Source: a virus
Taxonomy: Duplodnaviria > Caudoviricetes
DNA: 64,000 nt
Virus record (IMG/VR): IMGVR_UViG_3300044842_000203
Location: 32,001 to 96,000 of that record
Reading direction: 5' to 3' (one strand)
Shown here: positions 1 to 64,000 of the stretch, piece after piece
How positions within the stretch are numbered: position 1 is the stretch's first letter
Layout: every line of letters starts with the position of its first letter
Program-made: the position numbers and the translations under genes
The notes under the pieces: model-generated
Database searches by the model: none
What the model saw: only the letters and a program-made list of their open reading frames with translations
Told to the model about the DNA's origin: nothing

Positions 1-2025
1 GTCCGAGGTGCCCCCCACGCTCGGCTCCGGGGCGCCCGACTTGCTCACCGCGTTCTTAGCGGCTTTATCGCGGCGATCCAGTTCGGTTTGCAACGCCAGT
101 TCGGCGACCAGATCTTTACGGGCGTCACCGAGCTGCGCGGTCGTTTTGTTGGCGAGCGCGGCGTCGTCCTCGGCGAGCAGGGCCTCCACCCGATCCTGCC
201 GGTCGGCGACTTCGGGGGTGACGTCTAGTTCCCCGTCGGGGCCTTCGATGAGTCCGTGCTCATCGGGAGTGGCTTCGGGTTCGGGGCCGGGCGCGGGCGC
301 GGCATGATCGTCGAGAGCCCCGGTGGCGGCGCGCTGGGCGGCCTCGTGCGCGGCGCGCTGCCGCTCGTCGGTGGGTAGACCGGCGGAGGCGTCCATGCTG
401 CGCTGGGTGGTGGATTGCGCCTGGATGGCGTCGAGACGTTTCTCCACCACATCCGAGGGCAGCACGAGCAGGGTTTGCGCGACGTCGTGCGGGTCCTGAT
501 CGTCGGGCAGGCCCATGCGGGTGAGGGCGTCGGCGAGGTCATCAACGTTGCCGTCGGCGATGGCGCCTTCGGCGTCGTACCGGGCCTGTGAGGTGTCGAC
601 GTTGGTGGTGTCGAACGGGGTGAGTGAGGCGAGGATGTCCCGAACGGCCTGCTGGTCTTTGGTTTTGACCGAGGCTTTCGTCCACCGCTTACGTCGAGCG
701 TTGATGTCACCCCAGGGGATGGGTAGGGCGGCGAGTTTCGCCAGCGCGTCGTCGATCTGCGCGGGGGGGAAGTTGCCGGGGGCGACGGGCATGAGCCCGG
801 CGTTGGCGGTGTCGACGATCAACCAGTTGCCGTCGGCGCCTTTCACCGCGGCGAACTGCCCATCGGGGGAGGCGTGCACGTCGGCGCCGGGGGTGGCGAA
901 TTGAGTGAGCATGTTCATGCTCGCGATGGCCGCGTTGCCGACGCCGACCTGTCCGGGGTCGCGGTCTTGTGAGGCGAAGTCCTGGTAGCGCTTGTGCAGC
1001 GCGGCGAGCGCGGCGGCAACCCCTGGTCGCACCGCGGCGGGGGTGGGCGTATGGTCGCCGACCGCGGCAGCCCCGGTAGCCATCGCCTGCTGGCCAGACT
1101 CGGCCGGGGCTGCCGCCACGGCGTGGGCGGCATGACCGATCGCAGGGCCGGTGTCGAGGGTTTCCGCGGCCTCGGCGGGCGCGGTGGTGCGTTCAATGTC
1201 GGCGGCGGTGGCGTGGGATTTGCCGCGGGGGCGCATGCCGGGGCGGATGGGGGTGCCGATGGGCAGACCCCAGAACGTGGAGTCACGGACAACGCGGCGG
1301 CCGAGGCCGTGGAGTGCCTTCACGTCGATGGTCCCCTCGACGGGTGAACTGCCGGAACACCCATCAGGATACCAGTCGTCGGTGTCGTCTTGCTGCGGCC
1401 GAACGTGTTCAGCGAGGGATTTCACCCCCGTTAACGTGGCCAGTGGGTGCGCTCCGTGCAAAACTTGCGACCACTCATAAATGTCGTAATCGTGTAAGTA
1501 GCGCAGACCGCGGCGTATTTTCGCCCCACCGGGGCGCACCTTGTAACCGATCGAAAAACATTCCTCGGGGCCGTAGAATTTCGCGTCTGAATAAGCATCC
1601 CGGCCGGCTTGCTTATCCATGTTGTACTGGGCTTTGATCAGCAAGCCGCCCGCGGCAGCTGGCCACGGCTTACCATCCGGGGTTTGCTTCGGCAGGCGCG
1701 GGTCGCCGGGCATCAGCTCCTCGGAGTAGACCAGCTTGGAGACCTTCTGCCCCCAGTTGTGATCCGTCACACCCTTGGGCTTCAAGCGTTTCACCGCGGT
1801 ACCCAGGCTGCCGGGCACGATGACGTCGCCCACCTTGTCGGGCACGCCGGAGACAGCGACGATCGCGGTGATCGTGCCTCTGGAGTCGTCGTGACCGATC
1901 ACCCCCGTCAGGGGTGATGACGTCTCCTCGTTCGGCAGCGCCTTCCATTCCAGGCGCCCCGACTCCCCCAAATCGGCCGGAAATTCAATCTCGTCAAGCT
2001 CCAGCCGGGTTTCGGTTGTGGTCAT
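1..2025 (-). CDS. HK97-family prohead protease domain fused to a long Ala/Pro/Asp-rich C-terminal region (partial, runs off window start)
   Basis: Hand translation from ATG 2025 (ATGA overlap with the upstream stop) stays open to base 1: MTTTETRLELDE...GTITAIVAVSGVPDKVGDVIVPGS...KGVTDHNW...FSIGYKV...YEWSQVLHGAHPLA. The His, FSIGY Ser and E-x-S-x-V motifs match HK97 gp4-like proteases. Absent from the ORF track because there is no stop in the window. Confidence 0.85.
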   Translation of the reverse strand, partial: MTTTETRLELDEIEFPADLGESGRLEWKALPNEETSSPLTGVIGHDDSRGTITAIVAVSGVPDKVGDVIVPGSLGTAVKRLKPKGVTDHNWGQKVSKLVYSEELMPGDPRLPKQTPDGKPWPAAAGGLLIKAQYNMDKQAGRDAYSDAKFYGPEECFSIGYKVRPGGAKIRRGLRYLHDYDIYEWSQVLHGAHPLATLTGVKSLAEHVRPQQDDTDDWYPDGCSGSSPVEGTIDVKALHGLGRRVVRDSTFWGLPIGTPIRPGMRPRGKSHATAADIERTTAPAEAAETLDTGPAIGHAAHAVAAAPAESGQQAMATGAAAVGDHTPTPAAVRPGVAAALAALHKRYQDFASQDRDPGQVGVGNAAIASMNMLTQFATPGADVHASPDGQFAAVKGADGNWLIVDTANAGLMPVAPGNFPPAQIDDALAKLAALPIPWGDINARRKRWTKASVKTKDQQAVRDILASLTPFDTTNVDTSQARYDAEGAIADGNVDDLADALTRMGLPDDQDPHDVAQTLLVLPSDVVEKRLDAIQAQSTTQRSMDASAGLPTDERQRAAHEAAQRAATGALDDHAAPAPGPEPEATPDEHGLIEGPDGELDVTPEVADRQDRVEALLAEDDAALANKTTAQLGDARKDLVAELALQTELDRRDKAAKNAVSKSGAPEPSVGGTSD
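1352..1374 (-). promoter_or_regulatory. GTTCCGG-motif promoter (inside the protease fusion gene)
   Basis: TGG-TATCCT-N7-GTTCCGG. Confidence 0.6.
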
Positions 2026-3902
2026 GCACTCACCGACCCCACATCGAAGAGATCAGGCAGCCCACTGCCGCTGTCCTCGCCCGCATCGCCGCCATCTGCA
2101 CTGGCGTCCGGGACGTCGCCACCGGGGCCGGAGTCGGGGATCATGCGCGCGGCCAGCTGGGCGTGGCGGGCGGTGTCGAGCAGCACCCCCGTGCCGTCGT
2201 CGACGTCACCATCTGGCTCGCCGTCGGGCCCGTCGGCCTCGTCACCGAGGTCGGCGATGTAGCCCGCGGTCCACGGCTCATCGAACTGCTGACCCCAGTC
2301 GTCGATACCGTCGAACAGGGCGGCGATCTCTGGGTCGGTGTCGACGGCCATCGCGGCGGCCTTGGTTTCGATGTCTTCGGACCAGTCGAACTTCACGCCG
2401 ATGGTCAGTGGCTTGCCCACGTTGCCCTTGAGGGTGTGCGCGTTTTTGCCGGGCCACTGGCCGGTGGCCATCTTGTGGATGTTCGCGGTGAGGCCGTTGA
2501 GCACCTTCGGGTTGTGCACGAACTTCGCGAGGTGCCGGCGTAGGCGCTTGAAATCGCCCTTGGAGCCGGGGCGCCACTTCTTGCGGCCCTTCGGGTTGAA
2601 GGCCCAGAAGTTGCGCAGTTTCGCAGCTCGCGGATCAGGGGAAGCGACCTTCACCTCAATGCCGTCTTCGAGGGACTTGCCTTCGGTGGTGGCCTGCTCC
2701 AGGGAGCCGATGCGCTGGGTGATGTGGTGGTCGGCGCCGAGCCGCTTCGCGGCGCCTTTGAGCCGGCGCGCGTTGGCTTTGCGCTTCTCCGGGGGCAGCT
2801 TGTGGTGCGCGCCGATCGCGTTGTGCAGGTCTTGGATGGATTGCAGCGCGGGGTCGTCGTCCGGGTCACCGTCGGCACCAACCCGGCGGCCCATGTTGAG
2901 CCCCTTGTGCTCGGACTTGTCGTCGGCGTCCCCATCGTCCTCGCCGCTGCCCAAATCCTGAATCTTGTCGATCATCTCTTGCCCGGCATTGAGCCGGCGG
3001 GCCTCTTTCAACAGCAGGCGCTTGAGCGCATCCCGGTCGCCGGGCTTGGCCCGCCCCCACGACTGGTAGGCGTTGTCGAGGTCACCGAGTGTCTTGATTG
3101 GGTAGGACTTGGTGCCTTTGAGGGTGTGCCCCTGTTTTGCGAGCTTTTCGCGCTCATCGGTGGAGATGTCGCGTTTCACTTCGAGGGCGCGTTCGCGCAT
3201 CGACGCCGCCCACATCAGGCCGATCTCACCGCAGTTGGCGCCCACCCAGTCGACGCCGCGCGTGTTAAGGGCTTTGCCTTCAGCGACGATCCGGGCGACG
3301 GGGCCGGGCAGGATCGCGGCCACCTCGATGATCTCGGCCGGCGGGGTGAAGGTGATCTCGCCGGATTTCGTTTCAGTGATCACGGGTGCCTCCGCATCGC
3401 CGAGGGGAACGTCGAGCACGTCGCCGGCCAGGGCGAGGCGCAGTGTGGAGAACCGCACCGGGCCGGTGAAGGTGAGCTGATCAGGGTTCAGGCCATAGCC
3501 CGCAGTCACGTGAAAGATCACGGGATCATGCTGCGCGGGCGGGGTCGGGTAGTCGTCGTGCGTAGTGGTCACCCACTGTGCCCACTTGCGTAGCGGGTTG
3601 AGCGCGGGGGAGTCACCCACCAGGTAGACGGCGCAGGGCTGCGGCCCGTCGTCGCTATCGCCCCCGTCGGGGTTGAAGATGGCGTGGCCCATGATGCGGG
3701 CATCCACCGGGTCGAACGCGGGCGCCGATGCGGTGACCAGTTCGCGCAGCCGGGCGGACTGCTCGGGCGCCCAGTCGGCCACGTTGTCGCCGAGGTAGAG
3801 CAGGGTGAGGTGCATCTGCTCCGGCGGGTCGCCCCCATCGACGGCCAGCTGGCCGGCGTTGTCGGGGACCAGGCCGAGGAATCCGCCCGTGTATTCAGTC
3901 AC
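2022..3902 (-). CDS. Multi-domain head-associated protein: N-terminal 2H-phosphoesterase (Acb1/2'-5' RNA ligase-like), two helical repeats (DUF6582-like) and a basic Trp-rich domain
   Basis: Two HxT motifs (MHLTLLYLG, FHVTAGY). Repeat 1 SYPIKTLGDLDNAYQSWGRAK...KEARRLNA and repeat 2 SIQDLHNAIGAH...GAAKRLGA. Coupled to the protease gene. Confidence 0.75.
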   Translation of the reverse strand: MTEYTGGFLGLVPDNAGQLAVDGGDPPEQMHLTLLYLGDNVADWAPEQSARLRELVTASAPAFDPVDARIMGHAIFNPDGGDSDDGPQPCAVYLVGDSPALNPLRKWAQWVTTTHDDYPTPPAQHDPVIFHVTAGYGLNPDQLTFTGPVRFSTLRLALAGDVLDVPLGDAEAPVITETKSGEITFTPPAEIIEVAAILPGPVARIVAEGKALNTRGVDWVGANCGEIGLMWAASMRERALEVKRDISTDEREKLAKQGHTLKGTKSYPIKTLGDLDNAYQSWGRAKPGDRDALKRLLLKEARRLNAGQEMIDKIQDLGSGEDDGDADDKSEHKGLNMGRRVGADGDPDDDPALQSIQDLHNAIGAHHKLPPEKRKANARRLKGAAKRLGADHHITQRIGSLEQATTEGKSLEDGIEVKVASPDPRAAKLRNFWAFNPKGRKKWRPGSKGDFKRLRRHLAKFVHNPKVLNGLTANIHKMATGQWPGKNAHTLKGNVGKPLTIGVKFDWSEDIETKAAAMAVDTDPEIAALFDGIDDWGQQFDEPWTAGYIADLGDEADGPDGEPDGDVDDGTGVLLDTARHAQLAARMIPDSGPGGDVPDASADGGDAGEDSGSGLPDLFDVGSVSA

Positions 3903-4173
3903 AGGGCTTCGCCCCAGCGTGCGGGAGGTGCCAGGTGCCGCCGGTCATCTGCTGGTCGTAGGCGCAGTCGTCGAAGAACACCCCGGATGGGTTGATGACG
4001 AACAGGGACAGCAGGTTATTGCTGAGCACGCCAGAGACCAGCGCGGCGCGGCAGCGCGGCTGGTATATCTGTGTGCCGTCGATGCCTACCGGGCTGCCGT
4101 GAGAGCGGTAGTGCACCCGGTCCCCGAGATCAACGGCAGGACCATCACCGGACGTGATGAGCATGTCGCGCAT
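3895..4173 (-). CDS. Conserved small actinophage protein
   Basis: GDRVHYRSHGSP...CRAALV...VINPSGVFF...GGTWHLP pattern typical of a common phage family; overlaps the next gene's start. Confidence 0.65.
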   Translation of the reverse strand: MRDMLITSGDGPAVDLGDRVHYRSHGSPVGIDGTQIYQPRCRAALVSGVLSNNLLSLFVINPSGVFFDDCAYDQQMTGGTWHLPHAGAKPCD

Positions 4174-4220
4174 GGTGTCAGGCGAGCAGGTTGAGCCGCT
4201 GGTGGGCGCGCCGCGAGCGA

Positions 4221-4249
4221 TAGAAACCGCGGGAGCTGCCTGCTACACT
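4221..4249 (+). promoter_or_regulatory. Sigma70/HrdB-like promoter for candidate sRNA
   Basis: TAGAAA-17 bp-TACACT with extended TG (TGC-TACACT); a G lies 8 nt after the -10, as in the other promoters of this genome. Confidence 0.55.
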
Positions 4250-4256
4250 CGACAGC

Positions 4257-4372
4257 GTTGGTCCATGGGTATCGACTGCGCGGGGTTTGAGGCTTGCCTC
4301 CCCCGGTAGCCACTCCTCGGACTGGCCGGAACCGGAGCAGCCCTCCCAGCAATGGGGGGGCTGTTCGCGTTA
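4257..4372 (+). ncRNA. Candidate trans-acting antisense sRNA complementary to the shared GUUCCGG...GAGGAG mRNA leader
   Basis: Intergenic and opposite to both flanking genes, with promoter upstream and terminator downstream. Hairpins GUUGGU..AUCGAC and CGGGG-GAGG(CUUG)CCUC-CCCCG are followed by CACUCCUCGGACUGGCCGGAAC. Confidence 0.5.
4335..4366. terminator. Intrinsic terminator-like hairpin
   Basis: GAGCAGCCCTCCC-agcaat-GGGGGGGCTGTTC followed by a T-richer tail; the G-U pairs favour the + strand RNA. Confidence 0.65.
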
Positions 4373-4385
4373 TCCGGTTAATTAC

Positions 4386-4781
4386 TCAGCGCATCGCGGC
4401 GCGGCAATGTGAGCACACGCCGTAGGCGATGGTGACCCGATCCAAGGTGATTTCTCCCATGTGCAGCTCATCATCGGTGCGCTTGCAAGCGTCGCAGCGA
4501 AAATTCTCGGGATCCGACGCGGGCAGCATGCCCAGGTGCGCACAGCCGGGGCAGGTGACCAGGCGCGGATTCCAGGCCACCATGCGCACCGGGATGTTGC
4601 TGCGGAAAGTGGGGTTGTGGGGGCAGGAGTCGAACTGACCGGACTGCCACATCGTCATGCGGTTGGTGAACAGGGCAGTCAGCCACTCGGGCACGTCTGC
4701 CCACCGGATGGGCTGCCCCTGAATGCGGGGGCCTTCGAGTTGGCGATTGCGGTGATGTTTGTTGCCGCGAGTGCGGGTCAT
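4386..4781 (-). CDS. Hypothetical Cys-rich protein
   Basis: 131 aa with CxH and three CxxC motifs; 4-bp overlap with the upstream gene. Confidence 0.6.
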   Translation of the reverse strand: MTRTRGNKHHRNRQLEGPRIQGQPIRWADVPEWLTALFTNRMTMWQSGQFDSCPHNPTFRSNIPVRMVAWNPRLVTCPGCAHLGMLPASDPENFRCDACKRTDDELHMGEITLDRVTIAYGVCSHCRAAMR

Positions 4782-5359
4782 GCGGTCACCTGCGTCGGGC
4801 TCGGGCTGGGCGCGTTCGACGGGGGTGTGGGCTCGGGCACGTCCTCGTGCTCCCCACCTTCGTCCCAGTCACACCACGGGCAGCACGGCTGGAGTAGGCG
4901 ATGCTGCTGCATCGCGTAGGCCTCGATCGCCAGCAGCAGATAGAAAACGGCATGCCCGGTGTAGGACAACCAGTCATCAGGGCGGGTGTCTAGCCAGAAC
5001 AGGAAACCGAGCGCGGTGAACGAGGCGAGGGAAAACAGCGCTGAGTGCGCTATCCACAGCCAGGGCCGTCGGCGCCGCGCCACCTCCGCGATATCGAGGG
5101 GGACCTGCTCGGGGCAGATGGTGCACAGCGCCTGGTGGTGGTACCCGTTGGCCAGCCATGTGACGGTGAGCCAGGCCAGCGCAAAAAGGAATAACAGTTC
5201 GGCCGGAAGATGCCATGCCGGGCTCGCGTGATGGGTGAGCATCACGGGGATTTGAGCGATGGCGCTGGCGATAGCTGCGGCGGTCAGTTGGTGGGCTAGG
5301 CGGTTGGCGATTCGGTTGAGCCAGGGGAAGCGTTCATCGAGGCTGGCGACGATCGGCAT
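4778..5359 (-). CDS. Hypothetical membrane protein with CxxC motifs
   Basis: About 4 hydrophobic segments, HQALCTIC and HRLLQPCCPWC; GAGGA RBS before ATG 5359. Confidence 0.6.
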   Translation of the reverse strand: MPIVASLDERFPWLNRIANRLAHQLTAAAIASAIAQIPVMLTHHASPAWHLPAELLFLFALAWLTVTWLANGYHHQALCTICPEQVPLDIAEVARRRRPWLWIAHSALFSLASFTALGFLFWLDTRPDDWLSYTGHAVFYLLLAIEAYAMQQHRLLQPCCPWCDWDEGGEHEDVPEPTPPSNAPSPSPTQVTA

Positions 5360-5379
5360 GAGAGTCCTCACAGGTGGGG

Positions 5380-5421
5380 GAGCGGCCACCCTGCCCGCCG
5401 ATAACAGGCAGGGTGCCGCTC
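5380..5421 (-). terminator. Hairpin after the DUF932 gene
   Basis: GAGCGGCCACCCTGCC...GGCAGGGTGCCGCTC. Confidence 0.55.
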
Positions 5422-5431
5422 CGGTCGGGGG

Positions 5432-6421
5432 TCAGTTCAGGGGCAGCTGAATGTCGGCGACGTCGAGGACTGCATTCAGCGCCGCGATCTGGCTGTTAAC
5501 CACCGGGGCCGTTGGAACGAGCACGCGACGGGCGCGTAGTCGGGCCGGACTCTGAGCCTCGGTCTCGCCCTGAATCTTCTGGTGCCACTGAATCCACTCC
5601 AGCATGGCCTGGTAGTCGCCCCACGCGGTGCCCACGATGCCCCGGTTGGTGTCGCCGTGGCGGATCACCATCATCTGCTCGACCTTGGTTTCGAAGCGGG
5701 TGAGGGTGGCGGGGGCGTCCCCGCGGCGGGGGAACGCGCGCTCGATCATGGCGCGGAACTGCTCGTCGGTGGTGCGCTGGGCGAGCATGATCTCAGCGTC
5801 GCGTTTCGCGGTGGTGAGTGCTTTAGCGGAGTTGGTGAGGATTTCGGCGGCCATCTTGTGCCGCATGTCGATGCGCTTGGTGTGCCGGATGATGACGCGG
5901 CTGGTCTCTTGTGAGATTTGCGGCTGCTGATTGGCGCAGAAGATGCGGGTACCGGTGGGGGCCATGACGTTCGAGCCGGCGCCGTGGGACATGAATGCAG
6001 CGATATAGGCCTCGATGGGGTCTCCGCCGGGGGAGATGGTGTCGGGCAGTTTGAGGGAGATGAAGGCGCGGGCCCCGAGGAGTCGGTAGTGCTCGACGTC
6101 GAGGTCTCCGGCGCGGTCGAAAGTGGCGCCGGTAGCGGCGGCCACGGTGTCGAGGACGGCGGCGACTTCCTCGTATTGGTAGACGGTGAAGTCTTCACCG
6201 ACGGTGATGTTGGGGAAGGGGATGTCGGTGCCGTCGGGTCCGTCGTGGACGAGGAGGTATTTGCCGTCGACCTGGTAGCCGTTGTGGGTGATGGGAGCCT
6301 TGCGGACGTTCAGGTTGGCGAGTCCGGCGGCGGCGAGTGCATCGGAGGCTTCGCGGGCGTGGGTGACGGCGGTGCCGAGGGCGGTGAATGGGTTGGGCGG
6401 GGGGGCGATGGCGACGGTCAT
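5432..6421 (-). CDS. DUF932-family phage/plasmid protein
   Basis: ALAAAGL, GARAFISLKLP, SHG, TRIFCANQ, IRHT and GTAWGDYQAMLEW motifs. Confidence 0.8.
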   Translation of the reverse strand: MTVAIAPPPNPFTALGTAVTHAREASDALAAAGLANLNVRKAPITHNGYQVDGKYLLVHDGPDGTDIPFPNITVGEDFTVYQYEEVAAVLDTVAAATGATFDRAGDLDVEHYRLLGARAFISLKLPDTISPGGDPIEAYIAAFMSHGAGSNVMAPTGTRIFCANQQPQISQETSRVIIRHTKRIDMRHKMAAEILTNSAKALTTAKRDAEIMLAQRTTDEQFRAMIERAFPRRGDAPATLTRFETKVEQMMVIRHGDTNRGIVGTAWGDYQAMLEWIQWHQKIQGETEAQSPARLRARRVLVPTAPVVNSQIAALNAVLDVADIQLPLN

Positions 6422-6441
6422 GTCTTCTCCTCAGTGGTTGG

Positions 6442-6464
6442 CCAGAACACCCTTGATAGTAGTG
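6442..6464 (-). promoter_or_regulatory. GTTCCGG-motif promoter (variant)
   Basis: TACTAT-N7-GTTCTGG. Confidence 0.6.
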
Positions 6465-6509
6465 CAGCCACGAACTTAGCACAATCGTGTAGCTGCAAAC
6501 TTAAGGGGG

Positions 6510-6532
6510 TGGTACGCTGAGCAGCGTTCCGG
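6510..6532 (+). promoter_or_regulatory. GTTCCGG-motif promoter
   Basis: TGG-TACGCT-N7-GTTCCGG. Confidence 0.75.
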
Positions 6533-6550
6533 CAACACCAGGAGACCCCC

Positions 6551-7057
6551 ATGCCTCAGCCCTACGATGCACGCGAAGACTGGCTCGTATCCGTCCATGA
6601 AGCCGGGCACACCGTCATCGGTGCAGAACTCGGCTTCGAGCCCGTGTTCGTCGAAATCCACCTCGGCAAGCTCGGATGGTTCGGCCCCGTCATCGGATGC
6701 GGCGCCACCTACTTCAGCGACAAAAACATGAACATGACCATGCGATACGAGATCGCCGTGCTCTGCTACTCCGGCTGCGCCGCGGGCGCCATGGTCGACC
6801 ACAAAATCAAGGGCCGCTCCTACCGCTCCTGCCACCGGGAAGAAATCATCGCCGGAGGCGGGGGCGACTACCCGGCCGCCGAGTCCCTCTACATCGACTC
6901 AAATCCGATCTGGGCACGGATGCAGCTGCGCGCCGCGGAGCGTCAGGCGATCCAAATGGTGGAGGAGAACTGGCCCGAGATTGAGTTCGTGGGCCGCGCC
7001 ATCCGCACCGTGCGCGAGACACCAGTCGATATGAGCAAACACTGGACGCGGCAATGA
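6551..7057 (+). CDS. Stand-alone M41/FtsH-like HExxH metallopeptidase domain
   Basis: SVHEAGHTVIG, GGGGDY, MVEENWPEIEFV; has its own motif promoter and AGGAG RBS. Confidence 0.65.
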   Translation: MPQPYDAREDWLVSVHEAGHTVIGAELGFEPVFVEIHLGKLGWFGPVIGCGATYFSDKNMNMTMRYEIAVLCYSGCAAGAMVDHKIKGRSYRSCHREEIIAGGGGDYPAAESLYIDSNPIWARMQLRAAERQAIQMVEENWPEIEFVGRAIRTVRETPVDMSKHWTRQ

Positions 7058-7468
7058 GCGGCAAAGTGGCGGCGGCCGTGATCGCGCTCATCCTCGTCCT
7101 TTTCGGGATCATCGTATGGCGATTGATCGTCGACCCGCACGCTCATTGCGTCGTCGCAGGCAAGGTGCCCATCTGCTGGCGTGATCACCAATGAAGCGCA
7201 TCGGAGCGTGGATCCTCGTGCTGGCACTGGCGGTCAGCTCGTTCGCCTCGTGCGCGGGAGAGTATTACTGCTATAAGGATCACCCGGTTGTGGCGGTACT
7301 TGGTGGCTGCACTTCTACGATAAGTAGGTATGACACTACGCGCAGCAATCACCCTGTTCGCAGCAACCGGCGCTCTGTGCCTCATCGCAGCCGCCGCTAG
7401 CCTGGCAGTGGTACTCTGAACACAAGGGCCGAAACCCACGGAAGGAACGCCGTGCACTCGGCCCTTCT

Positions 7469-8833
7469 CTATGCCCCCACCAGCGCGGGCGCCGGAACCT
7501 CCGCCGGCATCACCGGCATCGCCACAATCAACCCCTCCGTCACTGACGCCACCGCCAGCGACGCGCCAGCCGGCAACACCACCGCACCCCCGGCCAAACC
7601 CACCACCGTGCCCGCCGGGATCGACACCGCCAACACCGCCGTCGACACCGCCGCAGACGATGCCAACGCCAGAGTGAGGGTGCGCGGCCACGAGATCCGC
7701 TGCCCCGGCGTCACCGGGGGCATCTCATCCAACGTGCGGTAAGCCACCACATCAGCGGGCACACGCACCGCCGGAACCGACGGGCCACCAATCACCGGGT
7801 CATCATTCGACGTCTCACCCACCGCCGGGGCCGCCAGCAGGGCTCGTGCCGCATCCGGTGTGCCCGAGTCCGCCAGCGTCGTCGCATGCTCGATACCGGC
7901 CAGCGGTTTCGCGAACAACAGCCCGCAGCGGCACCCGGCCACCTCGCCGATGCCCTCGGGGAGCACGGACGGATCACCGGGGAACCGCAGCCGGAACGCA
8001 CCCACTTGATACGGCTGGCCTATTGGCCGCTCCTGCCCGTCGGCGATGCGATGCGTCGGCCGCACCCGGTCATCCCGGCGGGAAATCCACTGCATGTGCG
8101 TCACACCCATGGCCTTCGCTGCCGCGAGCGCCGCATCCCCCGCCAGCGCGGTCGCCAGCGTCCGCCCGTACATCAGATTCCAGTTACCACCACGCCGCAC
8201 CGCCGCCAACACCTGGTCAATCACGTGGTCGAGGTCTTCGGCGGTGGAGTTGGCTTCCATGATGACGGCGCGCACCATCTGCGCCTGCCGGCGTGAGCAC
8301 GCGAGCATCTGCTGGACCGCGGAATCTACTGCCTGCTCGACAGTCGCCCAGTCGAACGCAGCCAGGCCCACATTGGGTCGCCCGAGGGACTGGGCGACAT
8401 GGGAAGCGGCGTCGGCGACGATGCGCAGTCCCACCGGCCGCACCGCGTCAGCGATCTCATCGACCGTCCTATCGGGGAGGATGTAGTCGCCGTCGAGGGC
8501 CTTGGTTTCAGTCCGGTTGTATGTCCTAACAGAGTCATCCACCCTCACCCCAGATACAGACTTCACCTGTTCGGACCAAAAGCGGGTGCCTTTGCGAGCC
8601 CGCGGGCCCCGCAACCGGGCCTCAACCACCCCGGCGAGGCGATCGTTATACGCCGACACCGCCGCATCCATCGCGGCCACCGCCCGGTCCACCCGCGCCG
8701 CCGCATCATCGGCCAGCGCATCCCGGATCGGTCCCTGCGGCGGATCGGGGGGCGCCTCGTGCACCATGACCTGCGTCAGCGGCAAATCCGCCAGGTCATC
8801 GGCGGTAAGCAAATCGCGCGCCGCGCTGCTCAC
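7469..8833 (-). CDS. Phage minor head protein (MuF/SPP1 gp7-like)
   Basis: WISRRDDRVRPTHRIADGQ...LRFPGDP...GCRC; directly downstream of the portal. Confidence 0.85.
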   Translation of the reverse strand: MSSAARDLLTADDLADLPLTQVMVHEAPPDPPQGPIRDALADDAAARVDRAVAAMDAAVSAYNDRLAGVVEARLRGPRARKGTRFWSEQVKSVSGVRVDDSVRTYNRTETKALDGDYILPDRTVDEIADAVRPVGLRIVADAASHVAQSLGRPNVGLAAFDWATVEQAVDSAVQQMLACSRRQAQMVRAVIMEANSTAEDLDHVIDQVLAAVRRGGNWNLMYGRTLATALAGDAALAAAKAMGVTHMQWISRRDDRVRPTHRIADGQERPIGQPYQVGAFRLRFPGDPSVLPEGIGEVAGCRCGLLFAKPLAGIEHATTLADSGTPDAARALLAAPAVGETSNDDPVIGGPSVPAVRVPADVVAYRTLDEMPPVTPGQRISWPRTLTLALASSAAVSTAVLAVSIPAGTVVGLAGGAVVLPAGASLAVASVTEGLIVAMPVMPAEVPAPALVGA

Positions 8834-10532
8834 CCTCCAATGCCTTCATCTGCGGGGCGGCGGTCAACGTCGCGCCTCCGGTGCGGTCGGCCTGCGCGAG
8901 CGCCCGCTGATTCGGTGGCCCCGCGCCCTCGTCACCCGCGTCGGCGCTACCCATCTGGTCGCCACCAGTGCCCCCGCCACCGTCCATCGCCGATGAGGGA
9001 TCGACCGGGCCGCCCATGAGATCCGCGGTCGGGTCGAATCCGGTGCCGAACCCTGGCGGCAGCTCCCCGCCACCGCCCGCCGATAGGGTCGCTGGCTGGC
9101 CACCCAGGGGGGCGCGGCCGGCGGCCTCAGCGTCACCGTCGTGCGCGGGCTTGTCATCACCCACCGCGAGCCGGCCGGCGGGGATCCACAGCACACGCGA
9201 GGCCGGTACATCCCAGGGGTCGAGGTCTTTGACCTCGCGTACCTCGTCGATGGTGATGATGCCGTTGTTGAAATCAGCAACCGCCCGGTCCTCGCGGGCC
9301 CGCTGGTAGCGGCCGAGCACCCACACGTCAGACACATCATGGGAGAGGTAGGTGTCGTCGTCGTAGCCGCCGGGAGTGAGCACATCGAGCTGCGCGTCGA
9401 GCATGTCGAACAGGGGCAGCAGGCCGTGTTCCCACGCTTTGGCGTAGTCGGCGTCGGCGTTGTCGAAAGTCTCCCCCGACGAGTCGGAGATCACCGACTC
9501 GGGTAGGCCGAAGGCGACGCAGATTTCCCGCTTGGTGCGGTCCATCGTGTCGCCCCACATCATGTCCCGCGGAGTGCCCGAGGTGTCGGTCCATGTCATG
9601 TCGTCGGCTTCGATGGCCAGTGTTTGGGCCGTGTTCTCCGGCGAGTTGAAGCGGCGCTCCAGTTGGTCGATGAACTGGTCCTCGATGGGGCCTTTGACGG
9701 CGAGCACGCCGCCGGGGCGGCCATCTTGCTGCATGAACCGCCGGTTGTAGAGGCGGGCGTAGCGGTCCAGGTCAGTGGACAGGCCGGCGGCCTCCATGGG
9801 GCTCATGCCGCGCTCGAACATGGTGGGGTGCGGTGAGCGGATCCACACGATGCCCGAGGGCTGATCATCGGGAGAGGCTTGCGGGTCGAAGGGGGGCCGG
9901 AAGTCGAAGAAGGGAGCGCCGTTGGCGGCTGCGGTGGTGACCCGGAATGACTCGATGGGGGTAATGACGCCCACCTCGGTGGGGTCGTCGGGGTTGCGCT
10001 TGCGCCGGCCGGGTACGGGGAGCACCCGGTCGGGGTCGAGTAGGTAGATGGAGTGGATGGAGCCGCGCCGGGAGCGCACAGCTTCGATGAATACTCCGCG
10101 GGAGGACAGTAGGTACTGGGCGATCAGGCGGTGGCGGAAGATTTTCGCGACTTCCCAGGCGTTGGCGCGCCGGTTGAGTCGGCGCAGTAGCACCTGTTGG
10201 TCTTTGTCGAGTTCGCCGGGTTTGAGGATGGGGCCTTCGCGGGAGTCCTCTTTGCGGAGCACGATGCGCCGGGCGCGCTCATTGCTCGCGATGAACTCCA
10301 CGCAGCGGAACACGTAGGGGTTGTAGGCGTAGCCCTCACGGACGGCGCGGTCGGTGTCCCAGTCGACGGTGTAGGGCTGGCCGGGCACGACGTAAGCGCG
10401 GGGGCCGGACACGATGCGGGAGTCCAGCGAGCCGCCTCCGGTGGTGTATCCGGAGAACATGCCGCGCAGCGCCGGGAACCAGGTTTTGCTGGTGGCGGCT
10501 GGGGTTGCAGTGGGGCCGCGTCTGCGGGCCAA
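8796..10532 (-). CDS. Phage portal protein (HK97-like)
   Basis: NPYVFRCVEFIA, RSPHP..RGMSPMEAA, YNRRFMQQDGRPGGVL, EICVAFGLPES, GIITIDEVRE. Confidence 0.92.
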   Translation of the reverse strand: MARRRGPTATPAATSKTWFPALRGMFSGYTTGGGSLDSRIVSGPRAYVVPGQPYTVDWDTDRAVREGYAYNPYVFRCVEFIASNERARRIVLRKEDSREGPILKPGELDKDQQVLLRRLNRRANAWEVAKIFRHRLIAQYLLSSRGVFIEAVRSRRGSIHSIYLLDPDRVLPVPGRRKRNPDDPTEVGVITPIESFRVTTAAANGAPFFDFRPPFDPQASPDDQPSGIVWIRSPHPTMFERGMSPMEAAGLSTDLDRYARLYNRRFMQQDGRPGGVLAVKGPIEDQFIDQLERRFNSPENTAQTLAIEADDMTWTDTSGTPRDMMWGDTMDRTKREICVAFGLPESVISDSSGETFDNADADYAKAWEHGLLPLFDMLDAQLDVLTPGGYDDDTYLSHDVSDVWVLGRYQRAREDRAVADFNNGIITIDEVREVKDLDPWDVPASRVLWIPAGRLAVGDDKPAHDGDAEAAGRAPLGGQPATLSAGGGGELPPGFGTGFDPTADLMGGPVDPSSAMDGGGGTGGDQMGSADAGDEGAGPPNQRALAQADRTGGATLTAAPQMKALEGEQRGARFAYRR

Positions 10533-10675
10533 TGCTCACCTCCCGTGATCGGCGGCGAGTCAATGTAGCCACGCGGTGGGGCGGTAAATAAACCGACGCG
10601 CCGGGCGGGGGCGCGGCGCGTCGGTTGGGGGGAGTGCATCAAGCACCGCTGTGGTGTGGCGGTACTGGAGGGATC

Positions 10676-11083
10676 TTAGCCGGGCTTGTGGTAGGCCAAA
10701 CCCCTAGATATTGCGGCGAGCGTCACGGCGGCGCCTAAACCTAGTGCGGGGGTGCCGATGAGGGCGTAAAGCGACCACACGGCGATGGCTAGGGCCGCAG
10801 CGGCGCAGACAATCGCCCCAATTTCGCGGGCGAGCGCCGTTCGATGCGCATCCCAGCGGGCAGCGGCGCCGGCTTTCGGTGCTGCTCGGTCAGGAGGTGG
10901 GCCACCATGGTCACCAGCTCCGGCCGCAGTGGTAAGCGGACCCGGCCGAAGGTTGTCGTCAGTTGGAGCAACCCGCATTTCGGTCCCCAGAGGTTGAATC
11001 GGTGCGCTCGATGGCGTGGCATAGCTAACTCGCAACCTTCCTGATCGTGTCCCCTCGATTGGAATGGCGCTGCCCCCAGACAC
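10676..11083 (-). CDS. Small membrane protein preceding the portal
   Basis: Two C-terminal hydrophobic helices; start uncertain. Confidence 0.45.
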   Translation of the reverse strand: MSGGSAIPIEGTRSGRLRVSYATPSSAPIQPLGTEMRVAPTDDNLRPGPLTTAAGAGDHGGPPPDRAAPKAGAAARWDAHRTALAREIGAIVCAAAALAIAVWSLYALIGTPALGLGAAVTLAAISRGLAYHKPG

Positions 11084-11119
11084 ACCTCACGCCCAACCGG
11101 GGTGGGTTGGGCGTGAGGT
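11084..11119. terminator. 15-bp perfect inverted repeat
   Basis: ACCTCACGCCCAACC-6 nt-GGTTGGGCGTGAGGT; separates small early-type genes from the head operon. Confidence 0.65.
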
Positions 11120-11211
11120 CAGTGTGAGCGCATCGGGTTAGCTAAGCACGGTTACACACGGCATGCTGCATGTGCACTCGCACTGTACTTGCGTTTCATC
11201 CAGTTGGCTTA

Positions 11212-11502
11212 CTAACTTTCACAGGCCGCAGCGGCCCGTTCACGGGCTGTTGCGCGCTGTTGGCGGCGAGCTGTAGTGATGCCCCCGAGGTACTTCTCGG
11301 CAGCGCGCAGATCTTCGAGGGCGTAGCTGATGCGCTCCACGGCGCGCCGGGAACTGTCCGCCAGGACCGCAGGCAGGTGGTCGGTGGCGCCGTCCATCTG
11401 AGCCGCCATCTCCTCCAGCTGGGCGAGGATGCGCAACAGAGCGGTCTGCTGAGTCTCGGCGCGATTGTGGGCGTGCTGTTCGTCGATGCAGTCAACGGCC
11501 AT
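11212..11502 (-). CDS. Hypothetical helical protein
   Basis: ORF in a leftward operon; coiled-coil-like composition. Confidence 0.5.
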   Translation of the reverse strand: MAVDCIDEQHAHNRAETQQTALLRILAQLEEMAAQMDGATDHLPAVLADSSRRAVERISYALEDLRAAEKYLGGITTARRQQRATARERAAAACES

Positions 11503-11687
11503 CGCTGATCACACTCTCTGCGATTAGTGACATATAAGTCCCTCCTGATCTTCGAGGATGGCCGCGCGCCGGGCCTGAAGTTCGCGACGGGCGGCGTCGA
11601 TTTGGGCTTCGAGACGTTCGAGGTGCAGCAGTTGAGCCCGGATGGAGGCCAGCTCCGGGGACTCAACTGCTGCGGGTCGTGCCCGTG

Positions 11688-11957
11688 TCATCGGGAGACC
11701 ACGACCAGTGCGGGATTGCACGGGGTGAGGTTGACCTTCGGGCGGCCGTAGAACTCGCACAGCTCGAACGCCTCAGCGTCGGAGTGGGCGTTGCCGCAGG
11801 TGGGGCAGAAGTGGTCGCGGCATACGGGGTCGCCGTCGTCGGTGAGTCCGCTGTAGCCATCAGCGGCGATCTTCGGTAGGCCGCCGTTGCGGCTGATGAC
11901 GACGGGCACGACGGCGCTACAGGGGCGGATGCAGCACTGCTCAAGGGTGAAAGCCAT
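11688..11957 (-). CDS. Hypothetical Cys-rich protein
   Basis: Motif promoter plus GAGGAG RBS; CRDH and CPTC. Confidence 0.6.
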   Translation of the reverse strand: MAFTLEQCCIRPCSAVVPVVISRNGGLPKIAADGYSGLTDDGDPVCRDHFCPTCGNAHSDAEAFELCEFYGRPKVNLTPCNPALVVVSR

Positions 11958-11979
11958 GATGACTCCTCAAGAGAACTTG

Positions 11980-12002
11980 CCGGAACATGTGCAAGCATAC
12001 CA
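11980..12002 (-). promoter_or_regulatory. GTTCCGG-motif promoter
   Basis: TGG-TATGCT-N7-GTTCCGG. Confidence 0.75.
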
Positions 12003-12024
12003 CGGACCCCGTTGGGGGCAAGGG

Positions 12025-12438
12025 TCAGCGGCCACCCCCGATCGCGCGCCGTGCCGGCGTGGGCGCGGAGACACTACGCCGGGCCGGGATCTCGACGTCC
12101 AGGCCCGCTGTGCGCAGCACGCGGCGCGGGCCGATCTGCTCGTACACCTCGTCTGGCAGCGCGTCGAGGATGCGTTGCGTGGTGTGCTCGGCGTCGCGGC
12201 GCCGACCATCGGCACGCAGGTAGGCGACCAGCGCCACCACGAGACCAACCACGAGACCAACAATGATCACTGCGATCAGCACCATCATGCCGCTGTTATC
12301 CGACTGGTTATTGATCACAGGTACTACGACGGGCGCTTGTGAAGCGGGTGCCTGCCCACCGTCGAACAGGCACCCGGCCACCAGCAACCCTAAGCTCCCC
12401 AAACCGCAGAGCATTAAGAGTCGCTGAAACATCACCAT
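12025..12438 (-). CDS. Putative lipoprotein/membrane protein
   Basis: Signal-like N-terminus ending LVAGC, a second TM helix, GGAGGGAG RBS. Confidence 0.55.
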   Translation of the reverse strand: MVMFQRLLMLCGLGSLGLLVAGCLFDGGQAPASQAPVVVPVINNQSDNSGMMVLIAVIIVGLVVGLVVALVAYLRADGRRRDAEHTTQRILDALPDEVYEQIGPRRVLRTAGLDVEIPARRSVSAPTPARRAIGGGR

Positions 12439-12450
12439 CTCCCTCCCGAT

Positions 12451-12645
12451 TTAGCCGAAGGCGCCCGATCGCGCCCCGGTCGTGAACGCTGCCCACTGCG
12501 CCGAGCTGATCATCAGCATCGGGCCGTGTGGGTCTTTGCTGTCACGCACTGCCCGACCGTTGGACAGTGCTGCGACCTCGACACAATCCGGCGAGTCTCC
12601 GCCGCTGTAGGACGACTTGATCCACACCGGCCTTGAACCGTTCAC
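12451..12645 (-). CDS. DUF397 (BldB-like) protein
   Basis: WIKSSYS...CVEVA...AVRDSKDP.GP.L....W.AF. Confidence 0.93.
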   Translation of the reverse strand: MNGSRPVWIKSSYSGGDSPDCVEVAALSNGRAVRDSKDPHGPMLMISSAQWAAFTTGARSGAFG

Positions 12646-13487
12646 AGTGTTCTCCTCTGAATAAATTCCTCAATGAATGCGGAAGTGGCCGCAGGATCAA
12701 GAGACTGGGCCGCAAGGTATTCGTACTTCTTGCACAAATCGTTCACGGCAGGCTCATCCTCGACAAAAGTGCCACCCCCGGCATGATCGTAATAACCGAC
12801 GGGGCCCATCATCACCGCCGAGAAGGCCATCACGGTGAACGAGGCATCCATGCTGCGATGCGCACCCGCAGCGAACGGCAGTACCCGCAACTCCACACTC
12901 GGCAGCTGCGATGCCTTGAGCAGCGCCCACAGTTGCTCCGTGCCGGCCAGCCCCATGTGCCCGGTGATATGCAGCACGGCTTCGGACATGACCGCGGACA
13001 AGCGCAGGTCGCCGGACTCCAGACGCTGTTTGCGCTCCATGCGGGCGACGATGTGCCGGTCAGCCTCGCGTGAGCCGAGCCCGTGAACACGGGTCAGTTC
13101 ACGGGCATAGTTCTCGCTCTGGAGCAAGCCAGGCACCAGCTCCAGGGAGAATCGGTACAGGTCAGTGGCCTCGTTTTCGAGGTTGAGGTAGAGCTTGAGC
13201 CAGCTGGGCAGTCGCCGGTAGGCGAGCGGGCTGCGCTCGTGTGCCTGTTGGCAGAGTTCCCACAATTCATCGAACCGATCAGGGCAGCCGTAGAGGTCGA
13301 GTAGGGCGCGCAGATCGTGCTCGGAGGGCACGTTGCGGCGCCGTTCGAAGTGCCCGATTTTCTCGATGGAGCAGCGAAGGTGCTCGGCAGCCCGGCGTCG
13401 GGTGATACCAGCGGATTCGCGAGCGTCTTTTAGCTCCTCCGCGAGCTGATATTGCCGCAAGGTTGGTCCTGTTCTCGTCACGGCCAT
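12642..13487 (-). CDS. XRE-HTH / DUF5753 (WhiJ/Scr1-like) regulator
   Basis: LAEELKDARESAGIT HTH, VPGLLQSENYA, RMERKQRL, SEAVL, SVELRVLPF; GAGGTG RBS before ATG 13487. Confidence 0.9.
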   Translation of the reverse strand: MAVTRTGPTLRQYQLAEELKDARESAGITRRRAAEHLRCSIEKIGHFERRRNVPSEHDLRALLDLYGCPDRFDELWELCQQAHERSPLAYRRLPSWLKLYLNLENEATDLYRFSLELVPGLLQSENYARELTRVHGLGSREADRHIVARMERKQRLESGDLRLSAVMSEAVLHITGHMGLAGTEQLWALLKASQLPSVELRVLPFAAGAHRSMDASFTVMAFSAVMMGPVGYYDHAGGGTFVEDEPAVNDLCKKYEYLAAQSLDPAATSAFIEEFIQRRTL

Positions 13488-13612
13488 CACCTCTTGATCA
13501 TTCTGCTGGGCTGTAGTAGGGCCTACTGTAAAGTTGTGAAGTTCAGTAAGCTTACTAGGATGCGTCGCCGATCGGGGCTGTCGACGCTGACCCCCGGTCG
13601 GTGGCGCCTCCA

Positions 13613-14365
13613 TCACCCCCCCAGGGCCTCCAGGTCTTGGACGTAGGTGAGGCACACGTGGTCAGCGGCAACAACGAGATGAGTCATCACCACAACCCGA
13701 CCCTGCGCATCACGCGCAGTGCGTTGGGTATCGAGCACCGGAGATCCCAGCGGCAGCCCCAGATCCTTGCGCTCGGCCTCAGTGGGCATCCGAGCGGAAA
13801 CCACCTCGGTGACTTTGGACGGGCGATGCCCAGCGGCGATCAAGCCACCGTAGATGCCGCTGACCACCTTCGCGGGCGCGGCCAACGGCGTGCCCTCCGC
13901 GACCCACATGGGCAGCCACGTGTCCTGCACCTGGCGGGTCTGACCTTCGATTTGCATCTGGTTGGCGCGACGCACCACCGGATCCCCCACGCTGATCTCC
14001 AGGGCGTTCGCTATCCGCGGGTTCGCTTCGAGGTAGCTGACGCCAGTGACGACGGTGTTGCCTTCCAATCCCTGCTCAGCGCAGGCCGTCTCCCAGGGGC
14101 CCGCCTTCGCAGTGGAGTTGATGAAGCGGTGCGCCGGCAGTTGGATCATGTGCCGTTGACGCACCCTCGTGCCGTGCCCCGAGATGGGGTCGACCAGCCC
14201 CTCCGCTTGGAGGTGGCGGATGGCCTTGCGGACAGTGCCGATGTTGACGCCGAAACGGTCCGCAAGTTCTTTTTGCCAGGGCAGGTAAGTACCTGGCGGG
14301 TAGTCACCGCGGGCGATCTCCGACCGAAGTTGCCCCGCGATGCCCAGATATCCGAGCTGAGTCAT
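13613..14365 (-). CDS. GntR/HutC-family repressor with UTRA domain (KorSA/TraR-like)
   Basis: IAGQLRSEIARGDYPPGTYLP..ELADRFGV...VRKAI..L..EGLV...GHGTRV, then a UTRA-like C-terminus; divergent from the transfer operon. Confidence 0.9.
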   Translation of the reverse strand: MTQLGYLGIAGQLRSEIARGDYPPGTYLPWQKELADRFGVNIGTVRKAIRHLQAEGLVDPISGHGTRVRQRHMIQLPAHRFINSTAKAGPWETACAEQGLEGNTVVTGVSYLEANPRIANALEISVGDPVVRRANQMQIEGQTRQVQDTWLPMWVAEGTPLAAPAKVVSGIYGGLIAAGHRPSKVTEVVSARMPTEAERKDLGLPLGSPVLDTQRTARDAQGRVVVMTHLVVAADHVCLTYVQDLEALGG

Positions 14366-14391
14366 CGCATCCCCGATTCCATGATTTTCCT

Positions 14392-14411
14392 CCGTAGGTG
14401 TACGCCTACGG
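14392..14411. promoter_or_regulatory. Palindromic operator 1 (probable GntR site)
   Basis: CCGTAGGTGTACGCCTACGG. Confidence 0.7.
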
Positions 14412-14445
14412 CTGAGACTTTAGCAGTATGCTGCTACGATCCCAG

Positions 14446-14465
14446 CCGTAGATGTACACCTACGG
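14446..14465. promoter_or_regulatory. Palindromic operator 2 (probable GntR site)
   Basis: CCGTAGATGTACACCTACGG, 18/20 identical to operator 1. Confidence 0.7.
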
Positions 14466-14484
14466 CATGCGGGGGGGAGGTTGC

Positions 14485-15501
14485 GTGACAACCACCACTG
14501 ATCACAGCGGCAGAGCAGTACCACTACTAACCGTCAGCGAGCACGTGCACACTGGCACTACCGCCACGACTGGCGCAGTCCGCTACCTCGACGGCTGGAC
14601 CAACGGCTTCATGGCCATCGTGGCCGCACCACTTCTGCTCTGGGGCGCAGCGAGCACCTTCCAGCTCACCAACGCGTGCTTCCACAACCCGTGGATCTCC
14701 TGGATCCCCGCCGCATCCACCTCCGGCGTGATCCTCGTGACCAGCCGCCTCCGCGAACGCACCGGACTCGACGCGCACATCAAGCGCCTCGCCAGCTACC
14801 TCATCGCCGTCGCGATGACCATCGAAATCTCCGTGTCCGGCATCCAGCACGTGCTCCCCAGCACGCTTAACCCCCCAGCGTTGGTGCTGTTCTTCATGGG
14901 CTGCGTGCCCACCGGCATGGGCGGCTTCACCTACAAGTTGTGGCGCATGGCCGCCGCCGCCGAGCGGGAAGCCAGCGCAGCCGCCGAACAAGCTCGCATC
15001 GAAGCCAGCGAACAGGCGCAAGCCGCCATCGTGGCCGCACAAGCCCAGGCCCAGGCCGAACAGGCGCGTCTCGCAGCGGAGCGGGAAAAAGTCGCCCTCT
15101 GGGAAGACGCCCAGGCCCGCCAGCGCAGCGCCAACCTCGACGCAGAACGCCAACGCGCGCAGCTCGCGCAGCAGATCGCCGAAGCTGAGCAGGTCGCCGC
15201 TGAGGCGCGCGCGCGGGTGAGCGCAGCACTGGATAGCGCCCCGGAAGCCCCGAAAACGACTAAGGCCAACCCGAAGAAACCTCTGCGCGCCGTCGCCACT
15301 GACGCGCTCGGTCGGGTTGCCAAACCATCCCCGAAGCGCGACGCCGCGCTGCGCTACCTGATCGAGCAGGCCAAAGCGGGCCGGCTCGACGAGGTGACCG
15401 CGGCCGAGGTTGACAAGCACATCGAGGCGAACTCCTACGCCCGCCGGTACCTGGCGGAGTGGAAACGAGACGTACTGGCACACCTGCGGGAGGTGGCCTG
15501 A
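14485..15501 (+). CDS. Spd-like membrane plus coiled-coil transfer/spread protein
   Basis: About 4 TM helices, an Ala/Glu/Gln coiled coil and a small C-terminal helical domain; first gene of the traB operon; GGAGG RBS before GTG 14485. Confidence 0.55.
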   Translation: MTTTTDHSGRAVPLLTVSEHVHTGTTATTGAVRYLDGWTNGFMAIVAAPLLLWGAASTFQLTNACFHNPWISWIPAASTSGVILVTSRLRERTGLDAHIKRLASYLIAVAMTIEISVSGIQHVLPSTLNPPALVLFFMGCVPTGMGGFTYKLWRMAAAAEREASAAAEQARIEASEQAQAAIVAAQAQAQAEQARLAAEREKVALWEDAQARQRSANLDAERQRAQLAQQIAEAEQVAAEARARVSAALDSAPEAPKTTKANPKKPLRAVATDALGRVAKPSPKRDAALRYLIEQAKAGRLDEVTAAEVDKHIEANSYARRYLAEWKRDVLAHLREVA

Positions 15502-16965
15502 TTGGCAACCCAGACTCAAGTTCGTAAGACGAAACCGCGCAACCGCAGCCAGCGGGTCGGCAAGACGGCCACCATCCGCCACACCACCACACCAAAGAAG
15601 CCCAAGACATTCAAACAGTGGGCGGGGCAGCGCGGATCGAAGTGGATGGGCCGGCATTGGTCGACTCGCGCGGTGCGCGGCCTGTACCGCTTTGGTCGGC
15701 GCGAAGCTGACGGTATCCGGCGTCGCCGCGCGGACACTAAAGCGAACCGGCCGCACAGCATGCCGTCGCGGCGAGCGATGCTCGCGCGGAAGATGGCCCG
15801 CGCTCGGGCGAAGGCGCGCACCGGGTTCCGCAAGATCGCGCTAGCTGATCAGCACACTCATTGCCTCGGATGCGGGCAGAACTTCCGCAACATTCGCGGC
15901 TACAACGAGCACGCGTGCGCGCAGAACCACGGGACCAAAGCGAAGGCACCGGTGCCGAAGGTGCAGTCACCGACCGCGCCAGCTGCCCCCAAACCGGCAG
16001 CGAAACCCAAGGTGAAGGCGTCTAAACCGGCGTCGAACGGGGGCACAGCTGCCGCTGCTGCGGGTGGTGCTGCGCTCGGGGCAGCCATGGCGGCCGCCGC
16101 GAAAGGGAAGATCGACCACTCGAATCATCCTGCACAGCCAGCCGCGCCGGCCGCTGAGGAGAAGCCCCCCATGGGGCCGATGGCCGCGAAGGCACACGCG
16201 CGGGCTCGCGGGCGCCAGTGGCGGCAAGAGAACAAGGCGCGGCGCAAGCAGGACATGAAGTGGCACGAGCGGGCGCGGGACCGCGCTGGGCGGGAGGCCG
16301 GCGCCGCGGTTGGCCGCAACGCCAAGTGCGTGCAGTGCGGTTGGAAGATCCGCCCAGGTGAGCAGCACGACTGCCAGGGCCGCCGATCCAACGCCAAGAC
16401 GGGCCCCGATCCGGCCGCCGGGGCGCAGTCACCGCCGGCCGCGCCCGCCAAAGCACCAGCACCAGCCAAGACGCCGGCACCAGCACCCAGCAAACCAGTA
16501 GCAGTACCCAAACCCGCCAACGGTGGCGGAGCGACAGGAAAGGGGGCGGCGATGACCGCACCGGCAACAACCAATGGCAGTGCCCCAACCCCATCAGGCA
16601 ACAGCAGTGGCGGCCCGGGGCCGGGCCTCGCGGCGGCGCTCGTGCAGGCGTGGGGCGCGTGGTGTCAGGACATTCCCGAGTTCCACGACGACATGATCGT
16701 GAAAATGAATGCGACTCGGGAAGCCATGGGGCAAATCGCCACCATGCTCCAGGACCACGCCGCGCAGTTGGTGGCCGCGGAGTTCCATCCCGAGTGCGTC
16801 ACTCCACTGCTGTCCGCATCCGCCCAAACGTTGGAAACCGCGAACCATTTCACCAACGTGCTCATGGCCATCGAGCGGGTTTACGGACCACTGCTAAACC
16901 ACTACCGCTCCGGCATTCCTGACCCTGGTGAGAAGTACCTGTCCAGCGGTCGCAAAGGAAGTTGA
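15502..16965 (+). CDS. Basic/Pro-Ala-rich transfer-associated protein with two Zn-finger-like motifs
   Basis: CLGC...HAC and CVQC...HDC; helical C-terminal domain with a possible second start at ATG 16552; immediately upstream of traB. Confidence 0.55.
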   Translation: MATQTQVRKTKPRNRSQRVGKTATIRHTTTPKKPKTFKQWAGQRGSKWMGRHWSTRAVRGLYRFGRREADGIRRRRADTKANRPHSMPSRRAMLARKMARARAKARTGFRKIALADQHTHCLGCGQNFRNIRGYNEHACAQNHGTKAKAPVPKVQSPTAPAAPKPAAKPKVKASKPASNGGTAAAAAGGAALGAAMAAAAKGKIDHSNHPAQPAAPAAEEKPPMGPMAAKAHARARGRQWRQENKARRKQDMKWHERARDRAGREAGAAVGRNAKCVQCGWKIRPGEQHDCQGRRSNAKTGPDPAAGAQSPPAAPAKAPAPAKTPAPAPSKPVAVPKPANGGGATGKGAAMTAPATTNGSAPTPSGNSSGGPGPGLAAALVQAWGAWCQDIPEFHDDMIVKMNATREAMGQIATMLQDHAAQLVAAEFHPECVTPLLSASAQTLETANHFTNVLMAIERVYGPLLNHYRSGIPDPGEKYLSSGRKGS

Positions 16966-17001
16966 CGATAAACAGAGTCGGGGGAGAAGGGACTCATCAA
17001 T

Positions 17002-19167
17002 ATGTCTAGGCGCGTCGGCTACAGCCCGGCGATCACATCCGAGCAGACTTTCGGCGACTGGTACAACGAGCGTCGTTTGTTGCTGAACCCTTGGGTTGCG
17101 GGTGCGGTCGTCGGGGCGGTCGGCGTGGGCAACTCGCTCATGTTCCCCTTGTGGCCGCACACCATTCTGTGGGTAGCAGTCGCTTCCCTACTGCTGCTCA
17201 TTTGGACAGTGACGCTTACCCACGCACCGCAGCGTTTGTTCTACCGGATATTCATCGCCGTGGGGGCGGCGTGGATGTTCCTTCTGCAAACGCACTGGGC
17301 GGCCGAGCATTGGCGGGCCTTCGTCGTCGGATGGTTCATCGCCACCTCATTGGGATGGATCGGCTATTGGACTGATCAACGGGAGCGGTACAAGGTACGG
17401 GTCCAGGCCGAGCACGACAGTTGGCCTGGTTTGGCGTCCATGCTGGGCATCCCGAAAGCGTGGATGTCACAAAAGGTGACCACGGCCACCGGATGGACCC
17501 AACGCCTGTCGTGGCCACAAGGCACCTACACCCTCTCCCAGATCAAAGGCATGCAGGAACGCCTAGAGGGCGCGCTGAATGTGCCCGCGGGGCAGCTACG
17601 ACTCAAGCCCGTGCGCGACGACGACGACAACATCAACCCCAACGCCATCGAATTGGAGGCCAACACGAACTCCCCCCTGCGCAAACAGCCACTGCGATTC
17701 GACGCACCCACCATGCGCTCGATCTGCGACCAGATGTACGTGGGTAACTACGAGAACCACGAACTGCTGAACGTTCACTGGTGGCACCCCGAGTACGGCG
17801 GTATCCACACGCTGGCCGCGGGCGCCACCCGTTCCGGCAAGAGTGGTTTGTACCGGCTGATGCTGGGCGAGACCGCACCGTGCGACGACGTGGTGCGCCT
17901 CGGCATCGACGCTAAGGGTGGCATGGCACTGCGGCCGTGGGCGCCGCTGTTCGAGTGGCTGGTGTGTGGCCGCTCGGGCCCGGCAGTCGCGGAAACGATC
18001 GCGATGCTGGAGTGGCTAGACGGGGTTATCGACTACCGCTCCACGTACGCGGCGGAGCGCGGCTGGGATGTGTGGAAGGTCAGCCGCCGCCACCCACTGA
18101 TCATCCTTTACATCGACGAGGCCAAAGAGGTGCTGGGCCTCAAGGTCGACAAGTTCCACGCGCTGAGCCTGGTGGAAAAGATCGGCACCATGGGCGCGGG
18201 GGTCGGCGTGCTGCTGTGCGCCGCCACCCAGTATCCGACGATTGAGGCCATCGGATCCAGCCAGATCCAGGCGAACATTTTGCGCCGGTTCTGTTTCCGC
18301 GTGGAGCGCACCAACCACCAGCACGTGATCCTGCCCGACGCCACGGGTATCGACGCGACGTTCCCGGACAAGCCGATCGGGCCGGCGGGGGCGGGCTGGT
18401 GCTTCTTCTCGGACATGGGTTCGATGAAGCCGATTCCGTTGCGGGTGCGGGATCTCAAGCCGGAGCAGGTGTACGAGATTGTCGATTCGTACTACCACGT
18501 GCGCTGCCCGGTGGATGTGGGCACGGCGACACAGCCGGTGCGTCGAGAGGCCTTCGAGGCGCGTAGGCGGTGGACGATGCGTGATCTTCACCGGCCGGAG
18601 TCCTACGGCGATTTGGACGCTGGCGAGTGGTCGGACGAGGCCGACGAGATGGGCGCACGGGACGACGACACCGTGCCTGTGCCCACCCAGCAGAACGTGA
18701 CTGAAAACGTGACTCAGGGCGTGACTGAGACCGTGACTAACAGCGTGACTGAAAGCGTGACTAACGGAAAGGAGCAGGTCGTGACTAGTACAGGAGATCC
18801 GACCACGGTCATCATCGACGGGCAGGAAATCACCGGCGTGCGGGTTCCACTGCGGGACCTCGTGCATCCGCGCAACGCAGCGGATGCGGCGGCATTGCGT
18901 CAGGCCCAGGAGGCGTTCGCGGCGCAGCAGGCCGAGTGGCCGACGGAGATGGCCGACAAGGCGTTCTGGTTGACGTTGCAGACGGCAGGCGACGCCGGGG
19001 TAACCGCGGCGACGTTGATGGCCGCGTGCCACCGCAAGGCGTCGTGGGTGCACGAGCGGATGCACTCAGCCCGGATGTCCAAGCGGGTGGTCGAGGTGGA
19101 AGGTAAGAAGTCTTACTACAAGTTGGCTCCGGGTATGCCAATCCCCGAGCTTGCTAACGCTGTGTAG
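17002..19167 (+). CDS. traB: TraB conjugative DNA translocase (FtsK/SpoIIIE family)
   Basis: N-terminal TMs, Walker A AGATRSGKS, GIDAKGG, Walker B ILYIDEA, ATQYP, and a C-terminal winged helix (…RKASWVHERM…SYYKL). Confidence 0.88.
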   Translation: MSRRVGYSPAITSEQTFGDWYNERRLLLNPWVAGAVVGAVGVGNSLMFPLWPHTILWVAVASLLLLIWTVTLTHAPQRLFYRIFIAVGAAWMFLLQTHWAAEHWRAFVVGWFIATSLGWIGYWTDQRERYKVRVQAEHDSWPGLASMLGIPKAWMSQKVTTATGWTQRLSWPQGTYTLSQIKGMQERLEGALNVPAGQLRLKPVRDDDDNINPNAIELEANTNSPLRKQPLRFDAPTMRSICDQMYVGNYENHELLNVHWWHPEYGGIHTLAAGATRSGKSGLYRLMLGETAPCDDVVRLGIDAKGGMALRPWAPLFEWLVCGRSGPAVAETIAMLEWLDGVIDYRSTYAAERGWDVWKVSRRHPLIILYIDEAKEVLGLKVDKFHALSLVEKIGTMGAGVGVLLCAATQYPTIEAIGSSQIQANILRRFCFRVERTNHQHVILPDATGIDATFPDKPIGPAGAGWCFFSDMGSMKPIPLRVRDLKPEQVYEIVDSYYHVRCPVDVGTATQPVRREAFEARRRWTMRDLHRPESYGDLDAGEWSDEADEMGARDDDTVPVPTQQNVTENVTQGVTETVTNSVTESVTNGKEQVVTSTGDPTTVIIDGQEITGVRVPLRDLVHPRNAADAAALRQAQEAFAAQQAEWPTEMADKAFWLTLQTAGDAGVTAATLMAACHRKASWVHERMHSARMSKRVVEVEGKKSYYKLAPGMPIPELANAV
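18696..18786 (+). repeat. Array of 7 CGTGACT heptamers on a 12-bp grid
   Basis: GTGACT at 18697, 18709, 18721, 18733, 18745, 18757 and 18781, inside the traB linker. Confidence 0.9.
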
Positions 19168-19175
19168 CGGAGGGT

Positions 19176-19288
19176 TCTGGAGTCCAGAGGTCTCCGGAAG
19201 CCTCCGGAGAGTCGGAAAACGCGAGGCCACTCTAGGAAATCTGGAAAATCAGTCCGGAACCCTCCGGAGGTCTCCGGAAACCTCCGGG
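19176..19288. repeat. clt-like locus: TCCGGA repeats with 10-bp phasing
   Basis: TCCGGA at 19193, 19203, 19253, 19263 and 19273; variants at 19176, 19183, 19240 and 19283; directly after the traB stop. Confidence 0.75.
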
Positions 19289-19317
19289 CCGTCACGAACA
19301 GGAAGTGGTGACTACAG

Positions 19318-19638
19318 ATGGTGACGATGTGGCTCTTACAGCAGCCACCTCCCGAGCACACACACAGCAGCACTGCCGGGTGGGCGTTCCTGATCCTCAC
19401 CGGGGTGCTGTGGGTGGCCTACAAGTGCATCAAGGCCCAAATCAAGCCGATCAACCGCTGCGGCGACTGCCCCAAACCTGACGCCGAGGGCAACCGCAAA
19501 CGCTGCCGCACATGCGGCGACAAACCCGAGATCCTCAACCGCTGGGCGTACTGGCAGATGCGGGCCGGCATTCGCGTGCCCCGCGCCGAACGCCTGCCGC
19601 ACATCACACATCCACGGGCGGTGCCCAAGGATTGGTAG
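19318..19638 (+). CDS. Small membrane protein with CxxC...CxxC
   Basis: One TM helix then CGDC and CRTC; last gene of the transfer operon. Confidence 0.6.
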   Translation: MVTMWLLQQPPPEHTHSSTAGWAFLILTGVLWVAYKCIKAQIKPINRCGDCPKPDAEGNRKRCRTCGDKPEILNRWAYWQMRAGIRVPRAERLPHITHPRAVPKDW

Positions 19639-19664
19639 ACGCGAGATTCCGGTTCCCGCAACAC

Positions 19665-19703
19665 GACTGAGCCCCCGGCAAGGACGACGCCGGGGGCTCA
19701 GTC
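19665..19703. terminator. 15-bp perfect hairpin between convergent genes
   Basis: GACTGAGCCCCCGGC-9 nt-GCCGGGGGCTCAGTC. Confidence 0.75.
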
Positions 19704-19788
19704 ACATTCTCAGTCACGCTCGCGGGGGCGGCTCAGTCACGGGCAGAGTCACGTCGTCAGTCACGCTCCCCAGCTCAATCCAAGTCAC
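19700..19788 (-). repeat. Inverted array of GTGACT, mostly 12-bp spaced
   Basis: AGTCAC on + at 19700, 19712, 19735, 19747, 19759 and 19783. Confidence 0.85.
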
Positions 19789-20007
19789 AGCCGGCGGCTC
19801 GATCACAGTCGCGACGGGACGCACGTAAGCAAGTTGCAGCGGCGTGTGGCCGGGCAGCGTGACCCACTTGCGGAGGGCTTGTACGCCGGCCACGGTCTCG
19901 TTCTCAACGTCGGATACGAGGACCGCATCGAGCACGTCGGGGTCTAAGCCCACGGACCTCGCGGCCTCGTCATTGCGGGGTTCGATGATCACCCAGTAGT
20001 CAGCCAT
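19714..20007 (-). CDS. Hypothetical protein
   Basis: GAGAGG RBS; end of the leftward block. Confidence 0.55.
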   Translation of the reverse strand: MADYWVIIEPRNDEAARSVGLDPDVLDAVLVSDVENETVAGVQALRKWVTLPGHTPLQLAYVRPVATVIEPPAVTWIELGSVTDDVTLPVTEPPPRA

Positions 20008-20017
20008 CGGGGGCCTC

Positions 20018-20293
20018 TCAGTGGTGCCAGTAGTAGACGGTGCCGGGCGGCGGGGTGTGCCCCCCGTAGCAGTGGTCCATCACGTAGTCGCGGGCCGCCT
20101 GGAGCTGCGCATCGGTCAGAGCGAAGGTGTCTTCGTAGTGGATGCCGATACCGCAGCCGTGGTCGTCGGACGCGGGTGGCCAGCCGGTGGTGACACCGGC
20201 CGGGAGTGGTTCGGGCAGTGGGTTGTGGTGGCCGGCGAGCCCGAAGCCGAGTAGGAGGGCGAGCACAGCACCCACCACGGCGAGGATGCGCAT
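20018..20293 (-). CDS. Small secreted/membrane-anchored protein
   Basis: Hydrophobic N-terminal signal. Confidence 0.55.
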   Translation of the reverse strand: MRILAVVGAVLALLLGFGLAGHHNPLPEPLPAGVTTGWPPASDDHGCGIGIHYEDTFALTDAQLQAARDYVMDHCYGGHTPPPGTVYYWHH

Positions 20294-20296
20294 GGG

Positions 20297-20926
20297 TCAG
20301 CTCTCCGCAGTGCGGGCGGCGTTGTCGAGCACGTCACCCAGGAAAGCGGCCAGGGCAGGGCGGATGTCGCCAGAGTCGACGTCGATGCCGCGGTGCGCCC
20401 AGTGGGAGAGGATGCCGGAGATGTCCATGGCGATGGTATCGAGGTCGCTGTCACTGATGCCACTAGGCAGTGCTGCGGGACGGTCTGCGGGGAAGACGTC
20501 GACCACCTCGAAATAGCGGCGAACAGCAGCATCGCCGTGATCTTCATCCATCCAGTTGAGCGCTTCTACTCCTGCGTTAGGACCATCGAGCACTGCAACG
20601 ATGCTGGTGTCTTCGCCGGGCCGTTCACAGAGCAAGACGTGCACTCTGCGTCGTCCCAGGGCGCGGCTGATGCAGGTGTCGAGGTCGTCGTCGGAGTTTT
20701 GGACGAGGTCGAGTAGGTCGCGGGCTTTGGCCTCGCCGAATAGGCGGGTGGCTTCGGTTTGGAAGGCGGCAGCCACGCCGTCGATAGCTTGCCCGACATT
20801 GCTGTTGCGGGGGATGTCGAAGGGGTTGGGTACTGCGTCGCCGAAGGCGCGCATGGCGGAGTCGAGGGCGCGCAGGGGGATGAGTTCGGCGGGGTGGACG
20901 GGCTGATTGCGGGGGTCGAGTGCCAC
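20297..20926 (-). CDS. Hypothetical protein
   Basis: Motif promoter and GAGGAG before GTG 20926. Confidence 0.6.
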   Translation of the reverse strand: MALDPRNQPVHPAELIPLRALDSAMRAFGDAVPNPFDIPRNSNVGQAIDGVAAAFQTEATRLFGEAKARDLLDLVQNSDDDLDTCISRALGRRRVHVLLCERPGEDTSIVAVLDGPNAGVEALNWMDEDHGDAAVRRYFEVVDVFPADRPAALPSGISDSDLDTIAMDISGILSHWAHRGIDVDSGDIRPALAAFLGDVLDNAARTAES

Positions 20927-20947
20927 GGGATTCTCCTCACAGGCTTG

Positions 20948-20970
20948 CCGGAACAACCCCCACCATACCA
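20948..20970 (-). promoter_or_regulatory. GTTCCGG-motif promoter
   Basis: TGG-TATGGT-N7-GTTCCGG. Confidence 0.75.
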
Positions 20971-20993
20971 TCACTGTGTGGCTGCGCAACTCG

Positions 20994-21542
20994 TTAACCC
21001 AGTTGGACGCGTCGCAGATCCTCGAACCCCGAGCGGTACAGCTTGTGCGCCTGATTCATCACCCATTCCCACCGATTGAGCAACAGGCGCCGCGCGTTGG
21101 TTTGCGCGTCCTCCCAGGTGATGCGTTCACCGAAGCGGCGCACCACGCGAGCGAACATTTCCCGATCTGAACACGCGCCGTCGTAGGAATACTCCAGCGA
21201 CCGGGCGCGGTCGTAGCCGGGTTTGGTTTTCTCCACCCATAATGCTTCGCCGGTTTGTCCCGCGGCGCATGCCAGTAGCCAGTGCACGACCTTTTCGTCT
21301 TTCACGTCAATCATCTTGACGAAAAGATCTTCCTCAATGTCGATGCTAGTAACCCCCGACACTGACATGTCCTGTTTGCCGCCCACATGCAGCATCACCG
21401 ACATATCCGTCATCGGCAAACCGCCCAGGGCGGCCACCGTCATGTGGGATGCCTCGTGAACAGATGCGGCGGTCACCAGGTGGCGGGCCACCTCGTCACC
21501 GAAGTAGGAATGGCTCGGCAAATCAGCGTGGTAGCGGCTCAT
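20994..21542 (-). CDS. Second stand-alone M41/FtsH-like HExxH peptidase domain
   Basis: SVHEASHMTVA, AAGQTGE, GACSD, ARRLLLNRW. Confidence 0.65.
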   Translation of the reverse strand: MSRYHADLPSHSYFGDEVARHLVTAASVHEASHMTVAALGGLPMTDMSVMLHVGGKQDMSVSGVTSIDIEEDLFVKMIDVKDEKVVHWLLACAAGQTGEALWVEKTKPGYDRARSLEYSYDGACSDREMFARVVRRFGERITWEDAQTNARRLLLNRWEWVMNQAHKLYRSGFEDLRRVQLG

Positions 21543-21690
21543 GATGAATCACTGTTCCTGTCCATTACTGCCAGATTCGGTGGTGGACCGATCATCGGCG
21601 CCAGGGTCGTCGACGGGTGCCCTTACATCGCCATTAAGTGAAGGCTCGGGGAGGCGTTCAAGGTCATCGTCAGGGCTGCTCACAGTGCTC

Positions 21691-22068
21691 CTAGGTGAGG
21701 GTTTTGCGGTGCCATGTCATGCCGTGCGCGTCCAGCCACTCGCCGAGTTCGGCGGTGAGCTGATCGTGCAGCTCAACAGCGGTCTCCCCGTTGGGGCCGC
21801 GGTAGAACGAACCCGTGTCCCAGCACACCTCAGCTCGGCGAGCGCGGTTTTGCGAATCGACCAGGTACAGCAGAATCGCCAAATGCCCCTTGCCGCTAGT
21901 GGAGGCTTCCCGATTCTGCGGGGTGAGCAGGGTGACTTCCGGGGCGATGTCGCTGGGCGCCTCGTACCACTCGATGTTCTCGGGAATGTCGAGCTGGCGA
22001 GCACAGAACTCGCGCAGCTCGCGGAGGTGGGTGGGGTTGGCGATGTAGATGGTGGTGTCGAGGGTCAT
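21691..22068 (-). CDS. Hypothetical protein
   Basis: ATGA-coupled to the upstream gene. Confidence 0.6.
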   Translation of the reverse strand: MTLDTTIYIANPTHLRELREFCARQLDIPENIEWYEAPSDIAPEVTLLTPQNREASTSGKGHLAILLYLVDSQNRARRAEVCWDTGSFYRGPNGETAVELHDQLTAELGEWLDAHGMTWHRKTLT

Positions 22069-22499
22069 CCGGCGTCTCCGGGCATGAGGGTGAGCAGGTC
22101 GCAGTCAATGTCGAGATCAGATCCGAGGGCGCGGCATTCCTTGCAGCGCAGGTCGTAGCAGGCGCGGGGGTCGCGGCAGGGGGGTACGAGACTGTAGGTC
22201 CACTGGAGGTAGTCGTAGACCTGCTCGTTATCCAGCAGTAGTCGCATAGATCGCTGGCCAGGTGGATGGAGGTCGAGCACGAACGTGGCGCCCATACGCT
22301 GCGCGGACAGGTCGAGGTTGTTGACGTAGCGCAGTTGGGCGTCGGCGAAGGTGGCGCGATCAATGATCCAGCGCACCCAGCGGTCGTGCTGGTAGATGGC
22401 CAGGTGGATGGCCATGGGGAACAGCTCGGCGTTGTAGCAGAGTTTGATGGGCCGCTCGCAGCATGCGGTGGTGTCGAGGGCGAGTAGTGGTTTGCACAT
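22065..22499 (-). CDS. Hypothetical Cys-rich protein
   Basis: Motif promoter and GAGGAG RBS. Confidence 0.6.
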   Translation of the reverse strand: MCKPLLALDTTACCERPIKLCYNAELFPMAIHLAIYQHDRWVRWIIDRATFADAQLRYVNNLDLSAQRMGATFVLDLHPPGQRSMRLLLDNEQVYDYLQWTYSLVPPCRDPRACYDLRCKECRALGSDLDIDCDLLTLMPGDAG

Positions 22500-22515
22500 G
22501 GGAGTCTCCTCAAGG

Positions 22516-22538
22516 CCGGAACATGGCTAAGGGTATCA
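22516..22538 (-). promoter_or_regulatory. GTTCCGG-motif promoter
   Basis: TGA-TACCCT-N7-GTTCCGG. Confidence 0.75.
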
Positions 22539-22562
22539 CCACACGGGGCGGTGTTGGTGCGG

Positions 22563-23246
22563 CTAGCGGGTGGTCTTGCGCTGCGGGATGGGCAGGCCGA
22601 GGGTCGCCATGGCGGTGTGCCAGTTGATGGCTATTGCCCACTGCGCGGCGGCGAGGGTGACCTTGCGTTGGCACACGCCGTCGTGCAGCCAGCCCTCGAT
22701 GTCGTCTTTGGTGTTGCGGTACGGGGGGTTGGCGTTGGGGATGTCGGAGACCTGCGGCCAGAAGTTGGTGACGTCATCGGAGCCGCCGAGCCATAGGGGC
22801 ACGTCGTGGTCGAGTTCGGTCTTGGCGCGCTGGCTGGGGGGCACGCCGTAGGCGTGCATCGCCGCGGTTTTGAGCGCGTCGGTTTCGTCTTTGGGTGGGC
22901 GGATCGTTTGGGTCGACCAGGCGGGGTTGCAGATGGTTTGGTCGATGTTGTCTTGGGTGATGTCGGAGCGCACGGAGCCGGGGGTGCAGGCGCGCACCGG
23001 GAGACTGGGGTCGGCGCCGGTGGGTCGGACGCACAGGCTTGGGTAGGGCAGTCCGGTGACGTGGTTGCCGTTGGGGGTGATGGTGAGTACGCCGGGGTGG
23101 TCGTCGCGGTGTGCGGCGAGTTGGGCGTCGGTGGGTGGTGTGTTGATGCCGGCGTCGGGTGGTGTGGTGACGCGGAATGCGGGCGCCTGATTGGTACAGC
23201 CGGCGAGTAGAAGTGTGCAGCAGATGGTTAGTAGTGCGCGGCGCAT
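22563..23246 (-). CDS. Lipoprotein with HNH/His-Me-finger nuclease-like domain
   Basis: Lipobox LLAGC; ELDHDVPLWLGGSDDVTNFWPQ...NTKDDIEGWLH. Confidence 0.7.
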   Translation of the reverse strand: MRRALLTICCTLLLAGCTNQAPAFRVTTPPDAGINTPPTDAQLAAHRDDHPGVLTITPNGNHVTGLPYPSLCVRPTGADPSLPVRACTPGSVRSDITQDNIDQTICNPAWSTQTIRPPKDETDALKTAAMHAYGVPPSQRAKTELDHDVPLWLGGSDDVTNFWPQVSDIPNANPPYRNTKDDIEGWLHDGVCQRKVTLAAAQWAIAINWHTAMATLGLPIPQRKTTR

Positions 23247-23401
23247 GGTTGTCCCCCAGTTTGTTCGGCTCGCCAGGCGGCGAGCATGCGGATCCACAGT
23301 GGCGCATCATCGGCGGGGCGGTGGTTGCCCGCGCCGATGATGTCTAGCTCGAAATCGTCGATGGTGATGGCGAGGTCATCGGCTGCGGTCGCGGTGTTCA
23401 C
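23228..23401 (-). CDS. 57-aa protein resembling the RsdA anti-sigma sigma-binding domain
   Basis: GGAGG RBS; DDLAITIDDFELDIIGAG...DD...MLAAWRAE. Confidence 0.4.
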   Translation of the reverse strand: MNTATAADDLAITIDDFELDIIGAGNHRPADDAPLWIRMLAAWRAEQTGGQPCAAHY

Positions 23402-23558
23402 AGTGCCTCCGGTAGAGGTGACCGAGGGCGGCGATGACGAGCAGGCCGAGCAGGAAGTAGCCGCCGATGCAGACGAGTGCGATGGCGAGCACGGTGAGGC
23501 TGAGTGTTGCGACGCCATCGGCGGTTTTGCTGGCGGCCTTGCTGGTGAAGTAGATCAT
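23376..23558 (-). CDS. Small membrane protein
   Basis: Hydrophobic core; GAGGG RBS. Confidence 0.5.
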   Translation of the reverse strand: MIYFTSKAASKTADGVATLSLTVLAIALVCIGGYFLLGLLVIAALGHLYRRHCEHRDRSR

Positions 23559-23621
23559 CGTTGGTGGTCCCTCGGTTGCGGGTTGGTTACACCCGGTGTA
23601 TCGCGGCCGGAACAGGGCGCA

Positions 23622-23645
23622 TTACTTTGCAGCTACACAACTAGT
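23622..23645. repeat. 24-bp repeat copy 1 (operator-like)
   Basis: TTACTTTGCAGCTACACAACTAGT, identical at 34461-34484. Confidence 0.8.
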
Positions 23646-23821
23646 CGGTGAGTGCTCCCTCGGCAATCAACGCCCGGATCAGTTCGGCCATCGCGTCGGC
23701 GGCCACCTCAGCCTTGAGCCCGTAATCCCAGTGCCGCGTATCCAGCTCGTCGGCAACCCGCTCCCACGTCTTGCCGAAAGTGCCGTCCAGGGAACGCACC
23801 ACCTCAAGAGCAGCAGCGACG

Positions 23822-24205
23822 CTAATCATGGTGCTGCCTCCGCTTCTGGGCGTACCGCTCGTCGGCGCAGATCACCGCGTAGTCCTCCGAGCCGATCAGC
23901 TCAGCCAGTACCGACGTTTTCGCCCGCTCGTGCCCCTCGTCGGTGATACCGCCCGACTCGGTGATCGCCTCGTCGTCCTCGACGATGGTCTCGCGGTAGG
24001 CGTCGAGCACGTGCCCGACGTCGGTGAAGCAATACAACGCTTCGCTGCCCTCCGGCAGCGCGTCGACCGGCTTCAAGCCGAGCGGCTCGCCCGCGCCGTT
24101 CAGGCCGAACCGGCGCCACTTGCCCCAGCAGGGCACATAAACGTAGAAGCCCACGTGCTCGCCCTCTGGTATCCAACGAATCGCGGGCGGGTCGACGTAG
24201 CTCAC
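23822..24205 (-). CDS. Hypothetical protein
   Basis: Translationally coupled leftward ORF. Confidence 0.55.
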   Translation of the reverse strand: MSYVDPPAIRWIPEGEHVGFYVYVPCWGKWRRFGLNGAGEPLGLKPVDALPEGSEALYCFTDVGHVLDAYRETIVEDDEAITESGGITDEGHERAKTSVLAELIGSEDYAVICADERYAQKRRQHHD

Positions 24206-24576
24206 AGCTTCACCTCCGCGGGCGGGTCGAGCACAGTGAACCCGTTCTCCTCAGCAGCCGGGCGGTGCTGGGCGCAGATGCCGTGAAAAGCGTCGAAGTG
24301 AGGATTGCTGCTGACGGAACGACCATGCCGATATCCAGAGTCGTAGTAGCCGGCCGCGCAGCCAGTGCAGCGGCGAGACCAACGGCACCCCTCGGCGAGG
24401 GCGTCCCGGATGCGCTGCGGCCGACGACACAGATGCGCCAACCAATCGGCGTGCTTTGCGAGAGCGGCCTGTTCGCCGGGCAGCATCTCGGTGAGGATCC
24501 GTCGCTGTGCCTCGTCATCATTGCCTTCAATGATCAAGTTGAGCAGTTTGCCCTCGAATGAGATCGGCTCCTGCAT
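24202..24576 (-). CDS. Hypothetical protein with CxxC/CxxH
   Basis: GGAGGT RBS before ATG 24576. Confidence 0.55.
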   Translation of the reverse strand: MQEPISFEGKLLNLIIEGNDDEAQRRILTEMLPGEQAALAKHADWLAHLCRRPQRIRDALAEGCRWSRRCTGCAAGYYDSGYRHGRSVSSNPHFDAFHGICAQHRPAAEENGFTVLDPPAEVKL

Positions 24577-24926
24577 GGCGTTACCTCCATATTCGGTAGA
24601 TGGCCCGCGCGGTGAACACCCCCACCAGTGAGCAGAGGCACAGGGCGTTGGCGAAGGCCAGGAGCAGGGCAAAGGGGTAGCCAAGATCGGCGGGGGTGAG
24701 CATCAGTACAGCTTGCGGCGTCGACCCCCGGCATGCCCGATGGCGCGCACGGAGCGCCACTCCAGATACGCCCAGCCGAGGCAGATCAGGGTCGCCCAGC
24801 CGGTCACCGGGGAGTGCGAGCCGAAGATGAACCACACGATGAACAGCGCCAGGCCGGGCAGGAACAGGATGCGCAGGGCGAGGCCGAGCAGCGCGAACGG
24901 AAGTGTGATCAGGGCGCGGATGGTGT

Positions 24927-25403
24927 TCATGCCTCCCGCCTTCCGGTCAGGGGCTCGCCCCACACGTAGTCGATGCCGGCGTGGATGGCGTAGGTGATCC
25001 AGCGGATCAGGGTGGTGCACACGGTGACGAGCACTGCCCAGGCGGGGATACCGGCCAGGGACCACAGGGCCATGTCGTCGCGAGTGTGGATGCGGCCAGT
25101 GTGCTTAGCGAGCAGCGCGGCGGTGACCATGCAGCCGACGAAACCCACAGCGAGGAACACCACGAACGTGAGGTTGATGGCGATATCCAGCGGAGTGGGG
25201 GCGTCGGGCCACCGTCGGTCGGGGTACCACTCGTCGCCGCAGGTGCGGCAGTAGTAGTAGGCGATGCCGATGTTGCGGTCGTCCTCGTGCCCGGTGAATG
25301 CCTCGTAGCATTCGGGGCAGTCGCGGCTGATGTAGCCGTTGTCGCGGCACTCATCTTCGGTGAGGATCGGGTCGGGGGCGCGGTCGCGGAGTAGTCCGAG
25401 CAT
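24927..25403 (-). CDS. Zn-ribbon plus 2-TM protein
   Basis: CPEC...CRTC followed by two hydrophobic helices. Confidence 0.5.
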   Translation of the reverse strand: MLGLLRDRAPDPILTEDECRDNGYISRDCPECYEAFTGHEDDRNIGIAYYYCRTCGDEWYPDRRWPDAPTPLDIAINLTFVVFLAVGFVGCMVTAALLAKHTGRIHTRDDMALWSLAGIPAWAVLVTVCTTLIRWITYAIHAGIDYVWGEPLTGRREA

Positions 25404-25405
25404 GG

Positions 25406-25894
25406 TTATCGCCGCCCGTAGATGCCGGGCCGGGCCGCGGTGTAGGCGTCCCATTCGGCGGAGGTCATGATTTCGTTGGTGATGGGGTGGTGGGCGTGAC
25501 CAAACCAGGATTGGCACTGGTAGCAGGTCATGCGCTCGTCGCCGTGCATGCCGTAGACGCATTCGAGGGTGTCGTCGATTTGCAGAGCGGTGGCGAGGTC
25601 ACCGTCGATAAATGCCTGCCCGCGGCGCTCGTACAGGTCTTCGATGTGCGCGGCGCGGCGTTCTTCGCGTAGACGCTGCTCAGTGATGTGGTAGTGGCAG
25701 CGGTCTTCGCCGGGGGCTTTGGTGTTGTAGCACTCGATGCAGATGTGGGTGAGTTTGACGGCGGGCTCGCACCACCAGCGTTGCATCGGAGGGGTGGAGC
25801 GGCGCGGGCGGTAGTCGGCGGGGTCGTAGGGGATTTGCGCGAACTCGTCGAGCGGGTTGACGGAAGGCTGAGCGGCGTGGCCGGTGGCGTACAT
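25406..25894 (-). CDS. Hypothetical Cys/His-rich protein
   Basis: Downstream of motif promoter 25922-25944. Confidence 0.55.
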   Translation of the reverse strand: MYATGHAAQPSVNPLDEFAQIPYDPADYRPRRSTPPMQRWWCEPAVKLTHICIECYNTKAPGEDRCHYHITEQRLREERRAAHIEDLYERRGQAFIDGDLATALQIDDTLECVYGMHGDERMTCYQCQSWFGHAHHPITNEIMTSAEWDAYTAARPGIYGRR

Positions 25895-25921
25895 GATGTA
25901 CTCGATTCACTTCGGGGCTTG

Positions 25922-25944
25922 CCGGAACAACCACGACCCTACCA
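25922..25944 (-). promoter_or_regulatory. GTTCCGG-motif promoter
   Basis: TGG-TAGGGT-N7-GTTCCGG. Confidence 0.75.
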
Positions 25945-27026
25945 CGATGCTCGGCAGGGTCGCTACTGGGTAACACGGGTGGGTTAGACGCGCTTGGCTT
26001 GACCTTCGATCAGGTGCACGCCGACCGGCTCCCCGAGCGCCGCCACCTCCGACCAGGCGCCCGGATCGGACAGGATCACCTCGGGCGCCGGCCACACGTA
26101 CACCTCGGGCAGTCCCCGGCACGGCCGGTACGGCTGAGTGCGCTGGCCGATCAACTGCACCAAGTCCCACCGCATACGGCGGGACTCCGACCAGCCCACG
26201 GCGGTGCGGCACGACAGGCGCGAGCATTCCCGGCTGAGGTCGAACTCCCAGTGCGCACACCACAGCACTGCTGTGCCAGCGTCCAACTTGGCGCGGATGT
26301 CGTCGGTGATCACAGCAGCACCGTCACGATCGCGGCCACCAGAAGCCATCCGATGTGCCACCACTGCGCAGCGGGATCGAGTGGCCAGTGCATGGGGGTC
26401 TCCTCAGTGGGGCCGGAACAGGGCCTAGCTATTTACCGCGGGTAGCGTGCGTGAGGCTGAATCTCTCACCGGGTACGGCGACGGTGAGCGGGCCACCGTC
26501 AGGCACCCAGAATCGGCGCGAAACCCCGTCGACGGTGCCGGTGATGATGTGCCCACCCTCGGCGGGTGGTTCGGTGGGCAGGTGCCGGCAATGCCCGCAG
26601 TCACAACCAGGCGTGGCCAGTTCGACCAATCTGGTCACAGCATGCGTCCCTTCATGTCGGCTTTGCACAGTCGGTCGATGCGGCGCGCAGCAGCGGCGAT
26701 CTGCTGCACTTCGCTGGTGGGTAGGCGCCGCAGCAAGGCGGCGATCTCCGTGTCCTCAGTTGCCTCGGGCAGCCCGCAGAGGACGTCCTCCGCGCTGATC
26801 TCAGCCGGCCCAGCCATGTCCCCGATCACCTCGTCGAGGCGGGAGTCGGGCATGGCCGGGTCGCACACCCAGCTGAGAACAACGACCACGGGATCAACAC
26901 CGCTAGCAGTGGCGTGGTCGTTGGCCAGGGAGCGGTACAACAGAGCATCCCGCATGGCCCGGATCTCCGTCGCGGATCGAATATCACCAGGACGCACGTG
27001 CTTCCAAGGCAGGTCAGGGGCGCGCA

Positions 27027-28067
27027 TCACCACTCGTCCATTCGGGCTAGTTCCTCAACGCACCTGGCGCAACCGTCGCCTTCGCCGGGGCCGTGACCGT
27101 GGTCGCACCAGCGGCAATATTCGAGCCGGTGACCGTTGGCCTCAATCAGTGGCACGTCGTGTTCGCAGTATTCGTCGTCACGCAATTTGCGCCACTGGTC
27201 AGGGCCAGTTTCGAAGCTGCCGAACCCGGCGCGGTCAGGGTCGGGTGGCACCCATTCCTCAAGCCCAGCTCCCCAGATGATCGGCTGATCGGGGTATTCG
27301 GGCAGATCTGACCAGCGACCGATGAGAATGCCTTCGTAGTGCGGCGCTTCGTCGATCGGTAGCCACGTGACCGGGGACTCGGCGTACGGGGTGGTCCACC
27401 GCACCAGGGCTTTGACCAAAGGCTGGTCTTCGATCCACTCAGCGGCGGGGGTGTCCCACTGGCGGACGCATTCAGCCTCGAACGCAAGTTGCGCCATGTC
27501 GCCGTTGGGGCCAGGCGTGGCCGCGAAAAACCAGTCGGCGCGGGACTTGTACTGCCCGGCGCGCTGGCGCAGCCAGTCGAGTAGGGCTAGCCGGTGGTCG
27601 TGGGTCATGTCGGCGAGCTTCACCGCCACGGTAGGCAGCTGTGCCCGGCCGATCGGACTCAGTCCCGAGCCGGGCCGGTCAGCGACGCGCATACGCCACC
27701 AGGCGCCCTGGTCGAGGAGTTGGTTAATGCTCACCCGCTCCGGCGGTGGACCCACCTCATCGGCGCCTTCCCAGTCGTCCCACTCCAGGTCGTCGGCGAG
27801 CCACGCCCAGTGGCGGGCGGCTTCCCGCGCTTGCCGGTCGGCGGTTTCGCCGGGGGTTTCGGGCTGCCAATCGGTGGCGATGCGCAGGTAATGCCCGTGA
27901 CGTACGGGGGTGAGGGGGTGCTCATCGCTGTTGGGGGTGGTAATGCGAGCGGCGTGCCATCCACTGGTGATGGCTCGCGCGGCTAGCTGGGCGCGCTCAG
28001 GGTCGATGGCCAGCACTCCGGCCAGGGTTTGGGCGATAGTGTTGTTGAGTTCGTTGCGGGCGCTCAT
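27027..28067 (-). CDS. Hypothetical multi-module protein
   Basis: Long ORF with ATGA coupling at 28064-28067. Confidence 0.6.
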   Translation of the reverse strand: MSARNELNNTIAQTLAGVLAIDPERAQLAARAITSGWHAARITTPNSDEHPLTPVRHGHYLRIATDWQPETPGETADRQAREAARHWAWLADDLEWDDWEGADEVGPPPERVSINQLLDQGAWWRMRVADRPGSGLSPIGRAQLPTVAVKLADMTHDHRLALLDWLRQRAGQYKSRADWFFAATPGPNGDMAQLAFEAECVRQWDTPAAEWIEDQPLVKALVRWTTPYAESPVTWLPIDEAPHYEGILIGRWSDLPEYPDQPIIWGAGLEEWVPPDPDRAGFGSFETGPDQWRKLRDDEYCEHDVPLIEANGHRLEYCRWCDHGHGPGEGDGCARCVEELARMDEW

Positions 28068-28302
28068 CGGCGTGTTTCCTTCCAACGTGACCAAGCGGCG
28101 TAAATGAACATCAGCGCCCAGGCGCCGAGGAACGCGGCAATGATCGGGTGACCAGTGGTGGTTTGGCGGTAGGCGAAAAAGGCCATAGCCAGTGCGGCTA
28201 GTCCGTGCACCCACCATCGGGCAGGGCGGGTGGCGCGCTGTTCAGCGGCGGCGGCGCGAGCTTTGAGATAGGCGCGGGCCGTATCGCGGTCGGGCATGCG
28301 GG

Positions 28303-28830
28303 TCATGACGTGTTCCGTTGTGCTTTGAGCGCGGCGGCGAGGGCGGCGTGTAACTGGTCTTTGCCGGGGCCGTCCCATAGGCCCAGCACGTCAGCGGCGG
28401 CGTCGACCATGGCGTCGGTGACGACCGGCTCTACCGGGGTGAAGATGGGCAGGTCGGGCCGGTCGAGGTGACCGACGATGCGTAGTCGCCGTTTTTGCTC
28501 AGGCTGGTCACCGGCTTGCCGAACAACCTCGACGACGGGGCCGCGGCCGAATGAGTTGGTGGCCAGGATGGTGCCCTCGGGCCACGGGAATGCGGCGTTG
28601 AGGGTTTGAGTGTCGTAGCCCATGGCAGGACCGAGTTCGCGGGCGGAGCACACCACGTCTAGGCCGCAGTTGTTGAGATATTCGAAGGCGGCGCGGGCGG
28701 TGGTGGCCCACACGAGGATTTGGCCTTGCCGATGGCGGTTGGGTTCGCCGAGGGCGTCGAGCACGTCGCGGGGCAGCCACGCGGAGCGCGCGAAATCACG
28801 CACCGCGTAAACCTTGAGTTCGCGGGCCAT
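28303..28830 (-). CDS. Hypothetical protein with C-terminal VTDAMV...ALAAAL module
   Basis: GAGGA RBS; shares the module with its neighbour. Confidence 0.6.
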   Translation of the reverse strand: MARELKVYAVRDFARSAWLPRDVLDALGEPNRHRQGQILVWATTARAAFEYLNNCGLDVVCSARELGPAMGYDTQTLNAAFPWPEGTILATNSFGRGPVVEVVRQAGDQPEQKRRLRIVGHLDRPDLPIFTPVEPVVTDAMVDAAADVLGLWDGPGKDQLHAALAAALKAQRNTS

Positions 28831-28832
28831 GG

Positions 28833-29177
28833 CTAGTCCTCTCGGGCGCGCAGAGCAGCAGCCAGTGCGTCACGAATGCGCTGGTCTCGGATGGGGGCTT
28901 CACCTGCGGGGCGGCCTTCATAGGCAAGGGAAAAAGCGCAGACCATGGCGTCGGTGACGATGGGCTCGTCCAGGTCGCCGGGGTTGGCGTGGTTGCATCG
29001 CCAGGCGCAAGAGCCGTCGATGAGTAGCGGCCAGCCGCACACAGCACCACCGTCGGTGATGGCTTCGCATTGCTGATCAATGGTGGGCAGCTCAGTGAAG
29101 GGCACGGCTTCGCCTGCGAGGTAGCGGTTCCACATGAGGCGTTGCGTGGGTGACAGGTGGGACAGATCGGGGTTCAT
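28833..29177 (-). CDS. Hypothetical protein with C-terminal VTDAMV...ALAAAL module
   Basis: GAGGA RBS; shares the module with its neighbour. Confidence 0.55.
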   Translation of the reverse strand: MNPDLSHLSPTQRLMWNRYLAGEAVPFTELPTIDQQCEAITDGGAVCGWPLLIDGSCAWRCNHANPGDLDEPIVTDAMVCAFSLAYEGRPAGEAPIRDQRIRDALAAALRARED

Positions 29178-29383
29178 GGGGTATCAGTAGTCCTCGCCGC
29201 ATTCGATGAGGCTGGCCATGATGGCGGCGGAGCGGCAGGCGCCGCGCCCGCGACGAAAGCCTTTGATGCGGGGGTGCGGGCCGGCGGCGTTGGAGCGGCG
29301 ACGCTCTTGGACCTCGACAACGGGACGGGGGACGGGGCGCATGGTAGGCGCGGACACGATGGTCTCCTGTAGGTAGGACTTGA

Positions 29384-29406
29384 CCGGAACATGGTCGAGC
29401 CTACCA
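29384..29406 (-). promoter_or_regulatory. GTTCCGG-motif promoter
   Basis: TGG-TAGGCT-N7-GTTCCGG. Confidence 0.75.
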
Positions 29407-29421
29407 CGCACCGCCGTGGCG

Positions 29422-29820
29422 TCAACCTGTTGCTTTACCCGAGTCTGTTGGGGATGTCGCGTGCCCGTGCCGGGTACCGGTGCGCCTCTTGCGTTCCATC
29501 TGCGCCACCTCGGGTGGCTGCTCTTGCCCCACGTTGTCGCGGCGACCCAGCTCGACGCGGGCGTCCTGCTGAGTGACGAGATGCATTTCGCGGCGCATGC
29601 CGTTGGGGTCGGCGTATTCCCACTCACCGAGCGGGTCGCAGGTCTCGGGCACGAAGTAGCGCCAGCGTTTCAGCCCGCACGAAGTGCAGTGCGCGCGAGT
29701 GACCCAGACGACGGGCTTTTGAGTGTCGTCGCGTTGCATGGGGGCGGGCCCGTGGTCCCAGGTGTGCTGAAATCCGCGGCAGGTGAGGTTTTGCCGCTGT
29801 GCCTGCATGAGGTCGATCAA
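29422..29820 (-). CDS. Hypothetical Zn-binding actinophage protein
   Basis: CRGFQHTW...CTSCG; motif promoter upstream. Confidence 0.6.
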   Translation of the reverse strand: MIDLMQAQRQNLTCRGFQHTWDHGPAPMQRDDTQKPVVWVTRAHCTSCGLKRWRYFVPETCDPLGEWEYADPNGMRREMHLVTQQDARVELGRRDNVGQEQPPEVAQMERKRRTGTRHGHATSPTDSGKATG

Positions 29821-29858
29821 AGGTTGCTCCTACGGTCCAATTGTCCGGCCGGGTGTGG

Positions 29859-29881
29859 CCGGAACGGTTTTCACCGTAGCG
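29859..29881 (-). promoter_or_regulatory. GTTCCGG-motif promoter
   Basis: CGC-TACGGT-N7-GTTCCGG. Confidence 0.65.
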
Positions 29882-30065
29882 CGGGTTTCCGGGGGAGGGG
29901 ACGGGCCTCGTGTCTGGGGGAGGTCGAGGCCCGTCACTGGGGGCGATCATCATGGAACCGGGTGCCCGTTTGCGGTGGGTGGGCCAGAAACCCGGCGTGT
30001 TCCAGTGTGCACAGATGAAACCGCCCAGCGCGGTGTTGGTGCGCTGGGCGGTCGGTTTGGGGCGG

Positions 30066-30356
30066 TTAGCGGGCGATCTGGACGTAGTTGGTGAGTTTGG
30101 TGATGCCCGTGACGGTTCCCTCAGTAACGAGGTAGGGAGCGGCGGGGCGCAGCTTGCGGCGCACGGCCTCCAGGGAGCGATAGGTGCCATTGCGCTGGCC
30201 TTGCGCGGCCATGGTGCGTTCGACGGCGGCAAGAGCCTCGCGGGGAGTGCCTTCGAAGATGACGTAGGTCTTGCCCTCGGTGATGTAGATGCCTTCGACG
30301 CGGCGCAGAGCACTGATGTTGTGACCGGTGAGCTGACGAACCTTAGTGGTGATCAT
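30066..30356 (-). CDS. Hypothetical protein
   Basis: GTTCCGG leader and GAGAGG RBS. Confidence 0.55.
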   Translation of the reverse strand: MITTKVRQLTGHNISALRRVEGIYITEGKTYVIFEGTPREALAAVERTMAAQGQRNGTYRSLEAVRRKLRPAAPYLVTEGTVTGITKLTNYVQIAR

Positions 30357-30560
30357 TGTTGCCTCTCTCGGATTGTGTGGCCGGAACGGTGGCGGTTAGC
30401 GGGTAGGTGGCTGGTCGCAGTGACACAGCATGAGTTCGCGGAAGTGCAAGTGACCGCTGCCGTAGCGAGGCCGTGAATCGCAGATGATGCAGGCTTCGTT
30501 GAGGGCTACGCCGTGCTCGCACTGAGCTTCGATGTGTTCCATGGTGATGTCTCCTGGTGG

Positions 30561-30583
30561 CCGGAACAGGTCATACACTACCA
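30561..30583 (-). promoter_or_regulatory. GTTCCGG-motif promoter
   Basis: TGG-TAGTGT-N7-GTTCCGG. Confidence 0.75.
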
Positions 30584-30659
30584 GTATCGCGCAGCCACAA
30601 AGTAGCGTTACGCGGCGCGCCACCCGAACAGAGCAGTCACCGCGGGCTACCGTGCGCGC

Positions 30660-30821
30660 ATGATCGCCCTACTTGGCCTCCTGTTCATCCTCTGGATCGT
30701 GTGCATCCTGGTCGGCATCTTCGTCAAAGCCGTCGGATGGCTCCTGATCATCGGCCTCATCGGCCTGGTCATCACCGCACTCGGCGCCGTCGCCCGAGCC
30801 ATCTTCGGATCATCGCGCTAG
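30660..30821 (+). CDS. 53-aa hydrophobic membrane peptide, probably leaderless
   Basis: MIALLGLLFILWIVCILVGIFVKAVGWLLIIGLIGLVITALG...; TACCGT 6 nt before the ATG; counter-oriented; not in the ORF track. Confidence 0.6.
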   Translation: MIALLGLLFILWIVCILVGIFVKAVGWLLIIGLIGLVITALGAVARAIFGSSR

Positions 30822-31763
30822 CCGATTCACCTTCGGCTTAATCCGAATCGGCAAGCTCGGGTCCTTCGGCCACCAATGCGCCGCGATGATGCGCCGCTCC
30901 CTGCGCCGATCCGCACCTGAACCCACCCACACCCACTTCGGGTAATCCTCCACCCACGTGCGGTGCCCTGGCGACGTACCCGTGCCCGGATTGACCACCG
31001 GGGGCGACTTCCGGCGCAGTGTGATCACCGTGACCTCACCGGGTAGCTCTGCGCGAGCCATCCGCCGGGCCTGCGCTCGCGGTGCCCGTTCAATGCTGTG
31101 ATCCGAGAGGGTTTCACCGAGCATCTGCCACAGTGCCAGGATCACCCGGCCGGTGTTGCGGGTAATGAACGCGACATCCCCCTCGGCCTCTACTCGCTGC
31201 CGGTCCAGCTTCGTGGGTTCGAGAACGTTGGGGCCGATGCGCAGCCCCATGGGCATCCAGTAAGAGGAGATACCGTGCCAGCGGCCGACAAAATTGCGGG
31301 TCACCGGATTCATCATGGCGGCGATCTCGTCCGGCTCCCGGTACAGGTCGTTGAACGTTTGCACCAGATAGCCGGGGTGGTTGTCCTGATCGGCGGAAGG
31401 TCCCCACGCCACGACGTGCATGATGATCTGCCGGCCGCGTAGCTCGGTGAACCTGATCGGCTCCTCGAACACGGCGAAACCCCACTTGCGGGGTGGGGCG
31501 GTTTCCTCGTCGAGGCGGGTGGTGTCGCGCATGTCGACAGCGCGCAGGTCGATGGGTGCGGTCATGTTCGCGGTGACCCAGTAGGGGCGGGCGTCGCGCA
31601 GGTTGCGGGCGATCACGTGGGCGATGTGGCCGCCGGGCCGGACCACGCTGTCTAGCTCGGCAACCTTGTCGAGGTATTCGGCGAGGCGAGTGGAACGCCC
31701 GTCGCCCAGCGTCTCAACGAGGTCGAGGTGCTGGGCGAGGACGTCGAGGGCGGTGAGCTTCAC
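30810..31763 (-). CDS. Conserved actinophage hypothetical protein
   Basis: PYWVT..M, GFAVFEEPI, VITLRR, HRTWV...IIAAHW; GTG 31763 overlaps the upstream stop. Confidence 0.65.
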   Translation of the reverse strand: MKLTALDVLAQHLDLVETLGDGRSTRLAEYLDKVAELDSVVRPGGHIAHVIARNLRDARPYWVTANMTAPIDLRAVDMRDTTRLDEETAPPRKWGFAVFEEPIRFTELRGRQIIMHVVAWGPSADQDNHPGYLVQTFNDLYREPDEIAAMMNPVTRNFVGRWHGISSYWMPMGLRIGPNVLEPTKLDRQRVEAEGDVAFITRNTGRVILALWQMLGETLSDHSIERAPRAQARRMARAELPGEVTVITLRRKSPPVVNPGTGTSPGHRTWVEDYPKWVWVGSGADRRRERRIIAAHWWPKDPSLPIRIKPKVNRLAR

Positions 31764-32209
31764 TTCTCGTCTTTGCCGGGCACGTACACGATGCCGTCGC
31801 GCAGGTGCTCGGGAATGAGGCGTTCCAGCTTGAATGCCTCGTAATCGCGAGCATCGTAGGCGACCATTCGCGGGTCCTGGTCGAGACCGTACTCGCGGGC
31901 CCATCCGGCGACGCTGACCTCGACGGTGCCGCCGACGCGGATGCGCACCACCTGGTCGCGCACGACGCAGGGCTGCTCACCGGATTCGACGGAGATGCGG
32001 ATGCAGCCGGCCTCGGGACGCTCGTCGTCGGCGTCGACGGAGATGGTGCCCATGAACCATCCGTTGCTGTAGCAGACGTACCAGGTGGCGTCGTCTTTCG
32101 CCTTCCAGGTGCCGTCGGTGTGCTCGACGTCGAGGGTGAACTTGTCGCCTTCGCCGAGCTGTTTGACGGTGCGGGCGCGGTCGCGGTAGCGGATGACGGT
32201 GGTGGGCAT
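31760..32209 (-). CDS. Hypothetical protein
   Basis: Motif promoter and GAGGAGG RBS. Confidence 0.65.
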   Translation of the reverse strand: MPTTVIRYRDRARTVKQLGEGDKFTLDVEHTDGTWKAKDDATWYVCYSNGWFMGTISVDADDERPEAGCIRISVESGEQPCVVRDQVVRIRVGGTVEVSVAGWAREYGLDQDPRMVAYDARDYEAFKLERLIPEHLRDGIVYVPGKDEK

Positions 32210-32225
32210 GATGCCTCCTCAAGGG

Positions 32226-32248
32226 CCGGAACGGTTTACAGCCTACCA
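32226..32248 (-). promoter_or_regulatory. GTTCCGG-motif promoter
   Basis: TGG-TAGGCT-N7-GTTCCGG. Confidence 0.75.
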
Positions 32249-32650
32249 GGAGTAGGGTACTGCGGTTGGTGGTTACGCCATCTGGTGTAGTGAACGGGTG
32301 ACACTCACCGTTGCGTTAGTGCTCGATTACAAGAACCTGGGTGGCCTAATCGCGTCACTCGCGAGCATCTTGATTGCCTGCCTGGGTCTCGTGATGCTCA
32401 ATGACTGGGATCGACCCAAGCAAGAGCGTGAGGCATACCGGCCTACGAACAGTCGGGGGACTGTCCATGAGCGAGCAAGGCCAGACCAGCGGTGAGCCCA
32501 TCTTGAGTTCGGAACTTCCCTACGATCTACCCGCGCCCCGCTCGGGCAGGGACTACCAGGTGTGGCTAGCTGAGGTGCATGACGGCTGCCACGGGTGTCT
32601 CGACGCGCCGGTGGACTAGCCGGGCCCGGTGAGGGGCCCGGCGTCGCGCG

Positions 32651-33187
32651 TCACCAGGGTTTGCTGGCGCAGATGTCGCCCATGCCGCGGGCGCGGGAGT
32701 CGGGGTTGGTGAGCGGCAGTGAGCAGCGTCCGCAGACTCCGAGCTTGAGCCCGTAGTCGGTGCATGCCTGCTGCGGGTCGGCGGCGATTTTGCGCAGTAC
32801 GCCGTACTCGACGTCGCGCGGAAGACTGTGGAAGGTGCTGGACAGCTGGATGTGCACGACGGGCACGCCTCGGCTGTTGCGCTTGACGCGGTAGAAAGCG
32901 TATTCACCAGCGTCGTTGAGTACGGCGTAGCGGCCGTCGGGCACGCGCGCGAACTGGTCGGTGGTGCGCTGCGCGGGGATGTTGCCCAGGGTGTTGTCGC
33001 GGGCGTCGAGCAGCATTTTGATCATGTCGGCGGCGAGGTTGACGTCGAAGCTGTGGGCGAGCCAGGCCTTGTTCATCGCCGCGCGGGTTTCGTCGAGGGT
33101 GTGTCCGCGGGATTCGAGCAGGGCGAGTAGGTAGCGGATGTCGTCGAGCTGCTCTTTGGTGGCGGCGGAGGCAGTGGCAGTGCTCAT
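32651..33187 (-). CDS. DUF6011-like Zn-finger phage protein
   Basis: VPDGRYAV...YGLKLGVCGRCSLPLTNPDSRARGMGDICA. Confidence 0.75.
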   Translation of the reverse strand: MSTATASAATKEQLDDIRYLLALLESRGHTLDETRAAMNKAWLAHSFDVNLAADMIKMLLDARDNTLGNIPAQRTTDQFARVPDGRYAVLNDAGEYAFYRVKRNSRGVPVVHIQLSSTFHSLPRDVEYGVLRKIAADPQQACTDYGLKLGVCGRCSLPLTNPDSRARGMGDICASKPW

Positions 33188-33206
33188 GGTTTTCATCTCC
33201 TGGTGA

Positions 33207-33228
33207 CCGGAACGGGTCTAGCCTAGCG
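33207..33228 (-). promoter_or_regulatory. GTTCCGG-motif promoter
   Basis: CGC-TAGGCT-N6-GTTCCGG. Confidence 0.65.
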
Positions 33229-33349
33229 AGAGTTTTGCAGCTGCACAACTCTCGCCCGGTGTATCGGCCACCCACCACCCCTCGTTACTGGGTGGCTACA
33301 AAACAAACGGGCCCCCGCCGAAGCGGAGACCCGTTGCCGAGCAGCTGGA

Positions 33350-33517
33350 TCAGTACCAGCGGTCTTCCCAGCAGCGCCGACGGTTGTTCCACTCCCAGTG
33401 GTGCCAGTGCCAGCGGTGATCGCGGCCCAGGCCACGGTGCCAGGTGCCAGGGTGATCGCGCCAATCGTTGCGATCCCAGTCCCGCCGACCGGCGGTGAAA
33501 ACGTCAGCAACCTTCAT
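33350..33517 (-). CDS. 55-aa Trp/Arg/His-rich peptide
   Basis: MKVADVFTAGRRDWDRNDWRDHPGTWHRGLGRDHRWHWHHWEWNNRRRCWEDRWY; GAGGGAG RBS; downstream hairpin 33306-33335; not in the ORF track. Confidence 0.6.
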   Translation of the reverse strand: MKVADVFTAGRRDWDRNDWRDHPGTWHRGLGRDHRWHWHHWEWNNRRRCWEDRWY

Positions 33518-33599
33518 GCTGCTCCCTCTCGGTGTGCACTTCCCGACGCAGAGTCATCGGTACCCGCCGTTCTCTCGTTACCCACCATCCGCTAGGAAG

Positions 33600-33751
33600 A
33601 CACATCACGAGCCCGACCGGTGGGGAAGATTGGCCGGGCTCGTGACTACACGGAAAGACGGGATAGTGCTCTCGATAGACCTCCTCTCTCGGCGCCCCCT
33701 GGCAGACGGGCGCCGCGTCGACTAGCCAGGCTTGAGGCCAAGGACCGGAAC
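33600..33751 (-). ncRNA. Candidate structured RNA/leader from a motif promoter with no start codon
   Basis: Promoter 33745-33767, hairpin CGGCGCCC..GGGGCGCCG, GAGGAGG without an ATG/GTG, and a 14-bp hairpin at 33605-33645 with a C-rich loop. Confidence 0.35.
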
Positions 33752-33767
33752 GGGCCACAGCCTACCA
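33745..33767 (-). promoter_or_regulatory. GTTCCGG-motif promoter
   Basis: TGG-TAGGCT-N7-GTTCCGG. Confidence 0.75.
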
Positions 33768-33777
33768 TGTCATTCGG

Positions 33778-34395
33778 TTAAGCGGTCAACAGCTTCACGT
33801 TGCGTCGACCCAGCTCAATCGCCACCACCGTGAGCAAGATGCCGATCAGCACGCTGGCCACGCCATCCCACACCGCTGAACCGGTGGCGATGCGCAGGCC
33901 GATACTGGCCAGCGCGAGCACACAACCGAGGATGTCCGCGCCGTCCTCCAGAACAACGGTGACCAGCGCAAGCTCATCGGTTTCACGCAGGTAGGCCAAC
34001 CACGGGCGGCCATTGCGCTTGGCGGCCAGCTCACCCCGTGCACCGGCCAGGCTGTAGGACTCCATGGCGATGCACACGACGAGCACGCCGACGCTGACCC
34101 AGGTGAGGGTGTCGGTGACCTGGGCGCCGAGCAGGGCGTTGATGCCGTCGCGGATGGCGAACATGCCACCGGCAAAGAAGATGTTGACCGCGGCGAGCAG
34201 CGCCCAGGCGTACTGCGCTTTGCTCCACCGTTGGGCGTGCGCGTCGCCGGCCAGCAGGAGCACCTCGGACATCGTGTCGGCGAGGCTGTGGAAGCCTTCG
34301 GAGGTCATCGCGGCGGAGCCGGTGACGGTGCCGAGGGCGAGTTTGCCGGTGGCGATGCTGGCGTTGACGGTGAAGGCGCGCCACAGGGCACTCAT
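33778..34395 (-). CDS. Cation diffusion facilitator transporter, membrane domain only
   Basis: NASIATGKL...TGSAAMTSEGFHSLAD, VVLED.AD..G, WDGVASVLIG; ends where the cytosolic domain would start. Confidence 0.85.
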   Translation of the reverse strand: MSALWRAFTVNASIATGKLALGTVTGSAAMTSEGFHSLADTMSEVLLLAGDAHAQRWSKAQYAWALLAAVNIFFAGGMFAIRDGINALLGAQVTDTLTWVSVGVLVVCIAMESYSLAGARGELAAKRNGRPWLAYLRETDELALVTVVLEDGADILGCVLALASIGLRIATGSAVWDGVASVLIGILLTVVAIELGRRNVKLLTA

Positions 34396-34460
34396 CGTTG
34401 ATCACTCCTGGTGCGGGTAGGGCCGGAACACCCTATGTATCGGCCGGAACAAGGCATGCG

Positions 34461-34484
34461 TTACTTTGCAGCTACACAACTAGT
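34461..34484. repeat. 24-bp repeat copy 2 (operator-like)
   Basis: Identical to 23622-23645; the flanking TGTATC..GGCCGGAACA is also shared. Confidence 0.8.
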
Positions 34485-34858
34485 TGCCGAAGACCACACC
34501 CTGCGTCTGCGTCGGCGGATCAAACCACTGATGCCCGCACTCCCAGCACTTCAGCTGCCAACGCCGGCCATCCCCACACAACTCGATCAACGGCGAGCCA
34601 TACACCGCACACGACGGACACGTCTGAAACGGCTCAATCACCGGCGCATGCGGTGCGGCCTCCATCTCCCGCCGCACCCGCTCCCGCGCATCCAGCCGCG
34701 CCGCCCGCCACGCCCACCAACCCAGCACCGTCACCACAAACACAACCAGCGCCCCCAGAAACGGCCAGCCCGCATCCGCGGCAAAAATCGCCACAACACC
34801 CAGTGCAACCAGCACCACCCAGCGGGCAGCGTTCATGCGCGGTGGTCGCACCAGCACC

Positions 34859-35227
34859 TCACTCAACAACGTCGCCGAACATCTCAATGAAGACGAGATC
34901 CGAACCCGGCCGGTAAATACCGGGAGTCCCCAGCCAGTAGCGCATTTCAAACGGTGGGGCCAGCGCCAACGCCGCCTCCTCACCGAACGTCGCCGCGGTA
35001 CGCAGCTGCAAAATCTGCCCGTACTGCGACTTTGTGAGCCCCTTGACGCGCTCCCGAATGTCGGAGGCCTGCATGCCCCGATCCAGCATCAACCAGACCG
35101 CGCACAGCTTCTCCGCATCCGACAAGGGCCGATCCGGTATCTGGAACTCGATGACGCGCAGCACCCGAGCCCAGTCCGGCTCAATGCACTCCTGCTCTGT
35201 TGCTTCTACCTCCATGGCGGCAGTCAT
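34859..35227 (-). CDS. Hypothetical protein, possibly HTH-like
   Basis: GTTCCGG leader and GAGGAG RBS; LSDAEKLCAVWLMLDRGMQASDIRERV. Confidence 0.55.
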   Translation of the reverse strand: MTAAMEVEATEQECIEPDWARVLRVIEFQIPDRPLSDAEKLCAVWLMLDRGMQASDIRERVKGLTKSQYGQILQLRTAATFGEEAALALAPPFEMRYWLGTPGIYRPGSDLVFIEMFGDVVE

Positions 35228-35978
35228 TGCCGTCTCCTCTCTATCGGGTTGACCGGAACCAGGTCATTTCAGTTGGGCAGTACGCCGGGCACACATACGG
35301 TGAATCGCCCGGCGGAGTTGATAGGTGGACCGACCACTGCAAGCGTGCGCGGATGCAGCCGCGGGCCAGTCACAAACGCCTGACGCTGCGCGGCGGAAGC
35401 GACCATTGCGTTGCGGTCGGTGCCGTGATCAACCAGCCACCACTGGCCTTGCCACCACGAGTAGACGCGGTACTCCTTGAGCATCGCGGCCATGCTGCGG
35501 GCGTAATCCTTGACCATGCCCTTATTCGGCTGGGTGTCCCTCATAGCGGCCACCACGCCCAGCGGCACCACGCCCGGAAACACAGCTCGTCGAGCACGGT
35601 CAAACCGAGCATGGTGATCGCCCACAGTTGCCAAAAGCTCATCGGTTCGACCTCCACCACAACCAGCAGTCATAGCCCCAATACAGGGCAGTGATGATTC
35701 CCAGAAACGCGAAAACCTGTTGATAGCTCATGGGTGAAACGCCTCCCCCCGCTGCCACTGCCGGTCGTACCAGCGGTAGTAAGCGATCTTCGGGCCGAGA
35801 TCGGCCAGTAGCCACGTGGCCAACATCAGTGCCCAGTCCACCGCGGCGTCGAGATCGGTAGGCGCCGGGCCGAGGAGCCACGACCACAGGGCAATCGAGC
35901 CAACCAGTGTGGCCAGCGTCCACCAGCCACCCGCGCGGCGGGCGAACCTGCCGTGCGGAAACGGCGCGTACCGGGGGA

Positions 35979-36461
35979 TCACGCGCGCCTCAGCAGTTCG
36001 ACCGCGTCGTTGATGGCCTTGCTGGATTCGCGCTGAGCCACCGCACGCACCACAAGCTGGTCATCCACACTGACGTGGTAGATGTCGTCGTGTTGTGGGC
36101 GTGAGCATCGCCCGTACAGCCACCGACCGTTCTCCCACCAGGTCAGAGTCGCCGAACAGCGCGGTTCATCGTCTCCGAGAGGAAGCCGAATCCCACCGCA
36201 GTAGTCGCCGGGGGTGAGGTTGAAGTACAGCTCGCGCACATGCGCCTCGTGCACGGCCAGTGCCTCGTCGAGCCGGTCACGCAAATCGCGAATACGCTGC
36301 CGTCCACCCGGTGCGGAAGGGTCAAACATAAGGTAAGTCGCGGGGCCATCGACGAGCACCAGATTGGGCTCTTCCTCCGCCCATCGCTCAATATAGACGT
36401 GGTATTCCTGACCCTCGCCATCAATCAGGGGGACATTCCCCACCTGCGTTCTCGTCGCCAT
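35979..36461 (-). CDS. Hypothetical protein
   Basis: Downstream of motif promoter 36491-36514. Confidence 0.55.
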   Translation of the reverse strand: MATRTQVGNVPLIDGEGQEYHVYIERWAEEEPNLVLVDGPATYLMFDPSAPGGRQRIRDLRDRLDEALAVHEAHVRELYFNLTPGDYCGGIRLPLGDDEPRCSATLTWWENGRWLYGRCSRPQHDDIYHVSVDDQLVVRAVAQRESSKAINDAVELLRRA

Positions 36462-36490
36462 GTTGGGCTACCTTCACTCGAAAAGTCGGA

Positions 36491-36514
36491 CCGGAACAGG
36501 GTGCCAGGGTACCA
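36491..36514 (-). promoter_or_regulatory. GTTCCGG-motif promoter
   Basis: TGG-TACCCT-N8-GTTCCGG. Confidence 0.7.
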
Positions 36515-36806
36515 TGGAACCAGCCGTTGCGGTCAACGCGTGCCACCCAGTCGGAAACACTGATCACAGGCAGGTACGGGCGACCCCGCGAGTCCCGCGG
36601 CCAGCCACTGGGCAATAGGCCAAGCATGTCGAGTAGCGCCACCCGATCCGCTTCATCCGGGCAGGTGCGGATCACTCTGCGTGCCGCGATAGCCCGATGC
36701 CGGGCAAGCTCGGCCTCCGCCGCGGAAGTCCGTCGAGGAGACCCATCTTCCGGAAGTGCGCCCCGCAAAGGTGGTGTGCCCATCCGCCCCCCCGGCATGT
36801 TGCCCC

Positions 36807-39800
36807 CTATGTCGCTGCCGTCTCCAAAGCAGGCGCACCATCGGCGATGAACTGCACCCGGCCATCGCGGTGGTTGATCCGGCCGCGCAACACGATGATC
36901 GCGTCCTCGGCCAGGTCCGCACCGAACTTGGTGTAAGTGCGGGCGAACACGGTCACCTCGATGCTGGCAGCCAAATCCTCCAGGGTGAGTGTCACCCAGG
37001 GTTGACCGTTGCTGTTGTAACGACGCGACAGATTGGCAACCGTTCCACCCACGATCACTTCCTGCCCGTCAGGCAACTCCAGGGCGGTGGCGATGTCGGT
37101 GCAGTCGGCAAGAATCTCCTCCCTGCCCTGCAACGGGTGCCCCGACACGTACAAGCCCAGCATCTCCCGCTCATGAGCCAACCGCTCCATGGAGCCCCAC
37201 TCCGTGTCGGGGATGCGCAACTCCAGACTGCCGTCGACCAGGCCGCCGAACAGGTCCAGCTGCCCGAACTGGGTGCGCTTGCCGCGCTCGCGGGCGCCGC
37301 GCAGTGACGGGCCGCAGATCTCGGCCAGGCCGGCGCGCGGATGCCCCAGGCCGTCGAACGCGCCGGCTTTGATCAGGGACTCGACGGTGCGCGTGTTGGC
37401 CGCGCCCTTGCCGGCGGAGCGGCAAAAATCATGGAAGTCGGCGTAGGGGCGTCCAGCGATGATGTCAGCCACGGCGGCGGCGCCCACGTTCGCGACACTG
37501 GCCAAGCCGGTGCGGATGGCAATGCCCTCAACGGTGAACTCGGCGCGGGAGTGGTTCACATCCGGGGGCAGCACGGTGATACCGAGCCGGCGGGCCTCGG
37601 CCAGGTAGATGCGCGCCCGGTCGTGGTTGTCGGCGGTGGTGGTGAGCAGCGCGGCGAGGTATTCGCACGGGTGGTGGCACTTGAGGTAGGCCGTCCAGTA
37701 GGCGATCAGTCCGTAGGCTGCGGAGTGCGCCCGGTTGAAGGCGTAGCTCGCGAAGGGGATCAGGATCTCCCACAGGGTGGTGATCGCCTCGTCGCTGAAA
37801 CCGTTGGCGCGCATCCCCTCGGTGAACTTGCCGCGTTCTTTGTCGAGCACGGCGAGGATCTTTTTGCCCATGGCTTTGCGCAGCAGGTCAGCGCCGCCCA
37901 TGGTGTAGCCGGCCAGCTGGCGGGCGATCTCGATGACCTGCTCCTGGTACACGATCAGGCCGTAGGTTTCGCCCAGGATTGGTTCGAGGGCGGTGGCGAG
38001 TTCTTTGTGCAGGGGTCGCACGGGTTCGCGCCCGTTTTTGCGGTCGGCGTAGAGCACGTGCGCCTTCTGCCCCATCGGGCCGGGCCGGTACAGGGCCAAG
38101 GCGGCGGAGATGTCTTCAAAGTGGGTGGGGCCCATGCGGCGCAGGAGTTCGCGCATGCCCACCGAGTCGAGTTGGAACACTCCGAGGGTGTCCCCGCGGG
38201 CGATCATCCGATAGGTGGCGGGGTCGGTGAGAGGAATACGGTCCAGGTCCAGGCTGGTGCCGGTACTGGCCTCGATGTTGGCCAGTGCGTGGCGCAGGAT
38301 GGTGAGGTTGCGCAAGCCGAGGAAGTCCATCTTCAGGAGACCGAGGGATTCGCACACCACCATGTCGAACTGGGTGACGATGGCCCCGTCGGAGGGTCGC
38401 TTGAGCAGGGGGATGACGTCGATGAGGGGCCGGGAGGCGACGATGACCCCGGCGGCGTGCACCCCCCACTGGCGGTGCATGCCCTCCAGTTGTTTGGCGA
38501 GGTCGATGATTTCGGCGACCTGCCGGTCGGTTTCGTACAGGGTGCGGACCTGCGCCGCTTCGGCGTAGCGGGGGTGCTCGGGGTTGAAGATGCCGGCTAG
38601 GGGGATGTCCTTGCCCATGATCGGCTCGGGCATGGTTTTGGTGATGCGGTCGGCCAGGGCGTAGCCGGGCTGGCCGTGGATGACTTTGGCGGCGTCTTTG
38701 ACGGCGGCGCGGGATTTGATGGTGGAGTAGGTGACGATCTGCGCCACATGATCCACCCCGTACTTGGTGGCCACGTAGGCGAGCATGTCGTCGCGGCGCT
38801 CATCTTCGAAGTCGAGGTCGACGTCGGGCATGCTGGGGCGCTCGGGATTCAGGAACCGTTCGAACACCAGCTTGTGAGCGAGCGGATCCAGGCCGGTGAT
38901 CCCCAGCGCCCAGGCCACTAGGCTTCCGGCGACGGACCCCCGGCCGGGCCCTACCTGGATGCCTACCTCGTGCGCGTGGCGCACTAAGTCTGCCACCATG
39001 AGGAAGTAGCCCGCGTACCCCATTTTGTTGATCAAATTGAGTTCGTAGTCGAGCTGATCCCAATACTGGGCGTGCGCACCGGGGGTGAGCCGGTCTTTGA
39101 GCCCTTGCCGGGCGCACATCTCCAGGTAGGTGGCCTCGGTGTATTGCTGCGGCACCTCAAACCGGGGCATCAGCGTGCGATCCTCGGTGAAGCTCACCGG
39201 CTCGCAACGCTCGGCGATGAGCAGGGTGTTGTCGCAGGCGCCGGGCAGCTGGTCATCCCACAGGGCGCGCATCTCGGCGGGGGACTTGAGGTAGTAGCCG
39301 TCGCCTTCGAACCGGAACCGGTCGGGTTTGCCCAGCTGCGCCCCGGTTTGGACGCACAACAGGGCGTCGTGGCCTTTCGCGTCGTCGGGCCCCACGTAGT
39401 GCAGGTCGTTGGTGGCTACCGCAGGAAGTGCAAGGCGGTGCATCAAACGCTGTAGATCAGATGCGGTACGGCGCTCAATGTCGGTGCCGTGGTCCATCCA
39501 TTCGACGTAGAAGTTGCCATCGCCGAAGATGTCGCGGTAGTCGGAGGCTGCCTGGCAGGCGGCGTCGAATTTGCCGGCCTGCAACAGGCGCGCCACTTCA
39601 CCGGAGGGGCAGCCGGTGGTGGCGATCAGCCCGTCGGCGCACTCGGCGAGCAGTTCCCGATCGGCGCGGGGCTTGTAGTAGAAGCCTTCCATGAACGAGC
39701 GGGAGGACAGGCGGAACAGGTTGCGCACGCCGGCTTGTGTGGCGGCGAGCAGGGTCATATGGGTGTAGGCCTCACCGGGGTTGGTTTCGTCCAGCGGTGA

Positions 39801-40058
39801 GCCGTCCAGGGTGGTTTTCGACCGGTCGTGGCGTGAACCGGGCGCGAGGTAGCCCTCCATGCCGATGATGGCTTTGATGCCGTGTTTGGCGGCGGTGCGG
39901 GCGAACTCGACGGCGCCGAACACGTTGCCGTGGTCGGTCATCGCCAGCGCGTCCATCCCCAGCTGTTGACAACGTGTGAACAGGGGGCCGAGGCGGGCGG
40001 CGCCGTCGAGCATCGAAAAAGTCGAGTGGACATGTAGGTGGGTGTAGCCGCGGGTCAT
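36807..40058 (-). CDS. dnaE: DNA polymerase III alpha subunit
   Basis: PHP domain HLHVHSTFSMLDGAA/TDHGN, GPGRGS.AGS, FERFLNPERPSMPDVDLDF, KMDFLGLRNL, YAFNRAH, C-terminal OB fold. Confidence 0.97.
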   Translation of the reverse strand: MTRGYTHLHVHSTFSMLDGAARLGPLFTRCQQLGMDALAMTDHGNVFGAVEFARTAAKHGIKAIIGMEGYLAPGSRHDRSKTTLDGSPLDETNPGEAYTHMTLLAATQAGVRNLFRLSSRSFMEGFYYKPRADRELLAECADGLIATTGCPSGEVARLLQAGKFDAACQAASDYRDIFGDGNFYVEWMDHGTDIERRTASDLQRLMHRLALPAVATNDLHYVGPDDAKGHDALLCVQTGAQLGKPDRFRFEGDGYYLKSPAEMRALWDDQLPGACDNTLLIAERCEPVSFTEDRTLMPRFEVPQQYTEATYLEMCARQGLKDRLTPGAHAQYWDQLDYELNLINKMGYAGYFLMVADLVRHAHEVGIQVGPGRGSVAGSLVAWALGITGLDPLAHKLVFERFLNPERPSMPDVDLDFEDERRDDMLAYVATKYGVDHVAQIVTYSTIKSRAAVKDAAKVIHGQPGYALADRITKTMPEPIMGKDIPLAGIFNPEHPRYAEAAQVRTLYETDRQVAEIIDLAKQLEGMHRQWGVHAAGVIVASRPLIDVIPLLKRPSDGAIVTQFDMVVCESLGLLKMDFLGLRNLTILRHALANIEASTGTSLDLDRIPLTDPATYRMIARGDTLGVFQLDSVGMRELLRRMGPTHFEDISAALALYRPGPMGQKAHVLYADRKNGREPVRPLHKELATALEPILGETYGLIVYQEQVIEIARQLAGYTMGGADLLRKAMGKKILAVLDKERGKFTEGMRANGFSDEAITTLWEILIPFASYAFNRAHSAAYGLIAYWTAYLKCHHPCEYLAALLTTTADNHDRARIYLAEARRLGITVLPPDVNHSRAEFTVEGIAIRTGLASVANVGAAAVADIIAGRPYADFHDFCRSAGKGAANTRTVESLIKAGAFDGLGHPRAGLAEICGPSLRGARERGKRTQFGQLDLFGGLVDGSLELRIPDTEWGSMERLAHEREMLGLYVSGHPLQGREEILADCTDIATALELPDGQEVIVGGTVANLSRRYNSNGQPWVTLTLEDLAASIEVTVFARTYTKFGADLAEDAIIVLRGRINHRDGRVQFIADGAPALETAAT

Positions 40059-40288
40059 CAGTCATCCCCCGTGTAGAAATTGCTTTGACCACGTGGACAA
40101 CCTTCCCGCAGGGTTGCAAATCCACGCCGCACGCTGGCCTCGGTATCGCCGTAAATCTCTGCTCTGTTACCGCAGCGCCCGCATTCGACTCGGACGCTCT
40201 CTATTTCAGTAGTCACTTCCTCGCCATCATCGTTTGTATAACTGCTCTCTAACGTTATGGGCGTCACTTCACAGTAGATCCGAGCCAT
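40058..40288 (-). CDS. Small Cys-containing protein
   Basis: CGRCG...CP; coupled to the dnaE start. Confidence 0.55.
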   Translation of the reverse strand: MARIYCEVTPITLESSYTNDDGEEVTTEIESVRVECGRCGNRAEIYGDTEASVRRGFATLREGCPRGQSNFYTGDD

Positions 40289-40837
40289 TAGTCTCCTCCT
40301 CGCCGGGTTGGGTCCACAGTCCGAACGGAGTTTGCGCCGCGATCTCGCACGCCTCCGTCAAGCACCAGGCGCGCACAGTGAGCCGATACGGCTGCGCCTC
40401 GGGGTCGGGCTCGCAGTCGTAGTAATTCGGGTCGCCCTCAATCTGGTAGGCGCCCTGGACAGTCACGGCGAAGTGGAATTGGTGACCGGCGGCGGATCCG
40501 AGATCAGCGGCCATTACACGTGGTCCCGGTCGTATTCGGCGATGTGTTCCGCGCACAGGTCAACGAAATACTCCATGTCGGCGGGCGCAGAAGCGGCGGT
40601 CATGACAGCCACAGTGCGGTGGCCGGCGTAGTCCCGGCCGCACACCACGCCCTCAACGACGCGCAGGCAAATTCTCATGAGTGGTGTTTCACTCCCCAGT
40701 GGTAGATGCCGGCGATGAGTAGACCGCTGGCGAGCACGCTGACCGGGTCGACGCCGTAAATGCCGAACTGTTGGCCGATCCAGTCGAGTATCTGGCCGGC
40801 GATGTTGGCGAGCTGGATGGGCACCTGCTCCATCGGT

Positions 40838-41428
40838 TCACCCCCACTCGGGGCCGTTAGCCAGGGCGTCGGCCACAGTGAAACGGTTGACCGTCACGCG
40901 GGGAGCTTCGCGGCGGGCGATGGCGAGCGCGTCGTCGAGGGTGTGGCGGTAGCGTTCCAGGAACTCGTCGGTGCGGTTGCTTGAGCTAGGTTCAAACTGC
41001 CGGTGCCCGTTTTTGTCGAGGCACATGCCGTTGCGGATGACAGCCCACATGCCCTCACCGCGGTATTCAACGTCGACCACGAAGTGTCGCCACGCCTTGA
41101 AGTGGGGCGGGAGGGCGCACACCTCGTAGCGGGTGGGCTGGACGTAGGTGCCGCCGTTGCGCAGCTGCGCGCAGATGTCATCGGCGGTTTCGTCGTTACG
41201 GGCGCCGATATGCCAGCTGACGTTGGATTCGATGGGGCCGGCGTTGGGCTCCTCACCAGTCATGTCGTAGACGGTGCCCCAACCGTAGGGGGTGGACACG
41301 ATCCAGCGGGCGCGGCATTTACCGTCTGGGCTGGGCTCGGGCTGACCGAAGCAGGCCACGAGGTCGTCGTAGCTGGCGTGCACGAAGCCGCGCAGGCTGG
41401 TGCCGATGATGCGGGGATCGGCTGGCAT
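40838..41428 (-). CDS. Two-module actinophage hypothetical protein
   Basis: Motif promoter and GAGGAG; TRYEVCALP...VEYRG..WAV...EPSSSNRTDEFL.RYR module. Confidence 0.65.
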   Translation of the reverse strand: MPADPRIIGTSLRGFVHASYDDLVACFGQPEPSPDGKCRARWIVSTPYGWGTVYDMTGEEPNAGPIESNVSWHIGARNDETADDICAQLRNGGTYVQPTRYEVCALPPHFKAWRHFVVDVEYRGEGMWAVIRNGMCLDKNGHRQFEPSSSNRTDEFLERYRHTLDDALAIARREAPRVTVNRFTVADALANGPEWG

Positions 41429-41446
41429 GGTGTCTCCTCACGTGAG

Positions 41447-41469
41447 CCGGAACACCACGCAGCATACCA
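41447..41469 (-). promoter_or_regulatory. GTTCCGG-motif promoter
   Basis: TGG-TATGCT-N7-GTTCCGG. Confidence 0.75.
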
Positions 41470-41749
41470 CGCTACATGTGGAGCATGGCCGCCATCCGCT
41501 CGATGAATCCGCGGGACTCCTCAAGCATGTCCAGTGCCTCAGCCAGTCGGCACGCGGGGCAGGACTTCACCACCGACGACAGTGACGACGGGCCCACCGC
41601 AGCCACCCACACGCCCTCGCCGAACTGCGCGGTTGCTGTCGTGTGGATAGTGATGCCGCCCTTGCCGCTGCATAGCCAGCACGGGGGCGACGGCTTGCGC
41701 CTCTCGGCCGGGCCGGCAAGTTGCTCCGTGTCCTCACGTAGGCGTCGTT

Positions 41750-42325
41750 TCACGCGTGTTCCCCCACGAGTTGGCCAGCGGCGGCGCGGATCATCGCAAC
41801 ACACGGGTGCTCGGGTGCTTCGACGTAGGGGGCGATGAATCGCTCGTGCATCTTCCGGATCACGGTCTCGCCCACATAGCTGCCGCCAGTGTCGCGCCAG
41901 TAGTCCCGCTGGATGCAGATCTCCAGGGGCACGCGGGTGAAATCTTGTGCCAAGGGGATGGCGCCCGCGTTGGTGGCGACCTTGAGTAGGCGTTCCAGGT
42001 AGATCGGGTTGAGGTTGGTGTCGTCGCAGATGACGTGCACGCCACCGGATAGGAGCATATGCATCTGCTGGTATTGCAGGGTCGTGATGACGTCCTCGAT
42101 CTCGGGGATCGGGGGTCGACCGTAGATGGCATCAAGCATCATGCGCCGGTAGTCATCACGGTTGGTGCGCCACAGTTTCCCGCGATGACCTTGGGCGAAC
42201 GCCTGGTAGAGCTGTTGGGTGGCCCAGTAGGTTTTGCCCGACGCCGGCAGCCCGACGCAGATCACCAACTGCGGTCGCGGTTGATCATGCACGATTGTGG
42301 GGATGTCGACGGGGGTTGCGGCCAT
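41750..42325 (-). CDS. AAA_33 / polynucleotide-kinase-like P-loop kinase
   Basis: GLPASGKT, NRDDYR, VICDDTNL, VPLEICIQRD..R. Confidence 0.85.
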   Translation of the reverse strand: MAATPVDIPTIVHDQPRPQLVICVGLPASGKTYWATQQLYQAFAQGHRGKLWRTNRDDYRRMMLDAIYGRPPIPEIEDVITTLQYQQMHMLLSGGVHVICDDTNLNPIYLERLLKVATNAGAIPLAQDFTRVPLEICIQRDYWRDTGGSYVGETVIRKMHERFIAPYVEAPEHPCVAMIRAAAGQLVGEHA

Positions 42326-42841
42326 GCAGGATTGTCCTTCGGATCGGGCAACGGGGCGCCGTCGCAGCACGGTGTGTGAAACATGCACTGCGGGCACTGC
42401 CAGCGACACGCAATGGGGTCGAAGCGGTACCCGCAGCCTTCACGCGGACAAGTGATCACTTCTCCGCTTTCGTGGCAGAGTAGCCAGTAATCATATTGCC
42501 GGTCACGACAACCTGATCACCCGGCTTGCCACCATTAGCGATGTATTCCCTAATAGCCGGATCATGGGGACTGGGCTGCTTCGGATCAGCCGTGGTCACC
42601 GTTGCCATCTTCACACCTCCCTCCCATTAGCCACCCACACATCAACCTCTTGTTTCGTGGGCCAGTGAGTGAACTGCCCGTTCCGATACAGATATATCAC
42701 GTACTCTTGCCGGTCCTCCAGGAAACGCACCCGGTTATTCAGAAGACGCCCCCATAAGATCAACATAAGAATGGCGCCAACCTCAACCAATTCAAGTATT
42801 GCATTACCAAAGTCGATAGTGTGCGTGAAACCCACAACGCC

Positions 42842-43225
42842 TCACCCCTCAGCAGCGTCGATCACCACAGGCTGCACCGGCACCCGGTGGTTCGAGTTCT
42901 GAGCTGCATCAATCGCCTCCGGCTCGTACACGTCAGGCTCATCCCGCCACACCAATCCCATCGCCGCGAGCACCGTGGCCCCAGCGATGAACGCGTCAGC
43001 GAAATTCAGAACCATCCACCCGTGCTCGCCCGTGTACCAGCGCAACAAACCGAACACCATGAACATGGCCGCAGTCCAACCATAGGCCTTAGCCAAGGTA
43101 GTCAATCGAGCCGAAGGGATCTCTTGCTGCCACACCAAACCGATGAGCCCGGCGCACCCAATCGGTAAACCGATGAGCGCAAAAATCTGATTAACTAGCA
43201 AAATGATGTGCGTGAGTGGCTGCAT
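42842..43225 (-). CDS. Membrane protein
   Basis: Three hydrophobic helices; within a cluster of membrane ORFs 42611-43623. Confidence 0.55.
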   Translation of the reverse strand: MQPLTHIILLVNQIFALIGLPIGCAGLIGLVWQQEIPSARLTTLAKAYGWTAAMFMVFGLLRWYTGEHGWMVLNFADAFIAGATVLAAMGLVWRDEPDVYEPEAIDAAQNSNHRVPVQPVVIDAAEG

Positions 43226-43239
43226 GTGCTGTGCCTTTC

Positions 43240-43623
43240 CTATTCTCTGACCACCGCAGTGGGATGGTCATCCGGTACTACCGGGAGTGGCGCCGTGGGA
43301 GGCGCCGAACTACGTGACCGCGCTGGCCGGCGCGCGGACTCACGATCAGCAATGGTGATCTGCTCCAAGAGCGCCATATCCCGCTCATGAAACCGATCCG
43401 GATAGTAGGTGTCCATGAAATGCTGGTAGGCGAGAAACAAACCAAACGCGACAAATAGCACCACCACCAGCAAAGTGATGCCGATAATCAGCCCGCGACT
43501 GGCGCCGTCGAACAGCCATGCGCCCGTAGTGCCCGGATCCGGCTTAAGCATCTGATTGCCGATCAACAGTCCGGCCATAGCGATGAGACCTAGAACAGCG
43601 AGGACGGTACCGGTGAGACGCAT
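43240..43623 (-). CDS. Membrane protein
   Basis: Two hydrophobic helices; GAGGAG RBS. Confidence 0.55.
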   Translation of the reverse strand: MRLTGTVLAVLGLIAMAGLLIGNQMLKPDPGTTGAWLFDGASRGLIIGITLLVVVLFVAFGLFLAYQHFMDTYYPDRFHERDMALLEQITIADRESARRPARSRSSAPPTAPLPVVPDDHPTAVVRE

Positions 43624-43967
43624 ACTCGACTCCTCTCCACATCCGGGTGCGGGCCGTAGCCCAAAGCGGGAGCCTGCGTCTGGAGCAGATGCAAAATCAG
43701 CTCCTCACAAGCCCGTTGCAGCGTGGACTCCGAGCCGGCGCCCAACAGGTGCTCGGGCACCTTGTCCTCCAGCCCGTCGGTTTCCAGGCCGGGCCGACCG
43801 TCCCCGCGAAACGCGGGTTTCGTCGACGCCCACATCCACCTTGAGCGGATCTTGTAAACCACGCCGATGGACCGGTCGGAAGGTCGAATGTGCACCCAGT
43901 ATTGGCTGCGCACCGTCGAAGGAACTAGGCGTAGCTGCAACCCATCAACGTCGATCTGGCGGCTCAT
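43590..43967 (-). CDS. Hypothetical protein
   Basis: Motif promoter 43991-44013. Confidence 0.55.
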   Translation of the reverse strand: MSRQIDVDGLQLRLVPSTVRSQYWVHIRPSDRSIGVVYKIRSRWMWASTKPAFRGDGRPGLETDGLEDKVPEHLLGAGSESTLQRACEELILHLLQTQAPALGYGPHPDVERSRVCVSPVPSSLF

Positions 43968-43990
43968 CGGGCCTCAACTCTCACGGTCGG

Positions 43991-44013
43991 TCGGAACACA
44001 CACGACCATACCA
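43991..44013 (-). promoter_or_regulatory. GTTCCGG-motif promoter (variant)
   Basis: TGG-TATGGT-N7-GTTCCGA. Confidence 0.7.
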
Positions 44014-44046
44014 CTAGCCTGCTGGGCGATCATCCCCTTAACGCAA

Positions 44047-44076
44047 CAACCCCCGGTTTTCCAGGCCGGGGGTTGT
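44047..44076. terminator. Hairpin
   Basis: ACAACCCCCGG...CCGGGGGTTGT. Confidence 0.6.
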
Positions 44077-46440
44077 CGTCACGCAGGCACTACAGCACAA
44101 CAGCAGCAAGGCCAGAATGGCCGCGCGCAGACTACTCGACTATCTCCACGGGCACGTGCTCGTGCTCGCCATCCATGGCGTCACAGGTGCAACTCAACAT
44201 CCCAACCACCTCGGTGGGTTCGTTGGATGCACGTCGCAGTGCACCCCGCGGACATGGCATGTGCACTCTTGACTCATCCCAGCTACCACCCTTCCTGTCC
44301 GATGCGAAGATGGCCGGACCCCCACCCCGGCCGGTTCGGGCCGCAGCACACCCGCCGCGCCAGCGGCGAAAGACCCCGAGCGTGCGCGTTCCACGGGAGG
44401 TACGAGACTGGTGACCAGAAGCAGAGCCAGCAACCCGCGCCCAACCGGTCAAGCGCGCTACTCCTGATCTCAACGGGTGACCGTCCCCACCAGCGCCGGG
44501 CTCCCACCCCGGCGGTTGGGCTAAGACCCTCGCCACGCGCCCGAGACCCTCGCGTTACGACCGGGCAGCCCTGGAAGTCCATTTCAGCCCTCTGGTGTCT
44601 CGTCCAACTGGATCGCCTGATCCAGCATGCCCAGGGCATGCACTAGCAGTGCTTGCATAAACCGCAGCTCCACGGGGTGCATCCCCCACCGGTTCCGCAA
44701 ACTCTGCGCGTCGATTTCGCCGAGATTCACGGCGCCCTTCGGGGACACGTACACCAGTGTGGGCGAGCCCATCGCGGAGATCAGCGCCACCGCGGTCGAC
44801 CCCGGCTCGGGTACATGGCCCTCGATGCTGGACAGGATCTCCCGCAGTACGCCCGTGCACGGGCCACCGTTCGGCGACACCGACAGCGCGGCATGCGCCC
44901 GGCCGAGCAGATCGCGGCTGATCATGGCCGCCACCCGTCGGCCAGCCAGTCGAGCATCAACCGGCCATCGTCGGACAGTTGCACCCGGCACCCGGATATC
45001 AGCGGCTCAACCAAACCCAGCAGAGCCAGCGTGCACACGTCGATCCGTTCCTCGGGGGTGGCCAGGATCAGCCGATCCAGCGGCCCGACCCACACCCAGC
45101 AGGGACCGTTGCGGCCCTGCCAGCCCTCGGGGGTGTCAGGTTCACCGACCTGCCAATCCGGGGGCGGTGACTGCCAGTAGAGGAGCACCTCACCGGCCAC
45201 GTCGCGAAGTAGACGCCGCTGGTGCGGCGACACATCCAGGATGCCGATCACGCCACCACTCCCTTACTGCGCAGAACAAGATCCTTATGCGATGCCCGGC
45301 AATGGCGATTAGCGAACTTCCACCGCTCGCGCACTAAATACGCATCCCATACCCACGTCTCATCGCCCCCAACGAGATCCACCAAGCTCCCCGTGCTCAC
45401 CCACCGCCACGAAGCGCAGTTGACCTGCCACTCGGCGTTGATCCACGCCTCGCGGGCCCGCCGGTAGGCCATGGTGATGCCGTACCAGCCGCCGAACGGT
45501 TCATGGGACGGGGCGAAGTTCATCCGATCCACCCAGTAGACGTATTCGTCGTACGCGTCGGGCACGCTCGGCAAACCGCTCACCACAAGTCCCTTTTGTT
45601 CGCCGCCCGGATGCACAGCAACCCCGCGAGCGCCAGCAGAAACGCGAGCACGAAGAACGCGATGGCCAGCTGTCCCTGCGTCATGGCACATCAATCCGGG
45701 AGATCGGCAGCAGTCGTTCGAAGCCGGCCAGATCGGCGGCCTGCTCAGCCCGCCAGTAGCCGTCCTCACCGCCCTCGGTGTAGATACCGATCAAGTCGAT
45801 TTCGTTGCCGTCAGCGTTGAGCGCCACCACCCGGTAGCAGTCCGACTCGCGGTAGTGGATGACGCGCACCGTGACGGGCACGGCGATGCTGCGTGCCTTC
45901 AGGAAAGCGCGCACAGCCTCATCGTCGATCTCTTGTCGGGTGCGAGCTGGGCGCACGTGAAACAGCCGGGCTGTCCCGTCTTTGCCGTCGTAGTAGGTCG
46001 CCACGCCACGCGTGCCGGGGCGCCACGACTTGCCTCGACCAGACTTCATCGGCACCAGCCACGGGCCGGAGTCATGCCGCTCGGCGAGATCATCCGGTAG
46101 GTAGGCCGGGGTGCCGTCAGCGTGCCAGCCGACGGGGATCCGCTCATCGCTCATTCAGTCCACATCCAATCGGGAAATGTCGAGTCGGCGGATGCGGGCG
46201 GCGCGGGCGGCCTCACGCTCAGCCAAAGCCTCAGCCTGCTCCGCGTCGAAACGCTGGCCAACCGCGATGCAGGTGATCGGCTCAACCACGTTGTGCGCCT
46301 CGACCACATCCACGGAGAACAGGTCACGGCCACGCAGATAAGTGATGCGCACGGTGCGCCGTGCCAGGAGTCGTTGGATCGCGGCGGCGTTGGCGCCGGC
46401 GAAAGCGGCGGTCATCGGGTCTCCCCAGGTAGGCAACTAA

Positions 46441-46463
46441 CCGGAACATCGCCCACCCTACCA
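46441..46463 (-). promoter_or_regulatory. GTTCCGG-motif promoter
   Basis: TGG-TAGGGT-N7-GTTCCGG. Confidence 0.75.
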
Positions 46464-46472
46464 CATTAAGGG

Positions 46473-47054
46473 TTAGGCGCGTCCAGACACGCGCGCCTCA
46501 GCCTGGAGCACCGCCCGCTGCGCCAGCCGCCGGGTCTCCTCATTCGCCCAATCCAAACCCACCAACTCCGCCATCGACTGCGCCAGCGCCGCCATGCGCT
46601 GCGCATGCTGAGTGCGCGCGGCTGCGGACTGCACCTCCAGCTTCAGCCGCACCGCCGTGGTGAGCAGGGTGCGCAACTCCCGGCGCTCCTCGGCCTCCAT
46701 GCGGGCCAGCGCAGTCGGCTCCTCCCCAGCAACCTCCACGTCCTGCGTGGCCGGGTTGTAGATCAGTTTGTCGCGCACGAGGGCGGCCATGCCGTGATCG
46801 CGGTACTGCTCGGTGAGTTGAGCGGAGAGCACACGGAGGCGTTGCATCGACAGAGCAGCGAGCCGGGCGTAGGTGGGGCCGATCTGTTCGGCCTCCAGGG
46901 GCGCGACGGAGTCGAAGGTGCCCAGATCCATGTCGGCGGCCTTCTGCGGCGCCCAGGAGCGTGCTGAGGCCGTCAGGGCGGCCTGCTGGGCACGGTGGTC
47001 GGCGAAGCGTTGGGCGATGCCGTCGAGCGGGTTGTCGGGGGTGGTGTCGGGCAC
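46473..47054 (-). CDS. Possible terminase small subunit-like helical protein
   Basis: ALV...GEEPTALARMEAEERREL...AVRLKLE...MAELVGLD resembles actinophage TerS-like proteins; TACCCT 6 nt before the GTG suggests a leaderless transcript. Confidence 0.4.
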   Translation of the reverse strand: MPDTTPDNPLDGIAQRFADHRAQQAALTASARSWAPQKAADMDLGTFDSVAPLEAEQIGPTYARLAALSMQRLRVLSAQLTEQYRDHGMAALVRDKLIYNPATQDVEVAGEEPTALARMEAEERRELRTLLTTAVRLKLEVQSAAARTQHAQRMAALAQSMAELVGLDWANEETRRLAQRAVLQAEARVSGRA

Positions 47055-47463
47055 GTGGGGAGGGTAGCGCCCACCATGATCATCCGCGCACAAATCTAAC
47101 CTCGGGTCGAGCGGCGCCTTTATAACTCAACCTTTGTGGCATAACTGTTTCCGGCCCTGAGCGCCAGATCCCGACTTACGACGGGTATACACACGGGGTG
47201 TCGGGAGCGTCCATCAGCTGGGTACCTGACAAAGGGCGGGTGGCCAATTTCATGTGTATACCCCTCCTAAGTCGGACCTGGCGCCGCTCAGGCCCAATGT
47301 TGCGCTGCCATATTGATAAGTCCGGAGCCGTGGATGTATGGCCAGATGGCTCACGTGCAGGACCCCTTTACGCCAACATTGATGTTGATCTTCCCGAAGG
47401 GTGGACAGCGATCATGGACGAACCGCCCACTTCACGTGCCTAGAAGGGGTCCGTGCACGCGTG

Positions 47464-47487
47464 TGGTAGGCTCTGGTCACGTTCCGG
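47464..47487 (+). promoter_or_regulatory. GTTCCGG-motif promoter
   Basis: TGG-TAGGCT-N8-GTTCCGG. Confidence 0.7.
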
Positions 47488-47574
47488 CAAGGGTTCCGAT
47501 CCTCTGACACAAGTTGATCAGATCTATGCGTCAACAAGTATACGGAGATCGGCCATATTACTGAGGAGTAACAA

Positions 47575-48825
47575 ATGTCATCTGGCACTATTTCGGCTGC
47601 CAATGTTGAGCACTACGTCCACGCCGCACTCAGCCACACGCCCGTTACGGCCACCAGGATGGGTGTGCTCACAATGATTCGGGATGCCCTCGTGGGCACC
47701 GAGCACCCAGCGATTGCCCGCGAGTTAGAGCGCACCGCAGTCCCCCTGGCACGCGCTCTGGCCGTCGAGACTCTGGACGAGATCGACGGTGCGATGCGTG
47801 CCCTCAAGGGTCGGCCGCCGATCGGCGTGACTCGTGCTCTGGCTGATCCGGAGTTCGTGACGGTGCTGGTGGACTCGATGGAGGTAATGGGCTGGTCGGA
47901 TCTGGCGTTGCGCGCAGCTCGGTGGGGCGCACGCAATCCGCGTAATCCTCTGGAGGCGTTGCCGCTGGCCGGTGATGCTCTGGCGCAGCGAGCGGATCTG
48001 TTGGGTCAGTTGCGGCTGCGTGCGGAGGAGTTGCGGACGGGTTGGCGCGAGGCCGGGGCGATGCTCAATGGCGATGCGGTGTTCGTTGATGGGCGTTCGC
48101 TTGCGGCGGCGGCGCGGGCGTGGCAGATACCGATGATCACGGGCGAGGTGCCGGAGAAGCCGACTGCAACGGCGGTGCTGCATCCGAATCGGCTGGGCCG
48201 TACGGCAGCGATTGTGGCGTTTGCGCAGCTGCCGAAGGTGGTGCGGTCGACAGCACCAGACGCGGTGATCTTTGAGTCGCTGGCTTTGATGGTTGCGGTG
48301 GGGGAGTCGATTACGCGCTGGGTTCCCAGTAATGAGCAGCGGGGCTTGATGGTGTGGGACGCGTCGACGGTCACAGCGGCAACTCGGGGGGAGCTGCCGG
48401 TGCGTGTGCGCGTGGGCGAGCCGGTGGAGCCTGAGTCAGCGAACTTGTCGATGTGGTGGCCGGTGCTTTCGGCGTGGGGTGCGACATCGAAGCGCGCGGC
48501 GACGGCGATGCCGACGGCGTGGCGGCTATCAGAGGTTGAGGCCGATGTTCTGGTGTGGGTGTTGTGTAGTTGCGCGGCGCGTTTGGGGGTGGCTGCGTCG
48601 ATGCCGGCGCCGGTGCGGTCGGTTCGCCCGTGGGCGGCTCCGACTCCGGTGACGTGGGAGCAGCACTGGTCTGAGGAGTCGCGTAAGTGGGAGATGGGGG
48701 TGCGCTCGGTGTGGGGGTTGATGCAGAGCGTGCGTCGGTTTGAGTCGCGTACGGCGTACCCGGAGGATGGGTCACTGGCGTGGGCCTTGGATGACGATTC
48801 GTTGTGGCCGTGGCGGGCGCGGTAG
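47575..48825 (+). CDS. Hypothetical protein
   Basis: 416-aa ORF with GAGGAG RBS; first gene of the rightward block. Confidence 0.65.
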   Translation: MSSGTISAANVEHYVHAALSHTPVTATRMGVLTMIRDALVGTEHPAIARELERTAVPLARALAVETLDEIDGAMRALKGRPPIGVTRALADPEFVTVLVDSMEVMGWSDLALRAARWGARNPRNPLEALPLAGDALAQRADLLGQLRLRAEELRTGWREAGAMLNGDAVFVDGRSLAAAARAWQIPMITGEVPEKPTATAVLHPNRLGRTAAIVAFAQLPKVVRSTAPDAVIFESLALMVAVGESITRWVPSNEQRGLMVWDASTVTAATRGELPVRVRVGEPVEPESANLSMWWPVLSAWGATSKRAATAMPTAWRLSEVEADVLVWVLCSCAARLGVAASMPAPVRSVRPWAAPTPVTWEQHWSEESRKWEMGVRSVWGLMQSVRRFESRTAYPEDGSLAWALDDDSLWPWRAR

Positions 48826-48843
48826 CGCCCCATCCCGCAGCAA

Positions 48844-48866
48844 TGGTACGCTGTACCCTGTTCCGG
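48844..48866 (+). promoter_or_regulatory. GTTCCGG-motif promoter
   Basis: TGG-TACGCT-N7-GTTCCGG. Confidence 0.75.
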
Positions 48867-48891
48867 CTTGACCGATGAGAGAGGCATACCG

Positions 48892-50241
48892 ATGACCACG
48901 GCGACCACCGTCTGGACGCCCGGCGCGCAGCAGGCCGAGGCGTTAGCTGACATCCGCGACTGGTACACCAACCCGGCCCGTAAGCATGAGCAGATCTACC
49001 GACTGTTCGGCTACGCGGGCGTGGGCAAGACCACGTGCTCGTGTCACGCGGTGGGCCAGCTGGGCTTGTCGGATGTGTGCGCGGCGGCGTACACGGGCAA
49101 GGCGGCGCACGTGATGCGCACTCGCGGCGGGTGGCCGCAGGCACAGACGATCCACTCGTTGATTTACAAGCCGTTGGGGGACTCGAATCCGGAGTTGGAT
49201 CGGCTTCGGGCTGAGTTGCTGGCCATCGAGGAGAATCCCGAGATCAGCGATGAGCTGCGCGCGGAGCTGGTCGCCGAGATCAAGACGCAGATCAAGGCGG
49301 AGGAGCGTAAGCCGAAGCAGATGCGGTTCACGCTGGCTGAGGACTCGGATCTGGCGTACGCCCAGTTGTGCGTGGTCGACGAGGTGTCGATGGTGGGCGA
49401 GAACATGGCCGCAGATTTGCTGCGGTTCGGTAAGAAGATCCTGGTGTTGGGTGATCCGGCGCAGCTGCCCCCGGTGGGTCGTGATGAGGGGTTTTTCACG
49501 AACGCGGCACCGAATTACCTGTTGACGGAGGTGCACCGGGCGGCGTGGGATCACCCGATCACGCGGATTGCCACGATGATCCGGGAGTCGGATCCGCGCC
49601 AGCGCATGCTGGGTTTCACGACCAGTGTGGGTAACTGTGGCCGCTATGACCGGTTGCCGACGGGCATTGAGCGTTATGACCAGGTGATTTGTGGCACGAA
49701 CCGCACCCGCTGGCGTTTGATCAACAAGATTCGGGATGCGCTCGGGTTCTACGGGCCGGCTCCGGTGGTGGGGGATCGGATCATTGTGCTGGCCAACTCG
49801 AAAGACGCTGGGGTTTTCAACGGTCAGCAGTTTGAGGTGTTGGCGTGCGAGGCGGATCCGGAGGATCGGCGGGCCGAGAAGTGGATGCTCACTGTCCGCG
49901 ATGACGAGGGTTTGGAGCGGTCGTTGCGGGTGTGGCGTGAGGGTTTCACCGGTCCGGAGGGTGAGAAGGACATCAAGTTCTCGGGTCGTGGGCTCACCGC
50001 GGCGGCTACGTTCGCGCAGGCGATCACCTGTCACAAGTCGCAAGGATCTGAGTTCAGTAATGTTCTTGTGGTAGACGAGTCGCACGTGTTCCGCACGGCC
50101 AGGCTCAAGTCAGCGCAGGGGCAGCGGGAAGTGGCGCGAGCGCACGAAGAGGCCCGCAGTTGGCTCTACACGGCGGTGACACGGGCCAGTAATCACGTCA
50201 GCGTGATGGATGTTGATGACCTGTTGCCGAGGCGGCGGTGA
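48892..50241 (+). CDS. Dda/RecD-like SF1B DNA helicase
   Basis: GYAGVGKTT, TGKAA, TIHSLIY, VVDEVSMV, LGDPAQLPPV, AITCHKSQGSEF, LYTAVTRA. Confidence 0.92.
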   Translation: MTTATTVWTPGAQQAEALADIRDWYTNPARKHEQIYRLFGYAGVGKTTCSCHAVGQLGLSDVCAAAYTGKAAHVMRTRGGWPQAQTIHSLIYKPLGDSNPELDRLRAELLAIEENPEISDELRAELVAEIKTQIKAEERKPKQMRFTLAEDSDLAYAQLCVVDEVSMVGENMAADLLRFGKKILVLGDPAQLPPVGRDEGFFTNAAPNYLLTEVHRAAWDHPITRIATMIRESDPRQRMLGFTTSVGNCGRYDRLPTGIERYDQVICGTNRTRWRLINKIRDALGFYGPAPVVGDRIIVLANSKDAGVFNGQQFEVLACEADPEDRRAEKWMLTVRDDEGLERSLRVWREGFTGPEGEKDIKFSGRGLTAAATFAQAITCHKSQGSEFSNVLVVDESHVFRTARLKSAQGQREVARAHEEARSWLYTAVTRASNHVSVMDVDDLLPRRR

Positions 50242-50993
50242 TCCGTTGTGGGAGCTGCGCTCAGCCCATCACGGGTTGGGCGTGGTTCCATCAGCGGTTG
50301 CGGCTTCATGTGCACGACGACCCGACCTGCCAGGCGAACCTGCCAGGCGAACCTGGCAGGTGAGGATGTGCGGAGGCAGTGCATGTCTCGGGTCAATGTG
50401 CCTCCCGTGGGCCCGGTGGATCTTCCGTGGCCGGCGCCTCCGCCGGGTAGCCCGTATGCGCAGATGTGGATTGCGGAGTTAACCGAGGATCAGCGAAAGG
50501 CTTTACCGGCGCACTATCACCGACCATTTTTCGATGCGCTGTCCACGCCGTCGGCGTGGGTGTGTGAGGTGTGCTGGGGCGATGGCTGGTCGACGCAGTG
50601 GCCGTGCCTGCCTGCGCGGGATGGCGGTATCGAGTTGGCGAAGTCGCTGAATCTTGGGTTCGTGTCGTGACTGCTCGCATCTTTGTGCTTATCGTGCTCG
50701 ACTATGTGGTGTGTTTCTATTTGGTGTTTTGGTGGGGCTGGTCACCGTTGTGGCTGTTTATGTTGTGGCTGGTGGCTGGTGTGTTGTTTGCGTTCAAATC
50801 GGAGATTGATGAGTGGTGGAGGGGGAGTCGTGACGGTTATTCAGACAATTCATGATCTCGCGGTGATGATTGTTGCGGCGGGTGCTGGCTTGGGTGGTAT
50901 TTTGATCGGTCATTACATTCGCCGTGATCAGGAGCGCCAGTCCCGTGATCAGTCCAGGGCGCTCAACGATCAAACTGTTCGGCTTCCGAAGTC

Positions 50994-52982
50994 ATGACCG
51001 CGCAGCTGCACCATCAGCCTCCGGAGGTGGGTATTGATGCCCGTGGGCGGCTGATAGCGCGCCACGTGTACGCCTGGCATGAGGCGATCCGGGACATCCC
51101 CGGTGCCCGCTACGCCGGCCAGCAGGCCCGCTACTGGTACATGCCGGCCTCGCCGGAGATCGCGGCCCGGCTGCTCTCGGTGCTGTCCGAATCGGGTGCT
51201 CTGGTTTCGCCACGGGTTGCGGCGCTGGTTGCCGACCATGAGGGCCGGGAGGCGCGCCGGGCGGCGGCAGCGGACGAGTCAGCGCCGTTGCCGCGCCTGC
51301 CGTGGCATGAGTGGCTGCGCACCAACCCGTGGGATCACCAGAAGCGGGGGATCAACTTCATCAAAGAGTCCTCCGCTGTGGCGATCGGCTCGGGTATGGG
51401 TACGGGCAAAAGCCTCATGGTGGTGGGTGGGGCGAACGCGAAACAGGTCCGCAAGCTGCTGATTGTGGCCCCCGCGAAGGCCGCGGGGGTGTGGCCGCGG
51501 GAGTTCCGGCTGCACAGCTCGATCGAGTGGCATGTGGTGAACGGCAACGTGCGCGGCAGGCGGGGCGCGCTGATTCGGCAGTCTCTGGAGGCCCGCTGGC
51601 GGTCCATGGTGGATGCGCTGACCCGTTGTGGTTGCGGGAAACCGCATGCGGTGGTGGTGGGCTATGAGGCTTTGGCGAAGGATCCGATGGCTTCAGCGGA
51701 CATGAACGCTTTGGGTATCGAGATGGTGGTGCATGACGAGTGCCATCGGCTGAAGTCCCCGAGTGGGGGCTCGTCGTGGACGGCGGCGTCGTGGGTGGGG
51801 AAGATCCCGAACCGGGTGGGGTTGTCGGGCACGTTGATGCCGCAGTCCCCGGCGGATGTGTACGCCATTTACCGCGCCCTGGATCCGGGTATTTTCGGCA
51901 CGAACTATCAGCTGTTTTGTCAGCGTTACATTGTGATGCGCAAGAATCGGGAGGGCACACGGGAGTTCCCGGTCGATGTGCTCAAAGAAAAGCGTGTCGA
52001 GTTTTCCCGCAAGTTTCATTCGATCTGCTATTTGCCGGTGGTGGATCTGCGCCTGCCGCCGATGATTCACAACATTGTGCCGGTGGAGTTTGAGCCGGCC
52101 GCGCGGCGCGCCTACGACGATGTGCGCGATAAGGGGATCGCGAATCTGCGTGAGGCGATGGTTGCCGCGGGCCAGTCGGTGGATCCGGATGCTGATGAGG
52201 TGACGGTGGCCCCGGCGAACTCGGGTGTGGAGTTGCTGCGCCTGGCGCAGTTGACGGGTGGGGCAACGCGGGATGACGAGAACAACACGGTGATCGTGTC
52301 GCATGCGAAGGCTAACGCTCTGGCGGAGTTGCTCAACGATGTGGGCTGCCGTAGGGGCGGCACGGATGGCCGGCATCAACCGGAGCCGGTGGTGGTGTTT
52401 TGCCGTTTCCGGCATGACTTGGACGCGGTGCGGGGGGTGGCGGAGGCTGCGCAGTTGCGGTATGCGGAGGTCTCGGGCGCGCGTAAGGATGGCCTGGACG
52501 CGGATGCGAAGATGAACCCGGATTGTGATGTGGTGGGGGTGCAGATCGCTTCGGGTGGTGAGGCGGTTGATTTCACTCGCGCACATATTGTGGTGTGGTG
52601 GTCGGTGGGATTTGAGCTGTGGCGTTTTCAGCAGGCGCAGAAGCGGGTGCACCGGCCGGGGCAGACTCGCCCGACACTGAATTATTACCTTATTGTGGAG
52701 AACACCATTGATGGGATCATTTACGCGTCGCTGAATAAGAAAGAGCGGGTTATTGACACGATTGTGGCGGCGGCGTATGCGCGGGGTGGGGCGGATGCGG
52801 AGCCGTCTACTGAGTCGTTGCCGGGTTTGGACACCGAAGGCGAGCTGATCACTCCGGAGCCGGGGGTGCCGAGTTGGTTGCTGCCCGAGACGACGGGTTC
52901 GCGTAAGCGGGCAACTCCGGAGCGTGATAGAGAGGCTGCGCAGTTGGCGTTGATCGGCATGGAGGGACTGGGCGAGTTCTGA
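50994..52982 (+). CDS. SNF2-family helicase with HARP-like N-terminus
   Basis: MGTGKS, DECHRLK, LSGT, QAQKRVHRPGQ; N-terminal AIRDIPGARY..YW. Confidence 0.9.
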   Translation: MTAQLHHQPPEVGIDARGRLIARHVYAWHEAIRDIPGARYAGQQARYWYMPASPEIAARLLSVLSESGALVSPRVAALVADHEGREARRAAAADESAPLPRLPWHEWLRTNPWDHQKRGINFIKESSAVAIGSGMGTGKSLMVVGGANAKQVRKLLIVAPAKAAGVWPREFRLHSSIEWHVVNGNVRGRRGALIRQSLEARWRSMVDALTRCGCGKPHAVVVGYEALAKDPMASADMNALGIEMVVHDECHRLKSPSGGSSWTAASWVGKIPNRVGLSGTLMPQSPADVYAIYRALDPGIFGTNYQLFCQRYIVMRKNREGTREFPVDVLKEKRVEFSRKFHSICYLPVVDLRLPPMIHNIVPVEFEPAARRAYDDVRDKGIANLREAMVAAGQSVDPDADEVTVAPANSGVELLRLAQLTGGATRDDENNTVIVSHAKANALAELLNDVGCRRGGTDGRHQPEPVVVFCRFRHDLDAVRGVAEAAQLRYAEVSGARKDGLDADAKMNPDCDVVGVQIASGGEAVDFTRAHIVVWWSVGFELWRFQQAQKRVHRPGQTRPTLNYYLIVENTIDGIIYASLNKKERVIDTIVAAAYARGGADAEPSTESLPGLDTEGELITPEPGVPSWLLPETTGSRKRATPERDREAAQLALIGMEGLGEF

Positions 52983-53006
52983 CCTGCGCTTATTGTCGTA
53001 GGCGTT

Positions 53007-53029
53007 TGATAGAGTGCGCCGTGTTCCAG
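53007..53029 (+). promoter_or_regulatory. GTTCCGG-motif promoter (variant)
   Basis: TGA-TAGAGT-N7-GTTCCAG. Confidence 0.65.
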
Positions 53030-53045
53030 GTCGGGAGGAGACACC

Positions 53046-53906
53046 ATGGCGCACTTCATCACGGGCAAGCTCTGTTTGTTTGACCTCGAAACGGACGCAA
53101 AGGACCCGGATGAGGCGCATCTCGTGCAGGCGGCGGCGGTGCACGTGCGCCCCGGTGAGGACCGCACCGAACTGGAGTGGATCGCGCGCCCGCGCCGACC
53201 AATCCCGGATGAGGCGGCTGGCGTGCACGGCATCACCACGGAGCGCGCGCGGGCCGAGGGGCGCGATATTCGCCTGGTGCTTGACGAGATCCTGAGTCGG
53301 GGTCTGGCCCCGTGGGGTTCGAACTGCCCACTGATAGGGCATAACATCTCATATGATCTTACTGTTCTTGATCGGGAGTTGCGGCGCTGCTGCGGCCAGG
53401 AGCTGACCTTGCGCGGCCCGGTGATCGACACACTGCTGCTGGACAAGTGCTGTGATCAGTGGCGGCCGGGTTCGCGGCAGCTCAAAGACACTGCCGCGCA
53501 TTACGGGTTTGAGCTGGTAGAGGCGCACAGCGCGGCGCCGGATGCGTTGATGGCGGGCCGTATCGCGTGGCGCATGGCGGTCAAGCAAGACTGGCCCAAC
53601 GGCAAGTACGGGCCTTCGAAGCTGGAGCGCGAGGCGCGCAAGGCGGTCCGCATGGGGGATGCGGCGGCGCTGCACGAGTTGCAGATCCGCTGGTATGAGG
53701 AAACTCAGCTGGGTTTGGCGGATTACTTCGAGACTCCGAAGGCGATCGAGGCGATCGAGCGCAAGGTCGCCGATGAGCGCATGACGCGCGAGCAGGGTGA
53801 TGCGGCGATTGCGGCGTTGCCGGAGGATGCGCGGCGCTGTCGGGAGTCTGCGGTGGGTGGTTGGCCGGTGCGCCCGCGTCGCGCGGCGCCGGTGGTGGTT
53901 GTTTAG
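53046..53906 (+). CDS. DEDDh 3'-5' exonuclease (DnaQ-like)
   Basis: FDLET, VHGITT, HNISYD, AHSAAPDA. Confidence 0.9.
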   Translation: MAHFITGKLCLFDLETDAKDPDEAHLVQAAAVHVRPGEDRTELEWIARPRRPIPDEAAGVHGITTERARAEGRDIRLVLDEILSRGLAPWGSNCPLIGHNISYDLTVLDRELRRCCGQELTLRGPVIDTLLLDKCCDQWRPGSRQLKDTAAHYGFELVEAHSAAPDALMAGRIAWRMAVKQDWPNGKYGPSKLEREARKAVRMGDAAALHELQIRWYEETQLGLADYFETPKAIEAIERKVADERMTREQGDAAIAALPEDARRCRESAVGGWPVRPRRAAPVVVV

Positions 53907-53992
53907 TCTGCACTTCCCTGCGCGCTGCGTGAGGGGCGCCGTACCCTGCGTGAACTCGCGGCAGGAGCACGTTGCGTGCCCTACCCCGCGGC

Positions 53993-54015
53993 TGGTAGGG
54001 TGTGACTCGTTCCGG
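53993..54015 (+). promoter_or_regulatory. GTTCCGG-motif promoter
   Basis: TGG-TAGGGT-N7-GTTCCGG. Confidence 0.75.
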
Positions 54016-54044
54016 CAGTGCCCTGTAGTGAGGAGTGCGATCCC

Positions 54045-54629
54045 ATGGCCGATTTGTCTGTTGCTGCGCCCGTTGACCCGGTTGCACGCGCCGTCACCGC
54101 TATCGAAGCCGTCGAAGCTGTCATCCAGGCCGGGTTGCTGGGATGCAGCGGCGGCAACGTGGTCGACGGCGCACTGTTCCGCCGCGTCGATCAACTCGAC
54201 GCGCTGCGTAAAGAACTCAAGCGGCTCACCGAGCAGGTCGCCGAACTGGTCGCCAAAGGTCAAGAAGTCCTCGTCGATCAGTACGCGGCCATGGGGATCA
54301 GCGAAATCGGTTTCGATGACCGGTTCGGCTCCCTCCAGTCGCAGGTGTGGGCGCGCAAAAAGGATCCGACCGTGACCACACAGGATGTGGTCGCCGCGCT
54401 GGCGGCCGATGGCTTGACGGAATTGATTACCGAGCCGTCCTACAACGCACAAAGCCTGTCCGCATTCGTGCGGGGATTGGAGGAAGAAGGCAAGCCCATT
54501 CCACAGAATCTTGCCGAGGTTATCGAGGCGTATGAGACGTGGAAGGTGAGCTTCACAACGCGCCGGCCCAACCGGGCGCGCCGCCGGTTGGCGGGGGCTC
54601 ACAGCGCCGTCCTCGACGGCGAGTCGTAG
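54045..54629 (+). CDS. Conserved phage replication-region coiled-coil protein
   Basis: Motif promoter and GAGGAG; YNAQSLSAFVR motif. Confidence 0.65.
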   Translation: MADLSVAAPVDPVARAVTAIEAVEAVIQAGLLGCSGGNVVDGALFRRVDQLDALRKELKRLTEQVAELVAKGQEVLVDQYAAMGISEIGFDDRFGSLQSQVWARKKDPTVTTQDVVAALAADGLTELITEPSYNAQSLSAFVRGLEEEGKPIPQNLAEVIEAYETWKVSFTTRRPNRARRRLAGAHSAVLDGES

Positions 54630-54752
54630 CCCGCTCGTGCACATGCACCGGGCTAGCGTTGTGGCCCCCTGCGTGTGCGGCCGGGTGGGTTGTGGTGACC
54701 CATCCCGAGTCGGCAGACGGCCACTCGGGGAGAGAACAAGGGAGTGCAACAC

Positions 54753-55727
54753 ATGGCGGGAACCGTTGCACGGCGCGATGAAGGCGCCGTGGCCACATTC
54801 GATTACGACACCTTCCCGGTGCTGGCCGAGGGCGTGGACGCACTGTCTGACGTGCTCGACGCCAACGTCGGCGACGAAGGCATCAAGCTCACCGACCTCA
54901 CGCGGGTGCGTTTCCCCACCGGGGGTGCCACCGCGTGGGAGATCCCAGATGACCTGACTGGTGAGCCGGAGACCACCCGCACCATCCGCGGCATGCTGGT
55001 GCACTGGCAGCCCAGCCGGGTGTACTGGGATCCCCCGGCCGAGGGTGAGCCGGAGACCACCAATGAGCCACCGATTTGTTCTTCGGTGGATGGCAAGGTC
55101 CCGGTGCCCGGTGGGGCGTTCGGTGATGACGGCGAGTACGCGCACCGTAACTTGCCGGTGCTGGTGGAGGGTCGGGGCAATGTGCGCACGTGCGAACACT
55201 GCCCGATGAACCAGTGGGGCTCGCATCCGAAGGAAGGCCGCAAAGGTAAGGCCTGTAAACAGCAGATTCTGCTGTTTGTGGTCCGCGAGGGTGAGACGCT
55301 GCCGACGATCGTGAGCGTTCCGCCCACGTCGCTGGCCGTGATCCGCGCCACGATGGTGAAGCTGTCTGCGCGCTACCAGATGCATTTCAGTCAGTTCGTG
55401 TTCGATCTCAGCCTGGAGAAGATCACCAAGGGTGAGACGTACTCCAAGCTCGTGATCCGGGTGGCTGGGCTGCTCGACGGTGCGCGCAAGGGCCGGCAGG
55501 GCCCGGTTGAGGACTCCCCGGCCGCTTCGGCGCTGGCGTTCTCGCACGAGTTCGCGAAGATGCTCACCCCAGCTGATGTGATCGAGGCAGCGGCCGGTTC
55601 GGGTCGCGAGACCAATGGCCATGTGCGCACCGGGGCGTCGGTGGATGACGTGATACCGGGCGGCCTCGCTGATGACGATGAACTGGGCGGCGACTTCGCC
55701 CACCAGGAAGAAGCGGCACTGTCGTGA
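54753..55727 (+). CDS. Putative ssDNA-binding/annealing protein
   Basis: P.CSS.DG, C..CPMNQWGS, GKACK, VPPTSL and an acidic C-terminal tail. Confidence 0.6.
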   Translation: MAGTVARRDEGAVATFDYDTFPVLAEGVDALSDVLDANVGDEGIKLTDLTRVRFPTGGATAWEIPDDLTGEPETTRTIRGMLVHWQPSRVYWDPPAEGEPETTNEPPICSSVDGKVPVPGGAFGDDGEYAHRNLPVLVEGRGNVRTCEHCPMNQWGSHPKEGRKGKACKQQILLFVVREGETLPTIVSVPPTSLAVIRATMVKLSARYQMHFSQFVFDLSLEKITKGETYSKLVIRVAGLLDGARKGRQGPVEDSPAASALAFSHEFAKMLTPADVIEAAAGSGRETNGHVRTGASVDDVIPGGLADDDELGGDFAHQEEAALS

Positions 55728-57946
55728 ACCCTGCCGAGCAGGCGCAAACCTTTTTTGGTGCGCTGCTCGGTGGGACCGGCGAACAGCTGGGCGGGTGTTG
55801 GCTCACCATCACCAAGATCTACCCGGCGAAAGACGCGGAACCACGGACGCAGTGGGTGAGGGCTGATCCTGACTCACTTGCGACCGTGGTGACGCGCACC
55901 GTGGGGGATGCCGACGCATCGGGGATCTACGTCGGCCTGGGACTGACCGACAACCGGCAATCCGACCCCAAGGTGGGCCGGTTACGCGCCGCGCACGTCA
56001 CGGGTTTGGCCTTCCTATCCCTCGACATTGACATCGCTGGCGATGGCCACGAGTCGGGCAAGCCCTACGTGCCCGATCTGGCCACCGCGCTGGCGCTGGC
56101 CTACGACTTGGGTCTTGAGCCGACCGTGGTGATTCACACGGGGCACGGGATTCAGGCGTTCTACCGGCTGGCCCAGCCGTGGGTGTTCGGCGCGGTCGAC
56201 GAGGACGACGACGGTGCCCCGGTTATCGACGACTCCAAGGTTGAGGCGGAGCGTAGGCGCGCGGCTGATCTGGTGTGGTCGTTCGTGACCAGCGTGCGGA
56301 TCCGGGCGAAACAAAAAGGTGGTTGGGCGGTCGACCCGACGGGGGATCTGGCTCGACTAGTGCGCATCCCCGGCACCCGCAACCGCAAGGTCGCTGGCGA
56401 AGACTTGCCGGTGGAGATCCTGGAGTGCGACCCGAATCGCCGCTACGACATTGAGCAGATCGAGGCGGTGCTGGCACCGTGTTCCCTGCTGGACCCCTAC
56501 CGGTCTTCGCATGAGGCGAAGGGCTCCCTGGCGGGCGCTGACCTGGCGGGTTTGTGGGCGCAGGTGCAGGCCGCGCAGCATCAGGGGTGGATGCCGGATT
56601 GGCTGCTCGCGGTGATCGAGTCGGGCTGGGATGACGCCCTGTGCCGCGTCTGGTCGGGTGCGGATGACAAGCGGTACCGCAATGACGATTCGGCTATTGA
56701 TCAAGCGTTGGCGGCGGCGATCCTGCGTTTGGAGTTGGGCGCGGAGGCGGCGGCGCAGGCCATCATGGCGCGGCGCTGCCGGATCGGGCGGAAGGTGGAG
56801 AAGGCCGACCCGGCGGAGCGGGGCGGCTACTACCTGGACTTGACGATCTCGAAGGTGGCGGCGCGGATCGCGGCCCGGCAGGAGTCGGGGCGTTCCGCGG
56901 AGCAGGTCATTGACGAGGTGATGGCGACTGCGCCAGAGGATGATCCCCCCCTGGACGTCAGCAGCCAGCCACCTACAGCGCCAGCTGTAGCTGACGAGCC
57001 AACCCCCAGCGATAGCGCTGTTTCGTTGGAAGTTGCGCCCGAGCCGACGCCTCACCCTCAACCTGAGGTTGAGACTGAGGCCCCGTCGGCGCCGGTCACG
57101 CCGCTGCGCCGGCCCGAGCCCGAAGACGAAGGTCCTCCTCCGGAGGTGCAGCACGCGGACGCGCCGAAGGCGCCCCGGTTGGGCCTGGACCCGTCCACCC
57201 CCGGCGGCCCGGATGCCACGGAGAAAAGCGTCGGCACGCAGCTGGCCGCGCAGCTGGGCCTGCCGGAGGGGGTGGCGATCTGGGCGGTTCAGGAGCGGCG
57301 TATGGCCGCTGTTGACGAGATCCGGGTGTGGATGGTGCGCAACGCCCGCGCTGAGGTGCACGGCAACAAACGGTGGCGCCCGAACACGGTGCGCCCGACC
57401 CGCTGGCGCCCGAAGGGCGAATGGGGCGACTCCAACGCGGTGCGCGAGCTTTACCTGCATGACCTGGGGCTGGTGGTGGACCCGGCGCGCGGCCGGGCGT
57501 GGCGTAACGATGGTTTTCTGCGGCTGCTGGAGTTGGCTCGCTGGTGCGATGAGGGCACCCCGGCGGAGCAGGTGCGCCTGGCGGTGGTGGGGATGCTGCG
57601 CCGCGCGGAGGGCACGAGCGTGTTCACCACGGCGCGGTCGAGTCGTGATCCGTGGCTGTCGGATGGGCACGTGTGGGTGCCGCTGGATTCGGTGCGCACG
57701 GCTATCGCGCAGGCCGGTTTCGGGGTGCCGAAGGCGTCTCCGTTGATGGACATCCTTGACGAGATGGGCTGCAAGGTGCAGTCGGGGATGCGGGTGGTCG
57801 AGGCGCATCAGGTGGCGGATGACGAGACGCCGTGGGTGCTGCTCAACGATGAGTTGATCACGCCGGAGTTGGCGGAGCACGTGCGGTTGCGGGCCACGGA
57901 TCGGGACGCGGCGGATGCCCGTTCGGGTTTGCGGAGAATCCAGTGA
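55724..57946 (+). CDS. RepB-type (AEP) primase/replication protein
   Basis: LDIDI, HTGHGIQAFY, DLARLVRIPGTRNRK, D.SAID helical domain. Confidence 0.75.
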   Translation: MNPAEQAQTFFGALLGGTGEQLGGCWLTITKIYPAKDAEPRTQWVRADPDSLATVVTRTVGDADASGIYVGLGLTDNRQSDPKVGRLRAAHVTGLAFLSLDIDIAGDGHESGKPYVPDLATALALAYDLGLEPTVVIHTGHGIQAFYRLAQPWVFGAVDEDDDGAPVIDDSKVEAERRRAADLVWSFVTSVRIRAKQKGGWAVDPTGDLARLVRIPGTRNRKVAGEDLPVEILECDPNRRYDIEQIEAVLAPCSLLDPYRSSHEAKGSLAGADLAGLWAQVQAAQHQGWMPDWLLAVIESGWDDALCRVWSGADDKRYRNDDSAIDQALAAAILRLELGAEAAAQAIMARRCRIGRKVEKADPAERGGYYLDLTISKVAARIAARQESGRSAEQVIDEVMATAPEDDPPLDVSSQPPTAPAVADEPTPSDSAVSLEVAPEPTPHPQPEVETEAPSAPVTPLRRPEPEDEGPPPEVQHADAPKAPRLGLDPSTPGGPDATEKSVGTQLAAQLGLPEGVAIWAVQERRMAAVDEIRVWMVRNARAEVHGNKRWRPNTVRPTRWRPKGEWGDSNAVRELYLHDLGLVVDPARGRAWRNDGFLRLLELARWCDEGTPAEQVRLAVVGMLRRAEGTSVFTTARSSRDPWLSDGHVWVPLDSVRTAIAQAGFGVPKASPLMDILDEMGCKVQSGMRVVEAHQVADDETPWVLLNDELITPELAEHVRLRATDRDAADARSGLRRIQ

Positions 57947-58267
57947 GCGCGCTGGCGCCGTGCACGCCGGCTGGGTGTTTGGTGTGCCGGTATCCGGTGG
58001 CGACCGCGCATGCACGTTGGGGCCCGATTCATGCATCGTGCCTGGACAAAAGCGCCGACATCGTGGAGTGGTTGTCGGTGCTGGTGGCGGGCCGGCTGGG
58101 TGGGTGTGTGGCGTGTCGGGGCTCGTCGATGTGGCATCACCCGGTGCATGGCCCGCTGCATCCGGCGTGTGTGCGTCGGGCGATGACGTTGCTGGATGAC
58201 GGGGGTCAGGCGCCGACTGCGGTGCCGGTGGGGGGTCCGAAGCGGGGTGCCTACGCCCGCCGTGCCA

Positions 58268-58290
58268 TGGTAGGCTAGTCTCCGTTCCGG
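58268..58290 (+). promoter_or_regulatory. GTTCCGG-motif promoter
   Basis: TGG-TAGGCT-N7-GTTCCGG. Confidence 0.75.
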
Positions 58291-58311
58291 CATTTCGAGG
58301 CAGGAGACCAC

Positions 58312-58602
58312 ATGCCTACCAGGCGGGACATCCGCGTAGCCAAGAAGCGGCTGCTCGTCGAGCTGGTCGAGGAGCTGGAGGATCGCGAGCAGTACGAAAC
58401 CGGGGCCGGTGTCGAGGCCACACATCAGCTGGTCGCCGAGTTCCGCGCTCGCGCCGGCATCGCGCTGCCCGAACCTGCCCCCGGCCAGGAGCCGCTACCC
58501 GGTATCGGGTTGTGGCAAATCGACTTCCCCGAAGGCTTCCGCAACGGCCAGCCGGCCGTGGTGACCGAGTTCCGGCCAACCTGGAGGACTGATGAACACT
58601 GA
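58312..58602 (+). CDS. Hypothetical protein
   Basis: Motif promoter and AGGAG RBS. Confidence 0.6.
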   Translation: MPTRRDIRVAKKRLLVELVEELEDREQYETGAGVEATHQLVAEFRARAGIALPEPAPGQEPLPGIGLWQIDFPEGFRNGQPAVVTEFRPTWRTDEH

Positions 58603-59017
58603 CGAGCTGAACATGCAGATACAACAGCTGCGCAGGGCCGTGCCGGCTTTAGAGTTCCCGCCCCCCGACTGCCAGTTTTGCGGTGAGCCAACCAACCCGG
58701 TCGACGACTGTTTTGACTGCGAGAACTGCGGCCTAACCTGGGACCGAGAGGGCAGGTTCCTGGAGCCGATCAACAGGGATGTGCCGCGCTGCGGCGCTGA
58801 AATCAAGCCCTGGGCTGATAACCCGAAGTACGCGGTTATTCAGGGACACACCTACTGCTGCGTGCTCGATGCGGGCCACGGTGAGGGCGAGCACCCGCGG
58901 ATGACTCATCGCGGCTACCGGGTGGACAAGGACTACACCCTCGACGACACGCACTCGTGGCCCGTGGATCCAAACAATCCCCGCTACCCAGAGCTAGAAG
59001 TGGTGGTGAAGTCGTGA
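58592..59017 (+). CDS. Zn-ribbon protein
   Basis: CQFC...CENC; GTTCCGG leader and GGAGG. Confidence 0.6.
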   Translation: MNTDELNMQIQQLRRAVPALEFPPPDCQFCGEPTNPVDDCFDCENCGLTWDREGRFLEPINRDVPRCGAEIKPWADNPKYAVIQGHTYCCVLDAGHGEGEHPRMTHRGYRVDKDYTLDDTHSWPVDPNNPRYPELEVVVKS

Positions 59018-59192
59018 GCCACTCCGTGACTTGGAAAGTCACGCTGCGCACTGAGGAGGAGCTGACTGCCACGGTGACCGCGGATGTGGACGCTGATGAG
59101 GAAACACTGCGCGAGCTGGCACTCCAGCAAGCCGATGACGGCGAGGTGACCTGGGAAACCGTCTACGCGGAGACCTCGGCGGTGATGGTCGA

Positions 59193-59972
59193 ATGACCGC
59201 CACTATCACCCGCCGCTGGACCTACTCGGCCGCGCTCGCTTACGTCACCTGTCCACATCAGTGGTGGCTGACCCGAGTCGCCAACACTCCCCGCGCCCCG
59301 GCCGAGCCCGAGGCGTTCCGCGGGATGCTCATGCACGCTGGCCTGGCGGCTGGCTGGCCCGAGGCGCATCGCCTGATTCAGGCCGGCGTGGACCCCGCCA
59401 TGGTGGAGCTATCCGCCGACGACGCCCTGATCGACGCCATGGAGCAAGAGGCAACCCGACTCAACGTTCCGGTCACCCCCGAGATGGTGGACACCGCTTG
59501 CCGGGCCTTGCATTACTGCGGCCCCCAACCTGGTGATGAACTGATCGGTACGGAGTTGGATCTCGACATCCGCGTCGACGGGGTGCCAGTTGGTTACCGC
59601 GCCGATCTGATTTACCGCCGGGACGGGGCGCACGTGGTGCGCGACTGGAAGTCCCGCACCACCCTGCCCAAGACTCGCGACCTGCCGCGGGACTGGCAGC
59701 TGGGGGTGGGCGCACTTGCGGTGGCCCGCACCTACGGTACGACGAACGTGCTCGTCGAGATGGCGTCCATCAACGGTGCTACTTCCGTGTGCACCCCGAT
59801 CGGCCGTGATCAGGCCCGCCGGCACGGTCAGCTGGTGGCCGAGGTGGCCCATAAAGCGGAGGCCGATACCGAGCATGCGCCGAAGCCTGGCAAAGCATGC
59901 GGTGCTTGTCCGGTGCGCGGCGCCTGTTTCGTGCACAACCCAGTTCCGGCTATACAGGAGGCAATCTCATGA
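59193..59972 (+). CDS. PD-(D/E)XK RecB/Cas4-like nuclease
   Basis: SAA...CP, G..MH..L, ADLI, DWKS, Q, CGACP...C. Confidence 0.8.
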   Translation: MTATITRRWTYSAALAYVTCPHQWWLTRVANTPRAPAEPEAFRGMLMHAGLAAGWPEAHRLIQAGVDPAMVELSADDALIDAMEQEATRLNVPVTPEMVDTACRALHYCGPQPGDELIGTELDLDIRVDGVPVGYRADLIYRRDGAHVVRDWKSRTTLPKTRDLPRDWQLGVGALAVARTYGTTNVLVEMASINGATSVCTPIGRDQARRHGQLVAEVAHKAEADTEHAPKPGKACGACPVRGACFVHNPVPAIQEAIS

Positions 59973-60478
59973 TTTTCGTCGATGACGTAGCGATTCAGGC
60001 TGACGTGCACAACGCTGAGGTGGGCATCACCCACCGATCACGCTGGTATCACCTGATCTCTGATCGGCTCGATCCCGAGGAGTTGCATAAGTTTGCTACG
60101 GAATCACTCAAACTGCGCCGCTCCTACTTCCAGCCGGGTCGCGATCTTATGAGCCGGGAGCACGATCCGGCGCACGACCACTATGACCTGACCGAAGGCA
60201 AGCGCAAGCTAGCTATTCAGAAGGGCGCGATTCCGATCAGCACCGTTGATCTGGGGTCGATTATTCGGCTCAAGCGCGAAGCACTCCGGTTTCCGCAATG
60301 CGGCTACGCCCTTGTTCAGAATCGCAGTGATGGGTGGGTTTGTGGCTTGGAATGGGGCCAGGAAGCTGAGGATTCTCCGATGGTCGGGGCAGCGGCCTAT
60401 GGGGTGGGCGAAACCATTCACGAGGCGATCACCGCTGCCCTGCGTGAATCGTCACCGGTAGGAGGCTCCCATGCTTGA
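59969..60478 (+). CDS. DUF4031-domain protein
   Basis: IFVDD...WYHLISD...ELHKFA...RSYFQ...HYDLTEGKR.LAI..GA. Confidence 0.8.
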   Translation: MIFVDDVAIQADVHNAEVGITHRSRWYHLISDRLDPEELHKFATESLKLRRSYFQPGRDLMSREHDPAHDHYDLTEGKRKLAIQKGAIPISTVDLGSIIRLKREALRFPQCGYALVQNRSDGWVCGLEWGQEAEDSPMVGAAAYGVGETIHEAITAALRESSPVGGSHA

Positions 60479-61001
60479 TCTCGATGTGGCCGCGGCGGAG
60501 ATTTGCTCCAACGTCGGCAAAGCCTTCCCCGATCAGCTCGATCATCGCGGCGAGATGATCCTGCGTCAGCTGCTCGCGCTGGCTGAGGAAGCCACCGAAC
60601 TCGACGAGGCACTAGAGCTTCACCACGTCCTGGGCACCATCCCCATGCACGATCACCTCGGTGAGGAGATTGTCGACACGATCCTCACCGCGCACATGGT
60701 GGCGTTCTATGTGCAGCGGCCACTGTCGCTTGTTGTTGAAAAGCTGGAAGCCGAGGGCATGGAGATCACCGAGGCGCCCTATCGGGTTGCCGGTAGGGCG
60801 GTGAAAGCCGGCCGGCGTTTCCTGGGCATCGCCCGACGCACCGGAGATGAAGCCACCCTGTACCGGGAACTGGCCGCGCTCGTGCTCGCCTGCAAACACG
60901 TGGCGCGGCGCGAGTTCGTCCTACTCGACCAGGCCGTGGCCGCGAAACTCCAAGTGATCTTTTCCCGCGGCTGGAAGGAGAGCGCGCCGTGTGCCGGGTA
61001 G
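60471..61001 (+). CDS. MazG-like NTP pyrophosphohydrolase
   Basis: LAEEATEL...LGEEIVD plus a degenerate second repeat. Confidence 0.6.
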   Translation: MLDLDVAAAEICSNVGKAFPDQLDHRGEMILRQLLALAEEATELDEALELHHVLGTIPMHDHLGEEIVDTILTAHMVAFYVQRPLSLVVEKLEAEGMEITEAPYRVAGRAVKAGRRFLGIARRTGDEATLYRELAALVLACKHVARREFVLLDQAVAAKLQVIFSRGWKESAPCAG

Positions 61002-61420
61002 AAGACTGCGACCCTTGGGCGGTTTACCGCGAAACTACGCGCACCGCCCGTAAACCACACCTGTGCTTCGAGTGCGGGCGCATCATCGCCAAAGGCGAAC
61101 GCTACCGCTACGCCACGGGGAAACACCCAGACAATCCGCGCGGCGGCTGGGACGAGTTCAAACTTTGCGTCCACTGCAACGCCGCCGCGCAATGGCTGAT
61201 CGTCATGTGCAACGGCTATCTGTTCGGCGGTATCGGCGAAGAGTTGCGCGAACACTGGGACGAGGAGTGGCGGCTACGCAGTGTCGGACTTGCCCGATTG
61301 ATCATCGGCATTGACAACCGCTGGCGGCGCAGCAAGTACGCCACCGGCCTCATCGAAGTGCCCGACTGGGCCGGCGACTGCGCCCGCGAAACCCTGAAAC
61401 GAAACAAGGTCGCCGCATGA
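60989..61420 (+). CDS. Conserved Zn-binding phage protein
   Basis: ARKPHLCFECGRII.KGERY...CVHC. Confidence 0.7.
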   Translation: MCRVEDCDPWAVYRETTRTARKPHLCFECGRIIAKGERYRYATGKHPDNPRGGWDEFKLCVHCNAAAQWLIVMCNGYLFGGIGEELREHWDEEWRLRSVGLARLIIGIDNRWRRSKYATGLIEVPDWAGDCARETLKRNKVAA

Positions 61421-61973
61421 TCGCCGAACCTGCACACGACCCGGAAAGGACCGAACAACTTGACCTCACCCGCCACGACACCACCGGTGTCCGCCGAGCC
61501 GGAGCAGGCCCCCGCTGGTCCCCCGAGCCCACCCCCGACTTTCACCCCCATCTTCGACCAGTTGTGTCGGGACATCGGCCCTTTGATGCGGCAGAAGGCG
61601 GTCGACGCACGGATAGATCCGAGCGACCCGCTGGGCAGCACGCCAAAGACAGATCCACCAAAGCACGCCGACCTGAGCGACGACGAATAGCTCCAGACTG
61701 GATGCACCGAGCCTATGCGCACCTGCGCGGCTGGTTCTGGGTTGATTGCCCCGTGTGCGGCCAGCAGTTCGGCGGGCATGAGTGGCGCCGCATGGACCGG
61801 GCTGCTGATCGGGGCATGGGGCACATCGCCACATTGTGGACCCCGCCCGATGAGCCGCTGGCGGAGATCTGCCCGGCGTGCACGATGCGCGGCGAGGGCT
61901 GCATCTCGCACGCCCGTCACGGCAACCGGCATGCTCGCTGCCCCTACCTGTTCGCGCTGCCACAGTAGCTCGC

Positions 61974-62441
61974 ATGGACATCACCGTGCCGATGGTCAGC
62001 GCCACAGGTGTCCCGCTGTCGGGGCGACTGATCTACGACCCGGTTCGCAATCCGCTGGCGATTGACCTGATTCTTAGCTGCATCACGGGTGAGGTGTTCC
62101 CGATCGCCCGGCAGTTGGTCGCCGAGGCGTATGCGCATTCCCCGGTGCTGCTCGGCCTGGGTGCGCGGGTGCAGATGCAGATCCGGGACAGGCAGACCAC
62201 GGTGATCGTGCTGTTCCCCCGAGAGGCGCCCGCGCAGATGTTCTACCTCTCGACGCAGTCCCTGTTGACGTTCGTGACGGGCACTCGGCAGTTGACGGAG
62301 CCGTGCGTGGAGGGGGTGTGTGAGCAAGCGGGGTGTTTTGAGTGCGCGTGGCTGCGCAGGCAGATCCCCGCCTGCTCCTGCGGGGTGGTAGACTGCAACT
62401 CGTTCCGGCCTGTTGAGTGTCCGCCCGAGGAGGATCTGTGA
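61974..62441 (+). CDS. SsgA-like protein (SALP) with a Cys-rich tail
   Basis: VPLSGRLIYDPVRNPLAIDL...FPIARQLVAE...GLGARVQM...L.TQSLLTFV..T..L matches the SALP pattern. Confidence 0.6.
   Translation: MDITVPMVSATGVPLSGRLIYDPVRNPLAIDLILSCITGEVFPIARQLVAEAYAHSPVLLGLGARVQMQIRDRQTTVIVLFPREAPAQMFYLSTQSLLTFVTGTRQLTEPCVEGVCEQAGCFECAWLRRQIPACSCGVVDCNSFRPVECPPEEDL
62386..62408 (+). promoter_or_regulatory. GTTCCGG-motif promoter (inside the 3' end of the SsgA-like gene)
   Basis: TGG-TAGACT-N7-GTTCCGG, then GAGGAGG and GTG 62438. Confidence 0.7.
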
Positions 62442-62633
62442 AGGCACCCATCAAGCGCGTGCGCGCCTACTACCGCGACCGCGATGTCGTCTGGTGGATC
62501 AGCTATGTAGTGGCCTGTCTCTGCTGGCTCATCGTGATCGGCTGCATGGTTGACCTGGTGTGGCCGCTATAGCCATGGGCGCGCGGCTGCAAAAAGTGTC
62601 GCGCAGATTATCGAACGGAGGAGGTGGTCGAAG

Positions 62634-64000
62634 ATGGGAGAACTCACGCCCGATACAGTGCACTTGTTAGCTAGCGGACAAATCGAGCGTATTTGGGGTC
62701 CTCCCGGTTAGCACCGGGAAATCCACCAAGCTCAAAGAGCGCATCAAAGACGCGGTGGCCGAACACGGGGCCGACGCCGTAGCGGTCACCTCGTTCACCG
62801 TTACCGCCGCGCGCTCCATCGCCCAGATGGATCTATCCCTACCCGATCACGCCGTCGGCACACTGCACTCACTGGCCTACCGGGCCATCGGGCACCCCGA
62901 CGTCGCACTCGACAAAAAGGTCATCGCCGACTGGAACAAGCGCGTCGGCTTCGAGTGGCGCATCACCCCCGACTCCCGCCGGGGCGCCCCCGACGCCGAC
63001 CAGGGCGGCCGGGACTCCGGCGATGCCCTGCTGGCCGCCTACGACATGCTGCGATCTCAACTGACCCCACCGGAGGCGATGCCTGCCGATGTGCGCCGTT
63101 TCGCCGCAGCCTGGGATGGGTGGAAACGCGAGGCCGGTGGCTGTGTGGATTACACAGACATGATCTCTATGGCGTTGCAGCAGGCCCTGGAGGGGCAGAA
63201 GGCGCCCGGCGCCCCAAAGGTGCTGATCTCCGACGAGGCGCAGGATATGACCCCGCTGGAGACGGCGCTGCTGCTGGCGTGGCGGGCGCCGCACACCATC
63301 TTCGCCCTCGACGACGACCAGGCCATCAATGAGTGGCGCGGTGGAGACGCTGGCCCGATCCTGCTCATGGAAGACAGTGACGACTGCGCTATCACCGATA
63401 CACCACTTGAGCAGTCGTGGCGGATTCCCGCCGCGGTGCACATGATCGCCCAAACGTGGATTGAGCAGTGCTCATTTCGCCGCGACAAGGAGTACCGGCC
63501 GCGGGACTACGACGGTCGCGCCTACGCGGTGCGCTACCCGATCGAGCATCAGGCCACCGCGGAGGCCATCGCCAACGATGTGCACGCTGGGCGGTCCGTG
63601 ATGGCCATCGCTTCGTGCGAGTACATGCTGCGTGTCCTGATCTCGAACCTGCGCCGACTCGGGGTGCCTTATGCCAACCGCTACCGGCCCGCGGAGGGGC
63701 GCTGGAATCCGTTGTACTCAGCGACGGGCATGACCACGGCGGAGCGCCTGTACCGCTACCTGGTGCTTGATGAGCGCGCCCTGGGGGCTGATTCGCGGCT
63801 GTGGACCGGCGATGACGTGCGCGCATGGCTGGAGTTGGTGGGGGTGAAAGAGGCCCGGCTCGCGAAGGGCGCGAAAGCGAAAGCGAAGAACTTCCCCGCC
63901 GGGGAGCTGGACGTGGCGCAGGTTATTGGCATGTTCGCCGACGAGGACGCTTTTGGGGACGCCACTGAACCGTCCCTGAATTGGCTACTGAACGCGGCGA
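62634..64000 (+). pseudogene. UvrD/Rep SF1A helicase interrupted by a 4-nt insertion with a stop codon in Walker A (partial at window end)
   Basis: ATG 62634...IWGPPG-TAG(62709)-C, then TGKSTKL...SFTVTAA...GTLHSLAY...DYTDMI...DEAQD...DDDQAINEWRG...LEQSWR continues open from 62713. Confidence 0.8.

Follow-up and report, generated by a model that had tools for sequence, protein, structure and literature searches.

A stretch of intergenic DNA at positions 4221-4371 of the window may constitute a small non-coding RNA gene, which would be read from the plus strand, opposite all of its neighbours, and whose product would act by base pairing on phage transcripts that carry a common 5' tag. We place the probability of this reading at about 45%. 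The window is the whole 64,000-nt stretch of DNA analysed here (65% G+C), and covers bases 32001-96000 of an IMG/VR virus record that is 111.5 kb long. The reading builds on what is observed at the locus, namely its sequence anatomy, its conservation, the strand-specific signals in its structure and its complementarity to the leaders of the phage. The features concerned are collected in Table 1.

Table 1. Positions of the elements of the candidate unit and of the adjoining genes in the window.
Feature	Positions	Strand	Remarks
Upstream neighbour	4386-4781	-	131-aa gene with a zinc-ribbon-like domain
Predicted terminator hairpin	4333-4371	+	16 pairs, GCAA loop; hairpin at 4333-4369, T-containing tail UUCGCGUU to 4371
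Core GGCCGGAACC	4324-4333	+	Complement of the 5' leader tag GTTCCGGCC; proposed seed
Anti-Shine-Dalgarno box CUCCUC	4313-4318	+	C/U-rich; complement of the GAGGAG of the leaders
Internal hairpin GAGG-loop-CCUC	4289-4300	+	CUUG loop in the window; from the folds of each lineage
Predicted small RNA, 115 nt	4257-4371	+	Begins at the invariant G, 7 nt past the -10; ends with the terminator tail
Extended -10, TGC TACACT	4241-4249	+	TGYTACACT in all six lineages; invariant block
-35-like hexamer TAGAAA	4221-4226	+	TRGAAW across lineages; 17-18 nt before the -10
GC-rich block GGCRCGCCGC	4205-4214		Just upstream of the -35; invariant except at one R position
Block over the ATG of the 92-aa gene	4170-4181		12 nt, GCATGGTGTCAG on the plus strand; invariant in all lineages
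Downstream neighbour	3895-4173	-	92-aa gene, phrog_2293, without a Shine-Dalgarno sequence

Genomic context and relatives

The candidate unit is located in a 212-nt gap between two minus-strand genes, and the stop codon of the upstream 131-aa gene lies 15 nt past the predicted 3' end of the RNA. On the other side, the 92-aa gene is followed by a 626-aa gene and then by giant head genes. The 92-aa gene is probably expressed by read-through across the unit, since it lacks a conserved minus-strand -10 on its side of the hairpin: in a search for a leaderless or sigma-A promoter of the 92-aa gene, no conserved TANNNT was detected on the minus strand from 4333 to 4174 in the six lineages described below.

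No close isolated phage was found. Megablast of positions 3000-6000 returned a single 50-nt match, to Cluster AA mycobacteriophages, the intergenic unit gave no DNA matches in 50,697 phage records, and the sole remote protein match among isolated phages was to Streptomyces phage Kromp. The phage is an uncultured, high-GC one, which is known from metagenomes alone.

Relatives were collected from IMG/VR, JGI metagenomes and GTDB genomes, in scans guided by protein or by pattern. The unit is present in six lineages, i.e., that of the window (WIN), L012, the L013 group (including the near-identical L019, L024 and L027), L014, L023 and L025, and in every one of them it occupies the same place between the zinc-ribbon gene and the 92-aa gene. 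The 92-aa proteins of the five other lineages are 53-67% identical to that of the window. More distant homologues of this protein, for example one in a Kutzneria genome at 33% identity, are accompanied neither by the unit nor by the heptamer GTTCCGG of the leader tag. Some matches of the pattern scans were discarded: of those to CCGGTTCCGGCC..CGAGGAG, four were coincidences in coding sequences and one was a true relative, and the L022 match of a later scan was also coincidental.

When the whole gap is aligned and read on the plus strand, the order of elements is the 12-nt block over the ATG, the GC-rich 10-mer, TRGAAW, the spacer, TGYTACACT, 7 nt, an invariant G and the body, followed by CUCCUC or CCCUC, 3-4 variable nt, GGCCGGAACC, the hairpin and a TTCGCG tail. 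The predicted RNA is 101-134 nt long in the relatives, with a variable body of 50-85 nt.

The earlier note on this DNA had described the unit as free of open reading frames. In the alignment, no ORF is conserved in it and its indels are not multiples of three. An 88-aa ORF that overlaps the unit had no match in Pfam or PHROGs. A small peptide was considered on either strand and rejected; the ORFs at 4154-4309(+), 4287-4412(+) and 4086-4352(-) are unconserved and interrupted by frame-breaking indels, and have no family matches. P0004, P0005 and P0008 carry an N-terminal extension relative to the 92-aa protein; such an extension was rejected as an explanation for the conserved upstream blocks, since the window has no start codon there and the frames differ between L012 and L013. 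The 12-nt block, which lies 22-23 nt from the next conserved block, is not conserved merely as coding sequence, since in L025 the ATG within it is out of frame with the 92-aa ORF. The distance from the GC-rich block to the -10 block is 26-27 nt in all lineages. The frame in which the GC-rich block is read differs between L012 and L013, which argues that it is not coding either; it may serve the small-RNA promoter as a site for a regulator. Known RNAs were sought as well: Rfam gave no match in the window at the gathering score and none in 4150-4420 at E-values up to 10, and a tRNA scan detected nothing.

A probable conserved promoter on the plus strand

The promoter hexamers proposed in the earlier note were confirmed in the sequence, with TAGAAA at 4221-4226 and TACACT at 4244-4249 separated by a 17-nt spacer on the plus strand, and a TG at 4241-4242 precedes the second of them. 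The resulting extended -10 is of the same TGnTAnnnT type as the main promoters of the phage, and the TGYTACACT site is the only one of its kind in the genome. Among the lineages, the sequence of the 17-18 nt spacer has diverged completely. In all six, the -10 is followed by 7 nt that end in a pyrimidine and then by an invariant G (4257), the predicted start. Hexamers kept at a fixed distance across a diverged spacer, together with the conserved pyrimidine at -1 and G at +1, point to a promoter footprint. An independent small RNA gene would be expected to have a promoter of its own with conserved elements, spacing and start base, and such a promoter is found here in six lineages.

A generic scan for E. 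coli-type sigma-70 promoters and terminators made no call at the locus, because the hexamers match at 8 of 12 positions and the tail contains 4 T in 8. We rejected the idea that the -10 block (GTGTAGCA when read on the minus strand) is linked to palindromic, operator-like GTGTAGCTGCAAA sites: there are four of these sites in this genome, one variant in G001 and none in G002 or G003 (G001-G003 being three larger relatives that were fetched whole), and the -10 block is invariant everywhere.

The unit had been presented earlier as antiparallel to its neighbours. Since the copy of the tag within it is co-oriented with the genes, on the minus strand, the antiparallel orientation is a reading of the sequence, and it is the comparison of six lineages that favours the plus strand.

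Fold and strand of the predicted RNA

The hairpin GAGG-CUUG-CCUC, with its CUUG tetraloop, is present at 4289-4300 as previously described. Its loop is GAAA in L025, UAU in L013 and larger in the other lineages. The proposed terminator was likewise located in the sequence, as a 16-pair hairpin with a T-containing tail; the generic scan does not call it. The tail, UUCGCGUU, has only 4 U in 8, where an intrinsic terminator would have a U tract after its GC-rich hairpin, and its TTCGCG is invariant and found on the plus side only. The 14 consensus pairs of the terminator are 98% paired, and six of them show changes on both sides. Its helix contains 10 G.U wobble pairs when read on the plus strand and none on the minus strand, where the same positions are C.A mismatches. 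Taken alone, the terminator is more stable on the plus strand in all six lineages, by 3-9 kcal/mol.

With RNAalifold, the plus strand yielded -29.4 kcal/mol and 22 pairs and the reverse complement -9.7 kcal/mol and 9 pairs, a comparison that is indicative only, as the two alignments differ. In the consensus structure of the plus strand, 92% of the cells are paired, versus 81% in shuffles (none of 500 reaching the observed value) and 38-52% with slid partners, and nine pairs change on both sides. When both strands were folded lineage by lineage, the plus strand was the more stable in six out of six, and its shuffle z-scores were better in five out of six.

The loops follow the same pattern. On the plus strand, the terminator loop is GCAA in the window and in L013 and UUCG closed by C-G in L025, and the internal hairpin is capped by CUUG closed by G-C in the window and by GAAA in L025. 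The complements of GNRA, UNCG and CUUG loops are not stable tetraloops, and the stable loops occur on the plus strand only. If about 5% of tetraloops are taken to fall in such classes, four independent stable tetraloops among ~10 loops would arise by chance with a probability of roughly 0.001. A control hairpin before a neighbouring gene (G001:16811) favoured the gene-sense strand, which argues that the plus-strand asymmetry at the locus is not an artefact of composition. In view of these sequence signals, a functional plus-strand RNA at about 4257-4371 is likely.

The leader tag across the genome

The heptamer GTTCCGG occurs in 53 copies in the 111.5-kb virus. In 23 of these, a TANNNT, usually in the form TGGTAnnnT, is located 6-8 nt upstream, with a pyrimidine at -1; from the spacing to the -10 and this pyrimidine, the G of the heptamer is the predicted +1. 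Besides the copy at the locus, 32 copies are leader-like, i.e., they are preceded at 6-8 nt by a TANNNT -10 or followed by a Shine-Dalgarno (SD) sequence and a start codon. Nearly all of these are followed by an SD and an ORF within 10-55 nt (SD, start and ORF are present in all but three), and they are co-oriented with the genes. The earlier estimate of a regulon of 25-30 genes is thus of a fair size, given the ~32 gene-oriented promoter/leader sites counted genome-wide. The 8-mer GTTCCGGC is found 28 times in the window versus 4.5 times expected, a count attained in none of 100 shuffles.

The leaders cited in the earlier note read as given there, including that at 22522(-), with their GAGGAG verified in the sequence: in those at 26419(-) and 41453(-), GAGGAG follows at the same offset, 14 nt, and the 10-nt match is common to the copies at 30567(-), 58569(+), 29865(-) and 30387(-). 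The three larger relatives use the heptamer at promoters too. In these genomes, position 8 is mostly T in the leaders linked to promoters and remains C in the locus copy. Such a pattern would be compatible with recognition by the RNA, whose G opposite this position can pair with C or U, and slightly awkward for a DNA site. The heptamer itself is invariant across the lineages, position 8 alone differing, which makes covariation between seed and target uninformative. In the literature, a search for the heptamer returned papers that are unrelated, judged by their titles and abstracts, and a search for small antisense RNAs of actinobacteriophages found nothing.

The invariant core as a candidate seed

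The stretch just before the terminator had been read correctly, with GGCCGGAAC at 4324-4332 and CUCCUC at 4313-4318. The core, GGCCGGAACC, is invariant in all 7 sequences and is the only invariant internal block of the RNA. In predicted ensemble folds, CGGAACC ranks 2-6 among ~100 seven-nt windows for accessibility in five of the six lineages, the exception being L013, in which the core is largely paired. In these ensembles the 5' domain closes right before the core and the terminator opens right after it. In the folds of minimum energy, three bases at the start of the core are paired with the 5' end of the RNA, and AAC is paired with the 3' GUU. An invariant, exposed stretch between covarying helices would be the usual appearance of a seed, if the predicted folds are correct. 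The adjacent box is CUCCUC in all five lineages other than the L013 group, where it is CCCUC; its predicted unpaired probability is 0.36-0.56.

The core matches each of the 32 leaders over 7-10 contiguous Watson-Crick pairs counted from +1. The earlier suggestion that both the tag and the ribosome-binding site are clamped fits ~14 leaders out of 32, fewer than half, in which the SD is offset by 11-16 nt. When the complement of the locus copy was used as a probe, it ranked 4 of 33, 8 of 30, 1 of 10 and 2 of 22 among the leaders of four genomes by mean duplex energy with the other leaders, a weak test (Fisher p ~0.04) in which the lineages are not independent.

The locus copy of the tag and alternative readings

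The tag copy at the locus (4332, minus strand) lies on the same strand as the neighbouring genes, as do all other copies. Complementarity of the plus strand to the leaders follows automatically from this orientation and is not evidence by itself. With the class I promoter-leaders of the phage (TGGTAnnnT, 7 nt, GTTCCGG, SD, start) the locus shares the tag, an SD-like box and the orientation, but it differs from them in having neither a -10 upstream nor a start downstream, and it adjoins a hairpin instead. In all six lineages, TANNNT is absent upstream of the locus copy, where the 3' arm of the hairpin occupies its place, and no usable start codon follows the SD-like box in any of them. The locus is thus not an ordinary promoter-leader. 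Two SD-like boxes without a start codon are kept in most lineages.

The retention of these boxes fits the alternative that survives best, although we consider it unlikely: that there is no functional plus-strand RNA, and that the conserved element operates in the minus-strand mRNA as an intercistronic hairpin joined to a promoter-less ('class II') leader tag and an orphan SD-like box. The tag would then be a processing or protein-recognition site, producing the same 5' end as in primary transcripts, and the orphan SD would serve as a 5' stabiliser or as a ribosome standby site for the 92-aa gene, which has no SD of its own. An orphan SD of this kind would resemble the STAB-SD of the Bacillus cryIIIA mRNA. 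The orientation of the tag copy agrees with such a role, and modules composed of a hairpin, GTTCCGGC(C), an SD and a start, without a -10, recur in relatives, some of them just upstream of the locus. However, the geometry of the -35, spacer, extended -10 and +1 G is left unexplained, as are the wobble pairs and stable tetraloops found on the plus strand only and the invariant T-containing tail on the plus side of the hairpin, and the control module G001:16811 has the opposite strand preference. A gene-sense module of hairpin, tag and SD is also a likely evolutionary source of the unit.

All of the evidence for a plus-strand RNA applies equally if the RNA is real and acts in cis only, by colliding with the minus-strand operon or by forming a ~115-bp duplex with the read-through mRNA, and in this way gates the 92-aa gene and the head genes. 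Its match to the other leaders would then be a by-product of an internal leader element in the overlapped mRNA. The placement of the unit suits such a gate, a block of genes lying upstream and the 92-aa, 626-aa and giant head genes beyond it. So does the need for read-through, as the minus strand offers no conserved -10 past the hairpin for the 92-aa gene; nor does the hairpin have a T-rich tail on that strand. Yet an antisense RNA that acts purely in cis requires no invariant internal block, its complementarity being given in any case, and it is exactly the complement of the leader tag that is invariant and exposed. Action in cis and in trans are not mutually exclusive; action in cis alone is also unlikely, and comes next in order.

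Very unlikely, by comparison, is a DNA site, at which a phage protein would bind GTTCCGG and block elongation in an orientation-specific, stoperator-like manner, so gating the border of the head-gene block. The heptamer is asymmetric, present in dozens of copies and co-oriented with transcription, and the rigidly spaced upstream blocks suggest a protein-DNA architecture. Stoperators are scattered over short intergenic spaces without fixed spacing to promoters and are bound by the immunity repressor, whereas 23 of the copies lie at a fixed 6-8 nt after a -10, which is the geometry of a start-site element. Moreover, the locus copy in G001-G003 retains the C at position 8 where promoter-linked copies have T, neither a repressor nor another candidate binding protein was found, and the plus-strand RNA signals are left unexplained. 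Finally, the alternative offered in the earlier note, a decayed promoter-leader that has lost its gene and has no present function, is highly improbable, for although the 3' arm of the hairpin resembles a phage -10 (GAGGCT six nt before the tag in L014, TGGGAGGGCT in the window) and makes such an origin plausible, the tag, promoter blocks and terminator have remained invariant or covarying in six lineages while the sequence between them diverged and came to differ in length (101-134 nt).

Comparison with known systems

A passage in PMC8201110 citing Citron and Schuster (1990) describes the c4 antisense RNA of phages P1 and P7 (immI) as a small RNA that represses phage genes by pairing with the leader and ribosome-binding site. 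By mechanism, this is the nearest described system to the RNA proposed here, and the C-rich small RNAs of Gram-positive bacteria are also close. Like c4, the candidate RNA has short exposed stretches complementary to the leader and the ribosome-binding site, and hence a potential two-part contact. The target of c4 is a single operon (icd/ant); c4 is encoded upstream of it in a shared transcript, from which it is released by processing. In contrast, the candidate has a separate, conserved promoter, directed against the neighbouring genes, and its core matches a tag common to ~30 transcription units. It has no match in Rfam, the C4 family included.

The small RNAs RsaE/RoxS of Firmicutes and 6C of Actinobacteria are independent of Hfq and use exposed C-rich motifs to pair with the G-rich SD of many mRNAs. 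For RoxS, pairing at the extreme 5' end of an mRNA, which alters decay by RNase J, has been reported. These RNAs are encoded by the host and recognise the SD region only, whereas the invariant element of the candidate is the complement of a phage-specific, 5'-terminal tag, and no Rfam match was obtained even at an E-value of 10.

Passages of PMC9283540 describe the stoperators of Cluster A mycobacteriophages as asymmetric sites that are present in dozens of copies and oriented with transcription. The tag resembles them in being short, asymmetric, oriented with transcription and present in dozens of copies per genome. It differs in its location at the promoter +1, stoperators being protein-binding DNA sites without a fixed spacing to the -10, and the candidate unit further differs in its RNA-type conservation on the opposite strand.

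Proposed mode of action and implications

According to the reading that we favour, a small RNA acting on tagged transcripts, a host-type extended -10 promoter (TRGAAW, 17-18 nt, TGYTACACT) would start the RNA at G 4257, and the GC-rich hairpin followed by UUCGCGUU would end transcription near 4371. The product would consist of a variable 5' domain and the terminator, with GGCCGGAACC in a single-stranded linker and CUCCUC 3-4 nt upstream of it. Base pairing would join this linker to the opening 7-10 nt (GUUCCGGYC) of ~30 tagged phage mRNAs, with the C/U box also masking the SD in those mRNAs that have it 11-16 nt from the 5' end. The outcome would be a co-ordinated control of translation and/or of 5'-end-dependent decay of the tagged transcripts: covering of the SD would lead to repression, and covering of the 5' end possibly to protection from 5'-dependent decay. 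Any read-through mRNA that passes the locus on its way to the 92-aa gene and the head genes would in addition be fully complementary to the RNA, so that action in cis would be expected too. Transcription of the RNA, its pairing in vivo and its regulatory effect are what we infer from the comparison of sequences.

The earlier note had envisaged a global switch. It is conceivable, although doubtful, that a single RNA addresses the 5' tag on essentially all early and middle transcripts and, by pairing with this tag and, if the geometry permits, with the SD, silences or stabilises all of them at a particular stage.

If the favoured reading is correct, it would explain why the clade has an invariant heptamer at the promoter +1, and would provide a compact, RNA-only means of co-regulating a whole gene class (~30 transcription units). 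The pair of tag and RNA would also be portable, for use in synthetic control in actinobacteria. To our knowledge, almost no phage small RNAs have been described in high-GC phages, to which control of many targets by a small RNA would be added. The temporal programmes of phages are usually put down to proteins, i.e., repressors, sigma factors, anti-terminators and polymerase modifiers. In this actinobacterial phage clade, the tag would be a self-address label, and the switch between programmes would be based on RNA.

Leader classes and repeated record ends

Of the 23 promoter-linked leaders of this genome, which carry the heptamer GTTCCGG at the predicted +1 (the tag), 17 have the sequence GTTCCGGC. 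Those of the three larger relatives differ at leader position 8 and mostly have GTTCCGGT (15 of 19 in G001, 5 of 6 in G002 and 16 of 17 in G003). A second leader class consists of GTTCCGGC(C) followed by a Shine-Dalgarno (SD) sequence and a start codon, without a -10 element, and the tag is therefore also found within operons; in the relatives, such leaders often lie immediately 3' of a strong hairpin. The occurrence of the tag inside operons suggests a role at the RNA level, e.g., in processing or 5'-end mimicry. A tandem pair of tag copies, 21 nt apart, precedes one gene at window 34429-34450(-).

The same sequence stands at both ends of the record, which indicates that the genome is terminally redundant or that the assembly is circularly permuted. 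Each end repeat contains three heptamer copies and the palindrome GTTCCGGAAC.

Positions of tagged features in this genome and its relatives
Feature	Source	Position (strand)	Loci
Near-palindrome GTGYAGCTGCAAA, operator-like, at tagged promoters	window	6487(+), 23638(-), 33246(-), 34477(-)	
Tagged leaders without -10	window	30387(-), 58569(+), 59943(+)	
Tagged leaders without -10	relatives	G001:16811, 17362, 119696; G002:5599	L028, L033, L035
Tagged promoters followed by 94-234 nt without SD or ORF	window	33751(-), 47481(+)	
Tagged promoter followed by 94-234 nt without SD or ORF	genome	99961(+)	
Repeated record ends	genome	1-550; 111020-111566	
Heptamer copies in end repeats	genome	408, 458, 467; 111427, 111477, 111486	

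Putative regulatory sites

At four tagged promoters of this genome, the -35 region is overlapped or replaced by the near-palindrome GTGYAGCTGCAAA, of which G001 has one variant copy and G002 and G003 have none. It is probably the binding site of a lineage-specific repressor.

Upstream of the predicted small-RNA promoter (window 4170-4249), the distances from the extended -10 block to a GC-rich block (26-27 nt) and from there to a block at the start of the neighbouring 92-aa gene (22-23 nt) are kept in all lineages, while the sequence between the blocks has diverged; this fixed spacing suggests a protein-DNA architecture. The 92-aa gene has no SD sequence (window 4164-4181), and its annotated ATG, spanned by an invariant 12-nt block, is out of frame in the related lineage L025 (7000-7030). 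Translation may instead begin at codon 4, with ATG or GTG, and the invariant block may serve as a regulatory element.

Tagged promoters followed by ORF-free stretches

Three tagged promoters, one of them 3961 nt past the window end, are followed by SD- and ORF-free stretches of 94-234 nt, and could give rise to long leaders or to further tag-initiated non-coding RNAs. If the anti-leader RNA, the predicted small RNA with a core complementary to the tag, is real, the transcripts from these three promoters would be candidate targets or sponges.
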